Source: Candidatus Bathyarchaeota archaeon (GTDB lineage: Archaea; Thermoproteota; Bathyarchaeia; Bathyarchaeales; Bathycorpusculaceae). Taken from it: a stretch of DNA of 64,000 nt. The position numbers and the translations under genes are program-made. Shown in pieces: positions 1-64,000 of this stretch. Where the stretch lies: the NCBI GenBank assembly GCA_963770935.1, contig CAVYRJ010000008.1, forward strand, positions 128,001 to 192,000, in the 5' to 3' direction. Positions within the stretch are counted from its first letter, which is position 1. Every line of letters begins with the position of its first letter. The notes under the pieces are model-generated. The model did not search any database. It was given only the letters and a program-made list of their open reading frames with translations, and was not told the DNA's origin.

Positions 1-114
1 TGGTTCATTGTCAAGCATAACACCGTAATCGCACACAACCTGAGTTTTTTCTGACTTAATAGTTACTCCGATTCTGCCGACTTCTCTGGCTCCACCTAAA
101 AATCCAACTTGCAA
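1..114 (-). CDS. 5' part of metallo-beta-lactamase/beta-CASP family RNase (runs off the window)
   Basis: Not in the ORF track. Manual translation from TTG at 114 gives MQVGFLGGAREVGRIGVTIKSEKTQVVCDYGVML, matching the FLGGAxEVGR...DxG start of beta-CASP nucleases. Confidence 0.8.
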   Translation of the reverse strand, partial: MQVGFLGGAREVGRIGVTIKSEKTQVVCDYGVMLDNEP

Positions 115-167
115 TCAGGACAAACCCCATTTGTTGATGTTAACGATTAAAAATGGATTATGCTGTT

Positions 168-779
168 TTAAAAATGTATTGACCCTCGGTTCAAATGTGC
201 AGAAACAGAACCTTTCTTGATCGCCCTCAAAATCTCATCCAGATTCAAAGAAGCTTCAACTTTGTTATAGACGCTGAATAATTCTGAAACTTGATGTGCA
301 TCGCTTCCTGCGGTAGCGGGCAAACCCAAGTTCTTAGCCAACTCCTTCGCTTCATTGTTTGCTTCTTTGCTTGAGCCGCCGTTTAAGGCTTCGATGGCGT
401 CAATCTTATAGTTTCTGGCACGTTCACCCATACCGTACGTTCGAAAGGGATGAGCTACAATAGAAACGCCTCCGATAGATTTAGCGAAATCAACGACAAC
501 TTCAGGCGTCCATGGCTTAGGAGGCAACTCGTAAGTGCCTAAAACGACAATATCCCCCTGCTCAGTGCTGATTTCCACACCTGGAATCACCAAAACATCT
601 GGGTAAGTAGAAGCCAGCTCAACTGTTGCCCTGCAACCGCGTACACTGTCATGGTCGGTGACGGCAGCAACCTTGATGAAGCTGTGCGCGACAAGCATAT
701 CCACGAGGGTTTTTGGTTGAATTATAGAGTCTGCCGAATAAATCGTATGAATATGAAAGTCGGCAAATAGAGGCTCTAT
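168..779 (-). CDS. PHP-domain phosphoesterase
   Basis: Motifs TDHD, GVEIST, AHP and GSDAH. The N-terminal DFHIHT motif lies in frame upstream of the ORF-track start at 704, so the gene is extended to a probable ATA start at 779. Confidence 0.85.
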   Translation of the reverse strand: MEPLFADFHIHTIYSADSIIQPKTLVDMLVAHSFIKVAAVTDHDSVRGCRATVELASTYPDVLVIPGVEISTEQGDIVVLGTYELPPKPWTPEVVVDFAKSIGGVSIVAHPFRTYGMGERARNYKIDAIEALNGGSSKEANNEAKELAKNLGLPATAGSDAHQVSELFSVYNKVEASLNLDEILRAIKKGSVSAHLNRGSIHF

Positions 780-795
780 AAGTAATTTCCCCGTT

Positions 796-984
796 TCAAG
801 GTGACGAATAGAATGTTTGGCTGCTGCCTATGTGTTCGTTTTTTTGTTTTTCAAGGTATTCTACTACGCTTTTTTCAACAACTTCACCAAGTTTATCCAG
901 TGACTGTTTAGGATATTTTTTTGTTACATAGGCGCGTAGTGTTTTCTCGGTTTCATCAGTTAAAGTAATTGTAATTTTTCCCAA
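796..984 (-). CDS. small ribbon-helix-helix (CopG-like) protein
   Basis: 62 aa; alternating beta strand KITITL followed by two predicted helices. Confidence 0.6.
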   Translation of the reverse strand: MGKITITLTDETEKTLRAYVTKKYPKQSLDKLGEVVEKSVVEYLEKQKNEHIGSSQTFYSSP

Positions 985-1372
985 TTAGTTATCACCTGAA
1001 TGCTTGTATTATGGTTGGAGAGACCTAACTATTAAAAGCATTGCTTGCATTCGAAGAATGCTCTTAGCTTGTTTTTTTTGGCGAAGACTATTAAGGTAAC
1101 AGTTTTAAGTTCAGCTAAGAGGAAAAATACTTCAATGGCAAATTTCAGTCTGATAGAGAACAGTTGTTGCAGTAAAGCAAGGCCAAAAAGTAAACCAGAA
1201 CAGATTTTTCCTTTTTGGAAAACAATTCTTGCTCAATCGACTTCTAAGCCTATTTGGTTGCCCCAATCAGTATCCGCTTGTAATCCGAAAGTTTTCCTTG
1301 CACCTTGCTGTGACTAAAATAAGATTGTCGGCATCGACTATTCTGGCAAAATGCAGCTTAAGCAGGCTTGAA

Positions 1373-3004
1373 CTAAGTTTTTTCGTTCAGCTGTTCCCGA
1401 AGAATGCTCTCTAAGCGGTTAAAAACCTCTCTACTGCCCTGCAAGTTGGCGTCAACAGAATCAAAATGTATATCGGTTGTTTTGCAAGTCTTTACGCATG
1501 TTTTTTTAACATTGTCGCTCCAGTATTGGGGGTTATTTAGCAGAACAATGCTCTTGTAAGTTGAACGTTTGATGTACTCGGCGGTTTGGTTTGCAACGTA
1601 ATCAATAGTTTCACAATCAAGTGGATGCGCTGTTTCATGCTGAGACAGAGGATAAACCTCATCTAGCTCCAAGGGAACCAAACCGAACGGAGCCGAATAA
1701 ACACAAACATGGACTTGGGAAGAGAGGTCTTTTCCTAAGCTTCTGAATAGCTGCCTGATTTTCTTGAACTCTGGCGCTTTATGGAACGGTTTGTTTCTGG
1801 TTTGAGGTACAAGCAAAAGCACCTTTGCGTCTTGGGGTGGGGTGTACCTTTCGGTTAGGCGTTTTTTGTAATGAGTGATTTCTGGTCGCGCTAGCCCTAC
1901 TGAGTCGAAGTAGAAGAAGCCGCTTGTTTTTGCTGTTGGGCTGTATTTTTCGAGGAAGTCTTCGTGACTGCGAAGATGCTTTAGCGCTGAAAGCAAGGCT
2001 GGGTGGGCATGGACGCGCATTTCGGTGTGTTCCCAAAGCCTCCCATTGCGTATGGCTTGTTTAATGCGTTTAAGTTCGGCTAGGCAAACGTAGAGGTTGT
2101 GTTCTGCAAGGAAAATTTCCCGTTCCTTTGGCACCTTCATTTCTAAGCCCCTTGGTGTTTCCATAGAACACCGTGGGCAGCTACATGGAAAATAATCTAG
2201 GTCATTTAAGCGCCATGTGCCGTTCTCAGTCATGTAACGGTTCTCCCGAGCATATAGTGCATAAGCTGCGGAATCAAAGAGGTCACAGCCCAATGCGACT
2301 GCCAAAGCGAACATTGAAGGGTGTCCAGCGCCAAACAGGTGCAGCGGACGCTCCAAAGGTAAACCTTTTTTGGCGGTTAATATCATGTCGGCTAGGACAT
2401 CGTAGCGGTAGCTTTCCATAACTTCAGTGGGACTTCCAAGCGCGTGGATTTGGAAGGGCAACTTCCCCATTTCAACCGCCGAATTAGCCACCAAATCCAA
2501 GTGTTTTCCACCTTGAACAGGTCCAACCCACAGGATGTCATCCCGCGTTTTTTCTTTGAAGAAAGCTTTTGCTCGTCTCAGGGTTTCTGCTACGGTTACT
2601 TCGGCTTGTTCTTTGGTGACTTTCCAGCCTGTGGGAATGTCAAGGATTGTGGCGATGTCGCTGCCGATGCCTTCTTGATAAGACACAATTTCTTTTTGAG
2701 AAACTTCGACGCCGCCGTAAACAAGAATTTGGTAAGCCCCCGAATCCGTCATGACTGACCCGTTAAAATCAAGAAATTTATGCAAGCCCATCTCAACTGG
2801 CTTGTTGTCATAGCGTTTCTTTAGGATGTAAGCGTTTGTTATGACTGCTTGAAAACCGAATGTGTCCTTGAGCTTTTGAGGCGGGATAGGTTGGATGCTG
2901 GGGTTGATTACTGGAAAAAGTAGCGGTGTTTCTACTGTGCCGCTTTTAGTTTTCAGTTTGCCGATTCTGCCCAGCAAGTCTTTTTCTTTTATTTCGAAGC
3001 TCAA
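1373..3004 (-). CDS. tgtA: archaeosine tRNA-guanine(15) transglycosylase
   Basis: GRIGKL..ETP, MTDSGAYQ, LDIPT, GPVQGG, HLFGAG, DLFDSAAY and CSCPRC zinc site. Confidence 0.95.
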   Translation of the reverse strand: MSFEIKEKDLLGRIGKLKTKSGTVETPLLFPVINPSIQPIPPQKLKDTFGFQAVITNAYILKKRYDNKPVEMGLHKFLDFNGSVMTDSGAYQILVYGGVEVSQKEIVSYQEGIGSDIATILDIPTGWKVTKEQAEVTVAETLRRAKAFFKEKTRDDILWVGPVQGGKHLDLVANSAVEMGKLPFQIHALGSPTEVMESYRYDVLADMILTAKKGLPLERPLHLFGAGHPSMFALAVALGCDLFDSAAYALYARENRYMTENGTWRLNDLDYFPCSCPRCSMETPRGLEMKVPKEREIFLAEHNLYVCLAELKRIKQAIRNGRLWEHTEMRVHAHPALLSALKHLRSHEDFLEKYSPTAKTSGFFYFDSVGLARPEITHYKKRLTERYTPPQDAKVLLLVPQTRNKPFHKAPEFKKIRQLFRSLGKDLSSQVHVCVYSAPFGLVPLELDEVYPLSQHETAHPLDCETIDYVANQTAEYIKRSTYKSIVLLNNPQYWSDNVKKTCVKTCKTTDIHFDSVDANLQGSREVFNRLESILREQLNEKT

Positions 3005-3108
3005 GGTGAAACCTAAACAAGAAGCATTGCTCTATTATAAAAAACATTAGCCTTTTAGACATCCTTATATCGCCTTGTTTATCTAAATACCCATCGAAGT
3101 GCACATTC

Positions 3109-3858
3109 ATGGTCTGCTCAATCGACATAAGCGAAAAACCAACTTTAAACGACCCTATCCTAATCGAAGGATTACCAGGCATAGGATATGTGGCCAATAT
3201 TGCAGCATTGCATTTGATTAAAGAGTTGAAAGCCACACGCTTTGTCCAGATCTTTTCTTCGTCTTTTCAGGATTTTGCAATAACTACTGGCGATGGCGGA
3301 GCCCGAACACCTATAAACGAACTCTATTACGTGAAGAGGGATGGGGAGCGCGACCTAATCATTTGGTATGGGAACACTCAGGCATTAACGACTGTTGGGC
3401 AGTACGAGTTAGTCGGCAAAGTGTTGGATATTGCGCAGGAGTTTGGCTGCCGCTTTGTAATTTCCATCGGCGGCTTCAAGAAAGATGAAGCACAGCCTGT
3501 TCCGGGGATTTACAGTACGGCGACGGATTTGGAGACGATGCAGCAGGCGCTTGATTTGGGCACAAAAGTTATGGTTGGACACGTGTTTGGAATTGCTGGT
3601 TTGTCGGTGGGACTTGCAGGGATTAGGGACCTGAAGGGCTTCTCGCTGCTTGTGGATACGCCCGGAATGAACCCGGACGTTAACGCTGCACGATACGCGC
3701 TGCTTACTCTGGGAAAATACTTGTACTTAGATGTTAATTTGTCCGGGCTGGAAGTAAGCGGTGACGAAATCAAAAAGATGCTTGAGTCCTTTGGCGTAAT
3801 CCGAAGCATTACAGAAGAAAAGAAGAAAGAGGAGCAGCAACTGCGCTGGTTTATTTAG
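3109..3858 (+). CDS. proteasome assembly chaperone (PAC2 family)
   Basis: ILIEGLPGIGYVANIAA N-terminal motif; 249 aa. Confidence 0.88.
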   Translation: MVCSIDISEKPTLNDPILIEGLPGIGYVANIAALHLIKELKATRFVQIFSSSFQDFAITTGDGGARTPINELYYVKRDGERDLIIWYGNTQALTTVGQYELVGKVLDIAQEFGCRFVISIGGFKKDEAQPVPGIYSTATDLETMQQALDLGTKVMVGHVFGIAGLSVGLAGIRDLKGFSLLVDTPGMNPDVNAARYALLTLGKYLYLDVNLSGLEVSGDEIKKMLESFGVIRSITEEKKKEEQQLRWFI

Positions 3859-4313
3859 GCTTTAGCTTCGCTCATGAATGTGTCGTAAACTTTCTGCACA
3901 CGGTCAGCGGCTGGACCTGAACCTTCCACTACGCCTTTCTCGGTTAGTTTTACTTTGTCCATAACCCAGATGAAACCCTTGTCATCGTAGAGTTTAACCA
4001 TGGTTGGGAAAACTTTTTCGAGTCTATTGGCTAGTGCTTTGAGGTCGAAGGGTTTCTCTGCACTGGATATTGACATGACAACAGATCCGTTGATGACTAG
4101 CCGGTTTAGGAGTCTTCCAGACTCGTCTTTTACATCGGCTAAGCTGAGACTTAGGTTGTCGGGGTTTATGCCGATGAGTGTGCCGTTGAATGTTTTTCCG
4201 TTAGTAGTGACGACAGCAACGTTTCTATCTGCCAACGCTGCCACATCTGTGAAGTATTTTCTTTGCGCTACAGACAACTTTTTTTTCTCCTTGATTGTTA
4301 CATGAAATTGCAT
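3855..4313 (-). CDS. Lsm/Sm-like RNA-binding protein with C-terminal extension (SmAP3 type)
   Basis: Sm1 (VAVVTTNGKTFNGTLIG..NLSL) and Sm2 (LVINGSVV) motifs plus a ~65-aa C-terminal domain; the start may be slightly downstream. Confidence 0.85.
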   Translation of the reverse strand: MQFHVTIKEKKKLSVAQRKYFTDVAALADRNVAVVTTNGKTFNGTLIGINPDNLSLSLADVKDESGRLLNRLVINGSVVMSISSAEKPFDLKALANRLEKVFPTMVKLYDDKGFIWVMDKVKLTEKGVVEGSGPAADRVQKVYDTFMSEAKA

Positions 4314-4546
4314 TACAACTATTTATCTTTAATAAAAATAGAAACCAAAAAGCATAGCGGTGAGCGTTTGTCGATTCTGTTAAAATGCAATTTAGGTCTT
4401 TTTTGGTTGTTTTCATGGGCTTTAGAAGAAATTTCTTTTTGGTTCGGTTTCAACAGGTTTTGTGGAGCAAACATTACCTATAAATTTGTATACTAAATAA
4501 AAAGAAAAAAGAATTGTTAAACGACTAAAGATGTTAGCTTAAAAGC

Positions 4547-4690
4547 TTAATATCTTCGTGGTGGTCTACGTTTTGAGTAGCATTCTCGGCAGTAAACTGG
4601 CCTGCTACCGTCTGGTTTGAATGGAACATCGCATTCTTTTCCGCAGTCTGCGCAGGTTGCCTTATGCATCTCTTTATTGCCATATGACAT
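4547..4690 (-). CDS. CxxC-x17-CxxC zinc-ribbon small protein
   Basis: Below the ORF-track cutoff. Manual translation: MSYGNKEMHKATCADCGKECDVPFKPDGSRPVYCRECYSKRRPPRRY (47 aa), with the VPFKP..RPVYC signature. Confidence 0.9.
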   Translation of the reverse strand: MSYGNKEMHKATCADCGKECDVPFKPDGSRPVYCRECYSKRRPPRRY

Positions 4691-4717
4691 TTCTATTTTT
4701 CACTTCCTTTTACTACT

Positions 4718-4735
4718 TTGCAAATTGATTTGCAA
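4718..4735. promoter_or_regulatory. perfect inverted repeat upstream of the CxxC gene (operator or leader hairpin)
   Basis: TTGCAAAT-TG-ATTTGCAA, 8-bp arms, about 28 nt upstream of the ATG at 4690. Confidence 0.35.
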
Positions 4736-4870
4736 CTTCTCTTAATGCAGAGCTTACTCTAAAGTCTATCCGTTGAAAATGTGAAAGTGCTACATTATAG
4801 CAAAAAAAAGAGCGATGAGATAAGCTGTAGCCAAATTAAGGGCTAGAAATTTTCTTAAGAAACAACTGTT

Positions 4871-6150
4871 TTAATTTTTTCTCTCAATTGTTTCGCCTTT
4901 CTGCTTAAGAAAAGCCATAGCGTTCGGCGGTAGGTCTCGCTCAACCATAAAGTTTGGTCCAATCCAACTGTTCATGCCTACCTTTACGCCCGGCATAAAT
5001 ATCGATTTGATGCCTGTTTTAACGTTGTCCCTATGACTGCTCCCAGTTTTCGTCTTCCTGTGTCCACCACTTGGTCTTTAACTGTCATTTTGATTGAGCG
5101 AGAGTCGAATCGATAGTTTGCTATTATAGTTCCTGCGCCCAAGTTGCATTTTTCGCCCAGAATGCTGTCGCCAACATAGGAGAGGTGCCCAACATGAGTG
5201 CCATCCATGATTATGCTGTTTTTGATCTCGCATGCGTTGCCGACACGAACTCTTTTGCCAACACTTGTGGCTGGCCGTATGTAACAGTTTGGTCCGATAT
5301 CTGCTTCTTCGTCTATGAAGACGGGACCTTCAATGTAGGCACCTGAGCGAACCCTCGCAGATTCCGCAACCGTGACTGGACCAATCAAATGCGCCCCCTG
5401 CTCCACCGTACCCGAGACTTTATGGTCCATGCGCTTAAGACCCCAAACATTCGCGTCAAGCAAATCCCAAGGTCTACCCACATCAAACCAATCGTCTTTG
5501 CTAAGTTCTGCTGCCAGAACCGTCTTTCCTTCCTCCGCGAGCATGGTTATGGCGTCGGTTAGTTCCCATTCACCGCGGATTGAGGCTTTGGTCTTCTTGA
5601 TTTTGTCGAAGATTTCTTTTGAAAAAGCGTAGATTCCTGCGTTTGCAAGATTCGATGGCGCAATTCCTGCGGTGGGTTTTTCCACGATGCGCTTAACTTC
5701 TCCTTCCGCGTCTTGCTCGATTATGCCGTAGCTTTCGGGCTTATCGACTGGAACTACGCCCAAGACTGCGGCTGTTTTTCCATTCTTAAACTGAGAAAGA
5801 ACTTTTTTTACCGAGTCTTGACCAAATAACAAATCCCCATAAATTAGAATAAAATCGTCATTCACGTATGGCTCTACGACTTCTGCGGCGTTGCCTGTAC
5901 CTAAAATCTCTTTCTGTTCAACGTATGTGAGTTTTAATCCAAGTTTTTCGCCGTCTCCAAAGTAGCTGTGTATTGAGTCGCCCATGTAATGAGTAACGAC
6001 TATGGCTTCAGATATTCCCGCCCTTTTGACAGCTTCTAAGCAGAACTGAAGGATTGGTTTACCTGCGATCTTGATGAGGTGTTTGGGTCGAGTTGCCGTT
6101 ATGGGCAAAAGTCGGACGCCTTCGCCAGCTGCTAAAAGAACTGCTTTCAT
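4871..6150 (-). CDS. glmU: bifunctional sugar-1-phosphate nucleotidylyltransferase/acetyltransferase (GlmU-like); frameshift near 5030
   Basis: LAAGEGVRLLP..RPK motif and hexapeptide repeats. Adding one G to the GGG run restores GAVIGDNVKTGI...MPGVKVG...IERKN* ending at 4871. Confidence 0.9.
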
Positions 6151-6151
6151 G

Positions 6152-7507
6152 TCATTGTGCCTCGATTTGTTTGTGTATTAGTGCTGTTGCCTTTTGGGTT
6201 ATATCTTTTGCCGCTTGCGGGGATTCTCCTTCGACTGTTAGACGGATGAGGGGTTCTGTGCCTGATGCCCGTACGAGTAGCCAGCCGTTTTTGAGGGCTA
6301 AGCGTGCGCCATCCACCGTGGAGTAATCCGTGTAGGTTGGGAACGCGGCTTTGAGAGCACTTCCGAGTTGCTCAACCAACAGGTATTTTTGTTCGTTCCT
6401 GCATGAGATGTTTTCCCTAAGCGTAATGTACTCAGGCACTTCGGCGATGAATTCCGAAACGCTCTTGCCTTCCTCTTCAAGTGCCGCAAGGAACAGGGCT
6501 GCCGAAAGCGGACCGTCAGGACAAAGGTGAAGTTGGGGATGCACCCAAGCACCGCAAGGTTCGCCACCGAAAACTGCGTCATTTTGTTTTATAGCTTCAG
6601 AAATGTAAATGTCGCCCACACGTGTTCGGACGACTTTGCCACCGTATTTTTCTGCCATCGTTTCCATACACATTGATGCTTCAACATTGGTAACTACGAT
6701 TCCGCCGCCATTACGCTTGAGTGCTAAAGCCCCGTAAGCTGCCAAGGAACGGTCAAAATTGACAAAGCCGCCGTTCTCGTCGACGAATGCAACTCTGTCA
6801 GCGTCGCCGTCAAAGGCAATGCCGATGTCTGCACTGAGAATTTTGACTATTTTTGCGAGATCTTGCAGCGACTCGGATGTAGGCTCGGATTTTCTGGCTG
6901 GAAAGTGCCCGTCTGGTTGAGCGTTTAATGCAGTTACTTTGCAGCCTAAGGCCTGGAGTATTTGTGGAGCAATGCTAAATGCGGCTCCGCATCCTGGGTC
7001 AACAACAACTTTCCATTGTTTTTTTAGGGAAACTGCCTGCTGTACCATGCCAATGTAAATCTGCCGTGCATCAACAAAACTAGCTTTGCCGAGCTTTCGC
7101 CAATCTGCAAGCGCAAAATTCCCTTTCGCCACAATTTCTTCCACAGCGTTTTGGTCATCATCAGTGTAGGAAAGATCGGCATTGAACACTTTTATGCCGT
7201 TGTATTGAGGCGGATTATGGGAAGCTGTAAGCATGAAACCAACATCTGCACCCAACGCTTTAGCTATATAAGCCAATACAGGAGTAGGAACAATACCCAA
7301 AAGTAAAACATCTATGCCGGTTGAAACCAAGCCTGAAACCAAGGCGTCCTCAATCATACAGCCTGAAACGCGTGTATCACGGGCTACAACAGCTTTTTTT
7401 GCTTTTGCATGAATTGCAACCGCTGAAGCAAGTTTGCACGCTAAGATTGGAGTTAAGTCGACATTTGCTAATCCTCTGACGCCTGAGCTTCCAAACAGTT
7501 TACCCAT
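6152..7507 (-). CDS. glmM: phosphoglucosamine mutase
   Basis: LFGSSGVRG, TASHNP, DGDADR, GGE and RASGTEP motifs; adjacent to glmU. Confidence 0.9.
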   Translation of the reverse strand: MGKLFGSSGVRGLANVDLTPILACKLASAVAIHAKAKKAVVARDTRVSGCMIEDALVSGLVSTGIDVLLLGIVPTPVLAYIAKALGADVGFMLTASHNPPQYNGIKVFNADLSYTDDDQNAVEEIVAKGNFALADWRKLGKASFVDARQIYIGMVQQAVSLKKQWKVVVDPGCGAAFSIAPQILQALGCKVTALNAQPDGHFPARKSEPTSESLQDLAKIVKILSADIGIAFDGDADRVAFVDENGGFVNFDRSLAAYGALALKRNGGGIVVTNVEASMCMETMAEKYGGKVVRTRVGDIYISEAIKQNDAVFGGEPCGAWVHPQLHLCPDGPLSAALFLAALEEEGKSVSEFIAEVPEYITLRENISCRNEQKYLLVEQLGSALKAAFPTYTDYSTVDGARLALKNGWLLVRASGTEPLIRLTVEGESPQAAKDITQKATALIHKQIEAQ

Positions 7508-7570
7508 TAATCTGCACCTGTTAATGCAAGGTAGTGTGTTGGTTGGATTAAAAAAGAATTTGGCAAAGCT

Positions 7571-8653
7571 CTAAATGTGCGTTCTTAGAAAATTAGCAAG
7601 TTTTTCTCTGGTCGGATGTAGCCCATCTGGATCTGAGAGGTAGCTTGCGGCGACAGCGTTTGCCAGCATCAAGCGGCACTCGTCAGAGAGCCCATTGTGG
7701 TCGCCTAAGATGTTTCCTGCATTCCAGGCATCGCCGGCGCCTGTGGCACGTAAAACTTTTACCTTAAATGTTGGAACCACAACCTCAAGTTTGCCTTTCA
7801 ATGTGGCTGAGAACTCGGTGGTGTGCAGATCAATCCGTGCTGAAACAAACTTAGCTAAAACCCGTGCGGCTTCCATAGCAAACTCTGCAAACCCCAAACG
7901 CGTTTGCTTCTCTTTCAAATCCAAATCGAGCAGACTCGCGTACGTTATCGCCTCGTTCTCATTCAAACTCAAGATATCGACTTTATCAGTTTTCAAAACC
8001 TTTTCCATCAAATCAGATGTCTCTTTAGCTTTGGGAGTTGGGTCAGCGGTATCGTAGTAAGTCTTACACTTTCCCCTCCGTTTTGCTCTCTCAAAAACGG
8101 CTTGAGCCAGCTCGGTGCCAAACTTTAATGTTCCTGCCCAATTAAAGAGGCACACGTAGTCAGCATTCTCAATTAGCGAATAATCGCGCTCGTCAAGGTT
8201 GGCTGGTCCAAAATCAGCTAAAGCGCCCAAGTCACGGAGCATAACGTTTGCTTTCTCGTCTTTGTTTTTAAACTCCAGAGCAGTTGTTATCGAGGCTTTG
8301 CCCAGGGTTTTAATGTGTGCGGTATCGATTGGGTTATTTTTGAAGTGGTATTTTATTTGTTGCAGTCCAAATTCGTTTGTACATACAATCGGGGTAACCT
8401 TAACGTCTAAGCTGGCTAAGGCTGATGCAACATTAATGGCGTTTCCTCCCCGAAGGTCAACCTGAGGGATTCCATCTAAACTACCGCCTTTCCGTTTAGC
8501 CACATCTGAAATCAAATCAGAAAATTGGTCGGTGCCCCATTCAATACTTATGAGTCGGTCAAGAAAAAAATCAGGCATAACCACGGCTTTGCAGTCTCTA
8601 AATTTTTCTTCCAGAAAACGCTGCAGTTCTTTTTTACATTCCGCTGACGTCAT
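7571..8653 (-). CDS. PfkB/ribokinase-family carbohydrate kinase
   Basis: GGNAINVA, NENEA and ATGAGDAWNAG motifs. Confidence 0.85.
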   Translation of the reverse strand: MTSAECKKELQRFLEEKFRDCKAVVMPDFFLDRLISIEWGTDQFSDLISDVAKRKGGSLDGIPQVDLRGGNAINVASALASLDVKVTPIVCTNEFGLQQIKYHFKNNPIDTAHIKTLGKASITTALEFKNKDEKANVMLRDLGALADFGPANLDERDYSLIENADYVCLFNWAGTLKFGTELAQAVFERAKRRGKCKTYYDTADPTPKAKETSDLMEKVLKTDKVDILSLNENEAITYASLLDLDLKEKQTRLGFAEFAMEAARVLAKFVSARIDLHTTEFSATLKGKLEVVVPTFKVKVLRATGAGDAWNAGNILGDHNGLSDECRLMLANAVAASYLSDPDGLHPTREKLANFLRTHI

Positions 8654-8743
8654 TTGAGGACTCCTTAATGTACATTTCCCAAAAAGCTAAAATAACCTTT
8701 TGATTTAAAATATGAATTCAGGGATAAGAAGAGGAGATAGGAT

Positions 8744-8968
8744 TTGAAGTTTAAAACTGAAGTTAGCTTGCTCTTTATTGCTATTACTTTGTTTTCAGTA
8801 GCTATGTTCTTCTATTCATACCAAAGCGGCGTTGGCGACATCATTTTAAGCCAAAGTTTAGCTTACCCATACAGAGGAATCGCATTGGCATTCGTGGGGT
8901 TTGGCTCAGTCTCCATGGTTACAGCTTCAATTTCCTATTCAAAACGAAGCAAAAACATCTTACAATAA
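8744..8968 (+). CDS. small two-TM membrane protein
   Basis: Two hydrophobic segments; GAGGAG ribosome-binding site upstream. Confidence 0.6.
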   Translation: MKFKTEVSLLFIAITLFSVAMFFYSYQSGVGDIILSQSLAYPYRGIALAFVGFGSVSMVTASISYSKRSKNILQ

Positions 8969-8977
8969 TTTTCAGGT

Positions 8978-9778
8978 TTAAGCGCCTATAACAAGCCTAA
9001 CCAACAACCATACAAAATCCCCAAGCACCAAGGCGACAACCAAACCTAAAGTAACAAAAATCAACATAGGCAACCCAGGCGTTGCCCAAACATAACCGTC
9101 TATTTTGCCTTCTTCAATAGCTTTGGATAAGCGTTCAACGACTTCGTCCCGCCCCTCATCATGAGGCACAATAGTAAGCTTGCGTTTTATGTTAACATCT
9201 TTGTCGTCGATATCTTCCATGGGAAAAATATGCCACTTCTCTTTAACCTTAGATACACTCATCTTGTAACCAGTAATAAGTACGAGAAACTTTTTCCCAA
9301 TCGACTCAGATACAAGGGAGCCTTGAAACATTTTAGTTTTAGTTTTTTTGTGCCAGAAAACATTGCGCAGTATCATGTATATGCCGCTTGCTGCTGCGAA
9401 CAGTACAGCATTACCGAATATTGTTATTGGAAAAATGAATTGTGATGTCGGTGATACTGCCTCAGCTATAAGAGGTGTAAATAATGCTAAAGGAGCAAAG
9501 GGCAAGGCAAGTGCGATGCACATGAGAGCTTTCGAGTCGGCGCCGCCAAAACCGCCAGCATAGAATAGCAAAAGCGCAAGTCCCGCTGTAATACCGAAGC
9601 TTAAACCGTAGAAGGGCAACTGGGAAGGCTCAAACAAAAGTAATTCGGCCAACGAAAGGGCGAGCGCTATGGGCGCATAGATTACCCAGACGCGATTGCT
9701 GACTTCACGGGTTTTGTGGTCTCTCCATGAAGCGTATGCCAATATGCCTAGGGAAACCGAAATGCTTGCCCCTGACAA
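8978..9778 (-). CDS. prepilin/preflagellin peptidase (A24, PibD/FlaK-like)
   Basis: SWRD..TREVSN, GGFGGADSKAL and C-terminal WATPGLPML motifs; the start may lie 7 codons upstream (ATT at 9799). Confidence 0.92.
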   Translation of the reverse strand: MSGASISVSLGILAYASWRDHKTREVSNRVWVIYAPIALALSLAELLLFEPSQLPFYGLSFGITAGLALLLFYAGGFGGADSKALMCIALALPFAPLALFTPLIAEAVSPTSQFIFPITIFGNAVLFAAASGIYMILRNVFWHKKTKTKMFQGSLVSESIGKKFLVLITGYKMSVSKVKEKWHIFPMEDIDDKDVNIKRKLTIVPHDEGRDEVVERLSKAIEEGKIDGYVWATPGLPMLIFVTLGLVVALVLGDFVWLLVRLVIGA

Positions 9779-9903
9779 GATTATTTGAAGTGTTTGAATA
9801 GATGATGCCCCTTTGGTTGTTGTTGCTTAGCTTGTTAATGGTTTTGTGCTAATAAGATTTTGTTAGTACCGCATCTTGCAATTAACGTAATCATTTTGGC
9901 GCG

Positions 9904-12900
9904 TTAGCTTTTTGCAGTCACCGTTATCGTAGGTGGATATTCAGCCAGTATCCATAGTCCCATAGGAGTGGTTCCGTCGTACAAACCACACACAGGTGTT
10001 GTTCCGTCAAAGGTTGCCACAGCACCCTGCCAAGTAATATCGTAGGCAGATGTAAATTGAACCTGAGAAGAACTTACTGGCAACAATTCAATCAATCCAC
10101 TGCTGGCTTTTATGGCGCCCTTAGAAGTGCTTGAGGCGAAAGAATCAAAAGCGTAAAGCTTCTGGTTAGCAGTATCTGCAAACATTATTCCTGCGCCTTT
10201 TCCATTGTCCGAAATTAATTGGCTGAAGTGATGTGCTGTCCAACCTTCGCTATTAGTGTTAAGATATGTTCCTGTTCCATTCTGGAGGATTGGGGATCCA
10301 GCTAGGGTGCTATTTTCTGTTTGTATCTGCGACTGTGGGTCAAGTTTGTTGTTAGTCGTATTGGGCATAAGTCGGTGATGGTGCGTGCCTGAACTGAGTT
10401 GATAAACATTATTCTTGTCTGGTAGGTGTAGTAAGTTGCGTTTGCTGGGAGAGTTAGGACTATGTTTGCGTAGATGTTTGGACAATTGTGCGCTCCTCCA
10501 TCGTCTGCAGGAGGATTAGTCTTGCCCCATTCTGCTTCTTGCTGAACAATATCTCGGACAACGCCATGATGGATCACGTACGATAATCCTGCGCCGTAAG
10601 TGCTGGCTTCAGTGTTTATGCGCATGAAAGTCGCTGTACTTGAGGTGCTTGTTCCTGTTACTGTTGATTTAACATTGAAACCTGCCAGGAATTGTAAAGT
10701 AACTTTTCCGTTAGTTAGAGTTTGGGTGCCTGTATTGTCGTTTGTGAAGTATGTGTTGGTGAATGCGAGTGGCGTCTGGGTTGCTGTGTCAGCTCCTTCC
10801 CACCATACCGTGAAATCGGTAACTTTGCTGGTTAAGAGGAAAACAATCATTTGGCGGTTGCCAAAAACTGTAGAGTTACTGGTTAACCCCAATGGGATTT
10901 GGTAGTTGGAAGCCCAATCTTCAATTTGGAAAGGAACCTCTTGGTTTACGCCGTTTATGGTTTGGTTTAGGTGGATTGCTTTAACAGGGATTGGGGGAAT
11001 GGGCAAGGTTTGGGTGGTTAGTTGCATGTTTTGACCAAGCCAACGCATTGTACCATTTTGTAGAATTTCAACGGTGACAGTGGATTCTTGAAGGTTGAGG
11101 AGAAAGCTAATGTCTGGTTCATCTTTTAGGTAAACAGAGTCAATATTCCAAGTGTCTGGCGTACCGTCGTTTGCTTCGTTACTTCCTATAAATCGGATGG
11201 TAAGGCTTGAGGAGTCTATGAACGATGCAAGGGAAACATTGTTGAAGTAATTGGGAACGAGCGTCATTAGATTTGACCAAGAACCATCCTTGCAAAACCT
11301 GGACAATCAGGGGCTCGGATCCCATTGCACCTGTTTTGATGCATAAATCCTGACGAATGTTAGTGGCATTAACGGTTAGCCATTGCTCCTGAAGATTAAC
11401 TGCGTAATTGGTAACATTTGGACTGTATTGTATTAAGTCCAGGTGGAGGTCGAAGGGACTTGTAGTAGACTTGACAGCTGTAACCATAACTTTCCAGTAA
11501 CCACTGCTGTTCAGATAGCTAGTTGGGCTAGTCAAAATTATCTGGGGATTTGTTGTATCACTAGTTCCCAACGTTGTAGTCATGTATCCATCTCCGCTTG
11601 TGGGGTATTGGCTTGTTGCCGAGTTGAAAAGTTGGAAAGTCGCAGATACACCACTGGTAGAGGCGGAACTATCTGTTGTCCAAGCAAGTTCATTCCACGG
11701 GAAAGGTATGTTGGAATTGCCAGTAAACTCAACTTGTGCATTGTATTGGTTTGCTGGAGAGTAAGTGCAGTAAATGCTATATGTTCGCTGACTACCTTGG
11801 TCAGATACTGTTGTCGGCCAGTTAGGGTAAGTACCGCTTCCTTCGAATCTTTGTGCTGAACCAGTATCACGGTAGATGTTCGCATTTGTGTCAGAAGACC
11901 AAACCATTAGGACATAATCAGTTGCTGCGGCCAATACGGGTTGCGAAATAAAGTTGAAAGTAACCCAGTTATCCATTGTGCCTAACGTTTTCTCTTCTGT
12001 TGTTCCAATTAAGCTGCTTCCAGTACTTGAGTAAACAGCTGCCTTTGCTTTGAATAGACTGTTGTAATTGCAGTATATAGAATACTGATTGGTATTCGTC
12101 TGCGGAGTTAAAGAAGATGGCCAGACACCATAGATTTGGCTGGTAACGTAGCGACCGTTTCCGCCTGATGAGCTGCTGTATCGAAGGATTGAGGTGCCGC
12201 TTCCAGTCTGGGACCACACAACTAAGATGTAGTTTGTTGACTCTGTTAATACAGGTGCAGATGAGAAGATGAAAGTTCTCCATGCAGGATTACTGCTTGC
12301 GGGTACAGTTTGTTCGTTTGATGAAGCCAAAAGGTTACCGTTGTTGTCGTAAATGGCAGCTTTCATGTTTTTAGCGCTCGTCGTACAAGCTATGTATGCC
12401 GCGATGCTTTGTACTGAAACAGGGTAGTTTGGAGTTGTGATCTGCTGCCCTCGAATAGAGTCAATTATGGAATCACCGTTGTTACCTGTGTTGGTGTTTC
12501 CGAGAGTGTTGGTTGCGGAAGTAAAACGTAAGTATGCACTTATGTTTGTTGCTAGACCTGATTGGCTGAGTGTAAATCTTGAGCCTCTGATACTGCTTAG
12601 TGATGTTGTGGCCCCCCCTTTTATTGTATAACCGAAATTGGCTGAGCCGCTAAAAGAAGACCCGTAAGAGCGGAAACTCATGTAAGAACCATCGTTAGCT
12701 TGCAGGCTATTTGTGGATCCACTTGCTAATGTCGTTGAATTATAAGTTTTATGATTTGTAGGGTAGCTGGGTACGAATGTTGTTCCGGAAGCTGTTTCTG
12801 TTAAAGTGTCGTAGACACCGTCTGGTCCATATTGTTGGGCAGTGAAGTTACTGTGGGTTCCAACTTCGTCTAAGTTGTTGTCCACGTAATAGAATCCTGT

Positions 12901-13659
12901 TTGGAATGAACTGGAGTTCCATGTTAGTTTGGCGTTGAACTGAGAATAAGATGATGCAATAACCATAAGCCCGCGGGTATCTTCCACTTGGATTACATAT
13001 GAACTGCTGTTAACTCCCTGTGGAAGATCAAGCAAGTATGTTCCATCGGCGTATGAGGCAATATTGTCTGGTTCTACCAATTCCCAATCTGAATAATTAT
13101 AGACATAACGGTATAGCTTCAAGTTGTTTTTTCCCAAATTAATTAAAGGTTGGTCATTGTCCATTAGAATTTTTAGTTGGGCTTGACTGGTTTGGTTAGC
13201 TTTCGATATTTCTACGTCTAATCGGGTTGATGTTGAGTAACTTGCGCCAGAGATGCCTAATCCTTCCAAGTTATAGGTGACAGTCATATTGCCTTGGCTG
13301 TAGCTTTTGTTTGAAAACCATTGGTTGTTTAGGTCTAGGCTGGTTAAGTTGATATCTACACCCCATTCTGGTCTGATGTCGCATGCCTGGTCTAAGCCAC
13401 TTTGAAGGTAGTTTCTAGCTAATTCATTAGCGTATGGTTGGTTTCCGGTTACTTTGAGAATCGAACCATAATATCCAACGGTGAAACCTAAAATTTCCTT
13501 AAGCCCTAAGTTGGTTTCGTCTACTGCACTTAAGATCTGAGGCTGTTGTTCAATAGGGTTATAACGAATCGCCGAGAAAGTGGCAATAGCTGAACCGACT
13601 AAGACTATGGCAACCAGCAATGCAGCGATAATTGAAAACGCACCCTTGTTGTTCAACAT
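9904..13659 (-). CDS. giant (~1250 aa) pilin-like or adhesin protein; frameshifts near 11290 and 10338
   Basis: Class III-like signal MLNNKG/AFSIIAALLVAIVLV at ATG 13659. Three overlapping ORFs join with single-base shifts. Ser/Thr/Asn-rich with many NxS/T sequons. Confidence 0.75.
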
Positions 13660-13660
13660 G

Positions 13661-14981
13661 TTAGTTGCCTCCAGCCATGCCCAATTGCAAAACTGCAATT
13701 CGGCTGGTTCCTGTTGCGTTGTATTCTGAAGCATAGACTCTGGGGTGGTAGTATGAGAGGAGACTTAGTCCTGTGATTCGAATGTCGGGTGTTCTAGTTA
13801 ATCCTAAAGCCAAGAAAGAGCCTGTAATTGTGTTTGTACCATGAGTGTAAAAAGTTCCTGGATAATAGTTTGAGATTGGATTTAGCACGTTTACTCCAAT
13901 TGAAAGATGATAAGTTGAGAGTATGGTGTTGGATAGCGCTCTTGTGGATGTCTGAGACACTGAAGGGTAAATCCCGTAATAATTGCATGCCTCTATTGCA
14001 GTTTGGCTAAGCGTTGACTGTCTTGTTGCGCTGTCAGAAACGGCGGTACCAGTAGAACTATAGCTTTGGTTATCTAAGCCTCTAAGAAATGCTATTGATC
14101 CTCCTCCCCCAGTTTGCTGCATCCCATAAATACCCCAGCCGTTTTGTCCATTTACGAACGCAGCAGTGTTGCTTACGTAGTAAAAGGGGTAACCAACAAT
14201 GCTGGCCCAAGTCCAGTTATACATGTTGACTCTTTGACCTAGAGTAATAGCTGTAGTAGGCGTAAGAGTTCTGGGAGTACGGTGATTGACAGTAATCCGA
14301 AGGTATTGGTACAGCTTCGCCGCAGGTGTTTATGACAACGGCGTTTTGAAGGTTTTCTCCATTTATCGACATTCCGTTCAGTATCTTTGCAAACTGTGAA
14401 GTATTTTGCACCATTATTGTGTTAACAAAAAACGGCGATAGAAGGTTAGAGAGGTCTTGCGCGAATGTGTGTGCAGTGTAGCCAGTGATCCACCAGCCAT
14501 TTGAGTCGCTGCAGTTTAAGATGTAGAGGGTTCCTCCGTTTTCCTGACCGATTTTTTCAGGTGTGAAGTGGAATGTGACGTTGGAGGAAGCTACTGTATA
14601 TGTGGAGACGTCAGTGGTGACTCCTAAGTCTTCAGCGTTTGAGATACTTGCTTTTTGATTGTAAAGGTCGCCTCCTACGTTTGTTTCGAGTGAATCCCCT
14701 TGATTCACGTCATAAATGGTTAGATTATAAAGAATATTTGGCGGAAGGGAAGCTGAGATTGCTATTTGAAGGCTATGTAGAACTGAAGGATTATCAGTTT
14801 CGAATACGGCTGTGCCTAAATCATAGTTCGAATCAAGCATCTGCAATGTCGTAAAGGATAAGCGCCGCAGGTTTATGGGCGAAACCTCTCGTGGCGGCGG
14901 TAATACAGTGAAATAGGATGTGGCTATGATTGCGCTAGCGATGATTATTACAACGAAAACAACTTCTAATGTTCGAATCAT
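13661..14981 (-). CDS. minor pilin-like protein (~440 aa); frameshift near 14243
   Basis: N-terminus MIRTLEVVFVVIIIASAII. ORFs 14217-14981 and 13661-14224 join as YSYY-LGQRVNMYNWTW. Confidence 0.7.
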
Positions 14982-16199
14982 TTAACCAGCCCCCTGATTG
15001 CTTTTTAGATTCCAGAGTGCAAGTGTTACTCCATAGGCAAAACCGCCTATCGTCGTTTGGCGAATGTCAGTTGCGACCCACTCTTGTCCTGTTGGGTTGG
15101 CACCAAATGTTACTGGAAAAGCCATTGAGCTCAAACCCCATGGCATTAAAACTATTCCAACATTGCCAGAAGTATCTTTGTAGGTTACTATTAGTATTCC
15201 TTCGTTATCAGGAACATTTGTTGAGGCATATTCAGGTGAGGCGCCTCCAACCGAACCAGTTGAACCTAACGGTATTTGACGAAGCGTGTTTTCATGAGTT
15301 AAGATTGCAAAGGATGCATTATAGTTCAACTTTAAATACGGAGGCGATTGCACTGGTTCGCCAACGGAATCACCGTGAGCAATCAGTATGCTTCTTTCTT
15401 CGAAGCTCTCGACAAGTGGAATTAAGCTTTTGGTGACTGAATCTGGCACATGGACATAGGAGCCAATTCCCTTAAGACCATAAAGATGAGAGTATACGAT
15501 AAAGGCATAAGACTGGGTTTCACCATTAACACTTGGAAAAGTCACTTGAGCTAAGCCTGTTTCGTCGGTGCTTGTTGTGCCGCTTATTATTGTTGTGGAG
15601 GGATATTCGTTTTGGTCTTGGTTGACTAAAAGAAGATTGTAATTTACCGATGCATCGGCAAGTGGGGAACTTGTACCGTCTACGTTTACATTCAATGTTA
15701 AGGGTGCTCCGATAGAAACTTTTGAGGTTGTGATAGTCAAGAGGGGTGATAGTGTAAGTTGGAATCCGTAAGTTCCATTTATTCCTAGCAGCTTAGAGAC
15801 TGTTGAATAATTGAGAACCTTTGTAGATGGAGAAAGAAAGTAACTACCGAAGCCTGTCGTTATATTGCTGTAGTAGGAATTAGTTTTAGAGTAATAAACC
15901 TGTGATTCAGGGGCGGAATTCAGCCGCATAAGCGAGAATGTGCTAAGCTTGTATTGAGGAAACTCTGGATCTTGCAATCCGAAGCAATCGGGTATGCTGT
16001 CTTTTTTTCCCCAATCCACGGGTAATCCCGGATTTAGCACTATTGTGTCTAAGAGGTCACTGGTTTTAGTCGACAACACTCTATGACGCTCGTAGCCAAT
16101 TGCTGTTTGCATGTTTTGACCGAAAAGACTGATGAAAAGCAGTATTGCAGCTATAAACACAGTGAGCGAAATCACATGATCAACAGAGGCACTTGCCAT
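14982..16199 (-). CDS. minor pilin-like protein (405 aa)
   Basis: N-terminal MASASVDHVISLTVFIAAILLF hydrophobic helix; the stop abuts the next start. Confidence 0.7.
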   Translation of the reverse strand: MASASVDHVISLTVFIAAILLFISLFGQNMQTAIGYERHRVLSTKTSDLLDTIVLNPGLPVDWGKKDSIPDCFGLQDPEFPQYKLSTFSLMRLNSAPESQVYYSKTNSYYSNITTGFGSYFLSPSTKVLNYSTVSKLLGINGTYGFQLTLSPLLTITTSKVSIGAPLTLNVNVDGTSSPLADASVNYNLLLVNQDQNEYPSTTIISGTTSTDETGLAQVTFPSVNGETQSYAFIVYSHLYGLKGIGSYVHVPDSVTKSLIPLVESFEERSILIAHGDSVGEPVQSPPYLKLNYNASFAILTHENTLRQIPLGSTGSVGGASPEYASTNVPDNEGILIVTYKDTSGNVGIVLMPWGLSSMAFPVTFGANPTGQEWVATDIRQTTIGGFAYGVTLALWNLKSNQGAG

Positions 16200-16201
16200 T
16201 T

Positions 16202-16678
16202 TTAATTGGCGCCCCCTTCAAAGGAAAGATAAATAGAACCTGAGGACTCTGTTGCCGTAAGTGAAGTTACATCACTTCTAAAGACCGCGCCGTCCTGCCA
16301 AGCAGCATTGATCCCCAATGTTATAAGGCTGGATGCTTCACCGTTAGCGTCGATTAGTTTGAGAGTTATTTTCATTATTTTAGCAGATGAACTTGGGTTA
16401 CTGATGTCTTGCAAAGTGATGTTATAGAAGTGATTATCTATTGTAGGGGGCGTTTCAAGTTCAGCAGATAAATGATCATTTGGATTGGATGCTCGGTTCA
16501 TTGTGAAAAATAGTTGCTGTACGGTACTGCCCAAGTGTCCAGCTATCTCTTGAAGCTGAAGGCTTCGGTGTTCATCGACATAGATGTCCATGATTGCAGT
16601 TGCTGCATATGGAAAAAGAAAAATCTGGGCGATTAACACTGGAACCATAATCATGTATTCAATGGTTATGTGTGCCAT
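16202..16678 (-). CDS. pilin-like protein (158 aa)
   Basis: MAHITIEYMIMVPVLIAQIFLF resembles the archaeal pilin Q-x-T-x-E-Y start. Confidence 0.75.
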   Translation of the reverse strand: MAHITIEYMIMVPVLIAQIFLFPYAATAIMDIYVDEHRSLQLQEIAGHLGSTVQQLFFTMNRASNPNDHLSAELETPPTIDNHFYNITLQDISNPSSSAKIMKITLKLIDANGEASSLITLGINAAWQDGAVFRSDVTSLTATESSGSIYLSFEGGAN

Positions 16679-16689
16679 GTTACTCTCTC

Positions 16690-17530
16690 CTAAACCTGCC
16701 CTATCGTTACGAGAACGTTGCCAACGTAAAATTGAACGTAAGAGTTTGAATTCAGGAGAATTGTTTCAGTCAACTGTTCAAAATTGAAAAATGATGAATC
16801 GAAGCCCTCGTTCTCAAGAGTTTGATCAAAAGTTGCGGAAATTCTAACTTGGCTGACACTGGTTACAGGTACTTTTAAGATTCCGTTTCCGCGCATAGTT
16901 ATCGATTGGGACCTGTAGAGGTGAGTACCGTTTTCAAGGGCAGGCAAATAGAACTTGAAGGAATTAGTCTGTACTCAAGAATACTCTCATGTTGGGAACA
17001 ACGACTGTTCGAATATAACTTCCATCGCTCATGGGTAGTTTTTCTACGCATAACACTTGAGCTATTGGCGCTGAAGAACCTGACTGCACGAACGAACTGT
17101 TAGCATAATTTGGGACACGTTCAAAGTAATCGTTGCCTATCGAATATGAACCCACAGGCATGTTGTAGAGGATAATTCCTGTTGTTTCCAGATCAGGGTT
17201 AGATTTGTCCATCCTGAACTTGTATGTATTTGGAAAGTATAGTTAAGCACGTGCGTCTTGAAACTTTACGTTTCCTTACCTACATGAGTAGGAAATTGTT
17301 TGTGTACGACCAATCGTCCAAGCAATGTCATCAATTTGCTGCCCTGTTGTGTGCATGAATTGCTTGTTTGTGCTATATTCGTTTTGAGCCATCTTAAGGT
17401 TCAAGATGTTAGTTGCGTAACTCATAGCTACTAAAATCATAACGATGCCGGCTGCGGTTAGTATAACCGTTGAAATAGCTGGACTAGCTGCCCTCTTATC
17501 TTTTCGCAATCTTGAGTTACTTTTTCGCAT
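16690..17530 (-). pseudogene. pilin with class III signal peptide, interrupted (in-frame TAA at 17276 plus about three frameshifts); may be consensus error
   Basis: MRKSNSRLRKDKRA/ASPAISTVILTAAGIV is a typical archaeal pilin/archaellin N-terminus. The reading continues across fragments: GNVKFQDA, VLNYTFQIHT, ETTGIILYNMP, FKFYLPALENG. Confidence 0.7.
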
Positions 17531-17543
17531 TACTTAGCACTCC

Positions 17544-19250
17544 TTATCCTATTTTTACGAATTGCGGAATTACTTTGGCAGCGACAATTGAGATTACTAC
17601 CAGGATGGCTGCATGCTTGAAACCGGCGCCGATGGATTCTTCGCTAATTTTTCCTGCGACAATTCCAATTAGGAAACTGTTGAAGATAACAGATGACATG
17701 AAAACTATTGTCATCAAAGAGTTATTTGGCGCAATTGCAGGTTCTGCGCCTGGCACAGCTATTCCTGTGGTTAAACCCATCATCATAATAGTGGTTGCCA
17801 CCAGTAGAATCGAAGCTAAGTATGGCATGAACACGTAGGGCCGAACTGACATTTTCTTTTCTTTCTCAACTTCCTGCGTCAAATTGTTGAATCGGGCTAA
17901 CGACTCAATCATTGGAATTGTGCCGCCGCCTACGTCGATGGTTTCGACGAGTAGGAACATCACGATCTGCACCATCCAACTGCGTGTGCGACGGAGAAAA
18001 TCGGACATAACGTTTTTAATTGGTATGCCCCAGGAAATCTCGGAGCTAATTTTTCGAAGCTCTTTGGTGAAGGTTCCGTAATCTCTTTTTGACAGGCTTG
18101 TTATGCATTTTTCTGGGGATAATCCGGTTTTTCTTACTTCCGTTAGGTCTCGGAGGAAACTTGTTACTCCTTGCTCCATGCTGGATCTTGCTTTTGCTAA
18201 TCTCATGTAAACGATGGCCGGTGGGGCTGCAGAAATGAATAAGCCAACTGCTAATGCAACTGGTAAATCGACACCCCAAGCTATCAAGTTTGTGAAGATT
18301 GGAAGTTGTGTTGTTCCCATGAAGTTTGTGAGCAGTAGGAATACAACTATGGCTATTACGCTGGAGACGGCGAAGACTTTGTAGGGGCGCATGTCAACGA
18401 GTGGCGTTTTTGGCTGCATGCTGTGGGCTAAGTAGACAAAGAGCATGGAGAGCATTGGCGTGAAAATGTAAGTATAAAGAAGTATACCTGAGAACTGTGA
18501 TATGTCTGCGCTTACGTTGGCTCCGCCTTGTATGCCATTTACGGCGAAGAGTATGTAGAAGCACAGAGACATCATGACCATGACTATTATGAAGGTCTCA
18601 AGAAGCATTCCAAGACGTTCAGCAGCTGCTTTGACGCGTAGGGCGCGAGTTTTGAAAATGTCTTCTGCCTTGCGTTCAAGGAAGTGACCGATGTCACCGC
18701 CTATTATGACGGTTGAAGCGTATCCGCCAAGGAAATCTTTGAATATATCTAAAGGCGTCTTTTTTGAAGCATTATCCAGGGCTGTTAGTGGATCAACGCC
18801 GAAGATTTCTACGTCTTTTATTATGTCTCTTGCTTCTTTACTCATGGCGGGCATAAGGTTTACTTGGGTTAAGCGTTTGAAGCTGGTATAGGGAGCTATA
18901 CCTCCTGACGACATGACGCTGATGTAAGCCGCAGCGAAGGGCATTTCACGCTCTAAACTTGAGGATCTGTCGCTGGCGTTGTTCATAGGTATAACTATAA
19001 AGCCAGCCATAACGAAGAGGGGCAGGGGAACTAAGAGCAGAAGAGGAAGAAAACCGTACAGTAAAGCAATTACTCCTGAGATAACTGAAACAGGAACGGT
19101 CAACAAGGCAATGAAGAACATAAGCGAGACGTAGGTTTCAGGGAAAATTCTCACTCGTCCCTTTTCAAGGGAGACTTTAAATTGGGTAAATACTTTTCTT
19201 AAGAAATAAGGTGCGAATCGCCCGAAGAGGCGAAAGGAAAATGGCTTCAA
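17544..19250 (-). CDS. type II/IV secretion system F-family membrane platform (TadC/FlaJ-like)
   Basis: Two T2SS-F repeats (EREMPFAAAYISVMSSGG; FLRDLTEVRKTGLS) and multiple TM helices. Confidence 0.92.
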   Translation of the reverse strand: MKPFSFRLFGRFAPYFLRKVFTQFKVSLEKGRVRIFPETYVSLMFFIALLTVPVSVISGVIALLYGFLPLLLLVPLPLFVMAGFIVIPMNNASDRSSSLEREMPFAAAYISVMSSGGIAPYTSFKRLTQVNLMPAMSKEARDIIKDVEIFGVDPLTALDNASKKTPLDIFKDFLGGYASTVIIGGDIGHFLERKAEDIFKTRALRVKAAAERLGMLLETFIIVMVMMSLCFYILFAVNGIQGGANVSADISQFSGILLYTYIFTPMLSMLFVYLAHSMQPKTPLVDMRPYKVFAVSSVIAIVVFLLLTNFMGTTQLPIFTNLIAWGVDLPVALAVGLFISAAPPAIVYMRLAKARSSMEQGVTSFLRDLTEVRKTGLSPEKCITSLSKRDYGTFTKELRKISSEISWGIPIKNVMSDFLRRTRSWMVQIVMFLLVETIDVGGGTIPMIESLARFNNLTQEVEKEKKMSVRPYVFMPYLASILLVATTIMMMGLTTGIAVPGAEPAIAPNNSLMTIVFMSSVIFNSFLIGIVAGKISEESIGAGFKHAAILVVISIVAAKVIPQFVKIG

Positions 19251-19252
19251 AT

Positions 19253-21079
19253 TTATTTAGTAGCGGCAACTGGTTTAACCTCCTCTTTATCGACGATTTT
19301 GCGGTAGAATTCTTTTGGTCTGGCGTAGTATTCCGCGATTATGTTAGCTACTTCTTTGTAGCTTCGTATGTTGCTTTTGCGCATCCAACGCAATACTGCT
19401 GTTCTACGATGCAACTCTTCAACAAGTTGTTCACGTGTTATTCCAAGGCGCTCTGAGAAGTTGGTGAGTAGAAAACTGCTGCCCAGATCTACAGCTTGCT
19501 CATCTTTGATGGGGTCCCATTTGAAGGGGTTGACGTTCTTTTCGGAGTCAACGATTTCGTTGACTGAGAGGATTCGGCGGTATGCTTTCTTTTCGCCATT
19601 TTTAACCAGGTGAACACGTTGCACTGACATTATGATGTTCATGAGCGGAATGTATGCTGGTGAAATATCCATGGGTTTCTGGGTTAGACGCCTAATGGCT
19701 GACTGGACGTTTTCAGCGTGCATTGTGCACATGCCACCGTGGCCTGTAGCTAATGCTTGGAACAGAACGTATGCTTCTTGACCGCGGACTTCGCCTACAA
19801 TCATCAGGTCTGGGCGGTGTCTCATGCAGGTCTTGACTAGATCGAATAGTGCTACTTCACCTACATTGCTGCCGCCTAAACCATAGCTTTGCCGTGAAAT
19901 GAGTGAGACCCAGTTTTCGTGGGATAGGTTGAGTTCGGCGGTTTCTTCTATAGTCATGATTTTGCTACCGGGTTTGATGAGACAGCCTAAAGCGTTTAAC
20001 GCAGTAGTTTTTCCTGCAGCGGTTCCTCCAAGAACCATGACTGAGGCACGGTTTTCAAGGCAAACCCAAAGGTAAGCTGCCATTTCTTCTGTGAATGTTC
20101 CTATGTTGATGAGGTCAATTATTGAATATGGATCTTCTCGGAATTTTCTGATTGTAAAAGCTGTGCCAAAGGGCGTGATTTCTCTTCTGTAAGCTACAGC
20201 TAATCTGTGTTTTCCAGGTAGTGAAGCATCGACGATTGGGAAAGCGCTGCTAACATGTTTGCCTGACATGTGAACTAATTTTACTACAAGATTGTCAAGG
20301 TCCTCGTCGCTTTCAAATTGAAGGTTAGTTTCTATGCTTTCGAACCCACGATGCCAAATGTAAACAGGCTTGTTTACTCCGTCGCAGGATATGTCTTCTA
20401 TGTTGGGGTCACGCATTAACGGGTCAATTTTGCCAAAACCGACTAAGTCGCGTTCTGCATGATAGAGAATTTTGTACCACGAAACGTCAGGAAGCCAGCC
20501 CATGCTGATTCTGTATTTGTCGACAATTTTTTTGGCTTCTTCGGCAAAGAATTTTCGTGGATCGTTGATTTCTTCTTTGGGTGATTCGATTTCAGCGAGC
20601 AACATTGCGAGGATACGGTTGTATATTCCGCGTTCCATTGGGTCAAGCTGAAGTTCGTCTAGAATATACTTGTTTTCCCCTGTCTTGGGATCTTGAATTA
20701 CCACAACTTGGGCGAAGGGTTCATAGAGTGGATATTTATCAATAATCTTTACGTTTTTTGGCAATGATTTGGCTGCCGGATTTGTTTCAGGTTCGGCAGT
20801 TTTTTCTAAATTTTTGTTTTTTGATTTTAGATTAATTTTAATTTTTGGTAGTTTTATTTTAAAAACTGGCAGTTTTATCTTAATAGCTGGCAGTTTTAGC
20901 TTTTTTTGTTCTTTGGCGGGTTTGGGTTCAGTTGATTTGTGTGTGAGGGAGAACTTGGGTATTTTGATTGATTTTAGTTGTAGTTTTGCTCTGGTGTTTT
21001 GGATTTTTTCTTTGATTTTCTGTTTAAGGTTAAGTTTTGGCATCGTGGGTCGCTTGTTTTCTATTTTGCGATCCCACAC
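19253..21079 (-). CDS. type II/IV secretion ATPase (VirB11/FlaI family)
   Basis: Walker A GGTAAGKTT, IEETAEL, RHRPDLMIVGEVRG and TGHGGMCTMHA. The start may be the ATG at 21043. Confidence 0.95.
   Translation of the reverse strand: MWDRKIENKRPTMPKLNLKQKIKEKIQNTRAKLQLKSIKIPKFSLTHKSTEPKPAKEQKKLKLPAIKIKLPVFKIKLPKIKINLKSKNKNLEKTAEPETNPAAKSLPKNVKIIDKYPLYEPFAQVVVIQDPKTGENKYILDELQLDPMERGIYNRILAMLLAEIESPKEEINDPRKFFAEEAKKIVDKYRISMGWLPDVSWYKILYHAERDLVGFGKIDPLMRDPNIEDISCDGVNKPVYIWHRGFESIETNLQFESDEDLDNLVVKLVHMSGKHVSSAFPIVDASLPGKHRLAVAYRREITPFGTAFTIRKFREDPYSIIDLINIGTFTEEMAAYLWVCLENRASVMVLGGTAAGKTTALNALGCLIKPGSKIMTIEETAELNLSHENWVSLISRQSYGLGGSNVGEVALFDLVKTCMRHRPDLMIVGEVRGQEAYVLFQALATGHGGMCTMHAENVQSAIRRLTQKPMDISPAYIPLMNIIMSVQRVHLVKNGEKKAYRRILSVNEIVDSEKNVNPFKWDPIKDEQAVDLGSSFLLTNFSERLGITREQLVEELHRRTAVLRWMRKSNIRSYKEVANIIAEYYARPKEFYRKIVDKEEVKPVAATK
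20831..20893 (-). repeat. three degenerate 21-bp tandem units encoding LPAIKIK-LPVFKIK-LPKIKIN
   Basis: Units on the + strand: attaattttaatttttggtag / ttttattttaaaaactggcag / ttttatcttaatagctggcag. Confidence 0.75.
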
Positions 21080-21223
21080 CTATTAAATATTATGTCTCAC
21101 TACACAGTATTGTCAATCTGTAGAACAAAGATACAAACCACAAAGAAAACCCACACAAACAGCAAACCATTTTTAAACCCACAAAACATGACATACACAA
21201 ACACACCAACGGAACAATAAGCC

Positions 21224-21919
21224 ATGAACCAAACCCAAAAAATCATCAACCAAGCCAAAAAAGAAGGCAGAAAAGCACTCCTAGAATCCGAAGCCAAAAC
21301 AATCTGCACCGAATACAACATCCCAGTCACTAAATTTAGCCTCGCAAAAAACGAAAAACAAGCCGCATCACAAGCAGACCAAATCGGCTACCCCATCGTC
21401 CTAAAAATCGTCTCCCCAGACATAATCCACAAAACCGAAGCAGGCGGAGTAATGGTTAACCTCAAAAACGCCGCTGAAGTCGTCGCAGGCTACAAAAAAA
21501 TAATTGAAAACGCCGCCAAATACAAGCCAGACGCAAACATAGTTGGTGTTTTGGTACAGGAGATGGCACCACAATCAACCGAGGTTATCGTGGGAGCAGT
21601 CAAGGACCCGCAGTTTGGGCAAACCATCATGTTTGGCCTGGGCGGAATCTTTGTTGAGCTCTTAAAGGACGTAAATTTCCGCGTCGCACCAATAACAGCC
21701 GATGATGCGAAAGAAATGATTATGGGACTAAAGGCTTTTCCATTACTAAATGGATACCGAAATACTCAGCCGGCAGATATCGACGCCTTAGTTGCCATTA
21801 TATGCAGCACCTCGCGTTTAATCATGGATTACCCAGAAATCAAAGAACTAGACCTAAATCCAATTATGGCCTACCCAAAAGGCGCAAAAACAGTCGACGC
21901 GCGAATAATACTAGAATAA
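21224..21919 (+). CDS. acdB: acetate--CoA ligase (ADP-forming) beta subunit, ATP-grasp
   Basis: GYPIVLKIVSPDIIHKTEAGGV, DPQFG..IMFGLGGIFVE, ELDLNP and VDARI motifs. Confidence 0.93.
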   Translation: MNQTQKIINQAKKEGRKALLESEAKTICTEYNIPVTKFSLAKNEKQAASQADQIGYPIVLKIVSPDIIHKTEAGGVMVNLKNAAEVVAGYKKIIENAAKYKPDANIVGVLVQEMAPQSTEVIVGAVKDPQFGQTIMFGLGGIFVELLKDVNFRVAPITADDAKEMIMGLKAFPLLNGYRNTQPADIDALVAIICSTSRLIMDYPEIKELDLNPIMAYPKGAKTVDARIILE

Positions 21920-22170
21920 GTTACCAAGTTTGGCTGCTTTTAAGCTGTTGCACCTTTTTTCGGTGCCGAGGTTTAACTCTCTCAAATCGAGAAAAGAGTT
22001 TGCATTTGAGGGTTTTGTTCTTGTCTGCTAGAAGAAGAACATGTTTTTTTGCTACTTTGTTTGGTGGGGCTTTGTTTTGGGTTGCTTTTAATTAGCAAAC
22101 CTTAAAATAACAGCAGATTGCGTCTGCTAAAGTCATGACGCGTCTGTTGAAGTCTTGGTGAGGCAGAAGG

Positions 22171-22449
22171 TTGCCTTTAACTGAGAAAGTAACGTTCAAA
22201 ACACGGTTACAACGGGGAAACCGAGTACAAGTTTCCAAGCTTGTCCGATGGCGATTCAAGCTTGAATCTGATCAAACCCTAAAAATCACAGTGAAAGCCT
22301 CCGGTATGGTAGCAGTCAGCGAAAGCTTCTATGCACAAATGGGCAAAGACGGACGAGTAGTCGTACCCAAACTCGTTTTGGATCTGCTAAAACGTATCAA
22401 TCCAAACCTAGTTGGCTCTACTATGGAAGTAACACTTGAACCCTCATAA
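22171..22449 (+). CDS. AbrB/MazE-like DNA-binding protein (duplicated swapped hairpin)
   Basis: Two repeats: LQRGNRVQVSKLVR and MGKDGRVVVPKLVL. Confidence 0.7.
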   Translation: MPLTEKVTFKTRLQRGNRVQVSKLVRWRFKLESDQTLKITVKASGMVAVSESFYAQMGKDGRVVVPKLVLDLLKRINPNLVGSTMEVTLEPS

Positions 22450-22574
22450 GACCCTGCCACACAGGTTATTTAGATTAATTCCTTTAAGTTAGTTACTTGT
22501 TACATTCGCTTTAGAATTGCGTGCTGTTCGAATCGTCTCAAAAAATTGATGGTATAAAAAGATAGTATAAGCGC

Positions 22575-22980
22575 TCAGAACTGCTCGATGTTGTTTTCTA
22601 CCGCGAAAGGCTCCAATTTAGCCGTTTTAAGGTAGGGTTTTTTGTGCATAAAATTTGGTATTTTTGAAATTAATGTCTTTTTGCTTCGATTCTCCAAAGC
22701 GATATTGAAAGCTGTAGTTAAAACAGAGTAGGCAATCACCATTCCACCAACAAATTTTAAAATATTTGAGATAGGCTGATAGAATGTGATAAGGCTTAAA
22801 CTTTCGGCTGAAATTGTCCGTTCCAAACCCGCCTTATCAATATTTAGTGTCGCCTGATTTAGTTGCTACTTTTAGTTCTGAAATGCCTGATTCTGGAATC
22901 CACACTAAAATAAACCCAAGAAGCAAAACCAGAGTACCGATTAAAAACAGTACTTTAAAAGTTAATTTAAGGTCAGTCAT
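22575..22980 (-). CDS. hypothetical two-TM membrane protein, frameshifted
   Basis: ATG at 22980 gives MTDLKLTFKVLFLIGTLVLLLGFILVWIP, which joins ORF 22575-22826 after a shift near 22865. Confidence 0.5.
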
Positions 22981-23411
22981 ACTCACTCACAGCCATAGAT
23001 TGTTTATTAATATATGAGATACGGAATATATAAGATTTGCAATCAACTTAGTGGCGCAGTTTGCCTTCCACTCTCGTTTGTCTTTCTTCTGACCAGACAT
23101 GTGATGTTGTTATGTCTTTTGTGTTTGGTTAATAGGTTTAGTGTAGCCTTAAGTTACTTGTTAACCTAAACGCATAACAAGAGCAGAAAAATCGTTATCT
23201 TTTTAAGCTTCCTGTCCTACGGCGCTTTTTTTGTTTTAATAGTTATCATTAGGTTTGCAGGAAAGTTGCAATTTTAGGGGGTAGGCTGCGTTGGATTTGG
23301 CTGTTTTGGGTTCTGAATTGAATTTGCTTTATGAATTGAGCTTCTCCTTTGCTATGTTTCTGAAGGACTGTTTTTTGTCTGTTGGGAAAGCTCCAATCGG
23401 GGCTGTTTAGT

Positions 23412-24193
23412 TTATTTTAGGGTTTGCACCAATTCTTTTAAGGGTGAAAGCGCCCTTTGATTTTCTTTCTCAATTCTTGCAACTAATTTAGCAAAAAGCT
23501 TCTCCAAATTATCGTTGTGTAAATCACCCGTTCCTTTTAAAGAGGAGAGTTGGTAGCCAAATTCTTTTTCGAATGCTTCGCGCAAGAAATCTTCTTCTAA
23601 CCGACGAAAATTTTTGAGGGTTAGTTCAATTTCTTCGGCTTTATCCCCGCTGTCAATCATGCTTTTTTTAACCCAGTTTAGGTTCGGCAGTTTATCTATT
23701 TCCATAGTTGACGCTAGCTGCCAACACTATTGCTCGGAAAACATCAAGCCCATAGTGCTCTTTTAGCCAGTTAATTTGCTTGAAAATTGGAAGGTCTTGT
23801 TGTTTGCCACAATTTTCTAAAAAGATTTGCTAATGTGTTCAGTTTCAAGGGCTGAATTTTTTTGGTTATTATTTCGTTGGCTTTGTTGGGAGAATAATTG
23901 TAGATGTTGTCTGTGAAAAAATCGTTGGGTTGGGGGTTTATTGAGTTTAGGTAGGTTAGGGTGCCTTTGAAGGTTAAGCTGTAGATTTTCTTTTCTTTTC
24001 CGCCTTTTTTGGATGGTTCGGTCCTGATCTGTTTTATGATACCTTCGTTTTGTAGGGGTTTTAGTGTTCTTAGGATGGTTCGGTAGCTGAGTTTTGTTTC
24101 TTTTGGCATTTTGTATTGTCCTAGTTCGGGGTTTTTGATTAGTGCTTTGATTATTTTTAGCTCGGGTTTGGTTGTTTCTTCTGTTGGCTCCAA
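23412..24193 (-). CDS. winged-helix (MarR-like) DNA-binding protein, probably one frameshifted gene
   Basis: LSYRTILRTLKPLQNEGII...KKIYSLTFKG winged HTH; the downstream ORF 23412-23705 is the likely C-terminus. Confidence 0.6.
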
Positions 24194-24382
24194 TGTGACA
24201 TCACAAGTCGTATTATGACCTAAGATGCTTATAAGTTTTGCAGTTGCAAATCAAGCAAAGAAGAGGGGAAAACTCTCACGATTAAGAAAAATAGAAACCT
24301 TAGGTGCACTCAAGCGAGCGACCGCCGAAAGCACATCAGACAAAGATTTTGGTGAACTTATGCATCAGGAGTGGATGGTTAA

Positions 24383-24776
24383 ATGGATGTCGTAGGAAGA
24401 CGTTTGGAGCTGCTAAAACTTGAAGGCTTAGGTTTAACCCAGATTGAAATTGTTAAACAGCTAAGCCAAAAAGCAGGGTGCGCTGAGCGTACACTCTACA
24501 ATGATTTTGAGACCCGTGCCAGTTGGCAGCCTATTTTGCAGAGCGTAATTAAACCTGAAGATGTACTTTTGAAGATAACCAATCGGTATGAGCAGATTTA
24601 TCGCCAGGCAAGTCTACGCGTCCTCTCATCACCCAATCCGCTTGGTGCAGCTTGGTGCCCTAAACACGATGGCGAAGGTGAATTCTTTGATGTTTGAAAC
24701 GTTGGTTTTGCCTGATCTATTGTGTAGGTTAAGGGTTTTGGAGCAGAAGGCGGCGCGGGGGGTTTTTGTACCTTGA
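24383..24776 (+). CDS. HTH-domain protein (~130 aa); frameshift near 24644
   Basis: GLTQIEIVKQLSQKAGCAERTLYNDF HTH; continues VQLGALNTMAK...DLLCRLRVLEQK; GGAGTGGA upstream. Confidence 0.6.
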
Positions 24777-25288
24777 AAAATGAGCGTTTGTTTAGGCGGG
24801 TTGAGAGCTTAAGTGAGAAACTTGCAGATAAGACCTCTGGAAACCTCGTGCATATTGATTTTGATTCGTTCTCTGAGGAAGAGAAGCATCTGTTTCGTAA
24901 GGTTGATGAGATAGAGGAGAAATTTCTTCAAACTGGATCTATGGAGCCTGCGGCTGAGAATTTTGAGTTGATTTACAAGAATCTCGAAGTGATCCTGAGG
25001 CGAGTTAGAGAGATGTATTGCTATGTTGTTCCCATGGTATTAGGAAGTGACGGAACAAAGGAAATTGTTGAGCATTTCTTTAAGTTGCATTTCTACAATT
25101 TTGAAGCTGACCTAACAGAATGCTTAAAGAAGGTACGAACCTGGACAGAGAAAGAACAAAGAGATTTCCTCTCTGATCTGCAGAAGAACGGACCCTGCTT
25201 GTTTAGAATACCGCGAGGCTTCAATGATTCCAATCAAGAGATGGAAAAAAGCAATTTAAAAAATGGTGGTGAATCCAACCAAGGCTAG
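24773..25288 (+). CDS. hypothetical protein
   Basis: 171 aa; 4-nt TTGA overlap with the previous gene suggests translational coupling. Confidence 0.65.
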   Translation: MKNERLFRRVESLSEKLADKTSGNLVHIDFDSFSEEEKHLFRKVDEIEEKFLQTGSMEPAAENFELIYKNLEVILRRVREMYCYVVPMVLGSDGTKEIVEHFFKLHFYNFEADLTECLKKVRTWTEKEQRDFLSDLQKNGPCLFRIPRGFNDSNQEMEKSNLKNGGESNQG

Positions 25289-25436
25289 ATGATAGTTGGT
25301 AGCTTGTTTTAGTTTAAAGCTATAGGTAGCTAGCTAGTTACGTCTACTATTTTCGTAATTGTTACTACGTTATTTGGTGTCCAAACGTTTTTCCTTCTTG
25401 GAAAACGGGACAATCCAAAAGAGATTGAAGATAAAC

Positions 25437-25862
25437 ATGGCAAGAGAATTCACACAAGAGCACATAATGAAAATCTGCCTACCCCCAGAACTGTACCTAG
25501 CAGTAATCAACTACCAAGCACAAAAAGAGTTAGGCAAATCCTACGCAGGACTGCTACTAGTAACCAAAGCAGCATACCAAGAAAAACTAATCAGCAGGGA
25601 AGTTTACGAAAAATATCTTTACCGATACTCACGCAAGCTTGTACCAGAAGAAGAACCGCAGATATTAACAAATGAACAACAAAAAGAAAAACAAAAATTA
25701 GACGAAAAAGCAAGAACCTTCGACAGTCTACCAAGTCAATGGGACATTCATCCTGACCAAGAGTGGCGTCGACGATGGATAAATGAGGCAGAAAAGTGGC
25801 AAGATACGATCCCAGAAGCAAAAGAATTTCTAAAAAAAGTCGGTCCCAAAACTCTTCCTTAA
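25437..25862 (+). CDS. hypothetical protein, possible RHH-like N-terminus
   Basis: ATG at 25437 (MAREFTQEHIMKICLPPELYLAV); charged helical C-terminus. Confidence 0.6.
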   Translation: MAREFTQEHIMKICLPPELYLAVINYQAQKELGKSYAGLLLVTKAAYQEKLISREVYEKYLYRYSRKLVPEEEPQILTNEQQKEKQKLDEKARTFDSLPSQWDIHPDQEWRRRWINEAEKWQDTIPEAKEFLKKVGPKTLP

Positions 25863-26250
25863 ATAAACTTGATGTCAGGTTTCAAACGGGTAATAGTCCC
25901 TATACTAGATGTTGTTGTCTTGATTTCCACTTGACCGCTCTCCTTCTTAATCGTCAGCTAATTCGATGGTAACGTAGCCCATCTTTAAAGCAAAGGTAAA
26001 ACCCAATTATCAATAACACCACTACCTTGTTGAGATCTAAATGTTTGAGCAGAAAACTGAATGGTTCTTTTTGACGACGAGAGGATTAGCTTCAGGGAAT
26101 TCAATGATTGCGCCAATTTATCTGTAAATTCTTCCTTGTAGCGCTATAGGGTGGAATTCAACCAAAAGTTTTATCATTACACCAATCAATGAAATACTTG
26201 ATCGAGGCTTTGAAGGAGTTTACTCACCAGAACTTTAACGAGGTTAAAAA

Positions 26251-27121
26251 GTGAAGTTTTCAAAGATAATTAGGCATAGCCCTTGGCAATTTCTCTTTTT
26301 CGGGAGGCTATTGGCGATAAGGTTTAATAGTTTACAGTATTGCTCCTCCTTGGGATTGTGCCGTTTTGGAAATTTAGATAACGCAAAATACGCATTTGAT
26401 GTTTTTATTCAGCATTTCCAAAATTTTAGGAAATGGGGAAGCCGTTCTAAAGGTTTTGTAATCTCTAGAATTAGGTCCAGGAGATAGACTCTCTTCGTTG
26501 TTATTTACACATTCACTTGGAGGGTCATTCTGTTATTTAAACGACGTAAACAAATTTGCGATAGGCGACATAGCTGAATACCGAAAAATAGCAGAATATT
26601 TGTCAAAACAAGGATTATCGCCTGCGTCACTTTCGAACTGTAAGTGCCTAGACGATTTGCTAACTGAATTTCACGGATGGTATGGCACGTCAGGTTTGAA
26701 ATCTTTACAAACGATACCTTCAGCAAGCGTAGACTTTATCTTCTCAAACGCTGTTTTTGAGCACGTTAATAAAAGAGAAGTTTATTCCACTATAAAGGAA
26801 TTACATCGAATATGCAAAAAGGATGGCGTCTGTTCACATACAATCGATCTCAGAGATCATTTTAAGGATTCGTTGAACCATTTAATAATTCCTGAGTGCC
26901 TATGGGAAGCTACGGGTATGAATAGAAGTTTCACAAACAGATTGCTCTACCCTGATTATCTGAATCTTTTCGAAATGGCGGGGTTCAGAATTGTCAAATT
27001 ATTTAAGCGAAGATGGAAAAGACTTCCCGTATCAAAAGAAAAACTTGCAACACCTTACCGCAATTACTCTTTAGACGACCTGCTTATTGAAAGTTTTATT
27101 ATAGTTCTGAAGAAAATTTAG
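26251..27121 (+). CDS. class I SAM-dependent methyltransferase; frameshift near 26465
   Basis: LELGPGD motif spans the junction; VDFIFSNAVFEHV and HTIDLRDH motifs. Confidence 0.75.
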
Positions 27122-27376
27122 CGCTCACCTTGTTGAGGTTCGATATTCTGTAAATTAAGGTTATTTGGGAGCTGCTGATCAGGTAAGTAATAATCTTAAA
27201 CATTCTGCAGGCAATAAAATGGTTAAAAATTACGGGACACTGGATAAAAAAAACTATTGTTTGTCGAGTGAAGGATTGTTTACTTTCTCTGGCATAAGTT
27301 GTTAACTTCTTCCGCGATTGAGGTGATTCGTTGATTCTAAAATCAATTAATGTTTGTCTTAACCTAAAATCGCAAA

Positions 27377-28627
27377 TTACTCAAATCTAATCTTGCTTTT
27401 AATATTAGCCTTATGATTTCTTCTTGAAAACACAAGATACAAAATAGGCAATGCAATTAATGCTGAGCTTGATATTACAATAATTAAGTTGTAAGGCAAT
27501 TGATTGGTTCTACTTAGTCCCGGGGGCGTTGTTTCTGTTGCAGAAGCGTTTGGTGGTGAGGATAGCAGAGGAATTGGACTGGGGGTTGTAAGTTTAATGG
27601 AAGTAGGCTTAGGGGTAAGCCAGTTGTAATATTGATCGGGCAAAACGGAAGGAAGTGGATTTGACGGCAATTTATCGCTCTTAAGTGCCACATTAAAGGT
27701 AAAGTTATTGTACGGATCATCCATAAAACTGCTAGTATACAGGTTGTATGTTTCCACAGACACTTTCATTTTTTCCAAATCGAAGATATAAATTCGTACA
27801 GCAGCAGCTCCAGTTGTTTGCCGATTAAAAAAAATTTCTTCACGGTTCCCAGCTTTTGTCATGTTTGCAGTACCTTGAATATAGTGCCCGTTCATCGTTA
27901 GAAAGACATTTGAGTATTCATCCAAGAGAATTCTAAGATTGCTTTCCCAATCACCTGCTTTACCGTAACCTGCCGTCTCATTCAAATAGCTGTGAGTTGC
28001 GATTACAACATTTGAGTTAGGGTTCTTATCGAGTAAACCTCTCATCCAAGCTATCACTGAACTGTTTGCATGATATTCTATATTTAATATTAGAAAAGGG
28101 TATTCGTCTTTTGTAAACGAAACTGCAGTATTCTTTGAGTCAAAGCAGTCATCGACCCAAAAACTTTGTGCCCTTTTGCTCATAGCATTAAAGGCCAAAT
28201 ATCGACTCCCAAGCCAGTCTAGATTAGGATTACCAAAGCCTACACCTACTCCAAATTGATCGTGATTCCCAGCTGACCAACAATAAGGTATTCCAGCATC
28301 AAGCAAGATACCCATTGAATCATTTGCATTCTTCCATTGGGAAGCATCCGTAGCATTGTCAACGATATCTCCTGTATGAATAACCAAACGGAGATTGTAA
28401 TTTTTAGAGTTGTTACTTATCCAATCAGTTAAATTTTGAAATAGGTAAGGCTGAGTATCTGAAAGATGCTGAGTATCAGTTATTTGCATTAGGCTAAAAG
28501 AAGAAGAGGCAGAGTCGCTCTGCCCGCACACAATAAATGTCTCGGATGAGATAAACTGGCTAAAACAAAGAACAGATAAATTAAGAAGAATAAAAATAGC
28601 GAGCCATTGCTGGGCGTTTATTTTCAT
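27377..28627 (-). CDS. exported, membrane-anchored metallophosphoesterase (calcineurin-like)
   Basis: Signal peptide; DTQH, GDIVD, GNHD, THSY and NGHY motifs; P/S/T linker; C-terminal TM with basic tail. Confidence 0.85.
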   Translation of the reverse strand: MKINAQQWLAIFILLNLSVLCFSQFISSETFIVCGQSDSASSSFSLMQITDTQHLSDTQPYLFQNLTDWISNNSKNYNLRLVIHTGDIVDNATDASQWKNANDSMGILLDAGIPYCWSAGNHDQFGVGVGFGNPNLDWLGSRYLAFNAMSKRAQSFWVDDCFDSKNTAVSFTKDEYPFLILNIEYHANSSVIAWMRGLLDKNPNSNVVIATHSYLNETAGYGKAGDWESNLRILLDEYSNVFLTMNGHYIQGTANMTKAGNREEIFFNRQTTGAAAVRIYIFDLEKMKVSVETYNLYTSSFMDDPYNNFTFNVALKSDKLPSNPLPSVLPDQYYNWLTPKPTSIKLTTPSPIPLLSSPPNASATETTPPGLSRTNQLPYNLIIVISSSALIALPILYLVFSRRNHKANIKSKIRFE

Positions 28628-28732
28628 ATAACACCAAACTATCTTAACTACCTAATTATTTTTTCGCATGTCGATAGACTTGGATGATTTACGCTAATTA
28701 TAAATACTTTTTATGTATAAATCTCGTACCGC

Positions 28733-29668
28733 ATGATTTCAGGCTTTATGATTGTTAGGGATGTGCTTGGACAAGGCTACCCGTTCGTTGAGGCTATCGC
28801 TTCAGCCCTGCCAATTTGTGACGAATTTGTAATTTCGGACGGATATTCTACGGACGGCACGTATGAGGTTTTAGAACGAGTAGCGACCTTAAACGCCAAA
28901 GTTAAAGTGTATAGATACCGATGGCCTGAAAAAAAAGACCTAAGAGTATTGGCTGATGTAACTAACGAAGTGAGAAAAAAGTGCAATTTCCAATACATCT
29001 TCTCAGTGCAAGCAAACGAGATTATTCACCAAGATAGTGTTCCATTCATTAAAGCTTTGCCAAGTATGCTTCCTCATGTTAACACTTTTAGCTTCCCCTA
29101 TTTGCAGTTGCTAAACAACAATAAGCTAACTGAGGAATTTAGGCTACGCTTTTCCAAGAATCTTCCACAAATTGTAGCTATTGGAGATGCGTGGACTCTT
29201 GGTGCTTCCAAATCCTTTGAAAGAGCAAAAAAAATACGGGCTATTGCACATCCTCGAATGATGTCGCGCTATATTTCCCATGGCATAGGGTTCAATTACG
29301 CTAATTCATGCTATGGTCCTCATTCAAGAGCAATCTATTTGCCAAAGCCCGTTTTCAGGTATTGGTCGCTCTTTCCCGTTAGTTTTTTGGAAAAATGTAG
29401 AAAGCACGCAGAACTCTTTGCTTTCCCCGAGTTCCAACAAACGTCCGATCTGTTAAAATCGCAGCTGGACAAACCTGAGGTTTTTTGGAGAGCAGGTTCA
29501 GAATTTCTAAAAAATTTAGAGTTCAAGGAAGCTATACAGTATTCCGAGGAATTCAGGTTCGTTGACAAGAAAGATCATCCCGCCATTATTCAAGACTTTA
29601 TTTCTAATCCTCATGCTGACAAATACTATGTCAGAGAGGAATTGTTTGAATTGATAGAGAAGTTATAG
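28733..29668 (+). CDS. glycosyltransferase family 2-like
   Basis: ISGFMIVRD...DEFVISDGYSTDGT GT-A N-terminus. Confidence 0.8.
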   Translation: MISGFMIVRDVLGQGYPFVEAIASALPICDEFVISDGYSTDGTYEVLERVATLNAKVKVYRYRWPEKKDLRVLADVTNEVRKKCNFQYIFSVQANEIIHQDSVPFIKALPSMLPHVNTFSFPYLQLLNNNKLTEEFRLRFSKNLPQIVAIGDAWTLGASKSFERAKKIRAIAHPRMMSRYISHGIGFNYANSCYGPHSRAIYLPKPVFRYWSLFPVSFLEKCRKHAELFAFPEFQQTSDLLKSQLDKPEVFWRAGSEFLKNLEFKEAIQYSEEFRFVDKKDHPAIIQDFISNPHADKYYVREELFELIEKL

Positions 29669-29897
29669 GTAGCGCGCGCAGCTGAAAGTAAGCTGCCGCA
29701 GCCAAGGCATTCCTATTAAGTAACCTCTCTCTTAGAATTACAGTAAGGTCATTTTTTTCTTTTTGCAATTGAGGGCAGATTTTTAAACGTTTTCTTAACT
29801 GGTTCTTTTGGTTAATAGTTCAGGCTGTAACTCAGAAATTTTTCGACCTGATGTAGATTTCCTAACTACATAAACGAATCATTCTTGCCTTAATTTA

Positions 29898-30716
29898 TCA
29901 TCTATGTTCAGGTTTGTTTTTTCTTACCGCAAGAAAGTTTGATATTAGCATTATCTCCCACCGAGGACGATAGTCCTTTACTAAGCGCAAGCCATTTTGT
30001 AATACTCGATAAATCCGATATTTATCATTAAGCAAGTAATAGAAATCTTGAAAGTATGTTTTTGAATCGATATTGCAGCCAAATTCAAATTGAATAAAAT
30101 CGATAGCATCCTTTTCTAACATCTTTTTGCTTCCCTTAAGGCAATTTAGCTCGTTTCCTTCTACGTCTAATTTTAGTAGATTAATATGGCTAATTTTATT
30201 TTTAATGCAAAAACTATCTAATGTTTGGATTTCAACCTCCTGTTTGAAAGTTAGCCTTGTATCTACAAAATCAAGTCGCCGATCATATAGGCTTGCCATT
30301 TCTGAGTTGTTACCGTCTGAATATAATATGCTGGTTTCATCAACTGCTCCTAACCCAATGTTATATAAAAAAATGTTGCCAGTTTGGTTTACGTTGCCTT
30401 TTAGTTTGCTAAATGTTGATTTGGAAGGCTCAAAGGCGAACAATGTTACTTTTTTGCCAAAGACACTTAAGATTTGGTTTGTATAGTTACCAACATTGGC
30501 ACCAACATCAAAAATAACTATTTCAGAATTGGAAAAATGAGTCTTTATTGTTTTTAAGAGGTTTGCTTCTCCAGAATCGCTAACTTGTGTTACCGAATAA
30601 TTCATACCAATAAGAGACAAACCATGCATGGCTTCAAAGAGCCACTGGGTATATGTTTTTCCTAAGAAAGAGCCAAGCAATTTCTTTTCAAATTTATATT
30701 TACGATAATTATTCAA
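29898..30716 (-). CDS. FkbM-family methyltransferase
   Basis: IFDVGANVG, AFEP and LLKLDVEGNE motifs. Confidence 0.9.
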   Translation of the reverse strand: MNNYRKYKFEKKLLGSFLGKTYTQWLFEAMHGLSLIGMNYSVTQVSDSGEANLLKTIKTHFSNSEIVIFDVGANVGNYTNQILSVFGKKVTLFAFEPSKSTFSKLKGNVNQTGNIFLYNIGLGAVDETSILYSDGNNSEMASLYDRRLDFVDTRLTFKQEVEIQTLDSFCIKNKISHINLLKLDVEGNELNCLKGSKKMLEKDAIDFIQFEFGCNIDSKTYFQDFYYLLNDKYRIYRVLQNGLRLVKDYRPRWEIMLISNFLAVRKNKPEHR

Positions 30717-31208
30717 GTGAAGTTCAACCGCTACCGCTCATTGTTGTAGATATTAGCTTTTTAAGATTAGAGATAAACAACAAAAATTATGAACTTTGCT
30801 CAAGGTTATCACCGACAAGATAACGTTATAAACAATTTTGATTAGCGATAGCTTTTCTTAAGTAGTTCTTTTCTTTATTTAAGCCAAAGGGGGTTAAAAC
30901 TCTCATGACCAGTTTTTTCTTTTAGTCTAAGTTCATAAGTTGGATTTATAATGAAGAATTTTAAGGTCATTTTTTTAATCGCAGGTTCCGCATGATTATA
31001 TTTATCTTCTACTTCTTTGAGAAAAGTGTATTGAAGTGTATAAATAACGTATGTATAGTGTATATATAATGATACAATTAAGCGATCGCTAGCTCGCATA
31101 AATTTAGAGATTTCCACTTTAATGCTTGTTCTTAAACGCTTCTTATTTACCCATTGATTAAATTCGACATTTTTCCTATGCAAATTTGTTGTTCCCATCA
31201 TTAATAAA

Positions 31209-33017
31209 CTACTCTTCATCAACCACTTCAATATTTACATAACGTTTCCTGACAGCTACTATCAATCCTACGATTATCAAGGGAATGATTGCGACAGCTA
31301 TAATTGTGCGCACTGATAACCAGTTCTTCTGTATTATTGGTGTTGGGGAAGGAGATTGCAAATTTGGTGATTTCGGCGACTGGTTAGGTGTCGCAGAGGG
31401 TACGGCATATGAGCTTGGATTTGTTGACGGCATGGGAGAATAATTTGACAGTAGTTCGGATACAACTGCAATCGTGTGATTCCCTGTTATATTTTTCAAG
31501 GTGTAATTCGCAAGCTCACCATAGTCATCTCCATCAATGAAAACATGTGTTATCTTATACCCAGTCTTGTTATTGATCGTAAAGAGCTGAGAATTACCAT
31601 AGTCAACCAAGAAATCACCGGAAGGAGAAATATCTGATCCAGAATCTCCTTTAGATGAAATTGTAAACCTCGACGGAGCGGAAGTTGCCTTAACAATATG
31701 GCCCTCCGTAACGTTATTGAATGTGTAGCTGTTGATTTGCCCTTGTGATTCACCATCAACTATGACGTCAAAAGTATATCCTTGGCTGGTGTTAAAATTA
31801 AAAGTCTGTTTTCCCCAGTAAGGAACTGAAACATTTGAGGGGTAAATTCCTGACTGTGGATCCGTGTATGTTACTATGTTATAGGTGTTCCAGTCTAAAA
31901 TTGCGCTTGAAGAAGTAGCAAGCCATAGCGTTGTAGTGTAATTCCGGCTATTCCAAACACCCGTAGTAAATGTGGGTTGACCTAGGTTGGTCCAGATATT
32001 TACGACCGCACTGCTGTTTGTTTGAAAGGATAATCTGTTACCGTTAAAGAAGTCCAGACACGTAACAAGAGTCGTATCGTTAGTGTTTTCGGTGGCTTTG
32101 TTAACGTGGATTAGCATTAAATTATTACTGACTGTATCCTGGAAATTGTAGTATTCAGATAAAGCTGCAGAGTCCGGTTGTGGGCTTGAAGTATAAATCG
32201 CCGAGATTTCAGCACTATCCAAAGCGCGGTTGTAAACCTGTAAGCTATCAATAACTCCATTAAAAAGCCCTCCCCCTGCTGAATTAGATCCCATAAAGAA
32301 ATTTTGGCCCGATTGTTTAATTTGGATTGACCTGTTTGCTGAGTTTTCAAGAATGCCATTAACATATATCTTTTGCATGTGGCCATCATATGTGCCTACA
32401 ACGAAGTACCATTGATTGAAAACGGATTGGGTAGTAGAGAACAAAGCGTAGCTTGTCGAATTATCCCTCAACATAAATGCGAATTTTCTATCCTGGTAAC
32501 TATGTTTTGAATGTACTTCAAGGCCATAATCATAAGAGTTGAAATATGTTTTTCCAACAAGGAAAGAAGAGGAAGCAATCCCATCCGCTCTTTGTTTAAT
32601 CCACACCGCTACGGTAACACTTTCGTTCATTGTTAGACTTAATGAATTTGGGATTTTCACATAATTAGTAAAACCATCAAAATTAAGACCATAACCATAC
32701 TTTGCACTAGTCCAAACACTACTATTATTGCCCACCAAAATGCCATTATTATGGTTGCTACTATCATCAATCACCACATTCTCTGAACCTTCGTCCAATT
32801 TCCAGTATCCAGTAAGACTATCGTCCGAAGCTGCGCAATGTTGCGGCGGTGGATCAAAATAAATTGACTTTTCAAAGTTCAAATAACTATCATTACCAAA
32901 ATTCCAACTATCATTGGAAGTATAAGTATCCAATCCTATAGCCGGGTTGGATACAGCTATCAAAAACAAAATTAGAACAAAATAGGTTAAAAGTCTGCTA
33001 TTAAATACAGTCGTCAT
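31209..33017 (-). CDS. surface protein: LamG-like jellyroll, two InlB-B-like repeats, S/P linker, C-terminal TM
   Basis: GYWKLDEG, LNFDG, WYFVVGTYDG..IYVNG and FNGVIDSLQVYNRAL; repeats YTFNNVTEGH and YTLKNITGNH. Confidence 0.85.
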   Translation of the reverse strand: MTTVFNSRLLTYFVLILFLIAVSNPAIGLDTYTSNDSWNFGNDSYLNFEKSIYFDPPPQHCAASDDSLTGYWKLDEGSENVVIDDSSNHNNGILVGNNSSVWTSAKYGYGLNFDGFTNYVKIPNSLSLTMNESVTVAVWIKQRADGIASSSFLVGKTYFNSYDYGLEVHSKHSYQDRKFAFMLRDNSTSYALFSTTQSVFNQWYFVVGTYDGHMQKIYVNGILENSANRSIQIKQSGQNFFMGSNSAGGGLFNGVIDSLQVYNRALDSAEISAIYTSSPQPDSAALSEYYNFQDTVSNNLMLIHVNKATENTNDTTLVTCLDFFNGNRLSFQTNSSAVVNIWTNLGQPTFTTGVWNSRNYTTTLWLATSSSAILDWNTYNIVTYTDPQSGIYPSNVSVPYWGKQTFNFNTSQGYTFDVIVDGESQGQINSYTFNNVTEGHIVKATSAPSRFTISSKGDSGSDISPSGDFLVDYGNSQLFTINNKTGYKITHVFIDGDDYGELANYTLKNITGNHTIAVVSELLSNYSPMPSTNPSSYAVPSATPNQSPKSPNLQSPSPTPIIQKNWLSVRTIIAVAIIPLIIVGLIVAVRKRYVNIEVVDEE

Positions 33018-33107
33018 AATACTTTAAGCCTTAATGGTTTGGCAAGTAGCCGTAATAACGAAATTTTCGATAGCCTGACCATTTCCCAAGTGCTTTGCAC
33101 GTATCAT

Positions 33108-36100
33108 TTATTTGTATACGTTCAATGAAAATAACTCAGTTGTTTGCGAATATTCTTTGGCATAGTAAGACAAATATACTGTGGTCTTATCAACAAAAAG
33201 ATAAGAAGGAATACTAAAATCATTTCGACCGCTAACTAACGGTTTAATGTACGTTATTGTACCATTTTCACTAGTTGCAATCATATTAATTTTTGAGTTG
33301 TTATGGATATTGATAGAAATAGTAAAGCTGACGTCTGCTTTTGGAGTAACAATCTCTGGAAGAGTATTTTTTATCCCAATCAGTCTTCCCTCTAATTTGA
33401 AGTCATCCAGATAATAGGTAAGAGACTTTTGTGCGGGTAAATTGCCCAACAATACTTCAATTTTAGTAATTTGTTTCCAAGAAGGTGTACCCATCTTCGC
33501 CAGTGCACCAAGTTCAAAAGTTATTTCTTTCCAACCAGTAAAACTATCAATTATATTAGCGTAGTAGTAGTCTGTCCACGAATTTGTATGAAAAATCACA
33601 GGGATGACCATTGATGTATTTTCACCGTAGAAGAACAACTTAATGGACTCCCACTCGCTGAAATCTTGAAATTCACTAAAGGAATGCCAAAATGAAAGGC
33701 TTTGATTTCTAAATATATCGATTCTTAATGAGTCTTTACCATTAACGAAAACAGAATTATCATTTGTAAAATTGATGTCTCGTTTATCATTTAAACTCGA
33801 CCAGAAGTTGAGTTGATTTTCATCAGTTATACTCTTATTGAGTTCCCCAGAAGGTTGGACGTACGTTGAAATACTATTTTGGATTACCGTTGCGTTGGTT
33901 ATTGTTGCCCATGAGCTCTTGAAGTTGGAGGAGAATGCTACCGAGTTTTCTACTTCCGTTCTATCCAACAATTTAAACAATACCATTTTTTCGAAAACTT
34001 TTGCAATTACGAAGTTCGGTTCATAGTTTATCACTGAGAATAGAGAAAACTTATCGCTTGCTGATTTAAAATAATCGTATGCTGAATGCGACTGCCTAGG
34101 AATCAAGAAATAACGGATATTTGATTCTGTCAGCTTTTGTATTATTTCCGTAGAATTACTGGACGTTAGAATAGGCAAAATGGAGGAAACATCCTGAGGT
34201 TTAGTAAACTCCAATATTGTGCGATTAGCGAACAAAATGAGTTCATAACCGTAAAAAGTTAGTGTAGTGTAATCATCGGTAATATTTGTTTTGTAATAAT
34301 CAGCAACACCTAGAATACCATTTTCGTAATTTATATCAGGAGATCTATTGCCAACAGGGTTAGCGATAATGTTACTGAAGAAGGGAGTAAATGGAATTAG
34401 AAGCAGCATAGAACAAATAACTGGCACAATTACAATCCTCGCTTTTCCCTTGATGTGTATACTTCTTTTTCTTATTTTTTCCAATAACGACGAATTAACG
34501 TCTAACAAAAAGAATATTGCAAAAAGAACAGCTCCAATAGCCAAGTCCATAAGACTGGCAATTCCAAATTGGTAAAAAGGACCTGATAGCGATGGAGCGT
34601 TGTTTATGTTCAATTTGACTAGATAAAAATAGAGTGTTAAAGATGTGATAAACAAGACAAATCTGACGCCATAATGTTTTCTATTGAGTAGGGTCATTAG
34701 CGAATATATTCCAAACCCCATTGCAATTGATAAAAATGGTGCGAAATAATATAGACGCCGAAACTCAGAGCCTAAGAAAGAACACTGAAAAGTCCATGCC
34801 CAAAATAGAACTAATCCTATAGAAAAGATTACGAATAAAACCAGAGCTAACGATAGTTTTAATCTCATTTTTTTATAAACAAAAAAAATCCCAACCGATA
34901 TTGGGATAATATATAGTCCAGAAAGCAACAAATTTGTAAATAAGTTATCAAATCTTATGTAATTTAAGTACACAGGGGTAACAGAATCAGTTACTGGGCT
35001 CAGCAAAGCTTTCGCAGTGTTAAGATTAAAATTACTCGGTATCCATTCAGAATTTATAGCGCCGAACTGAGTTATATTTCTGTAGAAAAAAATTAGGATA
35101 GGCAAAACTGGTAAACTAAAATAAACGATGAAGAAGAAATGGTTCTTGCCCTTATTGCCGCTTGTGCTTTTAGTATCAAAAAAATGAAGAACCAAGAAGA
35201 TAATAACCGTGAAAAAACAAACGAGAGTTTCCCGCACAATGATTTGATTGAATTCTAGACCACTCAACAAATCCCAAGCGAATAAAAACATGAAGGGTAA
35301 TGTCGAAATTAAGGAGCACAGAAGAATAACCCAGAAAGTCCTTGTTTTTTGTGCCAATAAAAGACATATAGAAAAGAGAAAGGGAACAATAAAAATTGCC
35401 ATCGAGCTAGTAAGAAGTGCTAAAGATGCACTCATTCCGGCAAGCAAGAAATATAATTTTCTTGAAGTCCGTCCTCCTTTAATCAAAAAGAGAAGAGCTG
35501 TAAGTATATAAAAGATAAAATAAATATCGCGATATAAATTGAAGGTCACAAAAACCCCCATAACTACAGGCAAAGAGGCGAAAATAATCGCCGAAATTAG
35601 CGCTATTTCTTTTTTTAAGAATAATTCAGTTGCTAAACTGAAAACCGTTATTGTTGTTAGCAAGAAAATTATTACCGGTAAGATTATCAGGGTTTCTGAT
35701 CCCGCTCCCCATATTATCCAGGCGAACATAAGTGAAATTGCAGGGTCAGAAGTCATGAAAAGATCGTTCACATGATAGGGATCAGTCTGCAATCCACCGG
35801 ACGTAATTATTGATTTACTAAGGGGCAAGTAAAGTTTTATCGGGTCGTACTCTGAAAATAATGTCGAACTATAAATAATACTAGTAATAATGAAGGTCAA
35901 TAGCGCTAACAAAAAGAACAATAGAAGTATGTTAGTTTTGCTGATTCTAATTGAAAATCTTGTTTTCTTTTTGAATTTTTTGATTATAAATATTAGAAAA
36001 CCAAAAAATACCAGAAATACGCTCACTATAGTAAAAATTTGGAAAGACGGAACTATGGCTGAAGAAAAAAGCGCAATTAAAGTCATAGATGCAATGAATA

Positions 36101-36233
36101 TGAAATTCCAGAAAATTGCTCCTGCAAGCACAAGGTCCCAAGTAGAATCAATAATATTATACTTTTTCAGTACAATAAATAACACGAACATCCCAGGAAG
36201 AAATAACAATATAGGAAATTCAAACCAATACAT
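33108..36233 (-). CDS. GT-C fold glycosyltransferase (ArnT/PMT-like) with C-terminal carbohydrate-binding-like domain
   Basis: Many TM helices, EYDP luminal loop, and a soluble C-terminus QDFSEW...FTGWKEITF...W..I..IE...YYLDD. Confidence 0.7.
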   Translation of the reverse strand: MYWFEFPILLFLPGMFVLFIVLKKYNIIDSTWDLVLAGAIFWNFIFIASMTLIALFSSAIVPSFQIFTIVSVFLVFFGFLIFIIKKFKKKTRFSIRISKTNILLLFFLLALLTFIITSIIYSSTLFSEYDPIKLYLPLSKSIITSGGLQTDPYHVNDLFMTSDPAISLMFAWIIWGAGSETLIILPVIIFLLTTITVFSLATELFLKKEIALISAIIFASLPVVMGVFVTFNLYRDIYFIFYILTALLFLIKGGRTSRKLYFLLAGMSASLALLTSSMAIFIVPFLFSICLLLAQKTRTFWVILLCSLISTLPFMFLFAWDLLSGLEFNQIIVRETLVCFFTVIIFLVLHFFDTKSTSGNKGKNHFFFIVYFSLPVLPILIFFYRNITQFGAINSEWIPSNFNLNTAKALLSPVTDSVTPVYLNYIRFDNLFTNLLLSGLYIIPISVGIFFVYKKMRLKLSLALVLFVIFSIGLVLFWAWTFQCSFLGSEFRRLYYFAPFLSIAMGFGIYSLMTLLNRKHYGVRFVLFITSLTLYFYLVKLNINNAPSLSGPFYQFGIASLMDLAIGAVLFAIFFLLDVNSSLLEKIRKRSIHIKGKARIVIVPVICSMLLLIPFTPFFSNIIANPVGNRSPDINYENGILGVADYYKTNITDDYTTLTFYGYELILFANRTILEFTKPQDVSSILPILTSSNSTEIIQKLTESNIRYFLIPRQSHSAYDYFKSASDKFSLFSVINYEPNFVIAKVFEKMVLFKLLDRTEVENSVAFSSNFKSSWATITNATVIQNSISTYVQPSGELNKSITDENQLNFWSSLNDKRDINFTNDNSVFVNGKDSLRIDIFRNQSLSFWHSFSEFQDFSEWESIKLFFYGENTSMVIPVIFHTNSWTDYYYANIIDSFTGWKEITFELGALAKMGTPSWKQITKIEVLLGNLPAQKSLTYYLDDFKLEGRLIGIKNTLPEIVTPKADVSFTISINIHNNSKINMIATSENGTITYIKPLVSGRNDFSIPSYLFVDKTTVYLSYYAKEYSQTTELFSLNVYK

Positions 36234-36266
36234 TGAGGTTAAGCTCTATGGGTGCTACTTACTGAT

Positions 36267-37310
36267 TTATGGACGGTTAACTTTCATAACCAAGCCATCA
36301 TGGATCGCGTTAAAGTAAATTTTAAGGAGATTTGTACTTCTACGAATGAAAAGCAGAGAACCGGTTGTTAAGATCAAGTCCTGAACAGAGAGTATTATAA
36401 AAAGAATATAGCCTAATTTAGATGAGAATTTTTTCATAAATAGGAATCGATTTCGTGTTAAAAAGAAGATTTTGAAACCATTTATTTTCTTGACCGATTG
36501 CCCATCTTTGTGCCATATTTTAGAACGTGCGCATGCACACACAATCCAGCCCTTTCGTTTAGCCCTTACGCACCAATCCGTTTCCTCGTAGTAACAAAAA
36601 TAATTAACGTCGAGCAACCCAATGTCGCGAATTAGCTTTGATCGGACTAAAAGACAACTCCCTGGAACCTCGTCAAATTGCAAATATTCGGTTGACTTTA
36701 GGTATTCGGCATTTTTTAAAATCTCTGTTTTTCCGGTTCGCCAGTTGATCTTTTCTCCAATCGCCATTATGCTATTTGATGAATAATTGTAATTGATAGC
36801 TCCAACTATACCAATGTTTTCATCAGTTTTCATAGTTTTTATAAGTTCAAATAAGAAAGTCTTCTCGACAACTACATCATTGTTTAAAATAAGCGCAAAC
36901 TCTACTTTTAGAACATTTAGAGCATATTTGATTGCGATATTGCTTCCTTGAGCAAATCCGTAGTTCTTTTTATTTTCGATTAAATACATTGTCCGACTAT
37001 TCGATTGTAACTTCATTTTAATTAACGCTGTACGAGAATCAGACAAGCAACCAAGCTCAATTAATTGTATTCGTTCGCTCTGTGCAAGCGAGTCGGATGA
37101 AAATATTAATTCATTTTTAGCCCACTCTTTTATCATACTAACGGATTCATCTTCTGAAGAATTATCCACTACAATAACATCAAAATTGGAATATACCCCT
37201 TTATAAATAGACTCTAGGCACTGTATAGTATCCTTCCAACCATTCCAGTTCAAAATTATGATAGCAATTTTTGGATGATCTATGCTTGGACTACCTGGCA
37301 ATCTGTTCAA
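36267..37310 (-). CDS. glycosyltransferase family 2
   Basis: IIILNWNG, VVDNSS, NYGFAQG, LNND and YYEETDWC motifs. Confidence 0.9.
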   Translation of the reverse strand: MNRLPGSPSIDHPKIAIIILNWNGWKDTIQCLESIYKGVYSNFDVIVVDNSSEDESVSMIKEWAKNELIFSSDSLAQSERIQLIELGCLSDSRTALIKMKLQSNSRTMYLIENKKNYGFAQGSNIAIKYALNVLKVEFALILNNDVVVEKTFLFELIKTMKTDENIGIVGAINYNYSSNSIMAIGEKINWRTGKTEILKNAEYLKSTEYLQFDEVPGSCLLVRSKLIRDIGLLDVNYFCYYEETDWCVRAKRKGWIVCACARSKIWHKDGQSVKKINGFKIFFLTRNRFLFMKKFSSKLGYILFIILSVQDLILTTGSLLFIRRSTNLLKIYFNAIHDGLVMKVNRP

Positions 37311-38388
37311 TCTCTGGTATTAGATTAGCTATTATTTTGTTCCAGTCGAATTCTTGCAATGCCAATTCCCTGGCATTCCTACCCATTTCTGCCAATTCTT
37401 TTTTAGGCAAATTGCTCAATCTAATCATCCCTTCTCTTAAAGTGTCAGGTTGGTTGTCTCTAACAACTATACCACACTTGTATTTTCTAATTAGGTCTGC
37501 AGCGTCGCCTACATCGCTTGCCAATATAGGTTTACCCATGGCACAATACTCTGAAAACTTCGTGGGTGAAGCAATTTCAGTAGAAATATGCTTAGGTCTC
37601 GGAAGAACAAAAGCGTCGCATGCTGAGTAGTAATCAATAATGGCTGTAAAAGGTACCCTTCCAACGAAGTGAACGTTTTTTCTTTTAGCACGCCTGAGAT
37701 CCCACTACTAAATAAGCGATATCTTTCTGCTTAATACCTCTCAGCAGCTTTTATGGAATTTTCGACCCCTTGGTATTTAGCAAAATTGCCAATGTATCCA
37801 AATACAAAATTGCCAAATGACTGCCTCAGTTCAACTGTTTTTTGATTTGACTTGGTCCGAAAATACTCAAGATCAACTCCATTGGTTAACATAAATTAAT
37901 TTTTTACTCGGAAATTCCTTTTCCTTTGAGAAACTGCATCATCCTTCTCGAAACACAGATTATTCTATCGGAGCAATGAATGTTAAGATGAGATGGGATT
38001 TTGTTTCTACTGTAAGCTACTATAAAAGATAAGCCTCTGTCAGATCTAGATTGCATTAATTCCTCGCATGGTCCCCCATGCATATCAAAAATGAGAGGCT
38101 TGCTAGTTAAGGTTCCCAATAAGCGAAAAAAAAGTACCGCCATGACCATTGCCGTAAACAAGATCATATTTTTTTGCAAGTAAAGATTTTAGATGCCTAA
38201 AATGGACTGTTAAAATTTTGCCTGAAGAGTAATGCCATGGGTAGGATACTAAATCAACAGTATGCCCAGCTGATTCAAGATTATCCCGGATTGATAAAAT
38301 TCGCCTCCAATCAGCAGAGGAATTATCTTCAAGATAGTCAGCTCTTTTTGGCTACTACACTCAATATATTCATAAATTCAGAACTCAT
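37291..38388 (-). CDS. glycosyltransferase family 4, multiply frameshifted
   Basis: Fragments IFDMHG, SDRIICVS, NGVDL, GYIGNF, SPTKFSEY..MGKPILASDVG and FDWNKI. Confidence 0.7.
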
Positions 38389-38469
38389 ATTTTAGAAGAT
38401 CCTTTCACAGTCTTTACGCCGGTCGATAAATACTACTATTGAAAGTACTACTTTAAGGGCATTACATTG

Positions 38470-39614
38470 TTAGCTGTAATTATTTGCTATGTTGTTTATA
38501 AGTCCCAAATACCGGTGAGCCTATTTTTTCCCAAGTATATTCATGTTCAATAAATTCTCTAGCCCGAAATGATTGTTCTTTCACGTCTTCAGTTTTCAAA
38601 AAATGTATAAGTCGCTTTTAATGAATCCTCTGTCTTGCTGTAATCTAGAGTTATTCCAGAATTTGATCCTTTCACTATTAGATTGAGAGCTGGCAAGTCA
38701 GGTCCGATAAGTGGAATGCCCGATGCCATAGCTTCGAGCGTTGTTATGGGCTGTCCTTCATATATTGAAGCCATAAAATAAAAGTCCGATAACGCATAAA
38801 CAGAGGGAAGTTGTGAATCATCAACGTATCCTAGAAATAATACTTTTGAGAGACCAAGATGTGAAACGAGCTTTTTTGCATCGTTTAGCAGTTTACCATC
38901 TCCAGCTAGAACCAAGCATACATTGTCGAGTTCTTTTGTTAGTTTCGCGAACATTCTAATTAGCGTTAGAGGTCTTTTCTGATCAGTCATTCTTCCGATG
39001 TAGGTAAATACGATATCGTCTTCCGCAATCCCATAATAAGCTCTAAGACTTTTTTTAGGCGACGGTTTGAATTTAGACGTATCGACACCGTTCGGAATAT
39101 ATATTATTTTTTTACGTGGAACATCTATCTCTTCTAAACTATTACCTATATGCGGGGAGACAACTGAAAAATATGATGCATACGAGTTTATTGTCTTTAT
39201 ACAGGGTACTTCAATTTTCTCTCTTAAATTATAGTAAAGTTTATCATAAGTGCTAAATCCATTATTTTGCACTACCTTATTAAATTCGATGATAGATGTG
39301 TGCATAGTCACAAGACATTTGTTGAAAGGAAACTTCCCTATAAAGAACGGTTGATGTAGCCAAACCACGTCATAGTCACTCACGTCATCCTTAATTTTGC
39401 GAGAAACCTTTTGCCAAAAAGACAATAGAGAAAAAACTCCATAATTTTTTCCCAAAAATTCAAGCGGCACTCTAATCTCGGGACCAAATGGAGAGCAAAC
39501 GTCACAACATATTCCTTCTTTTCTTAAGTACTCAGCAACATTATTTACACAAACACCGATGCCCCCCTTGGGGGTTTTTGGATATAGCTCTGAGCCGCAA
39601 ATTAGCACATTCAT
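38470..39614 (-). CDS. glycosyltransferase family 4; C-terminal frameshifts
   Basis: IPNGVD, YIGRM..QK and EGQPITTLEAMASG motifs; the shifted tail contains YTWEKI. Confidence 0.85.
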
Positions 39615-39653
39615 TTTTTGTTACTCATTTGAAATATTTGCATCTTTGGAGAG

Positions 39654-40451
39654 TCAATTTGGAATGAAATAAAGATGTGGCTGGTCGTAAAGAAAAGGAT
39701 CCTCACGAATAAGATCATAGCCATATGGCTTCATGAAATTGATAATTTCATTAACCGTGACACCCCGCTTAAGGTGAACTTCGATTATTAAGAATTTTAC
39801 TGACTTATTTGATAGTAAGTCATTCATTCCAGAAAGCACCAGCCTTTCGTGCCCTTGAACATCTACCTTCATTATATCAATATCAGATATTCCAAGATTG
39901 CATAGAAGATTGTCTAATGGCATGCCAATGACGGAATTACTCGTTCTATCCTTGGATATGAACATATTGGAACTTTCTCCGTCAAGGAAAACTTCCTCCC
40001 TTTGATCGTGAGCTGCTGCTCTTACAGGAATCACGTTCTGCATATGGTTTATTCTAATGTTCGCAAGCAGCGCAGAAAAATTGTTGCCTCCTGGTTCTAC
40101 AGCAACAATGGTTTTGGCAAGACTGCCTACGGTTAGAGTAAAGTCTCCTATGTTTGCTCCAACATCAACTACTGTTGGTAAATTGGTTGCGTCTATCTTC
40201 AAGTTCCGTCTATATGTTATATATGTTTTAAAAAATCCATATGTAAAGGACCTCAGAACTTCTCGATTGCTGACAAGCAATAGTCCTACAGGAGTTTTTA
40301 GTTCACCTCTAAACCCTACCATATAGAGAAAGGGCGCCAGAAAGGCAAATTTTAGACTATTGAAGTCTTCCATACTTTTGTGACAACGCCTAAAGCCAAA
40401 AAAGAGCAGGCTTGCATATGATTTAACAAGAGCAATGTAATCAGACGTCAT
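39654..40451 (-). CDS. FkbM-family methyltransferase
   Basis: VVDVGANIG, AVEP and IMKVDVQGHE motifs. Confidence 0.88.
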   Translation of the reverse strand: MTSDYIALVKSYASLLFFGFRRCHKSMEDFNSLKFAFLAPFLYMVGFRGELKTPVGLLLVSNREVLRSFTYGFFKTYITYRRNLKIDATNLPTVVDVGANIGDFTLTVGSLAKTIVAVEPGGNNFSALLANIRINHMQNVIPVRAAAHDQREEVFLDGESSNMFISKDRTSNSVIGMPLDNLLCNLGISDIDIMKVDVQGHERLVLSGMNDLLSNKSVKFLIIEVHLKRGVTVNEIINFMKPYGYDLIREDPFLYDQPHLYFIPN

Positions 40452-40507
40452 ATTGTACCTCTATCCTTTTTTATTATTTAAGTTTAACAGATTTCAAATA
40501 CATACCA

Positions 40508-41768
40508 TCAAGAGAGGGCACGGTTAGGAGAGAAAAGACTGTTTTGAATAGAATCGGGAAAACAATTATTTTGTAATAAACCCAGTTCTAGATCGCTACA
40601 GCAAACGTGTTTATATATTCTTTCAACCTGGCCAGCAATCTTTTCCCAGTTAAAGTTATCCATGCCATGTTTGATGAATTGCTCATTAAAAGAGACTTCA
40701 TTACCTCTTCTAAGTGCTTCCAAAATAGCTTTCGATATTTCAGCAGGAGAACCGTCGTTAATTATAGTTTTATTCGGATAGCCATCCAATATTTCAGGTA
40801 CCCCCCCAACGGACGTTGCAACAATATTTAATCGCGCTGCCATAGCTTCAAGAATCGTTAAAGGGAGAGCTTCAGACTTCGAGGGCAGTATGAACATATT
40901 TGAAGCTATGTATAATTCATGTATCTTCTCTTTTGGCGTCCAGCCAATAATCTTTGAATTTGCTCTAATTGGTTGCAAGGCTTTGGTCAGTTCTGAAGCT
41001 AAAGGCCCGTCCCCTACAAAAACGAAGAAGGCTTGATGATTCTTTTCAACTACTTGTTTGGCAGCCTCTGCAAGTTCACAAACACCTTTTACTTGTGAAA
41101 ACCTGCCCCTGAAAAGAATAACAGTCTTTTCGAGATCGATACCATACTTTTGTCTGTAAATGATTTTCTTTTGGATATTTGCACAAAAGACTGGGTAATC
41201 AACGCCGTTCGGAATAGAAAAGCACTTCTTCGATAAAATACCATACTTTTTAGCATAATCGGTTATATGTGGTGTCAACCCTATTACGGCGGCAAGATTA
41301 TTTAGTTCTCGCCTGAAGATTGTCCGATTGAAGATTTCCTCACCAAGTCTCGCTATTGTGTTACAACGGCTTAGAGCATCTAATCCATGGAGTGTCAAGA
41401 TTACAGGAACACCAAGCTTCTTTGCAGCACTTATTGTTCTCCATGTAAGATAGTAGTGATGACCATGACAATGCACTACATCAATTTGTTTTTCCTCTAT
41501 TACCTCTCGAATCATATCCGCTACATTTAATACAAAACCTTGATTGCCAACAGGTCGGTAAATGCTTTTCAACGGAAAGTATGCCTTAACCCTAACTACC
41601 TTTACACCCATCGGAGGAAATAACGGTTGATGGCAATTCTGATAAAGCGGAAGTTAAAATAGTAATCTGGTGACCTTTTTTTGCCAGTTCTTTCGAAAGG
41701 TTCTCTACATGATATTCTATGCCTCCGACATGTGGGGGATAGAAAGTGCTAGCCATTAGAATATTCAA
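40508..41768 (-). CDS. glycosyltransferase family 4; frameshift near 41608
   Basis: Upstream frame MNILMASTFYPPHVGGIEYHV; IPNGVD and EALPLTILEAMA motifs. Confidence 0.85.
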
Positions 41769-41817
41769 ATTTAGTGATCAAGTCCAAAAATGAAAAAAAT
41801 GGCTTTCGACAAATGTT

Positions 41818-42782
41818 TTATTTTCTCATCAGACGCGATATCGCATACAGTGTAATGGCTGTTGACATCATGAAAAAGCCTATTAACATGAACGCTAAAG
41901 AGGCTAATGCAATGTTAGTGACTATTGAATGAGTGGCAACGTAAATATCCATCATCCAAACGCCAAACGCAATGCCTAATAATAAGTGATAGTTATTCCG
42001 GGTAAGCCAAGAAACATAAGTGGTCTATCTTCGACAACAAGTTTAACAATAGACATGACAAGACCGAATCCCGTGAGTGATTGGGTTTTCAGTTGAGGTT
42101 TCTACACCATGTGCTATTGTATTTGCAGGAGATCGGTACTTCACAAACCTTTAAGCCACTTTTGTCCACCGCTCGCAAAAGCTCCAAACTTGCACTCATG
42201 CCATTCTCAGACATAGACAAACGATCTAATGCTTGTTTGCTGTAGGCTCTAAAACCGCTCTGGGAGTCGCTTACATTTTTTTTGCCTGAGCAATTAGCGA
42301 GTTTTGTGATTACTTTTATGCCTATCTTTCTATAAAGCGGCATATCTGCAGTGCCATTTTTATCTATGAAACGACTGCCATAAACTACTTCGGCAACGCC
42401 TTCTTCAATGGGCTTAACGAAGCAGAGGAATCTCAGAGGCATCGTGTTGCCCATCAGAATCCAAAGTAACCAAAACATCAGCCCTCAACTCACGAGCCTT
42501 CTTAAACAGACTCTGTAGCGCTGCACCATAACCAAGATTTTGCTCATGACGAACAACCACTGCACCAAGGCGCTCAGCAATTTCACGAGTCATGTCAGAT
42601 GAACCATCATCACAAACAACCACAACATCTGCATGCTTCTGAGCTGACAAAACTACTCCTGCAATGCTTTTTTCTTCATTGAAAGCAGGGATACCAGCAA
42701 CTACCAACGGCTTTTGCAGATCTAAAAGACATGCCTTGCCCAAATCTAATTCGTTAACCAAAACCAAGTTCTGAGCCTTCAA
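41818..42782 (-). CDS. dolichol-phosphate glycosyltransferase-like GT2 with two C-terminal TM helices, multiply frameshifted
   Basis: IPAFNEE, DDGSSD, NLGYGAAL, LDSDGQH and DSQSGFRAY; EDRPLMFLGLPG and TM tail in shifted frames. Confidence 0.8.
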
Positions 42783-42794
42783 GTTTTAGACAGG

Positions 42795-43164
42795 TTAAAC
42801 GCTAAGATACCTAGCAAAGGCACGATCTTCAGCCCATAATGAAGCTGAATGGTTACCCCAACTAACTGCTATGTTACTTATTTTTCGGGCTAAAGGTAAA
42901 CCAACAGTCCTCGACCAACTTGTCTGCCATGCTCTCTATCGTTGTCTGCAGTTTTTCTATTATGGCCGTCACTACTTTGGCCAGCTTTGTGCTCTTTATG
43001 CTTTTAACGTATCGAACGGTGAGGTCTATTATTCCGCGTTCAACCCGATTGAGAGATCTAAACCAAACGCCATGTCTCAAAGCAGTCTTCTTGGTTTCAG
43101 CTAATTCTTTTACTGATAAAGGACTGCTTGACTGTATGGTCAGCTTTGAACCCCTCTCCTTCAT
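42795..43164 (-). CDS. hypothetical basic protein, frameshifted
   Basis: KKTALRHGVWFRSLNRVERGIIDL; shifted tail VGLPLARKISNIAVSWGN..A..WAED. Confidence 0.6.
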
Positions 43165-43325
43165 AAGAAGACGTTTTACTTCATAAGTGACTTAAAAGAC
43201 TTGTGAATCCTTACACATTAAATTAATAGCAAATTATTCCAAAAATTTTAGCAAATTAGAATAAAAAAATCAGCAATGATATTTTTGAGAATTTAACAAA
43301 AAAGAAAATATAGATTGGGAAAAAT

Positions 43326-43953
43326 TTACGAATTTTTCCTAAAGTACCAGACGCCTACAACAGCTAACAGAACAATAATAACTACAGATGCGGCAAGTGC
43401 AGCCCACGCAATGGGCGAAAAACCACTCATCACCATCTGAAACTAAAGTGGCGCCCCCAATAGCAAACAGTGGGTCGTCAACGCTAGTAACTGTGATAGT
43501 AAAGGTTTTTGCATTTGGATCGACAATTGCGGCTAATTCAGTGTAGGTGTCGGTAACGGGATTATACTTGAAAATCGAGTAAGGAGGTTGAATCCCTTGA
43601 ACATCATTATCGGTGTAGGGTATTGTAATTTGTGCCTGGCTAAAATCAGCAGCGTTCACATTGAAAGTGACAATTACGAAATGAGTTAATGAAATCCCCG
43701 ATGGAATGTTAGATGTAGGTTGAGGATTTTCAGTGCGAATTTCAGTGGTTACAGTTCCAGTGGAGCCAGGTGTGCCTTGAATTTCATATTTGACCCCAAA
43801 GTCGTCAATTATGGTGCAAGTCCCGTCGGATGAAAACGCGACGTTGGTAGTTACTGCGCCATCATATCGTGATTGTGCAACAACAGAGGAAATGGATAAA
43901 GAAAGTAATAACAACGTAAGTATAGCAAATAATTTTACTTTTATATTATTCAT
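43326..43953 (-). CDS. exported surface protein with C-terminal TM anchor (frameshift near 43420)
   Basis: Signal peptide and S-layer-like beta domain (AQITIPY..IFKYN..VD..AKTFT); shifted tail SPIAWAALAASVVIIVLLAVVGVWYFRKNS*. Confidence 0.7.
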
Positions 43954-44058
43954 TATTTTTTGCCCCTCAGATAGCGCTCAAATATCGTACGATTCACTTA
44001 AAAGCTTTACGAATCAGAAAACCATATTAAATGTCAGAAAAATCACCAAATATTAATG

Positions 44059-45942
44059 TTAAAAAGATACCTCAATACTCCCATTCAAAAGCACCAAAAA
44101 AACAAAAGCAAGAAACACTCCAAGCACCCATAAACGCCTGCCTTTACCCTCAACCCTAGAAGAAACCAACAGAATAACACTATACAGACCCAAACCAGAA
44201 AGAATCACCCAAGGCAGTATGAACAGAAACCGATTAAAAACAAAATCATTCGCAGCAAACAAAATAGACACACAAGCGACACAAATCCAAGAAACAAAGA
44301 AATTAGAAACATTAGACCTAATCCTCAACAAAACAATAAACCCAACAAAAGACAGAAAGACCAAAAGCCCACCAGAAAAAACCCCGCCTAAAGTAATATT
44401 CACTGCATGCCCCAACCCGCTCAAAAGATATGCGGGGTTAGGTAAACCTAAACCCGACTGAGCCGTGACAAATACAGATGCAGTAGACGAGGCAGGAGAT
44501 AATAGTTTACGCATCAAATCGCATAGTAAACCTACACCTATTGTAGCGACAACTAAAATGGCCTGCTTTTTAAACTGACTATACAACCCTCTATCATGGG
44601 TTGCCAAGCGCCATTGCATAAACAGAAACAGGCAAAGACTTAATGCAAAAACAAACCATGTCCAAGAATGCGAAAACAAAACAAGCACCGATACACTCAA
44701 CATAGCAAAGAAGCCTAAGATAGACCAAGAACCCAGAACCCTAAAGAACAAGAGCACATACACAAAAATCAGAATCAAAGCCATCATGTTGGCAAAATAA
44801 CCAGAGTATATTAAGCCTAAACTTTGAAAAGAAAATGGCACAAGTAAAACGCCTAAGACCCAAACCATCCTGTTTTTGCAAAAGAGACGTAACACTAACA
44901 AAGAAACGACTCCCAACAAAACGATTAGAAAAGCAGCTAAGAATTGAACGACATTAACGGTTGAAGTAAAGAAAGACAGGGTATAACATAAAACCAAGAG
45001 CAAAGCCCTATCGTTGCCCAAAGCAAATGATAATGCAGAATTAACATCAATGCTGCGCATATGGTTTATCCAATTATAGTAAACAGCAGAGTCAACGCTG
45101 ACCAACATCCCGGTTGGATTATTCCAAGGTAAAACGGTGAATAAAACAAACAAACACGAGATAATCGACGAAATCAAAACAGCCAAAACAACATATCTAT
45201 CACGGATAAATCCAAAACCACCATCACCACCTCTAAACAAACCTATCAAACTGCCAACAACCCTTTCAGCCCTAATCTTCGCAATTAACTTCGACCATCT
45301 ACCGGGTAAAACTCGAAAAACAAAAGCCCCAACACCACACACGACAAACAACAAATAAATGTAGGGCAAAAACGGATTGGGCAAACTTGAAAAAGACACC
45401 TCTACCCTACTCCAATGCGAACCTAAAGCCTCAGCATCCAAACCCAGAGCAGAAGGAACAGTAAACAAGACAAAACTTGCCATCTCAATAAACAAAACAA
45501 TCAGCAACCCTCCAAAGAGCATTCGCAAAAACAAGGCGCTCCGATGAATGCCGAACATATCAGGAGCAAACACGAAACAAAAGCTCAAAAGAAAGCCACT
45601 TATCAAAACTAAAGACTGGACGCTAACAAAGCCAAGAAACACTAAAAATACCCAAATTGCTATACTGCACAAGAGAACAAGTAGACCTACTCCTGATAAT
45701 TGTCGATGCCCTTTGACATTTCTTAATTTTAAATTAATACCTAACCATGTCAAGACGACAAAAGCAGCGATTCCCCAAACTGCAATATCCAAAGGACCGG
45801 ACAATATGCTTCCACTAACTGTCCGCTCAACCATTGCTCTATTGGATAAAATAAAATATTGAAGGCCGAAGCTGCTAGCTAAGTAAAACAATGCGTAGAC
45901 TAGGCATATGGCAAGGGAGAACTCTGCTGCCCAAAGCAGCAA
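44059..45942 (-). CDS. polytopic membrane protein, possibly GT-C fold
   Basis: 627 aa, very hydrophobic; luminal VSVDSAVYY loop and HSWTW; the 5' end is probably frameshifted. Confidence 0.7.
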   Translation of the reverse strand: MLLWAAEFSLAICLVYALFYLASSFGLQYFILSNRAMVERTVSGSILSGPLDIAVWGIAAFVVLTWLGINLKLRNVKGHRQLSGVGLLVLLCSIAIWVFLVFLGFVSVQSLVLISGFLLSFCFVFAPDMFGIHRSALFLRMLFGGLLIVLFIEMASFVLFTVPSALGLDAEALGSHWSRVEVSFSSLPNPFLPYIYLLFVVCGVGAFVFRVLPGRWSKLIAKIRAERVVGSLIGLFRGGDGGFGFIRDRYVVLAVLISSIISCLFVLFTVLPWNNPTGMLVSVDSAVYYNWINHMRSIDVNSALSFALGNDRALLLVLCYTLSFFTSTVNVVQFLAAFLIVLLGVVSLLVLRLFCKNRMVWVLGVLLVPFSFQSLGLIYSGYFANMMALILIFVYVLLFFRVLGSWSILGFFAMLSVSVLVLFSHSWTWFVFALSLCLFLFMQWRLATHDRGLYSQFKKQAILVVATIGVGLLCDLMRKLLSPASSTASVFVTAQSGLGLPNPAYLLSGLGHAVNITLGGVFSGGLLVFLSFVGFIVLLRIRSNVSNFFVSWICVACVSILFAANDFVFNRFLFILPWVILSGLGLYSVILLVSSRVEGKGRRLWVLGVFLAFVFLVLLNGSIEVSF

Positions 45943-46056
45943 CTTTCTGGTCTACGCGTTTTGTCGGCAACATGCTGTTAACCATTTAGTAAGATACAAG
46001 TAGGTATAGTTTCCCGCTTAAAGCTTACTTAGTTATAATACATTTAGAACTGGATT

Positions 46057-46554
46057 TTAAGCAAGAAAACCTGCTAATTCAACTAACAAACCAATTATCA
46101 ACCCGCCGATTAGCAATCTTAAAGAGAAAGGTAATCGGTTCATACCAAAGAAATCTGAGGAAAATACAACACACAAACTCAAGAGTAAGATGCTAATTGG
46201 AACTATAGCTATCGTACCAACGAAGCCAAAAATAACCGCACATGCTCCAACTGCCATGCTACAGATGGCAACCAACAAACCTATGCCCACGTATGATCGG
46301 TAATAGCCTTTGACCATGTTTAACTCTAAATCGTAGCCTAACCGAGCCAGGATAATGAAGACTGCAATTGCCCAGACAGCTGTACCCAAAGAACCAGTCA
46401 AAATGTCTTGATCAAGGAAATTTAGAGTATTAGCTAAGTAGAATAATGTGTAGACTAAGCATATGGCAAGCGGCACCAACGTTGCCCAAAGCAAAAGATT
46501 TTTCTTGTTAAAGCGTTCTGACATCAACACAGTCAATACATCCGATTTAGTCAA
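46057..46554 (-). CDS. short paralogue of the N-terminus of 44059-45942
   Basis: LLWATLVPLAICLVYTLFYLA vs LLWAAEFSLAICLVYALFYLA; FFGMNR..LRLLIGGL..E vs MFGIHR..LRMLFGGL..E. Confidence 0.7.
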   Translation of the reverse strand: MTKSDVLTVLMSERFNKKNLLLWATLVPLAICLVYTLFYLANTLNFLDQDILTGSLGTAVWAIAVFIILARLGYDLELNMVKGYYRSYVGIGLLVAICSMAVGACAVIFGFVGTIAIVPISILLLSLCVVFSSDFFGMNRLPFSLRLLIGGLIIGLLVELAGFLA

Positions 46555-47396
46555 GTAGATACGAAATACCGCTTAAAGCTTACTGATTAAAAATTCATAA
46601 CTCAGATAACAAAAAACGATTTTATTGCAAAGCTCTTCTTAACCCTATGTTTTAGCATGTTATTTCTAAAACCAGAATATTTTCTTTTTAGAAACTTGAC
46701 ATAAAAGCTTGAGGTAATGGCTTTATGTCGAAGGGAATCGGCTTAAATGAAGGATTTGACGAAAGTTGACTTTAGTTTTTATGTACTAGCTGCCGATATC
46801 GGTGCACTCTTACCCATAAATTATATTAACATTGTAATCTTAACTCAGGGAGGTGTAACCCTTTTTGAAAACAACCTATTCATTATCACAGCTGAAGCAG
46901 TCGGTACAATAGCTTTAACGGGATTAAACGTGACGTGGCTTCTAAATAAATTCAAGGTCCTCGCAAAGAAAAAGAAATACGGAATCTTGTTTGAAAATAA
47001 GAAGGACTTTTCATAATTTGCAGAGATAAAAACAAAGTGGACGATTTTAGCAAATAAATCCGCCTTGGGACTGTAATGAAGAAACGATAGAATAAGAATA
47101 ACGTCTTATTCGAAAAAATTTGCGTTTCTCTGCTCTCCTCAATTATGCCTGGATACGATGAACACAACATTGACCTGAAGAGTGTTTTGAAATTCGTTTT
47201 CTTATGCACTGGTCCTCCAATAAAGCAAGATAGGGCTGCCGTTACTGCTGTAAACATCAAGACCGCGGCTATAAGGGGTGTAATACGCTTGAACTTTCCA
47301 ATATTCGTGATTCTCATCATATCTCAATATACCATACACTGAACACATTAAACTTACATATTTTTTAACGCTAACACCAATTTAATAGTACATACA

Positions 47397-47981
47397 TTAT
47401 TTTTTCCAAACATCGTCTTCAGGAGCACCTTTTTGTTTTAAGGACAAAATTGCTCCGCAGTAAAGGCATTGTTGAACTATGTTTGATGGCTTAGGCGGTC
47501 CAAAATCTACTATCAGGTCTCCTAGGTAAATTGGTAGTTCAAATTCCCTTCTGCAAGCTGGACAAATCACTTTGCTAGGTTTAATTTTTAATCGATTTTT
47601 CTTTTCTGGCACCATGGATTGAAGGATTTTATCGTTAGGCTCTGTTTTACTAATGGTTTCTTGGGAATTGAGTGGTAAGGGCGTAGTGTTAGATGCACTT
47701 TCCGATTCTTTAACGCCCTCAATGATTTGTGATTTTTGTTCTTTTGGACATAGATCAGCATTACGCTTATCTCTTACAACAATCGTCAGAAAAATTATGG
47801 TCAAAGCGACTGCCATGGCTAAAGCCGCAAAAACAACAATGTCGTTAACGAACACTGGTGTAGGAAATAGATTGAAAACTTTAATGTTTGCAAAAAACAA
47901 TAAACCAATTACAATAATCGCCATAATTAAGAAGAGTATTTGCCCCTTTGAGAATTTCTGCAATTTTGTCAATTGTAACAC
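47397..47981 (-). CDS. membrane protein with C-terminal zinc ribbon
   Basis: Two TM helices, a linker, then CPAC...CLYCG. Confidence 0.65.
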   Translation of the reverse strand: MLQLTKLQKFSKGQILFLIMAIIVIGLLFFANIKVFNLFPTPVFVNDIVVFAALAMAVALTIIFLTIVVRDKRNADLCPKEQKSQIIEGVKESESASNTTPLPLNSQETISKTEPNDKILQSMVPEKKNRLKIKPSKVICPACRREFELPIYLGDLIVDFGPPKPSNIVQQCLYCGAILSLKQKGAPEDDVWKK

Positions 47982-48316
47982 TCGAATAAGCTATTGAAGA
48001 CTAATCAATAAGAATTTTGGCTTTCTTGATCTTAATCTCGAGAAGACATTAAAACACAAAAGACTCAAAATAAGCGTTAAAAAACACGCCGCATGTAACC
48101 CAAGACAATGGTTGACTAAATTTCCTCGTGAGAAAAATTGTTGTTGTTACTGCTGCTGCAACTGCTGCAACTTTTTTCCTGCCCATGTGTTGCAGCAACT
48201 ACAGAATTTAAACCGAATTAAATAACTTACCCTTAACCGAAAAGGCGACTTTTATCCACATAATACTTGAATCTTAATCAAAGCTCTCAACAGCATTTTT
48301 AACTGTCAAAATTCAC

Positions 48317-49598
48317 CTATTTTCCAGAATTTTCTTTGATTAGTTCTTCAAGGATTTCTTTGGCTCGATCTACGCGAACTTTGCGTTCCTTAACCATTCG
48401 CTCTGCAACAAAATCTATTTGTGCATTTTTGGCACCTGCTGTAACAGCGATGTTTCTTGCGTGAAGTGACATATGCCCTCGCTGAATACCTTCATTGGAT
48501 AAAGCTCTTAACGCACCTAGGTTTTGGGCTAAGCCTACTGCTGCCAGGACTTCACCAAACTCGTTAGCGGACTTGACATTGAGGATTTTCATTGCAATTC
48601 GGGCAATTGGATGAGTTTTTACTGCGCCACCAATTAAGCCCACAGCCATCGGCAACTCGATTAAGCCTTCTAAGTCTCCGTTTGCATTCTTTGTCCATTT
48701 CGATAAAGATGTGTATGGCCCATTAAATGCAGCGTAAGCGTGTGCTCCTGCCTCAATTGCTCGGTGGTCGTTGCCAGTCGCTAAAACCACAGCGATTATT
48801 CCGTTAAGGGCTCCCTTATTGTGTGTGGCTGCACGGTAGGGGTCAGCGGCTGCAAAAGCGGAGGCATAAGCAATTCCATCCACGACTTCCTCTCCACCCA
48901 ACGCTTCTTTGGGAACAGTGCACCAAGCTTTTGCAAGGCGCTTTACTGCTAGATTGGAGATTATTCTAAGGTAAACATGTCCACCTGTAAGTTGCTCAAT
49001 TTCTGGTGCAATTGCCTCCGCCATCGTGTTAACTGCATTCGCACCCATTGCATCTCGGCAATCAACAAACAAATGAACAATGAGCATTTGACCCATACTT
49101 GTTTCAATGACTCGGGCGTCTAAGTCTTTAGCTCCTCCGCCAAACGAATTAAGAACTGGGTCTTGGTCATTTGCTTTCTTAAGCAGATCTAATTTTGCGT
49201 CTAAAACTTGGTTCTCTAGCGGTTTTTGCGTCTTTGATTTTTACAACTTGGATTTGCCCAATCATTACTGGTGCCGTACTGCTTGTGTGAAATCCTCCAC
49301 CATCACGAACCATCTTAGCTGCGTAGCTGGCTGCTGCAATAACGCTTGGCTCTTCAGTTGCCATAGGGATAAGGTAGTCTTTGCCGTTGATTTGGAAGTT
49401 AACGCCAACGCCCATGGGCTCTGGGAAGACGCCGATGAAGTTTTCCACCATATGGTCCGCAACATCCATTGGCAAAGAACAAGTTTCCTGAAGTAAACAC
49501 GCCTCTTCCTCGGTTAAGCCCGCAAAATCCTTTATGATTGCAAGTCGCTCTTTTGGCGAGAGCTTGTAGAAACCTGAGATTACAGATGACTTAGCCAT
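48317..49598 (-). CDS. mvaA: class II hydroxymethylglutaryl-CoA reductase; frameshift near 49210
   Basis: ENFIG, PMATEEPSVIAAAS, DAMGANAVN, RAATHNKG and EGIQRGHM motifs. Confidence 0.92.
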
Positions 49599-49674
49599 TC
49601 CTTACCACTGTGCAACTAGCTGTTTGGGTTTTCGCATTTAAACTTTAACCAAAGCTCAGCCCAAAGGATTGTGC

Positions 49675-50694
49675 TTACAGGGTAGTTTGACCGTTTGTTC
49701 GGGGCATTGCAATAGCGGAAACGCCTAAGCGCTTATTGATTTCCTTAGCTAACGCATCGCCGTTGCTTCGGAAGTTATCAGTGATAACCTGCTTTGCTTT
49801 GGAGCGCTTAACGTATTCGATTAACCCGTCAAAATCCGAGTGGTCACTGAGCGCCACCAAATGCTCTCTATCTCCGATTTGTCTGCAGGGCGAATGAAAC
49901 TCCCAACCGCTGACACAAATACGTGCATTCCGCAAACCCACATGTTGCCGCGAATTCATATGATAAAACGCTACGCAGGGTAGATTTCCATCTAAAAGTT
50001 CATGTCCGTCTTTATCAGTCGACAACGAGAGGCATCCAAGGCGCATCCCATGTTTCTCACAAACCTTCGTAACCTCAAAAACACGTTCAGGCATGACAAA
50101 AGGCACTTCAACGTCTGCTTTGCGCAGAATTTGCATAATTTCTTGAAGTTTGCCATGGTAACCAAACACATAAACTGAGCCGCCTCGAAGCCGTTTCTCA
50201 ATCATCGAAACCAAAAGTTCCCGCACATCAATGTCAAAATTGCGCCTACACGAAGGACTCCCATACGTCGCTTCAACAACCAAAACATCGCATTCGACAA
50301 CCGGTGTCCCATCCAGCCTAAAATCGCCAGTCCAAACAATACGTATACCCCCAGCATCCTCAACCAAAACCTGTGCAGCACCCAAAATGTGATCAGCTTT
50401 GAGGAGACTGATTTTCTCATCTTTGTACTTGAGAACTTTACCGTACTCGAGAGTTTTTATTGATGCCGAGCCTTTGAGCTTAAGCGATCCATTAAGGGTT
50501 TGCGTAAGATCTCTTGTGGCTTTAGTCATCAAAACCTTCTCACAACGCTTCAAGCTACTGCGCAAACCGTATAGGTGGTCTGCATGTGCATGGGTTACAA
50601 CCCTAAGAGGTCTTGATGCGTCGTGAGCGTCGCAGGCGACACTGTCACCTAGCAAAACAGCGCCACTCTTAGTTACCAGAGCCCTTTCAGCCAA
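49675..50694 (-). CDS. metallo-beta-lactamase fold nuclease (beta-CASP-like)
   Basis: THAHADH, HILGA, TGDF, EATYG and SDHSD motifs. Confidence 0.85.
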   Translation of the reverse strand: MAERALVTKSGAVLLGDSVACDAHDASRPLRVVTHAHADHLYGLRSSLKRCEKVLMTKATRDLTQTLNGSLKLKGSASIKTLEYGKVLKYKDEKISLLKADHILGAAQVLVEDAGGIRIVWTGDFRLDGTPVVECDVLVVEATYGSPSCRRNFDIDVRELLVSMIEKRLRGGSVYVFGYHGKLQEIMQILRKADVEVPFVMPERVFEVTKVCEKHGMRLGCLSLSTDKDGHELLDGNLPCVAFYHMNSRQHVGLRNARICVSGWEFHSPCRQIGDREHLVALSDHSDFDGLIEYVKRSKAKQVITDNFRSNGDALAKEINKRLGVSAIAMPRTNGQTTL

Positions 50695-50712
50695 GCCTTA
50701 TCCGTCTGCCAT

Positions 50713-51111
50713 CTAAGTTTTTTCTGCCAGCCACTCAATTAATTGCTGTGGATTATCTGTCTCTATACTGACTCTTATTGGACCCAGCGGTGATTCGGCG
50801 GTTTCCTCCGAGAAAGAAACGTGCCCTGCAAAAGCTACCTGCTTGTTTAAACAAAAGGAAATCATGTTTCCACGGATTGATTTGAAGAACAATTTTCTGG
50901 ATGCATCACGGATCCGATCATTACTCAGTAGGTTACGGAGTTTAATGAGTGAATCTTGCCCCTTTGCTAAAGCGGTTAAGGTGCTGCCTTTGAGGGAGGG
51001 CTTAATTGATATGGCGGTATTGCTTAAAACGTTGTTCACTGCCGCTTTAACGTTGTCTTCGCTTTCAGTGGGGTAAATTTCCGTTTCCACAAAAACTCTT
51101 ACTTCAGCCAT
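50713..51111 (-). CDS. UPF0201/DUF54 putative RNA-binding protein
   Basis: IYPTESEDNV, LNKQVAFAG and SPLGPI motifs. Confidence 0.88.
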   Translation of the reverse strand: MAEVRVFVETEIYPTESEDNVKAAVNNVLSNTAISIKPSLKGSTLTALAKGQDSLIKLRNLLSNDRIRDASRKLFFKSIRGNMISFCLNKQVAFAGHVSFSEETAESPLGPIRVSIETDNPQQLIEWLAEKT

Positions 51112-51665
51112 TTCTCCTCAACCCTCTTCAAAGACTCTTTCACTTTAGATTTAACCTGTTCGAAACTATTATCATTCACTATCATCTGTCCAGCCATCGC
51201 TATAACATTTCCCAACCCAACACTAAGCTCACGCATGTCGCGTTCATAGAAAACTTTCCATTCAGCGGTATCGTCGCTACGACGGCGGTTGGATAAGCGG
51301 TTAAAACGTGTTTCGGGAGAAGCATGAACTGCAAGGAGGCTGAATTTTGAAAAATGTTTTTTGAAAATGTCGGCTTCGTGGAGGCTTCTTAACCCGTCAA
51401 CTAGCACTTTGGGGCTGGTTTGTTCTTCAATTTTTGGAATGCATTTCTCGGCGATAACATAGTTCCCGCCTTCTTCTCGCAGTTGCAACATAACTTTTCC
51501 TACATTCTGAGGAGTCAATTCTAAACCTCGTTTAAGCGTTTCTTGCCTAATCACGTCGCCCATAACCACAATGTCGTAGCCCAGTTCGCGTGCTGTATCA
51601 ACGACAATTGATTTCCCTGAACCAGGCATCCCTGCTAAACCAATAACTAGTTTGTCAGCGGTCAC
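51099..51665 (-). CDS. UPF0200 P-loop nucleotide kinase (dephospho-CoA kinase-like)
   Basis: GMPGSGKS, MGDVIR, VDGLRS and RD.REL..G motifs. Confidence 0.88.
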   Translation of the reverse strand: MTADKLVIGLAGMPGSGKSIVVDTARELGYDIVVMGDVIRQETLKRGLELTPQNVGKVMLQLREEGGNYVIAEKCIPKIEEQTSPKVLVDGLRSLHEADIFKKHFSKFSLLAVHASPETRFNRLSNRRRSDDTAEWKVFYERDMRELSVGLGNVIAMAGQMIVNDNSFEQVKSKVKESLKRVEEKWLK

Positions 51666-51964
51666 GTAACTTACCTTTTTGGTTCATATTAGCAAGCGTC
51701 TCCATTAAAAGAGTTTGTTTTTAAAATAGAGTTGCAAACTATTTCGTTTTCTTCTGACTATATAAATTAAAATGATTCCACTAAGACAATAAAGTCACTT
51801 GTCCACTATTTTAATGGTAACAAAAACCAGAGCTTATACAAATATCCAAAAAACATCTCTTGCCAGCACAGATTTTTTGTATTTTTCAATGCGATTAATT
51901 ATAAATCAAGTCTCCTGCGCTATTCTGTTAAGAACAAATATACTGTTTAGTTGTTGTTTGAGGA

Positions 51965-52711
51965 TTGAGGGTTATGGTCGAGAGCGAAACAAATAATGAA
52001 ACATCAGTGGAATTCAACGCTGCGGTTAAGCTAAAAAACGCAATTTCTTTTAAAAACGCAGGAAAATACGAAAGCGCCTTAATGTCAATCGAAGAAGCCA
52101 TAGCGCTTCAAGAAAATTATGTTGATGCTTGGATTATGAAAGGAGTAATCTTGGGTCAGTGGGGAAGATGCGCTGAATCCTTAAAATGCTACGACAAAAT
52201 ACTTGAGATTGATCCTCGCTGTGCAAACGCGTGGCATCTTAAGGCCGCCACATTTAGCATGCAGAATCGGTATGACCAAGCCGTCGATTGCGAGATTAAA
52301 GCAATTGAGATTGAGCCAGAAAACATGGATCTTTATTTGCGCTTGGCAGCGTTTTATCAAAAACTAAAAAAGTTTGAAGACGCCCAAAAATGCTACGAAG
52401 AATTACTAAAACAGAAACCTAACAACCCACAAATCCACTATCTAATCGGAATTTCCCACGGAAACAGGGGCGATTTCCAAAAAGCGCTAGATTCAATTGA
52501 CCGAGCTTTAGGGTTAAAGGCTGATTTTACTGAGGCTTTAATTGTTAAAGGGGTTCTTTTAGCGAAACTTGGCAGAGCAGATGAAGCTAAACTTTGCGCA
52601 GACAAAGTGTTGGAAATAAAAAATGAGTCAGAGAAGCCAAAGCCCGCTCAATCGAACTTGCCTAACTATTTCCAAAAAGATTTTTCATCTACCCAAACCT
52701 CAAAAAAGTAA
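51965..52711 (+). CDS. tetratricopeptide repeat protein
   Basis: Multiple TPR units (AW..KG...YDK.LE.DP). Confidence 0.85.
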   Translation: MRVMVESETNNETSVEFNAAVKLKNAISFKNAGKYESALMSIEEAIALQENYVDAWIMKGVILGQWGRCAESLKCYDKILEIDPRCANAWHLKAATFSMQNRYDQAVDCEIKAIEIEPENMDLYLRLAAFYQKLKKFEDAQKCYEELLKQKPNNPQIHYLIGISHGNRGDFQKALDSIDRALGLKADFTEALIVKGVLLAKLGRADEAKLCADKVLEIKNESEKPKPAQSNLPNYFQKDFSSTQTSKK

Positions 52712-52831
52712 AAACCAAAATCGAATGGAAGAAAAGATAATGAACAAACGTGGGTGCATCTCCAGAAAGAAACGAATAATTTAAAAAGCATTTATGATGG
52801 TTATGTGTTAAAATTACTTGAAGGAACAATA

Positions 52832-53395
52832 ATGTCTGAGCAAATAAGAAGCTTCATCGCTTTCGATATTAAAAACGACAACGTTTTAAACAGGCTTGCT
52901 GCAGCGCAAAAACTGTTAATTCAAACAAACGCAGATCTAAAACTAGTAGAGCCAGCTAACATCCATATCACGTTGCGTTTTCTTGGCGGAATCAGCCCTG
53001 AAATGGTAGAGAAAGTCCACGCAGCAATGAAGAATGTTAAGTTTAATCCTTTCAACGTTGGACTCCGTGGGTTAGGAGTTTTTCCAACGCTCAACTATCC
53101 ACGGGTGGTTTGGGCAGGAATAACAGATGGAGCGGATCAACTCAAAAGCATCTTTGAGCAGCTTGAACCCCAAATCCACGAGTTAGGTTTCGCGCCAGAC
53201 CCCAACGGGTTTAGTCCACATTTAACTATCGCACGTGTCCGATCAGGGGCAAACAAGCAGCGGCTAGTGGACCTTGTCACAAAACAAGCAAATTACGATT
53301 TCGGCATTATAAGAGCAGATTGTTTAAGGCTTAAAAAAAGTCAAATTTCCCCCAGAGGTCCTATTTACTCAACGCTCAAAGAATATTGCCCCTAA
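52832..53395 (+). CDS. thpR: RNA 2',3'-cyclic phosphodiesterase (2H family)
   Basis: RSFIAFD, HITLRFLG and PHLTIAR motifs; ATG at 52832. Confidence 0.93.
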   Translation: MSEQIRSFIAFDIKNDNVLNRLAAAQKLLIQTNADLKLVEPANIHITLRFLGGISPEMVEKVHAAMKNVKFNPFNVGLRGLGVFPTLNYPRVVWAGITDGADQLKSIFEQLEPQIHELGFAPDPNGFSPHLTIARVRSGANKQRLVDLVTKQANYDFGIIRADCLRLKKSQISPRGPIYSTLKEYCP

Positions 53396-53405
53396 ATGAT
53401 AAGCC

Positions 53406-54827
53406 ATGGAAAACGAAATTAACTCCCTGATTAAACGGATTCTAAAAAAAATTACGCCGAAAAAAGAAGATTACGCAAAAGTTGAGGCTTTAACCAAAGC
53501 TTTAGAGAAGAAAATCACTTCAGCTTGTCAACAAGAAGGCATAGATGCAGTGGTACGTGTTGAAGGCTCAGTTGCCAAAGACACATGGCTTAGCGAGAAT
53601 CTTGACATAGACATTTTCATTCGCCTCCCCACTTCAATACCAAGAAAAAACTTTGACGATGTTGGTTTAAGAATCGCAAAAAAAGCAGCTGACGGAGCAA
53701 AGCAAGTTGAACGTTTCGCTGAGCACCCCTACCTTGAAATCTTCATAGACAATTACCGAGTCGACATTGTACCCTGCTATGATGCTAAGCCCGGCGAGTG
53801 GCAAAGCGCAACAGATCGAACACCCTACCACACGGACTACATAAAATCCCACTTGAGCAAGGAGTTGCTTGGTGAAGTTCGGCTCCTCAAAAAGTTCATG
53901 GCAGGCACAGGTGTTTATGGAGCGGAGATTAAAGTTGGCGGCTTTAGCGGGTACCTCTGCGAACTTTTAATAATGAAATATGGCTCCTTCATCCAAACCA
54001 TACGTGCCTTTGCAAAGTACAACCAAAGAGTAGTAATCGATATAGAAGGCTTTTATGCGGACCGAGAAAACGAAATCTCACTGCTTTTTCCTGAGCCTTT
54101 AGCAGTTGTTGACCCAATCGATAAAGGCAGAAATGTCGCTTCAGCAGTGCAACCCCAAAAACTTTACACCTTTATTGGGGCAGCAAGAGCATTCCTGAAA
54201 AATCCATCAGAAGCCTTCTTTTACCCACCTAAACCTGAGGTTTTATCTGCCGAAGCATTGACAAAGAAGCTTGGAAGCCAAGGTTCATCCACCGTGTTTC
54301 TTGTTATAGGCGAGTTAAATGCGGTCCCAGACGTGTTGTGGGGGCAACTGTACAGGTCCAAGCGTTCCCTGCGGACATTGCTGGAACTAAATGATTACAA
54401 AGTTCTAAAAGATGCAGTTTGGAGCAACGAGAAATCCATGAGCGTTTTTATCTTTGAGCTTGAACAGCAAGTTTTGCCCAACATAAAGAAGCATTTGGGT
54501 CCGCCCCTTGAACGGCAAGCCGAATGCGAGAAATATCTTGCCAAATATGCTGGGAATGAACGGGTGATTTCTGGACCCTACATTGAAGATGGACGCTGGA
54601 TGGTAGTGCTGACTCGCAAAACCACTGACGCAGCCGCGCTTCTTAAGGAGAAGTTGGCGGATGGAGGCAAAAACGCTGGCGTCGCCGATTTGATCGCAAA
54701 AGCTATCCAGAAAAACCTCAAAGTCCTCATTAATAGCGAAGTGCTGGAAGTTTATGAGACAAATAGAGATATTGCAGAGTTTTTGACCGAGTTTCTCTTG
54801 GGCAAACCCTTCTGGTTTAAAAACTAA
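53406..54827 (+). CDS. cca: CCA-adding enzyme (archaeal class I)
   Basis: GSVAKDTWL..DIDIF, AEHPY, DRTPYH and GGFSGYLCE motifs. Confidence 0.95.
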   Translation: MENEINSLIKRILKKITPKKEDYAKVEALTKALEKKITSACQQEGIDAVVRVEGSVAKDTWLSENLDIDIFIRLPTSIPRKNFDDVGLRIAKKAADGAKQVERFAEHPYLEIFIDNYRVDIVPCYDAKPGEWQSATDRTPYHTDYIKSHLSKELLGEVRLLKKFMAGTGVYGAEIKVGGFSGYLCELLIMKYGSFIQTIRAFAKYNQRVVIDIEGFYADRENEISLLFPEPLAVVDPIDKGRNVASAVQPQKLYTFIGAARAFLKNPSEAFFYPPKPEVLSAEALTKKLGSQGSSTVFLVIGELNAVPDVLWGQLYRSKRSLRTLLELNDYKVLKDAVWSNEKSMSVFIFELEQQVLPNIKKHLGPPLERQAECEKYLAKYAGNERVISGPYIEDGRWMVVLTRKTTDAAALLKEKLADGGKNAGVADLIAKAIQKNLKVLINSEVLEVYETNRDIAEFLTEFLLGKPFWFKN

Positions 54828-54860
54828 TAAAGCGGGGTTTTGCCGCTCGTTCAAAGCTTC

Positions 54861-56039
54861 TTATTGTGTTACGGAGTGGTACCAACTTATGATGTATTCG
54901 GGCAGGTTAAGTCCTCGCTCGCCGAGCCGTTCCGCAAGCTTCACTGGAAGCGGGCTTAGAACGTAGGCTGCTCTAGTGTAGAAGCGTCTTGGCGTAGATG
55001 GCTTAACTTCTTCGGGCAAAATAATCTTCAAGTCAGCTTTTTTGGCAAGCGTAGAGTCTTCATTGCCTGTTATAGCGAAAACGATTCCGCCGAATTTCTT
55101 AAGCACATCCGCCCAAATGATAACTGGCCGCGTTTCACCCGAGAACGACAACAAAATCTCTAAGTCACCAGCTCTTGGATGCGGCGTGTTGACACCTCGC
55201 GTAATGTAAACGTTATCTCCAAGAAAGCTCTTAATATGGAAAAGTCGGACGCCGGTCATTTTGGCGATTTCGTTTCCCGTGCCTTTTCCGCCCAAAAACA
55301 CGTTAGTTCTTTTTTCCATTACATCAACAAGCTGGGTGTAGGTTTCTGAGGTAATGTTGGCGTCTATCATATCGCCGACTTTTTCGAATTCTTCTTCGCA
55401 CAATCGGAAGACGTCTTTGACTTCGAGGTTGCGGAAAATGGCTTCAATCATGCTTGTTAAGAGTTCAAGAGTGCCAAGTTCAAAAATGTCTCCCATCATG
55501 CCAGTTTCGGCGTATTCTGCACCCGGCTTAAATTTGCCGCGTCCTTTAAGCTGAACAACATGGCCGTAATTGCTGGTGACTTCCGCTAACGGCGAACTTA
55601 AGGCAGATGTTAAAAGCCCCATAGAGAACTGGTTAGATTTCTTTTCTTCAATGTATTTAGCTAGGTCTTGTGCCATAACCAGCGGGTCATCGCTGTAGCC
55701 GCTTCCTGAATTCATCAAAAGCAAAGTTTTTTTGTAACGCCTCTCCAAACCCGGTGCAGCGTCATACATACTCTTTCCAGGAAAACCAGGGTCATCAGGT
55801 GTCAAAACAACTTTATTTCGCCATCCCACTTGGCTAAGAGCAATCTGACTCATCGCTGCATTAAGCGAATAAAGAGATCTGCCTGATCCTCCACAGATAA
55901 CGCAATCCGCAGCTTTCAAGTCTTCAAAGAGAGGTGCAAGTTCCTTCTTTTTTATGCGCATGATGTTTTCTTGGATTTTATTTACATAGCCAATGGAGCT
56001 GATTTTGCTTTTGATAGCAACGGCACCTTCAGTGCACAC
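54861..56039 (-). CDS. tandem SIS-domain sugar-phosphate isomerase (HxlB/PHI-like)
   Basis: GSGRS and GDIFE in the first half; RLFH, SFSGET and AITGNEDSTLAKKAD in the second half. Confidence 0.75.
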   Translation of the reverse strand: MCTEGAVAIKSKISSIGYVNKIQENIMRIKKKELAPLFEDLKAADCVICGGSGRSLYSLNAAMSQIALSQVGWRNKVVLTPDDPGFPGKSMYDAAPGLERRYKKTLLLMNSGSGYSDDPLVMAQDLAKYIEEKKSNQFSMGLLTSALSSPLAEVTSNYGHVVQLKGRGKFKPGAEYAETGMMGDIFELGTLELLTSMIEAIFRNLEVKDVFRLCEEEFEKVGDMIDANITSETYTQLVDVMEKRTNVFLGGKGTGNEIAKMTGVRLFHIKSFLGDNVYITRGVNTPHPRAGDLEILLSFSGETRPVIIWADVLKKFGGIVFAITGNEDSTLAKKADLKIILPEEVKPSTPRRFYTRAAYVLSPLPVKLAERLGERGLNLPEYIISWYHSVTQ

Positions 56040-56214
56040 ACAATTCCAAGATTCTCTATATTATCCTTGCGCTTGCGGACTTAGATTTATGTGAATTATT
56101 CATAATTGCTCTTATATTTTAGTTTCAAAGACAAAAAAGCAAGGCTAAATGCATTTTTGAGTAAAGAAACTTTATATTGACAGAAAACATCAACGCAGAA
56201 AACAGTGAAAACCT

Positions 56215-56851
56215 ATGTCGTCTGAAAGCGGTGCTGAAAAATACCAGTTTCTAGTTAAGTTGGCTTTAGAGAATGGGGCTGCTGACGCAAAAATCATCCC
56301 TACAGACAAAGTCATCGTCGAAAACCGCGTCGTGCTCAAGTGCAAAGTAGGCTGCAACCACTACGGCAAAACCCTCGCCTGCCCACCTTACACACCCTAC
56401 AGCTGAGGAATTCCGCAAAATCGTTGGCGAATACAGCTACGCCATGTTCATGAAATTTACCTCAAACGCACAGGCTGAACCAGAAGTGCTGGCAAAGCTC
56501 ATGGTAGCTGAAACCGACCCCAGCGTCCCCAAAGAAATCAAAGAAAAAGCCGCAAAGTTCTGGCTGGACTGGAAAGATGACAAACGCAAAATGCTCCAAA
56601 AAGTCGTTGATTTAGAGAAAGCAGCCATGAACAAAGGCTACAGCTTAGCCATAGCGTTCGTTTCAGGTCATTGCCAACTATGCGAAAAATGCAACATCGA
56701 AACAAAGATTTGTGCGCACCCCAATTTGGCGCGTTGGTCCGAGGATGCAGTTGGCGTTAACGTGAAGAAAACCGCCGCTAATGCTGGAATAACGGTAACT
56801 TTCCCATTCGCCAATAAACCTGAATCTTTCGCCATACTCCTCATCGATTAG
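56215..56851 (+). CDS. DUF2284 metal-binding protein; frameshift near 56396
   Basis: KCKVGCNHYGKTLACPP and GHCQLCEKC..CAHP..AR.SEDAVGVNV; one extra C in a CCC run. Confidence 0.8.
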
Positions 56852-56903
56852 TCGGTTGCAAGATAGGGAAAAGCTAAATAATTTAACTGCACAAAAAGAA
56901 AGC

Positions 56904-57176
56904 ATGAAAATTCTTCTCGATGAGATGTATGCGGGTTTAAAAGAGTACTTTGAAACTTTAGGCTATGAAGTTTTAACGACCGAGGAAGCAGGTTTAAAGA
57001 TTGCTAAAGACCGAGATATAGTGGAGTACGCGGGCAAGAACAACTTGATTTTAGTTACGCAGTATAGGAAACCCGCTGAGCTTGCAGAGTTGCTTGGTGT
57101 TAAATGCGTTTATGTTTCCAATTTAATGATTGCCAAGCTGGTTGACCAGAGTATAAAAGAAAACTTTCCAAAATAG
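56904..57176 (+). CDS. DUF5615/Mut7-C PIN-like protein
   Basis: MKILLDEMY...GYEV...DRDIVEYA...ILVT pattern. Confidence 0.75.
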   Translation: MKILLDEMYAGLKEYFETLGYEVLTTEEAGLKIAKDRDIVEYAGKNNLILVTQYRKPAELAELLGVKCVYVSNLMIAKLVDQSIKENFPK

Positions 57177-57178
57177 CG

Positions 57179-57739
57179 CTAGATACTGATATGCCGCAGG
57201 TACTTATTCCACAAGTACGATGCAGCGTAACCCGCAACCGCACCCGTAACTGGACCCATAAACATGACCATTGCGTCGAGCATTTGGCTTCTTTGAACAA
57301 ATAAACTAACAAACGAGAATCCTTGCGAATTTATGTATTCTGGAAAGATGGCAAACGCAGAGTAGCTTGAAAGGGCAATTAGCAGGGTGCTTAAAGCCAT
57401 AGCAGCTATCAATCGGTTGCGGTTTACACCTTTAGGAGAAGCATCGATTTTAAAAATTAACAGGAAAATATCCACAAAGACGCCGAAGAGGAAAGCGAAG
57501 AAGAACGTGAATGGACCCAAGGCTGGGCTGACAAGTGCTGTTAAGAGACCTCCCACTGCGCCCACAGACATAGCGCCCACTCTTGGAATGAATAACCCGC
57601 TTAATGCAAGCAACACGGCCTGGACGACTATTATGAGGTAGTTTAGCGGGGGTGGCAAAAAAACATTGGTAACAAATATGATTGAGCCGAAGAGCGCAGT
57701 TAAGAATAGTCGTTTAGCCTTCTGCATCCAAGTACCCAC
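57179..57739 (-). CDS. membrane protein, ECF transporter S-component-like
   Basis: About 6 TM helices, 186 aa, TALFGSI N-terminal helix. Confidence 0.55.
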   Translation of the reverse strand: MGTWMQKAKRLFLTALFGSIIFVTNVFLPPPLNYLIIVVQAVLLALSGLFIPRVGAMSVGAVGGLLTALVSPALGPFTFFFAFLFGVFVDIFLLIFKIDASPKGVNRNRLIAAMALSTLLIALSSYSAFAIFPEYINSQGFSFVSLFVQRSQMLDAMVMFMGPVTGAVAGYAASYLWNKYLRHISI

Positions 57740-57866
57740 TTAGAGTATAGGAATCTCACTTCCATTTAAAAAACCTTAATTTCCACAAAGAAAAACCCAT
57801 CAATTTTTCTTAGCTGCGAAAGGAAGATAAGCATAAGCGAAGGTTATTTTGGTTGAGTCGATTTTT

Positions 57867-58238
57867 ATGAAATGTGACCGATGCGGATTAAACTTTGAGG
57901 AAAACTTGATTAATCATTTTCAAGGGAGCATGTTGTGCGAAGACTGTTGCTTTGAACTTATGAATCCGCCCAAAGTATGTGACCCTTTAGCAGTTTCATC
58001 CACTCTATCAGTTCGCAAGCAGTTGGGGCAAACTGGAACAGAGGGATTGACTGAGCTGCAAAAAAAGATATACACCACCGTTGCAGAGAGAGGAAAAATA
58101 AGCAGAGATGAATTAACAACCCGCTTGAAAATGACGCCTAAGGAGATGGAACGCGAGTTTGCTATCCTTCGACATTGTGAACTTCTGCGAGCATTCAAAG
58201 AGGGAGGCACAGTGTACTTCGCAAAATTTTCATCCTGA
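57867..58238 (+). CDS. zinc-finger plus winged-helix protein
   Basis: CDRC...LCEDC...CDPLAV, then LTELQKKIY..ISRDEL..EFAILRH.EL. Confidence 0.7.
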   Translation: MKCDRCGLNFEENLINHFQGSMLCEDCCFELMNPPKVCDPLAVSSTLSVRKQLGQTGTEGLTELQKKIYTTVAERGKISRDELTTRLKMTPKEMEREFAILRHCELLRAFKEGGTVYFAKFSS

Positions 58239-58369
58239 CTTAGGTTGCTTAGCACCCTATGATTGTGGTGCTTAAATTTTAATGGAAAGTTATAAATTGT
58301 CAAGCATCAATATTAGCAAACATTTAATATTTGACTTATAAATGTATAAGAGCAGGGAGCAAGGGAAAA

Positions 58370-59122
58370 TTGAGTACTCACGCAGAAGATTTGAAACTTC
58401 GCTTAATGACAATCGAGCTTTTAAGAACAGCGAAGTACAAGCGAAACATTACTTACAGGGAATTAGCCTCCAAAACAGGATTACCCGTTACCGTTCTTAG
58501 CCGTTACGCTAAAGGCCACGTATTACCGAACACAATAAGAGCCAAACAACTCTGGCGCGTCTTAACCAAACTCGTTGGCTTAGAAGCTGAACTCCGTAGC
58601 AGAATAAAATTCGACGACATCGGCTACTTTGACAACACCGAAATCGTCGGAGACTATAACATCCTTCAACAAGCAGCAAATCACGCCCTCGCCAACTTTG
58701 CCGGCAAACGCGTAACGAAAATCTTAACTGCAGCCGTCGACGGCATCCCCTTAGCCACCATGGTCGCCAACTCACTGGGGGTAAACCTCATCGTTGCCAA
58801 ACGCAACAAAGAAGTCGGTGTCAAAGCCTTCCTTGAAGAAACATACATTTTAGGCAGAGACTCAGGTGTAACCGTAACCCTCTACATTCCCAAAGAATCC
58901 ATCAAAAAACGCGACAGCGTCCTAGTTGTAGACGACATGATTAAGAGCGGTGAAACCCAAGAGGCGCTGGTGAACCTTGTCAAGAAGTCAAAAGCTGAGG
59001 TTTCAGGAATATTCTCGCTCATCGCAGTCGGCGAAGAATGGAAGAGACGTCTGAAGTCAGGCGAAGACTCCCCAGTAGAAGTTGTAACCCACCTAAAATC
59101 ACCCTTTGACGTTTCAGCATAA
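58370..59122 (+). CDS. HTH-containing purine phosphoribosyltransferase-family protein (PurR-like)
   Basis: TYRELASKTGLPVTVLSRY HTH plus VLVVDDMIKSGET PRPP-binding motif. Confidence 0.85.
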   Translation: MSTHAEDLKLRLMTIELLRTAKYKRNITYRELASKTGLPVTVLSRYAKGHVLPNTIRAKQLWRVLTKLVGLEAELRSRIKFDDIGYFDNTEIVGDYNILQQAANHALANFAGKRVTKILTAAVDGIPLATMVANSLGVNLIVAKRNKEVGVKAFLEETYILGRDSGVTVTLYIPKESIKKRDSVLVVDDMIKSGETQEALVNLVKKSKAEVSGIFSLIAVGEEWKRRLKSGEDSPVEVVTHLKSPFDVSA

Positions 59123-59152
59123 GCAAATCATTGCTTACATTGGTGCATTAAC

Positions 59153-60175
59153 ATGCGCATGATTAAGTGGCAAAACGGAACAGTCATAACACCCGATCAA
59201 ACCAAACTGCCCCTCCAAGAAGTAACTTTAGAAATTAAAACCGTTGACCAAATGGCAGAGGCAATAAAAAACCTCCGCGTTCGAGGCGCGCCACTTTTGG
59301 GTGCAGCAGCAGGATTTGGCGTAGCTTTGGCAGCTTATAACTCTAAAGCTAAGACAAAGGAAAAATTGTTGGCTGAACTGGAAACCGCTGGCACAATCAT
59401 CAAACGGCAAAGACCAACAGCGGTGAACCTATTTTGGGGCGTTGACCGAGTCTTAAACAAAGCAAGAACTGTTTTAGGCAGCATTGAAGAAATAAAAGAA
59501 GCTGTGATTTTGGAAGCGCAAAAGATTGCGGATGAAGATGCTCAAAACAATCGTGCAATCGGCAAGAACGGCTCCGTACTAATCAAGGACTTGGACACCA
59601 TCCTCACTCACTGCAACGCTGGCGAATTATGCGCTGTTGAGTATGGAACTGCTTTGGGTGTGGTTCGAGCTGCTTGGGAGCAGGGCAAAAAAATCAATGT
59701 TATCGCCGACGAAACCCGACCACTATTGCAGGGTGCAAGGCTCACCGTTTACGAGCTTAAACGTGACGGAATACCAGTTACCTTGATTACTGATAACATG
59801 GCAGGCTACGTAATGAGCAAAGGCTTGGTGAACAAAGTCATTGTTGGCGCCGACCGCATTGTGCAGGACGCTGTTGTGAACAAGATTGGCACGTACAGTG
59901 TAGCGGTGTTGGCAAAGGAGCATAGAATACCCTTCTATGTTGCCGCGCCCTCGTCAACCTTCGATTTAGCCCACACAGCAAAAGACGTCATCATAGAAGA
60001 ACGCAAATCTGAAGAAGTAACACATGTAGGCTGCCAGCAAACCGCTCCCGACGGAGTAGCGGTGATGAATCCAGCGTTTGACATAACTCCATTAAAATAT
60101 GTGTCAGCGATAATCACGGAAAAACGCGTTTATTACAACAAGGATTTTGGGGAATTCAGAAAAGGAAAAGTATAG
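59153..60175 (+). CDS. mtnA: methylthioribose-1-phosphate isomerase
   Basis: VRGAP, RPTAVNL, THCNAG, ETRPLLQGARLT, NKIGTY and NPAFDITP motifs. Confidence 0.9.
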   Translation: MRMIKWQNGTVITPDQTKLPLQEVTLEIKTVDQMAEAIKNLRVRGAPLLGAAAGFGVALAAYNSKAKTKEKLLAELETAGTIIKRQRPTAVNLFWGVDRVLNKARTVLGSIEEIKEAVILEAQKIADEDAQNNRAIGKNGSVLIKDLDTILTHCNAGELCAVEYGTALGVVRAAWEQGKKINVIADETRPLLQGARLTVYELKRDGIPVTLITDNMAGYVMSKGLVNKVIVGADRIVQDAVVNKIGTYSVAVLAKEHRIPFYVAAPSSTFDLAHTAKDVIIEERKSEEVTHVGCQQTAPDGVAVMNPAFDITPLKYVSAIITEKRVYYNKDFGEFRKGKV

Positions 60176-60203
60176 CATAAAACAGTGAAGTAGCGGTTAA
60201 GTA

Positions 60204-60764
60204 ATGACTGAACCTAAAAAGGCTGCACCGGTAGAATTCAGAACCAGCGGTGTCCTCGCCGAGAAAGGTGTCATCGTATCGGAGCAAAGCAACATCGACG
60301 CGCTTTCTTCTCGTGGCTACGGAATCTTGGAGAACAAAGTTTTTGCGCTGACTTTTTTCGAGGCACTATACCTTCTGGACAAGGGCATGCTTGAAATCAA
60401 AAACGAAAAAAACAAAACCGTTGATTTCCAGAGCCTACTACACTGTTATGAAGCCCAAAATGAAAACGCTTGGGCAAACTACCTTGTCTACCGTGACCTA
60501 CGCAGCCGTGGCTACGTTGTAAGAGAAGGATTCGGAGGCAGAATCGACTTCCGCATATACGAGCGAGGAACATACGGCAAAGACACCGCACCCTACTTAG
60601 TTTTAAACACTCAAGAAGGAAAACCACTCCCAGTCAACGACCTATCAACTGCATTGCAGCAGTGCCAGAGCCAAAAGAAAGAGTTGACCTTGGCAGTTAT
60701 GAATCGACGGGGTGAAATTGTCTATTATTCAGTGGGAGAACTGCATTTTCCTGCTCAAACTTGA
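60204..60764 (+). CDS. endA: tRNA-intron endonuclease subunit (probably structural)
   Basis: EALYL, YLVYRDLRSRGYVVREG, DFRIY and GEIVYY motifs; no His at the catalytic position. Confidence 0.8.
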   Translation: MTEPKKAAPVEFRTSGVLAEKGVIVSEQSNIDALSSRGYGILENKVFALTFFEALYLLDKGMLEIKNEKNKTVDFQSLLHCYEAQNENAWANYLVYRDLRSRGYVVREGFGGRIDFRIYERGTYGKDTAPYLVLNTQEGKPLPVNDLSTALQQCQSQKKELTLAVMNRRGEIVYYSVGELHFPAQT

Positions 60765-60789
60765 TTGTTCGATATTGTGAGGAGCAAGC

Positions 60790-61824
60790 TCACAGAGTTC
60801 GTTTGCTTTCTATTAGTTCCTTAATGGTTAACATTTCTATTTGAAGTTTATAATTCATCTGTGCACGTATTTTGCCTCTGACTGCATCGCTGCTAAAGCT
60901 GTATCCAACTATTACTCCGTTTCTGGCTTTATTCCTCGCCAACGCGGCTGCAAAGCTATCAATCATTATCATGCCGACGTCATCCGACCGTTTTATTTGA
61001 ACCGGCCGTCCTCCCCCCGTATATCCATCTATTCCCATAGCAGTGTCTCTAGAAGAAGGAGCTTTGCCATCCAATCTAGCAAGAACCCAATTGTTGAATT
61101 CGCTAGATGAAAATCTGCGCAGCCTTTGTTCGCTAACCCTTCTTTTCTTCAACACCAAAAACGCGCCTACAACCACGCCCACAACCACTATCACAGCAAC
61201 TGCCGCTACAACTAAAGAATCCCCCGCCCCTGATGTCACTTCCACTGCTTCACTGACTACTCCTGTTCCATCGCACGTAACACATTTTATGTATCCCGTT
61301 CCTTCACAGTCTAGGCAACTTGTGGCTCCAGAAACGGTTCCTGCTCCGTTACAGTAGGGGCACGTGATGTCTTCAATCCCAGAAAGAGTTAACTGAACAT
61401 GCATCAACAGTTGCATTGGTGTGTAAGTTCCCAAGTAGGGGATTACAACGGTAACGCTGATAACTTGACTAGCTGGGAAGGTAACCGACGTTGAATTACT
61501 GTGTCCTGCAAGCGACGCTGTAACTGTTCCCACAATATCAACAGTCTCTTTATTACTAAATGTCCCCGTGACAAAAGTTACACCACTACCTTGATAGGCT
61601 GATATAGATGTTTTTGTAACACTGGGAGTTAACAACCCTGACCCTTGGCAATGCTCGCAAATGGTTGTGCCTTCTGATACTACTGTACCAGTGCCTTGGC
61701 AGCTTGAGCACACTTTTTGTCCTGTTCCGTCGCACTTTGGGCATTCCACATCAGCTAATGCCAAACTTAGACACGAAAAAGAGAGCAGCCCAATTAAAAG
61801 AATTAATAAAAATTTTTTGTTCAT
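60790..61824 (-). CDS. membrane protein: signal peptide, six CxxCxGxG repeats, TM helix, Mrr-like restriction endonuclease domain
   Basis: ALA/D signal cleavage; six CxxCxGxG; TM at aa 204-225 followed by KKRR; GIDG...VQIKRS...VG...G.IVGYSFS.DA. Confidence 0.75.
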   Translation of the reverse strand: MNKKFLLILLIGLLSFSCLSLALADVECPKCDGTGQKVCSSCQGTGTVVSEGTTICEHCQGSGLLTPSVTKTSISAYQGSGVTFVTGTFSNKETVDIVGTVTASLAGHSNSTSVTFPASQVISVTVVIPYLGTYTPMQLLMHVQLTLSGIEDITCPYCNGAGTVSGATSCLDCEGTGYIKCVTCDGTGVVSEAVEVTSGAGDSLVVAAVAVIVVVGVVVGAFLVLKKRRVSEQRLRRFSSSEFNNWVLARLDGKAPSSRDTAMGIDGYTGGGRPVQIKRSDDVGMIMIDSFAAALARNKARNGVIVGYSFSSDAVRGKIRAQMNYKLQIEMLTIKELIESKRTL

Positions 61825-62234
61825 GAGTCTTAACCTTCCAAGAGATACCCTACGCCTAATCGCTTGACTTTAGGCTGATAGTGGCTATTGCGCATTTACC
61901 TTAAATAAACTTCGGAGAAAACGCGTAACGCCTCCACTTTCACCATCTAATTTTGAGATATACACCATTCCTTTTTATATTTTTCAACTAATACTTCAGT
62001 GAGTAAAGCTGGGAACCGATTAACACCAATGGTTTGTATCTAGCAACATTATAACCGGCTACGGGGTGCGAAAAGAATTGCTCTATTGGTTTATCGCATC
62101 CATCTGGAACCCATCATGACATTTTCCGGAGTGTTACCTTAGCTGTTTACACAACAGTTGATATGTAGCCCGAGCCTTTCTTGAAGGAACCGCCCAAGCA
62201 CCAATATTTCAACTCAAAAGATGACCTTCCAACA

Positions 62235-62332
62235 CCACAACCAACCACAACCGATCCACAACCAGCCACAACCAACATCAAAAACAGCCCCCACAACAAC
62301 AACCACAACCAGACAAACCCCAAACCACAACC
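62235..62332. repeat. CCACAACC repeat array within an A/C-rich tract
   Basis: Six exact copies starting at 62235, 62245, 62256, 62266, 62303 and 62325. Confidence 0.7.
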
Positions 62333-62644
62333 CAAACACAAAAACCAACCCAAAACACAACCAGCCAGCCCCACTTGTACACACAAAACACCCACAACAC
62401 AACAAAAGAAAAAGAAAAGACGGAGAAAAACACAGCCTGCAAACATCGCAAAGCCAATTAAAAAAGCAACCTAATCAAAGCCTGGAATTTGCAAATGCTA
62501 ATGTTTTTCTATTAGGCAAAAATTATGCACACCTCTCTCTAATTTTGAAAAACCTCTCAGGTTTTGTGTAAACCCTTCTTTTTGGGTGCGAGAGTTTAAA
62601 AGAATAATTGCATCACTTAAGTTAGTTTAGGAGTTCAAATGTAA

Positions 62645-63919
62645 ATGCCAGCTTTCCAACCTGTCCGTGGAATGAGAGACTTAATTGGTGAAGAAGCACA
62701 AGCCTTCACATACATCATCAGCAACTCACGAGAAACCGCCTCTCTTTATGGTTACAAAGAAGTCATAACCCCCCATGTTGAGCCCCTTGAGCTGTTAAGT
62801 GCCAAGTCAGGTGAAGAAATCCGCCAGCGCATGTTCATTTTCAAGGACCTAGGCGACCGCCAAGTTGCACTACGTCCAGAGTTTACTGCTTCAATCGCAC
62901 GGTTAGCCACGACTCTGCTGAAAAACGACCCAAAACCGCTGCGATTGTTTTCTGTAGGCACTGTTTACCGCTATGATGAACCCCAACGTGGCAGGTACAG
63001 GGAATTCTGGCAATCAAACTTTGAATTAATGGGCTCTGCTAAACCTGAAGCAGACGCCGAGATAATTCTGCTCACCAATAGCATAATGAAGTCGCTGGGG
63101 TTGCAGAACTACGCATTCAAAATTGGCCACATAGGTGTGATTCGCGGGATCCTTAGCCAAGAGGGCATTGAAGAGAAAACCCAGAATTCCGTGCTGCAAC
63201 TTATGGATAAAAAAGAATACGACGCGGCACTCAAGCTTGTGGATTCAGACAAATGCAAGAGCATGCTTAATGGGTTGCTTCAAATCAGGGGCAACGATTG
63301 GCTTGACACCGTTGAGCAAATCCAAACCTACGTTGCAGACTACGAGAAAGCTAAAGCTGCGGCAGAAAACCTCGCGGAAGTGCTCAAACTCGTAACCGAA
63401 AGCGCAGACATATCCATCACTGTGGAACCCGCATTCGCCAGAGGACTGGAATACTACTCAGGCATGATTTTTGAAATATACATCACTGGGCTGGAGATTG
63501 CGTTGGGTGGCGGCGGAAGATACGACAGGCTAATCGAAGCATTCGGCGGCGAACCTACGCCCGCAGTAGGCTGCGCACATGGAATCGACAGAGTTGCAAT
63601 TGCTCTGCAAACACAGAAAACAGCCCACACCGCAAAAACGGCGAAGAAAGTTGTAGTTTTACCAATCACTGAAACGCTAAAATATGAAGCATTAAGAATT
63701 GCTCAGCAACTGCGTGCAGTTGGGGTAACGGTGGAGTTTGAGGTTATGGGCAGGAAAATGGCAAAAGCCCTCGAAGACGCAGACAAACGCAAATTGGATT
63801 TTGCAGTTATCGTTGGAGAACGTGAACTCAAAGAAGGCGCCGTGATGCTCAAGGATTTGGTGAATCGACAACAAAGCTCAGTTCCAATAGATAAACTGGT
63901 TGAAAAAATCAAAAACTAA
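62645..63919 (+). CDS. hisS: histidine--tRNA ligase
   Basis: RGMRD, LRPEFTASIAR, YRYDEPQRGRYREFWQ, RGLEYYSG and GGGRYD motifs. Confidence 0.97.
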   Translation: MPAFQPVRGMRDLIGEEAQAFTYIISNSRETASLYGYKEVITPHVEPLELLSAKSGEEIRQRMFIFKDLGDRQVALRPEFTASIARLATTLLKNDPKPLRLFSVGTVYRYDEPQRGRYREFWQSNFELMGSAKPEADAEIILLTNSIMKSLGLQNYAFKIGHIGVIRGILSQEGIEEKTQNSVLQLMDKKEYDAALKLVDSDKCKSMLNGLLQIRGNDWLDTVEQIQTYVADYEKAKAAAENLAEVLKLVTESADISITVEPAFARGLEYYSGMIFEIYITGLEIALGGGGRYDRLIEAFGGEPTPAVGCAHGIDRVAIALQTQKTAHTAKTAKKVVVLPITETLKYEALRIAQQLRAVGVTVEFEVMGRKMAKALEDADKRKLDFAVIVGERELKEGAVMLKDLVNRQQSSVPIDKLVEKIKN

Positions 63920-63942
63920 AAAGAAAATAAATTGTTAAGCCT

Positions 63943-63961
63943 CAGAAAAGAGGCTTTTCTG
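63943..63961. terminator. hairpin between convergent hisS and glnA-like genes
   Basis: CAGAAAAG-AGG-CTTTTCTG, perfect 8-bp stem. Confidence 0.4.
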
Positions 63962-63962
63962 T

Positions 63963-64000
63963 TTAGAGTCGTTTGATGTAGCGGTTGACTTCCCACTCAG
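63963..64000 (-). CDS. glnA: 3' end of a gene, probably glutamine synthetase
   Basis: EWEVNRYIKRL* resembles the WExxxY C-terminus of type I glutamine synthetase; only 11 sense codons are visible. Confidence 0.55.
   Translation of the reverse strand, partial: EWEVNRYIKRL

Follow-up and report, generated by a model that had tools for sequence, protein, structure and literature searches.

A type IV pilin-like protein of Bathyarchaeia predicted to carry one domain nested in a homologous copy within further split shells

Proteins often carry inserted domains, but domains of one kind nested several deep are seldom seen. In myosin X the split PH domain has PH2 inserted in PH1, a homologous domain, in a eukaryotic, cytoplasmic protein and at a depth of one. 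The Si3 insert of cyanobacterial RNA polymerase β′ consists of small homotypic beta domains nested up to six deep, with a depth that depends on the lineage and with expansion reported between large clades; six levels is the illustrative extreme given in the part of the survey used here (PMC13114784). The manner in which Si3 domains are nested is not described in the excerpt available from a further paper (PMC10895346). In RrgA, the tip adhesin of the pneumococcal sortase pilus, D3 is inserted in D2 and D2/D3 in D1, and D2 is a sandwich whose halves lie far apart in the chain and still come together when supplied as separate polypeptides, according to the portion of the report on which we draw (PMC5333627). 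PilB of Streptococcus sanguinis, as presented in the accessible text, is a modular type IV pilin with a grafted vWA module (10.1101/2021.01.27.428410). Recursive insertion is already known from Si3 and RrgA, and the family described here adds a new variant that is unusually regular and labile. Si3 belongs to a cytoplasmic enzyme and has the hybrid motif fold, whereas the protein studied here is a putative surface protein of another fold; in its family the depth differs between scaffolds only a few percent apart, and the same loops hold alternative inner domains. RrgA, as far as its excerpted description goes, belongs to a bacterial sortase pilus and has unlike nested folds, a fixed depth of two and isopeptide locks, in contrast to a protein of a type IV system. 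S. sanguinis PilB shares with our protein a pilin N-terminus and a bulky adhesive module, but it is bacterial, its module is appended, and the part of the preprint consulted reports no nesting.

We analysed a stretch of 64,000 nucleotides from a Candidatus Bathyarchaeota archaeon (the window). The sequence of one gene on its minus strand suggests a type IV pilin-like surface protein of very large size, from a member of the Bathyarchaeia. An earlier note on this DNA had proposed that two homologous modules in the protein are ordered N-N-C-C, one lying inside the other, and that two further split shells enclose them. The start codon is the ATG at 13659 and the protein begins MLNNKG/AFSIIAALLVAIVL, as read from the sequence; P0001 denotes the 851-aa frame at window 13734..11179 on the minus strand. 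The parts of the gene are as follows.

9907..13659, minus strand: giant pilin-like gene, ~1250 aa if read through; breaks located by alignment to the intact homologue P0006
12907..13659, minus strand: N-terminal scaffold, ending KLTWNSSS; from sequence and the model of the homologue P0107
12784..12906, minus strand: shell 3 N-piece, P0001 277-317; HMM 'a' match of 71 bits; contacts the C-piece in folded homologue pieces
12637..12783, minus strand: shell 2 N-piece, P0001 318-366; HMM 'b' match; part of the split CBM-like sandwich in the model
12505..12636, minus strand: outer DUF4082-like module A, N-half, P0001 367-410; from sequence and model
12046..12504, minus strand: inner DUF4082-like module B, complete and contiguous, predicted tip of the nest, P0001 411-563; from HMM and model
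11737..12045, minus strand: outer DUF4082-like module A, C-half, P0001 564-666; from sequence and model
11416..11736, minus strand: shell 2 C-piece, P0001 667-773; HMM 'B' match of 165 bits and structural matches
11088..11415, minus strand: shell 3 C-piece, P0001 774-816 and then P0002 8-73; split by the extra base 11287
9907..11087, minus strand: C-terminal scaffold, beginning at ESTVTVEILQNG; from alignment and the P0107 model
11287, minus strand: extra base; its removal restores the family reading QGGSW
10341 and 10330, minus strand: two extra bases, 11 apart; their removal restores the family reading TTNLPTVQIQTEN

Two frameshifts had been noted earlier in this gene. Two frame changes do occur, but related contigs lack three single bases that the window has (11287, 10341 and 10330). 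Base 11287 is absent in both sequencing runs that cover the site (2/2; X2 and X3 contigs), and bases 10341 and 10330 are absent in both covering runs there (2/2; X3 and X4 contigs); the contigs without the extra bases diverge from the window by up to 10%, and intactness in the window strain is not proven by them. Run X1 leaves 9900-11169 uncovered, and no single run spans every part. One could read these breaks as the mark of a dead pseudogene in the window organism, the architecture being a relic here and real in relatives, and it fits such a reading that none of the three extra bases lies within a long homopolymer run, that the gene is the sole copy in a 1.98-Mb genome and that one X1 contig skips 11254-11321. 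We consider it unlikely nonetheless, given that the three long frames carry no stop codons or other decay and share ~70% identity with intact homologues over the full length, and that the extra bases are missing from both covering runs at each place. Close relatives have the gene intact, and the intact homologue P0006 has 1243 aa. Moreover, the adjacent upstream gene is also split in the window (near 14220) and unsplit in relatives, and in other long-contig MAGs (L010, L014 and L015) the reading frames of the peptidase and of the 405-aa gene change in a similar way, a pattern that fits assembly indel errors. The frame breaks in the window are thus probably assembly errors, or else strain-specific inactivation. 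RNA runs X19-X21 contain 0.05-0.06 of the window words.

The motifs on which the proposal was built were all recovered in P0001, with those of N-half A at 367-410, of the complete module B at 411-563 and of C-half A at 564-666. The C-halves of A and B aligned with a score of 167, compared with 33.5 +/- 6.7 for shuffled sequences (z=20, 0/500 as high). The N-halves scored 35 against 21.4 +/- 4.4 (z=3, 7/500 as high), which is weak for single sequences, and profiles of 37 aligned homologues related them with a probability of 97.8% and an E of 1e-12 over 42 columns (hhalign). The same 37-homologue profiles gave 99.9% and 2.9e-35 for the C-halves, while the N-versus-C control pairs stayed at E >= 0.025 in 16/16 cases. 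The two modules are thereby homologous in both halves, and the order N-N-C-C stands as had been claimed. This order is also present in short-read contigs of other runs, where X1 record 6 (12112-12834) bridges two junctions, N-N and N-C, and the remaining C-C junction is bridged by X1 record 5 (11932-12130). The outer shells showed no detectable sequence homology to the modules, with E > 0.01 for the split pieces and 0.079-0.54 for the contiguous shells (hhalign), a comparison that used only two contiguous examples of shell 2 and one of shell 3 and does not thereby exclude homology.

The linear order alone fits two readings. In the first, the pieces close one around another as scaffold[ shell 3[ shell 2[ module A[ module B ] ] ] ]; in the second, the half-domains were duplicated separately and pair interleaved, first N with first C and second N with second C, or stand as separate arrays of N-pieces and C-pieces. 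A single tandem duplication cannot turn N-C into N-N-C-C, although two half-duplications are conceivable. We therefore turned to an AF2 model of P0001 262-816, built on 37 sequences that are all two-module, which had a mean pLDDT of 84.4 and values >90 at ~57 to 515; domain pairing was derived from the first-to-last aligned ranges and the aligned lengths on predicted models, and not from a contact map. Single-domain PDB chains covered the contiguous model range 146..299 (154 residues) with 133-150 residues aligned, which corresponds to module B, the best Z being 14.9 to the Cwp84 lectin-like domain 4ci7_A (VIA); the Douge phage rows reaching 325/513 were omitted from this count. Second N and first C together are therefore one compact domain on single-domain folds, with 138-150 of the 154 residues aligned, against the interleaved pairing. 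Other single-domain chains spanned 101..401/399 with only 140-143 residues aligned (Z 10.2-10.5, rmsd 2.9-3.0; VIA). As so few residues were aligned over that range, the match comprises the two halves of module A with B skipped, so that first N and last C jointly match single domains. These results bear out the claim that module B lies inside module A, and since A and B are homologous DUF4082-like modules, B is predicted to be a domain lodged in a second version of the same domain. In addition, the number of N-halves equalled that of C-halves in 95/95 complete proteins, and orthology links the first N with the last C, as detailed below. The interleaved pairing, in either of its two forms taken jointly, is on this evidence very improbable, and we hold the nested architecture to be highly probable.

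For shell 2, CBM-like single domains spanned 49-65..510-515 of the model with 116-148 residues aligned and Z up to 14.2 (VIA), which places the split sandwich at 57..513. The phage chain 9euf_H aligned 143 residues on the split shell 2 (58..514) and 144 on the contiguous shell 2 of the homologue P0107 (294..452), with a Z of 12.6 in each case (VIA). Against CBM4, 16, 22, 29, 32 and 61, shell 2 reached Z 9-11 with rmsd 2.8-3.7 over 116-135 residues at 5-12% identity, middling values for a common fold. Its earlier delimitation, YPTN..SFRSY paired with QVEFTG..DLIQY, agrees with this split CBM-like superposition and with the pieces being directly joined in P0107 and P0113. The AlphaFold model thus matched split folds for both module A and shell 2, the kind of domain from discontinuous segments that had been anticipated. 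The shell 3 pieces of a homologue, folded as separate chains, gave an ipSAE of 0.65 versus 0.01 for the best of three controls; 0.65 is reached by 58/80 solved complexes and 2/110 mismatched pairs, counts that are only rough because we used our own alignment. The runs agreed in >=92% of contacts with a partner pLDDT >=74, and the closest contacts were strand against strand (284 with 540, 286 with 538, 257 with 544). Together with a homologue, P0125, in which the pieces are joined, this favours the proposed pairing of VDNN..DTLTE with NYAVNL..WNIDSVYL. Overall, the models predict a recursive nest of beta-sandwich domains of ~150 residues each, interrupted ~43 residues from the start by the next domain.

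The scaffold itself was examined through the model of P0107. The secondary structure of its N-terminal part runs from a class III-type signal and hydrophobic helix through further helices and a long beta-sheet to an Ig-like sandwich. The last ~260 residues form a galactose-mutarotase-like beta-supersandwich in this model, of which ~670-935 aligned over 190-235 residues with Z 12-16 to GH38, rhamnogalacturonan lyase, aldose epimerases and YidC P1 (VIA); a Z of 18.9 to 5xq3_B represents a multi-domain alignment. Such a predicted fold likeness would by itself indicate no function. Among the VIA matches listed for the 941-residue P0107 model, the C-terminal domain predominates.

Homologues supply the nest in steps. 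Proteins with the core only have ~640 aa, those with shell 3 added 785, with shell 2 added 941, and those with one, two and three modules 1090, 1240 and 1390. Shell 3 is contiguous in P0125 (785 aa) and shell 2 in P0107 and P0113 (941 and 939 aa). LTWNSSS and ESTVTVEILQNG, between which the whole nest had been said to be inserted, are adjacent (gap <=42 residues) in 36 family representatives. Homologues lacking inner shells, which the earlier note had advised looking for, therefore exist, with contiguous hosts at the module, shell 2, shell 3 and scaffold levels. N-half and C-half HMMs applied to 120 proteins found 95 complete sets, namely 39 N-C, 38 N-N-C-C and 18 N-N-N-C-C-C. We then wrote architecture strings for 264 proteins from six HMMs, two per domain type (a/A for shell 3, b/B for shell 2, m/M for the module), the shell 2 and shell 3 HMMs being built from columns occupied in P0107 only. 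Matches were obtained in 190/264 proteins, with 139/190 strings perfectly nested and 0/190 needing a crossing. The nested strings include 39 abmMBA, 35 abmmMMBA and 17 abmmmMMMBA, as well as the single cases aaaaaaAAAAAA and babmmmMMMBAB. The remainder comprised 34 strings with an extra closing half, 11 with an unclosed opening half and 6 with a mismatch, which would fit truncated proteins or missed short N-halves. In four strings (P0091, P0176, P0245 and P0252) a closing half is followed by an opening half, indicating that tandem units do occur within a shell.

Orthology by mean identity matched the k=1 module best with the outermost halves of k=2 and k=3 proteins, their first N and last C, though the preference for the outer module is slight (C 0.43 vs 0.39, N 0.40 vs 0.34). 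Further, N2 of k=2 pairs with N2 of k=3 and C1 of k=2 with C2 of k=3, which leaves N3 and C1 of k=3 as the only new halves. Whatever is added is therefore always an unbroken N-C block, placed at the innermost junction. At the shell 2 site, the inserts of P0131 (1525 aa, 605 residues of it at this site) and P0127 (1390 aa) are unmatched by any module HMM. P0131 had been a candidate for a four-module protein, which its unmatched insert ruled out. Pfam scans of alternative inserts (P0103, P0114, P0117 and others) named no family.

The assignment of the modules to DUF4082 is by transitive homology and not by direct match. P0001 itself had no DUF4082 match in Pfam at E <= 1, while 3/8 scanned homologues passed the cut-off of 28.4 bits for this family (PF13313), namely P0053 with 45.4, P0030 with 29.3 and P0091 with 38.5, and family HMMs tie these homologues to the modules of the window protein. 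DUF4082 spans the innermost N and C contiguously (P0091 445-570 on profile 11-135; P0030 401-493 on 20-107) and matches a lone C-half from about profile position 41. In Pfam, DUF4082 is a contiguous domain, whereas the window family has the split, nested form. A search of accessible main texts found no description of this protein family or of a nested or split DUF4082.

The gene lies in a locus with the parts of a type IV pilus system.

8978..9778, minus strand: archaeal prepilin peptidase (Peptidase_A24 and Arc_PepC_II), directly downstream; in 73/80 related loci
13661..16678, minus strand: three upstream genes with hydrophobic N-termini, of 158 aa, 405 aa and 254+187 aa; kept in 68-77/80 loci
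17544-19250, minus strand: T2SSF platform protein, a pilus motor gene
19253-21079, minus strand: T2SSE ATPase with a PilB3_C domain, a pilus motor gene

The 254+187 aa pair is one frame in relatives (9/9 related loci listed). The T2SSE ATPase, T2SSF protein and A24 peptidase belong to one minus-strand block kept in 68-77/80 Bathyarchaeia loci, and the best 80 genomic loci were all from Bathyarchaeia, Bathyarchaeota, Thermoproteota or unnamed-archaeon MAGs. The protein starts with a short polar leader ending in KG and continues into a hydrophobic helix, as in class III signals, and we take MLNNKG/AFSIIAALLVAIVLVGSAIATF to contain the class III signal cleavage motif. Pfam Pilin_N (PF07790) had no match in P0001 and a weak one in the relative P0081 (E 0.021, 16.1 bits vs a cut-off of 25.2). 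The lack of a Pilin_N match in the window protein would also suit a protein outside the pilus that has no more than a pilin-type signal and is anchored in the membrane or secreted, binding glycans or associating with the S-layer, as would a length of ~1250 aa, presumably far above the size of a major pilin, and the resemblance of the C-terminal supersandwich and CBM-like shells to accessory domains of glycoside hydrolases and lyases. Such a non-pilus protein is, in our estimate, improbable in view of the polar leader ending in KG before the hydrophobic helix and of a gene order with ATPase, platform protein, three small proteins with hydrophobic N-termini and prepilin peptidase that is kept in 68-77/80 loci. 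Most likely, the protein would serve in a pilus, as a minor subunit or at the tip, with the ATPase, platform protein and prepilin peptidase encoded nearby as the machinery that makes this pilus. Its nest may place a tip domain of lectin-like or carbohydrate-binding kind at a distance from the filament, with two polypeptide tethers per layer. For a role as pilus-tip adhesin in particular, we see roughly even chances. For Bathyarchaeia, which are abundant, uncultured sediment archaea, this points to a possible variable pilus-borne binding device.

Depth and tip are labile. Across the family, the same three loops are empty in some proteins and hold other domains or additional nested copies in others, so that nest depth and the identity of the innermost domain differ between close relatives. 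On a tree of scaffold columns only (84 rows), the tip state required 34 changes, where the minimum possible is 4 and the shuffled mean 45.1; the tip content thus changes at least 34 times across this 84-scaffold tree. In the sister pair P0006 (k=2) and P0047 (k=1), the end branches are 0.024 and 0.066; P0019 and P0102 are another sister pair of unequal depth. The homologue series and the scaffold tree agree with the suggestion in the earlier note that length and tip can vary. Because the window genome holds only this copy, with no paralogues, the variation in depth is not one between paralogues within it. It is possible, and we offer it tentatively, that the family holds a natural, still active recursive domain-insertion system, in which a permissive loop ~43 residues into each 150-residue sandwich serves as a universal socket and whole modules, including copies of the host, are gained, lost and swapped between lineages. 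The product would be a stalk on double tethers whose length can be adjusted and whose binding tips can be exchanged. If so, depth and tip would tune what the pili grasp and how far they reach, and outer domains would wait for up to ~1000 residues of inner chain before folding. Natural relatives give a full series of 0, 1, 2, 3, 4 and 5 layers on one scaffold, and another relative has six shells, all of one type. This series makes testable the folding of discontinuous domains whose halves are hundreds of residues apart, how insertion sites remain permissive, and the mechanical properties of two-tether nesting versus tandem arrays; a natural socket in a small sandwich domain would also be useful to protein engineers.

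Finally, a Foldseek search with the whole model returned only multi-sandwich matches, with query-normalised TM-scores of 0.09-0.22, and pointed to phage baseplate proteins. The best multi-domain structural matches were the tripod protein of Staphylococcus phage 812 and the central fibre gp20 of mycobacteriophage Douge, both with a Foldseek probability of 1.00 over 440-456 columns. By VIA, 9euj_G and 8zdp_v aligned 251-252 residues over several domains, at 7-12% identity and an rmsd of 9.9-20.6. Unlike the pilin-like protein, tripod and gp20 are receptor-binding parts of phages, and the part of the literature drawn on does not state that their domains are nested. The phage 812 tripod contains CBM16/61-like sandwiches and a Cwp84-like lectin domain, as described in the excerpt used here (PMC13433997), and these two fold types are those of shell 2 and of the modules.

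The giant type IV pilin-like gene starts at an ATG at 13659 on the minus strand, the protein beginning MLNNKGAFSIIAALLVAIVL, and is read in a first frame to about 11287, a second to about 10338 and a third to the stop codon at 9904-9906. Aligned to an intact homologue, P0006 (1243 aa), the three frames line up in sequence as a single protein of about 1250 aa, and the same alignment located the breaks.

13659 to 9907, minus strand: giant pilin-like gene
13734 to 11179, minus strand: P0001, the window's 851-aa frame of this gene
13661-14981, minus strand: adjoining upstream gene

The minus-strand block runs from a T2SSE-type ATPase through the T2SSF platform protein, three genes whose products begin with a hydrophobic stretch, and the giant gene to an archaeal A24 prepilin peptidase. 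Of 80 related loci retrieved, every one from a Bathyarchaeia-type MAG, 68-77 keep this order. No second copy of the giant gene was found in the window's genome. The stretch 44001-46000 has a composition very unlike that of the remaining window (AT skew +0.42, GC skew -0.24).

The earlier note had described two homologous modules, A and B, in the order N-N-C-C, and we confirmed their parts where it had placed them. Tested against 500 shuffles, the match between the C-halves (P0001 458-563 and 564-666) stood at z=20, that between the N-halves (367-410 and 411-457) at no more than z=3, a score reached in 7 of the shuffles. Profile comparison with 37 homologues gave E values of 1e-12 for the N-halves and 2.9e-35 for the C-halves, and all 16 N-versus-C control pairs had E >= 0.025. 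Pfam DUF4082 was above cut-off in three of eight homologues scanned, its match running contiguously over the innermost N and C pair, and lone C-halves matched it from about profile position 41; the Pfam scan of the window's own protein gave no match. N-N-C-C cannot arise from N-C by a single tandem duplication, therefore either a copy was inserted or two half-duplications took place.

We then folded P0001 262-816 (model residue = P0001 residue minus 261) on an alignment of the 37 two-module proteins, leaving out the other module-number classes lest ambiguous alignment of single-module proteins bias the pairing. The model had a mean pLDDT of 84.4, with values above 90 over about 57 to 515; its ends, below 50, are the shell 3 pieces, which the frame break separates from their partner. 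Domain pairing was read from the structural aligner's first-to-last ranges together with the aligned lengths. Single-domain chains aligned to the inner module contiguously on 146..299 (133-150 residues), the best being the Cwp84 lectin-like domain 4ci7_A (Z 14.9, rmsd 2.3). Esterase N-terminal sandwiches (9kr1, 9kr0, 9kqz, 7toj) aligned to the outer module on 101..401/399 (Z 10.2-10.5, rmsd 2.9-3.0), and the 140-143 residues aligned correspond in size to the two outer halves (44 + 103) if the 153-residue inner module is passed over. Two chains closely related to these, 7toh_A and 7tog_A, fitted the inner module (Z 9.2-9.8), and in a wide search 9kqz_A took the inner module instead (145..299, Z 9.8). 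Families CBM4, 16, 22, 29, 32, 61 and others aligned on 49-65..510-515 (116-148 residues, Z 9-14), a range that corresponds to the shell 2 pieces P0001 318-366 plus 667-773. Discontinuous segments of the outer module and of shell 2 thus align to single domains, and these ranges, with the contiguous inner one, exclude in the model an interleaved pairing of N and C halves; module B is predicted to lie inside module A.

The homologues form a series in accordance with this arrangement. A word-seeded search found 154 relatives, and the 120 listed fall into length classes of about 1090, 1240 and 1390 aa. Among 95 proteins with complete sets of half-domain HMM matches, 39 were N-C, 38 N-N-C-C and 18 N-N-N-C-C-C; one fragment, P0091, read N-N-N-C-C-N-C. 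Judged by mean identities, the first N and last C are common to all classes, the second N and penultimate C are common to those with two and three modules, and only the third N and first C are new in the three-module class, therefore each step gains or loses a single uninterrupted N-C block where the innermost halves meet. This is the expectation of nesting and not of end-to-end duplication. The same N-N-C-C pair also follows PKD domains in P0081 (744 aa) and P0084, which represent a different pilin-like protein without shells 2 and 3.

Two further split shells had been proposed around the modules, and both pairs were borne out by homologues in which the pieces are contiguous. A full HMMER search with P0107 (941 aa) gave 804 relatives at E <= 1e-3, the best 150 of which were examined. 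In P0107 and P0113 (939 aa) the shell 2 pieces are directly joined with nothing between them. The P0107 model (pLDDT 85.7) aligned its contiguous shell 2 to the phage chain 9euf_H over 294..452 (144 residues, Z 12.6), and the window's split shell 2 aligned to the same chain over 58..514 (143 residues, Z 12.6). P0125 (785 aa) lacks exactly shell 2, so that shell 3 is contiguous there. Folded as separate chains, the P0107 shell 3 pieces gave an ipSAE of 0.65 versus 0.01 for the best of three controls, a value attained in 58 of 80 complexes of solved structure and in 2 of 110 mismatched pairs, counts that hold only roughly here because our own alignment was used. The runs agreed in at least 92% of contacts, partner pLDDT was at least 74, and the closest contacts set strand against strand. 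The scaffold parts flanking shell 3 are adjacent (gap <=42 residues) in 36 representatives, and six others carry different inserts of 329-715 residues at this site.

HMMs for all six half-types, run on 264 proteins, matched 190, of which 139 were perfectly nested and none required crossing. An extra closing half (34 strings) or an unclosed opening half (11) is as expected of truncated proteins; six strings were mismatched, apparently through missed short N-halves, and four carry a tandem pair within a shell. With a/A, b/B and m/M for the N-/C-pieces of shell 3, shell 2 and module, the 80 species-level loci comprised abBA (22), aA (22), abmMBA (20), abmmMMBA (10), abmmmMMMBA (4) and partial strings (2). 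P0041 reads b-a-b-m-m-m-M-M-M-B-A-B, P0228 has five and four pieces of shell 2 type, and residues 867-1869 of P0219 (2025 aa) form the deepest nest of one type that was observed, with six N-pieces of shell 3 type before a centre of 136 residues and six C-pieces after it. Other relatives hold unrelated inserts of about 170 or 215-230 residues in the shell 2 loop, for which a Pfam scan named no family. Inserts of about 140-160 residues occur in other C-terminal supersandwich loops of P0139, P0151, P0156, P0162 and P0147, near P0107 residues 692, 746 and 793-801, therefore the family has more than three sockets. In five proteins of 1884-2140 aa (P0153, P0158, P0161, P0163, P0170) the scaffold, about 640 aa, is uninterrupted, and a further 1200-1500 residues extend it at the C-terminus.

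On a FastTree tree of 84 rows, restricted to scaffold columns, the state of the tip (no module, 1, 2, 3 or other) needs 34 changes, a count that recombination within the scaffold could inflate, against a possible minimum of 4 and a shuffled mean of 45.1; sister scaffolds a few percent apart differ in tip state. Together with the homologue series, this agrees with the variable length and tip that the earlier note had suggested, and its nested interpretation is supported, with the topology and its variation shown by these data.

Recursive nesting is already known: homotypic nesting reaches six levels in Si3, an insert of the cyanobacterial RNA polymerase (PMC13114784), and unlike domains are nested in the RrgA pilus tip adhesin (PMC5333627). 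Neither this archaeal family nor a nested DUF4082 was described in the literature searched, supplements aside; the family's nest stands out for how regular, deep and evolutionarily labile it is. Among multi-domain structures the nearest matches are receptor-binding parts of phages, namely the tripod protein of phage 812 and the central fibre of Douge; the baseplate and central-fibre chains 9euj_G, 9eui_Q, 9euf_0 and 8zdp_v combine CBM16/61-like and Cwp84-like folds, the same two types as in the nest. The predicted folds (CBM-like shells, Cwp84-like lectin tip, mutarotase-like supersandwich) point to glycans. Most likely the adjacent peptidase would process the giant protein, which would belong to the pilus, in it or on it, as a tip or other minor subunit whose nest keeps the innermost lectin-like module off the scaffold. 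Two chain crossings join each layer to the next, so a pull at the tip would be shared by two tethers, and gain, loss or swap of an inner block would alter reach and specificity.

To judge the frame breaks, contigs from four other public runs (X1-X4), 90-99% like the window and from strains related, but not necessarily identical, to the one sequenced here, were aligned to 9900-13700. One base at 11287 is absent from both covering runs (X2, X3), as is one base each at 10341 and 10330 (X3, X4), and without these three the frame reads QGGSW and TTNLPTVQIQTEN, the same as the family. The upstream gene is likewise split, into frames of 254 and 187 aa overlapping at about 14217-14224, and both parts stand in one frame, 60-95 bases apart, in all 9 related loci listed; the split probably reflects one more indel in the present assembly. 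Other long-contig Bathyarchaeota MAGs (L010, L014, L015) show frame changes within the prepilin peptidase or the 405-aa gene, which suggests that indel errors are common across these assemblies. From this we take errors of assembly to be the probable cause of the breaks in the giant gene, and decay to be rather unlikely. An X1 contig bridges 11254-11321, dropping 66 bases (22 codons) round the first break, a skip only weakly indicated because its shorter side comprises 22 letters.
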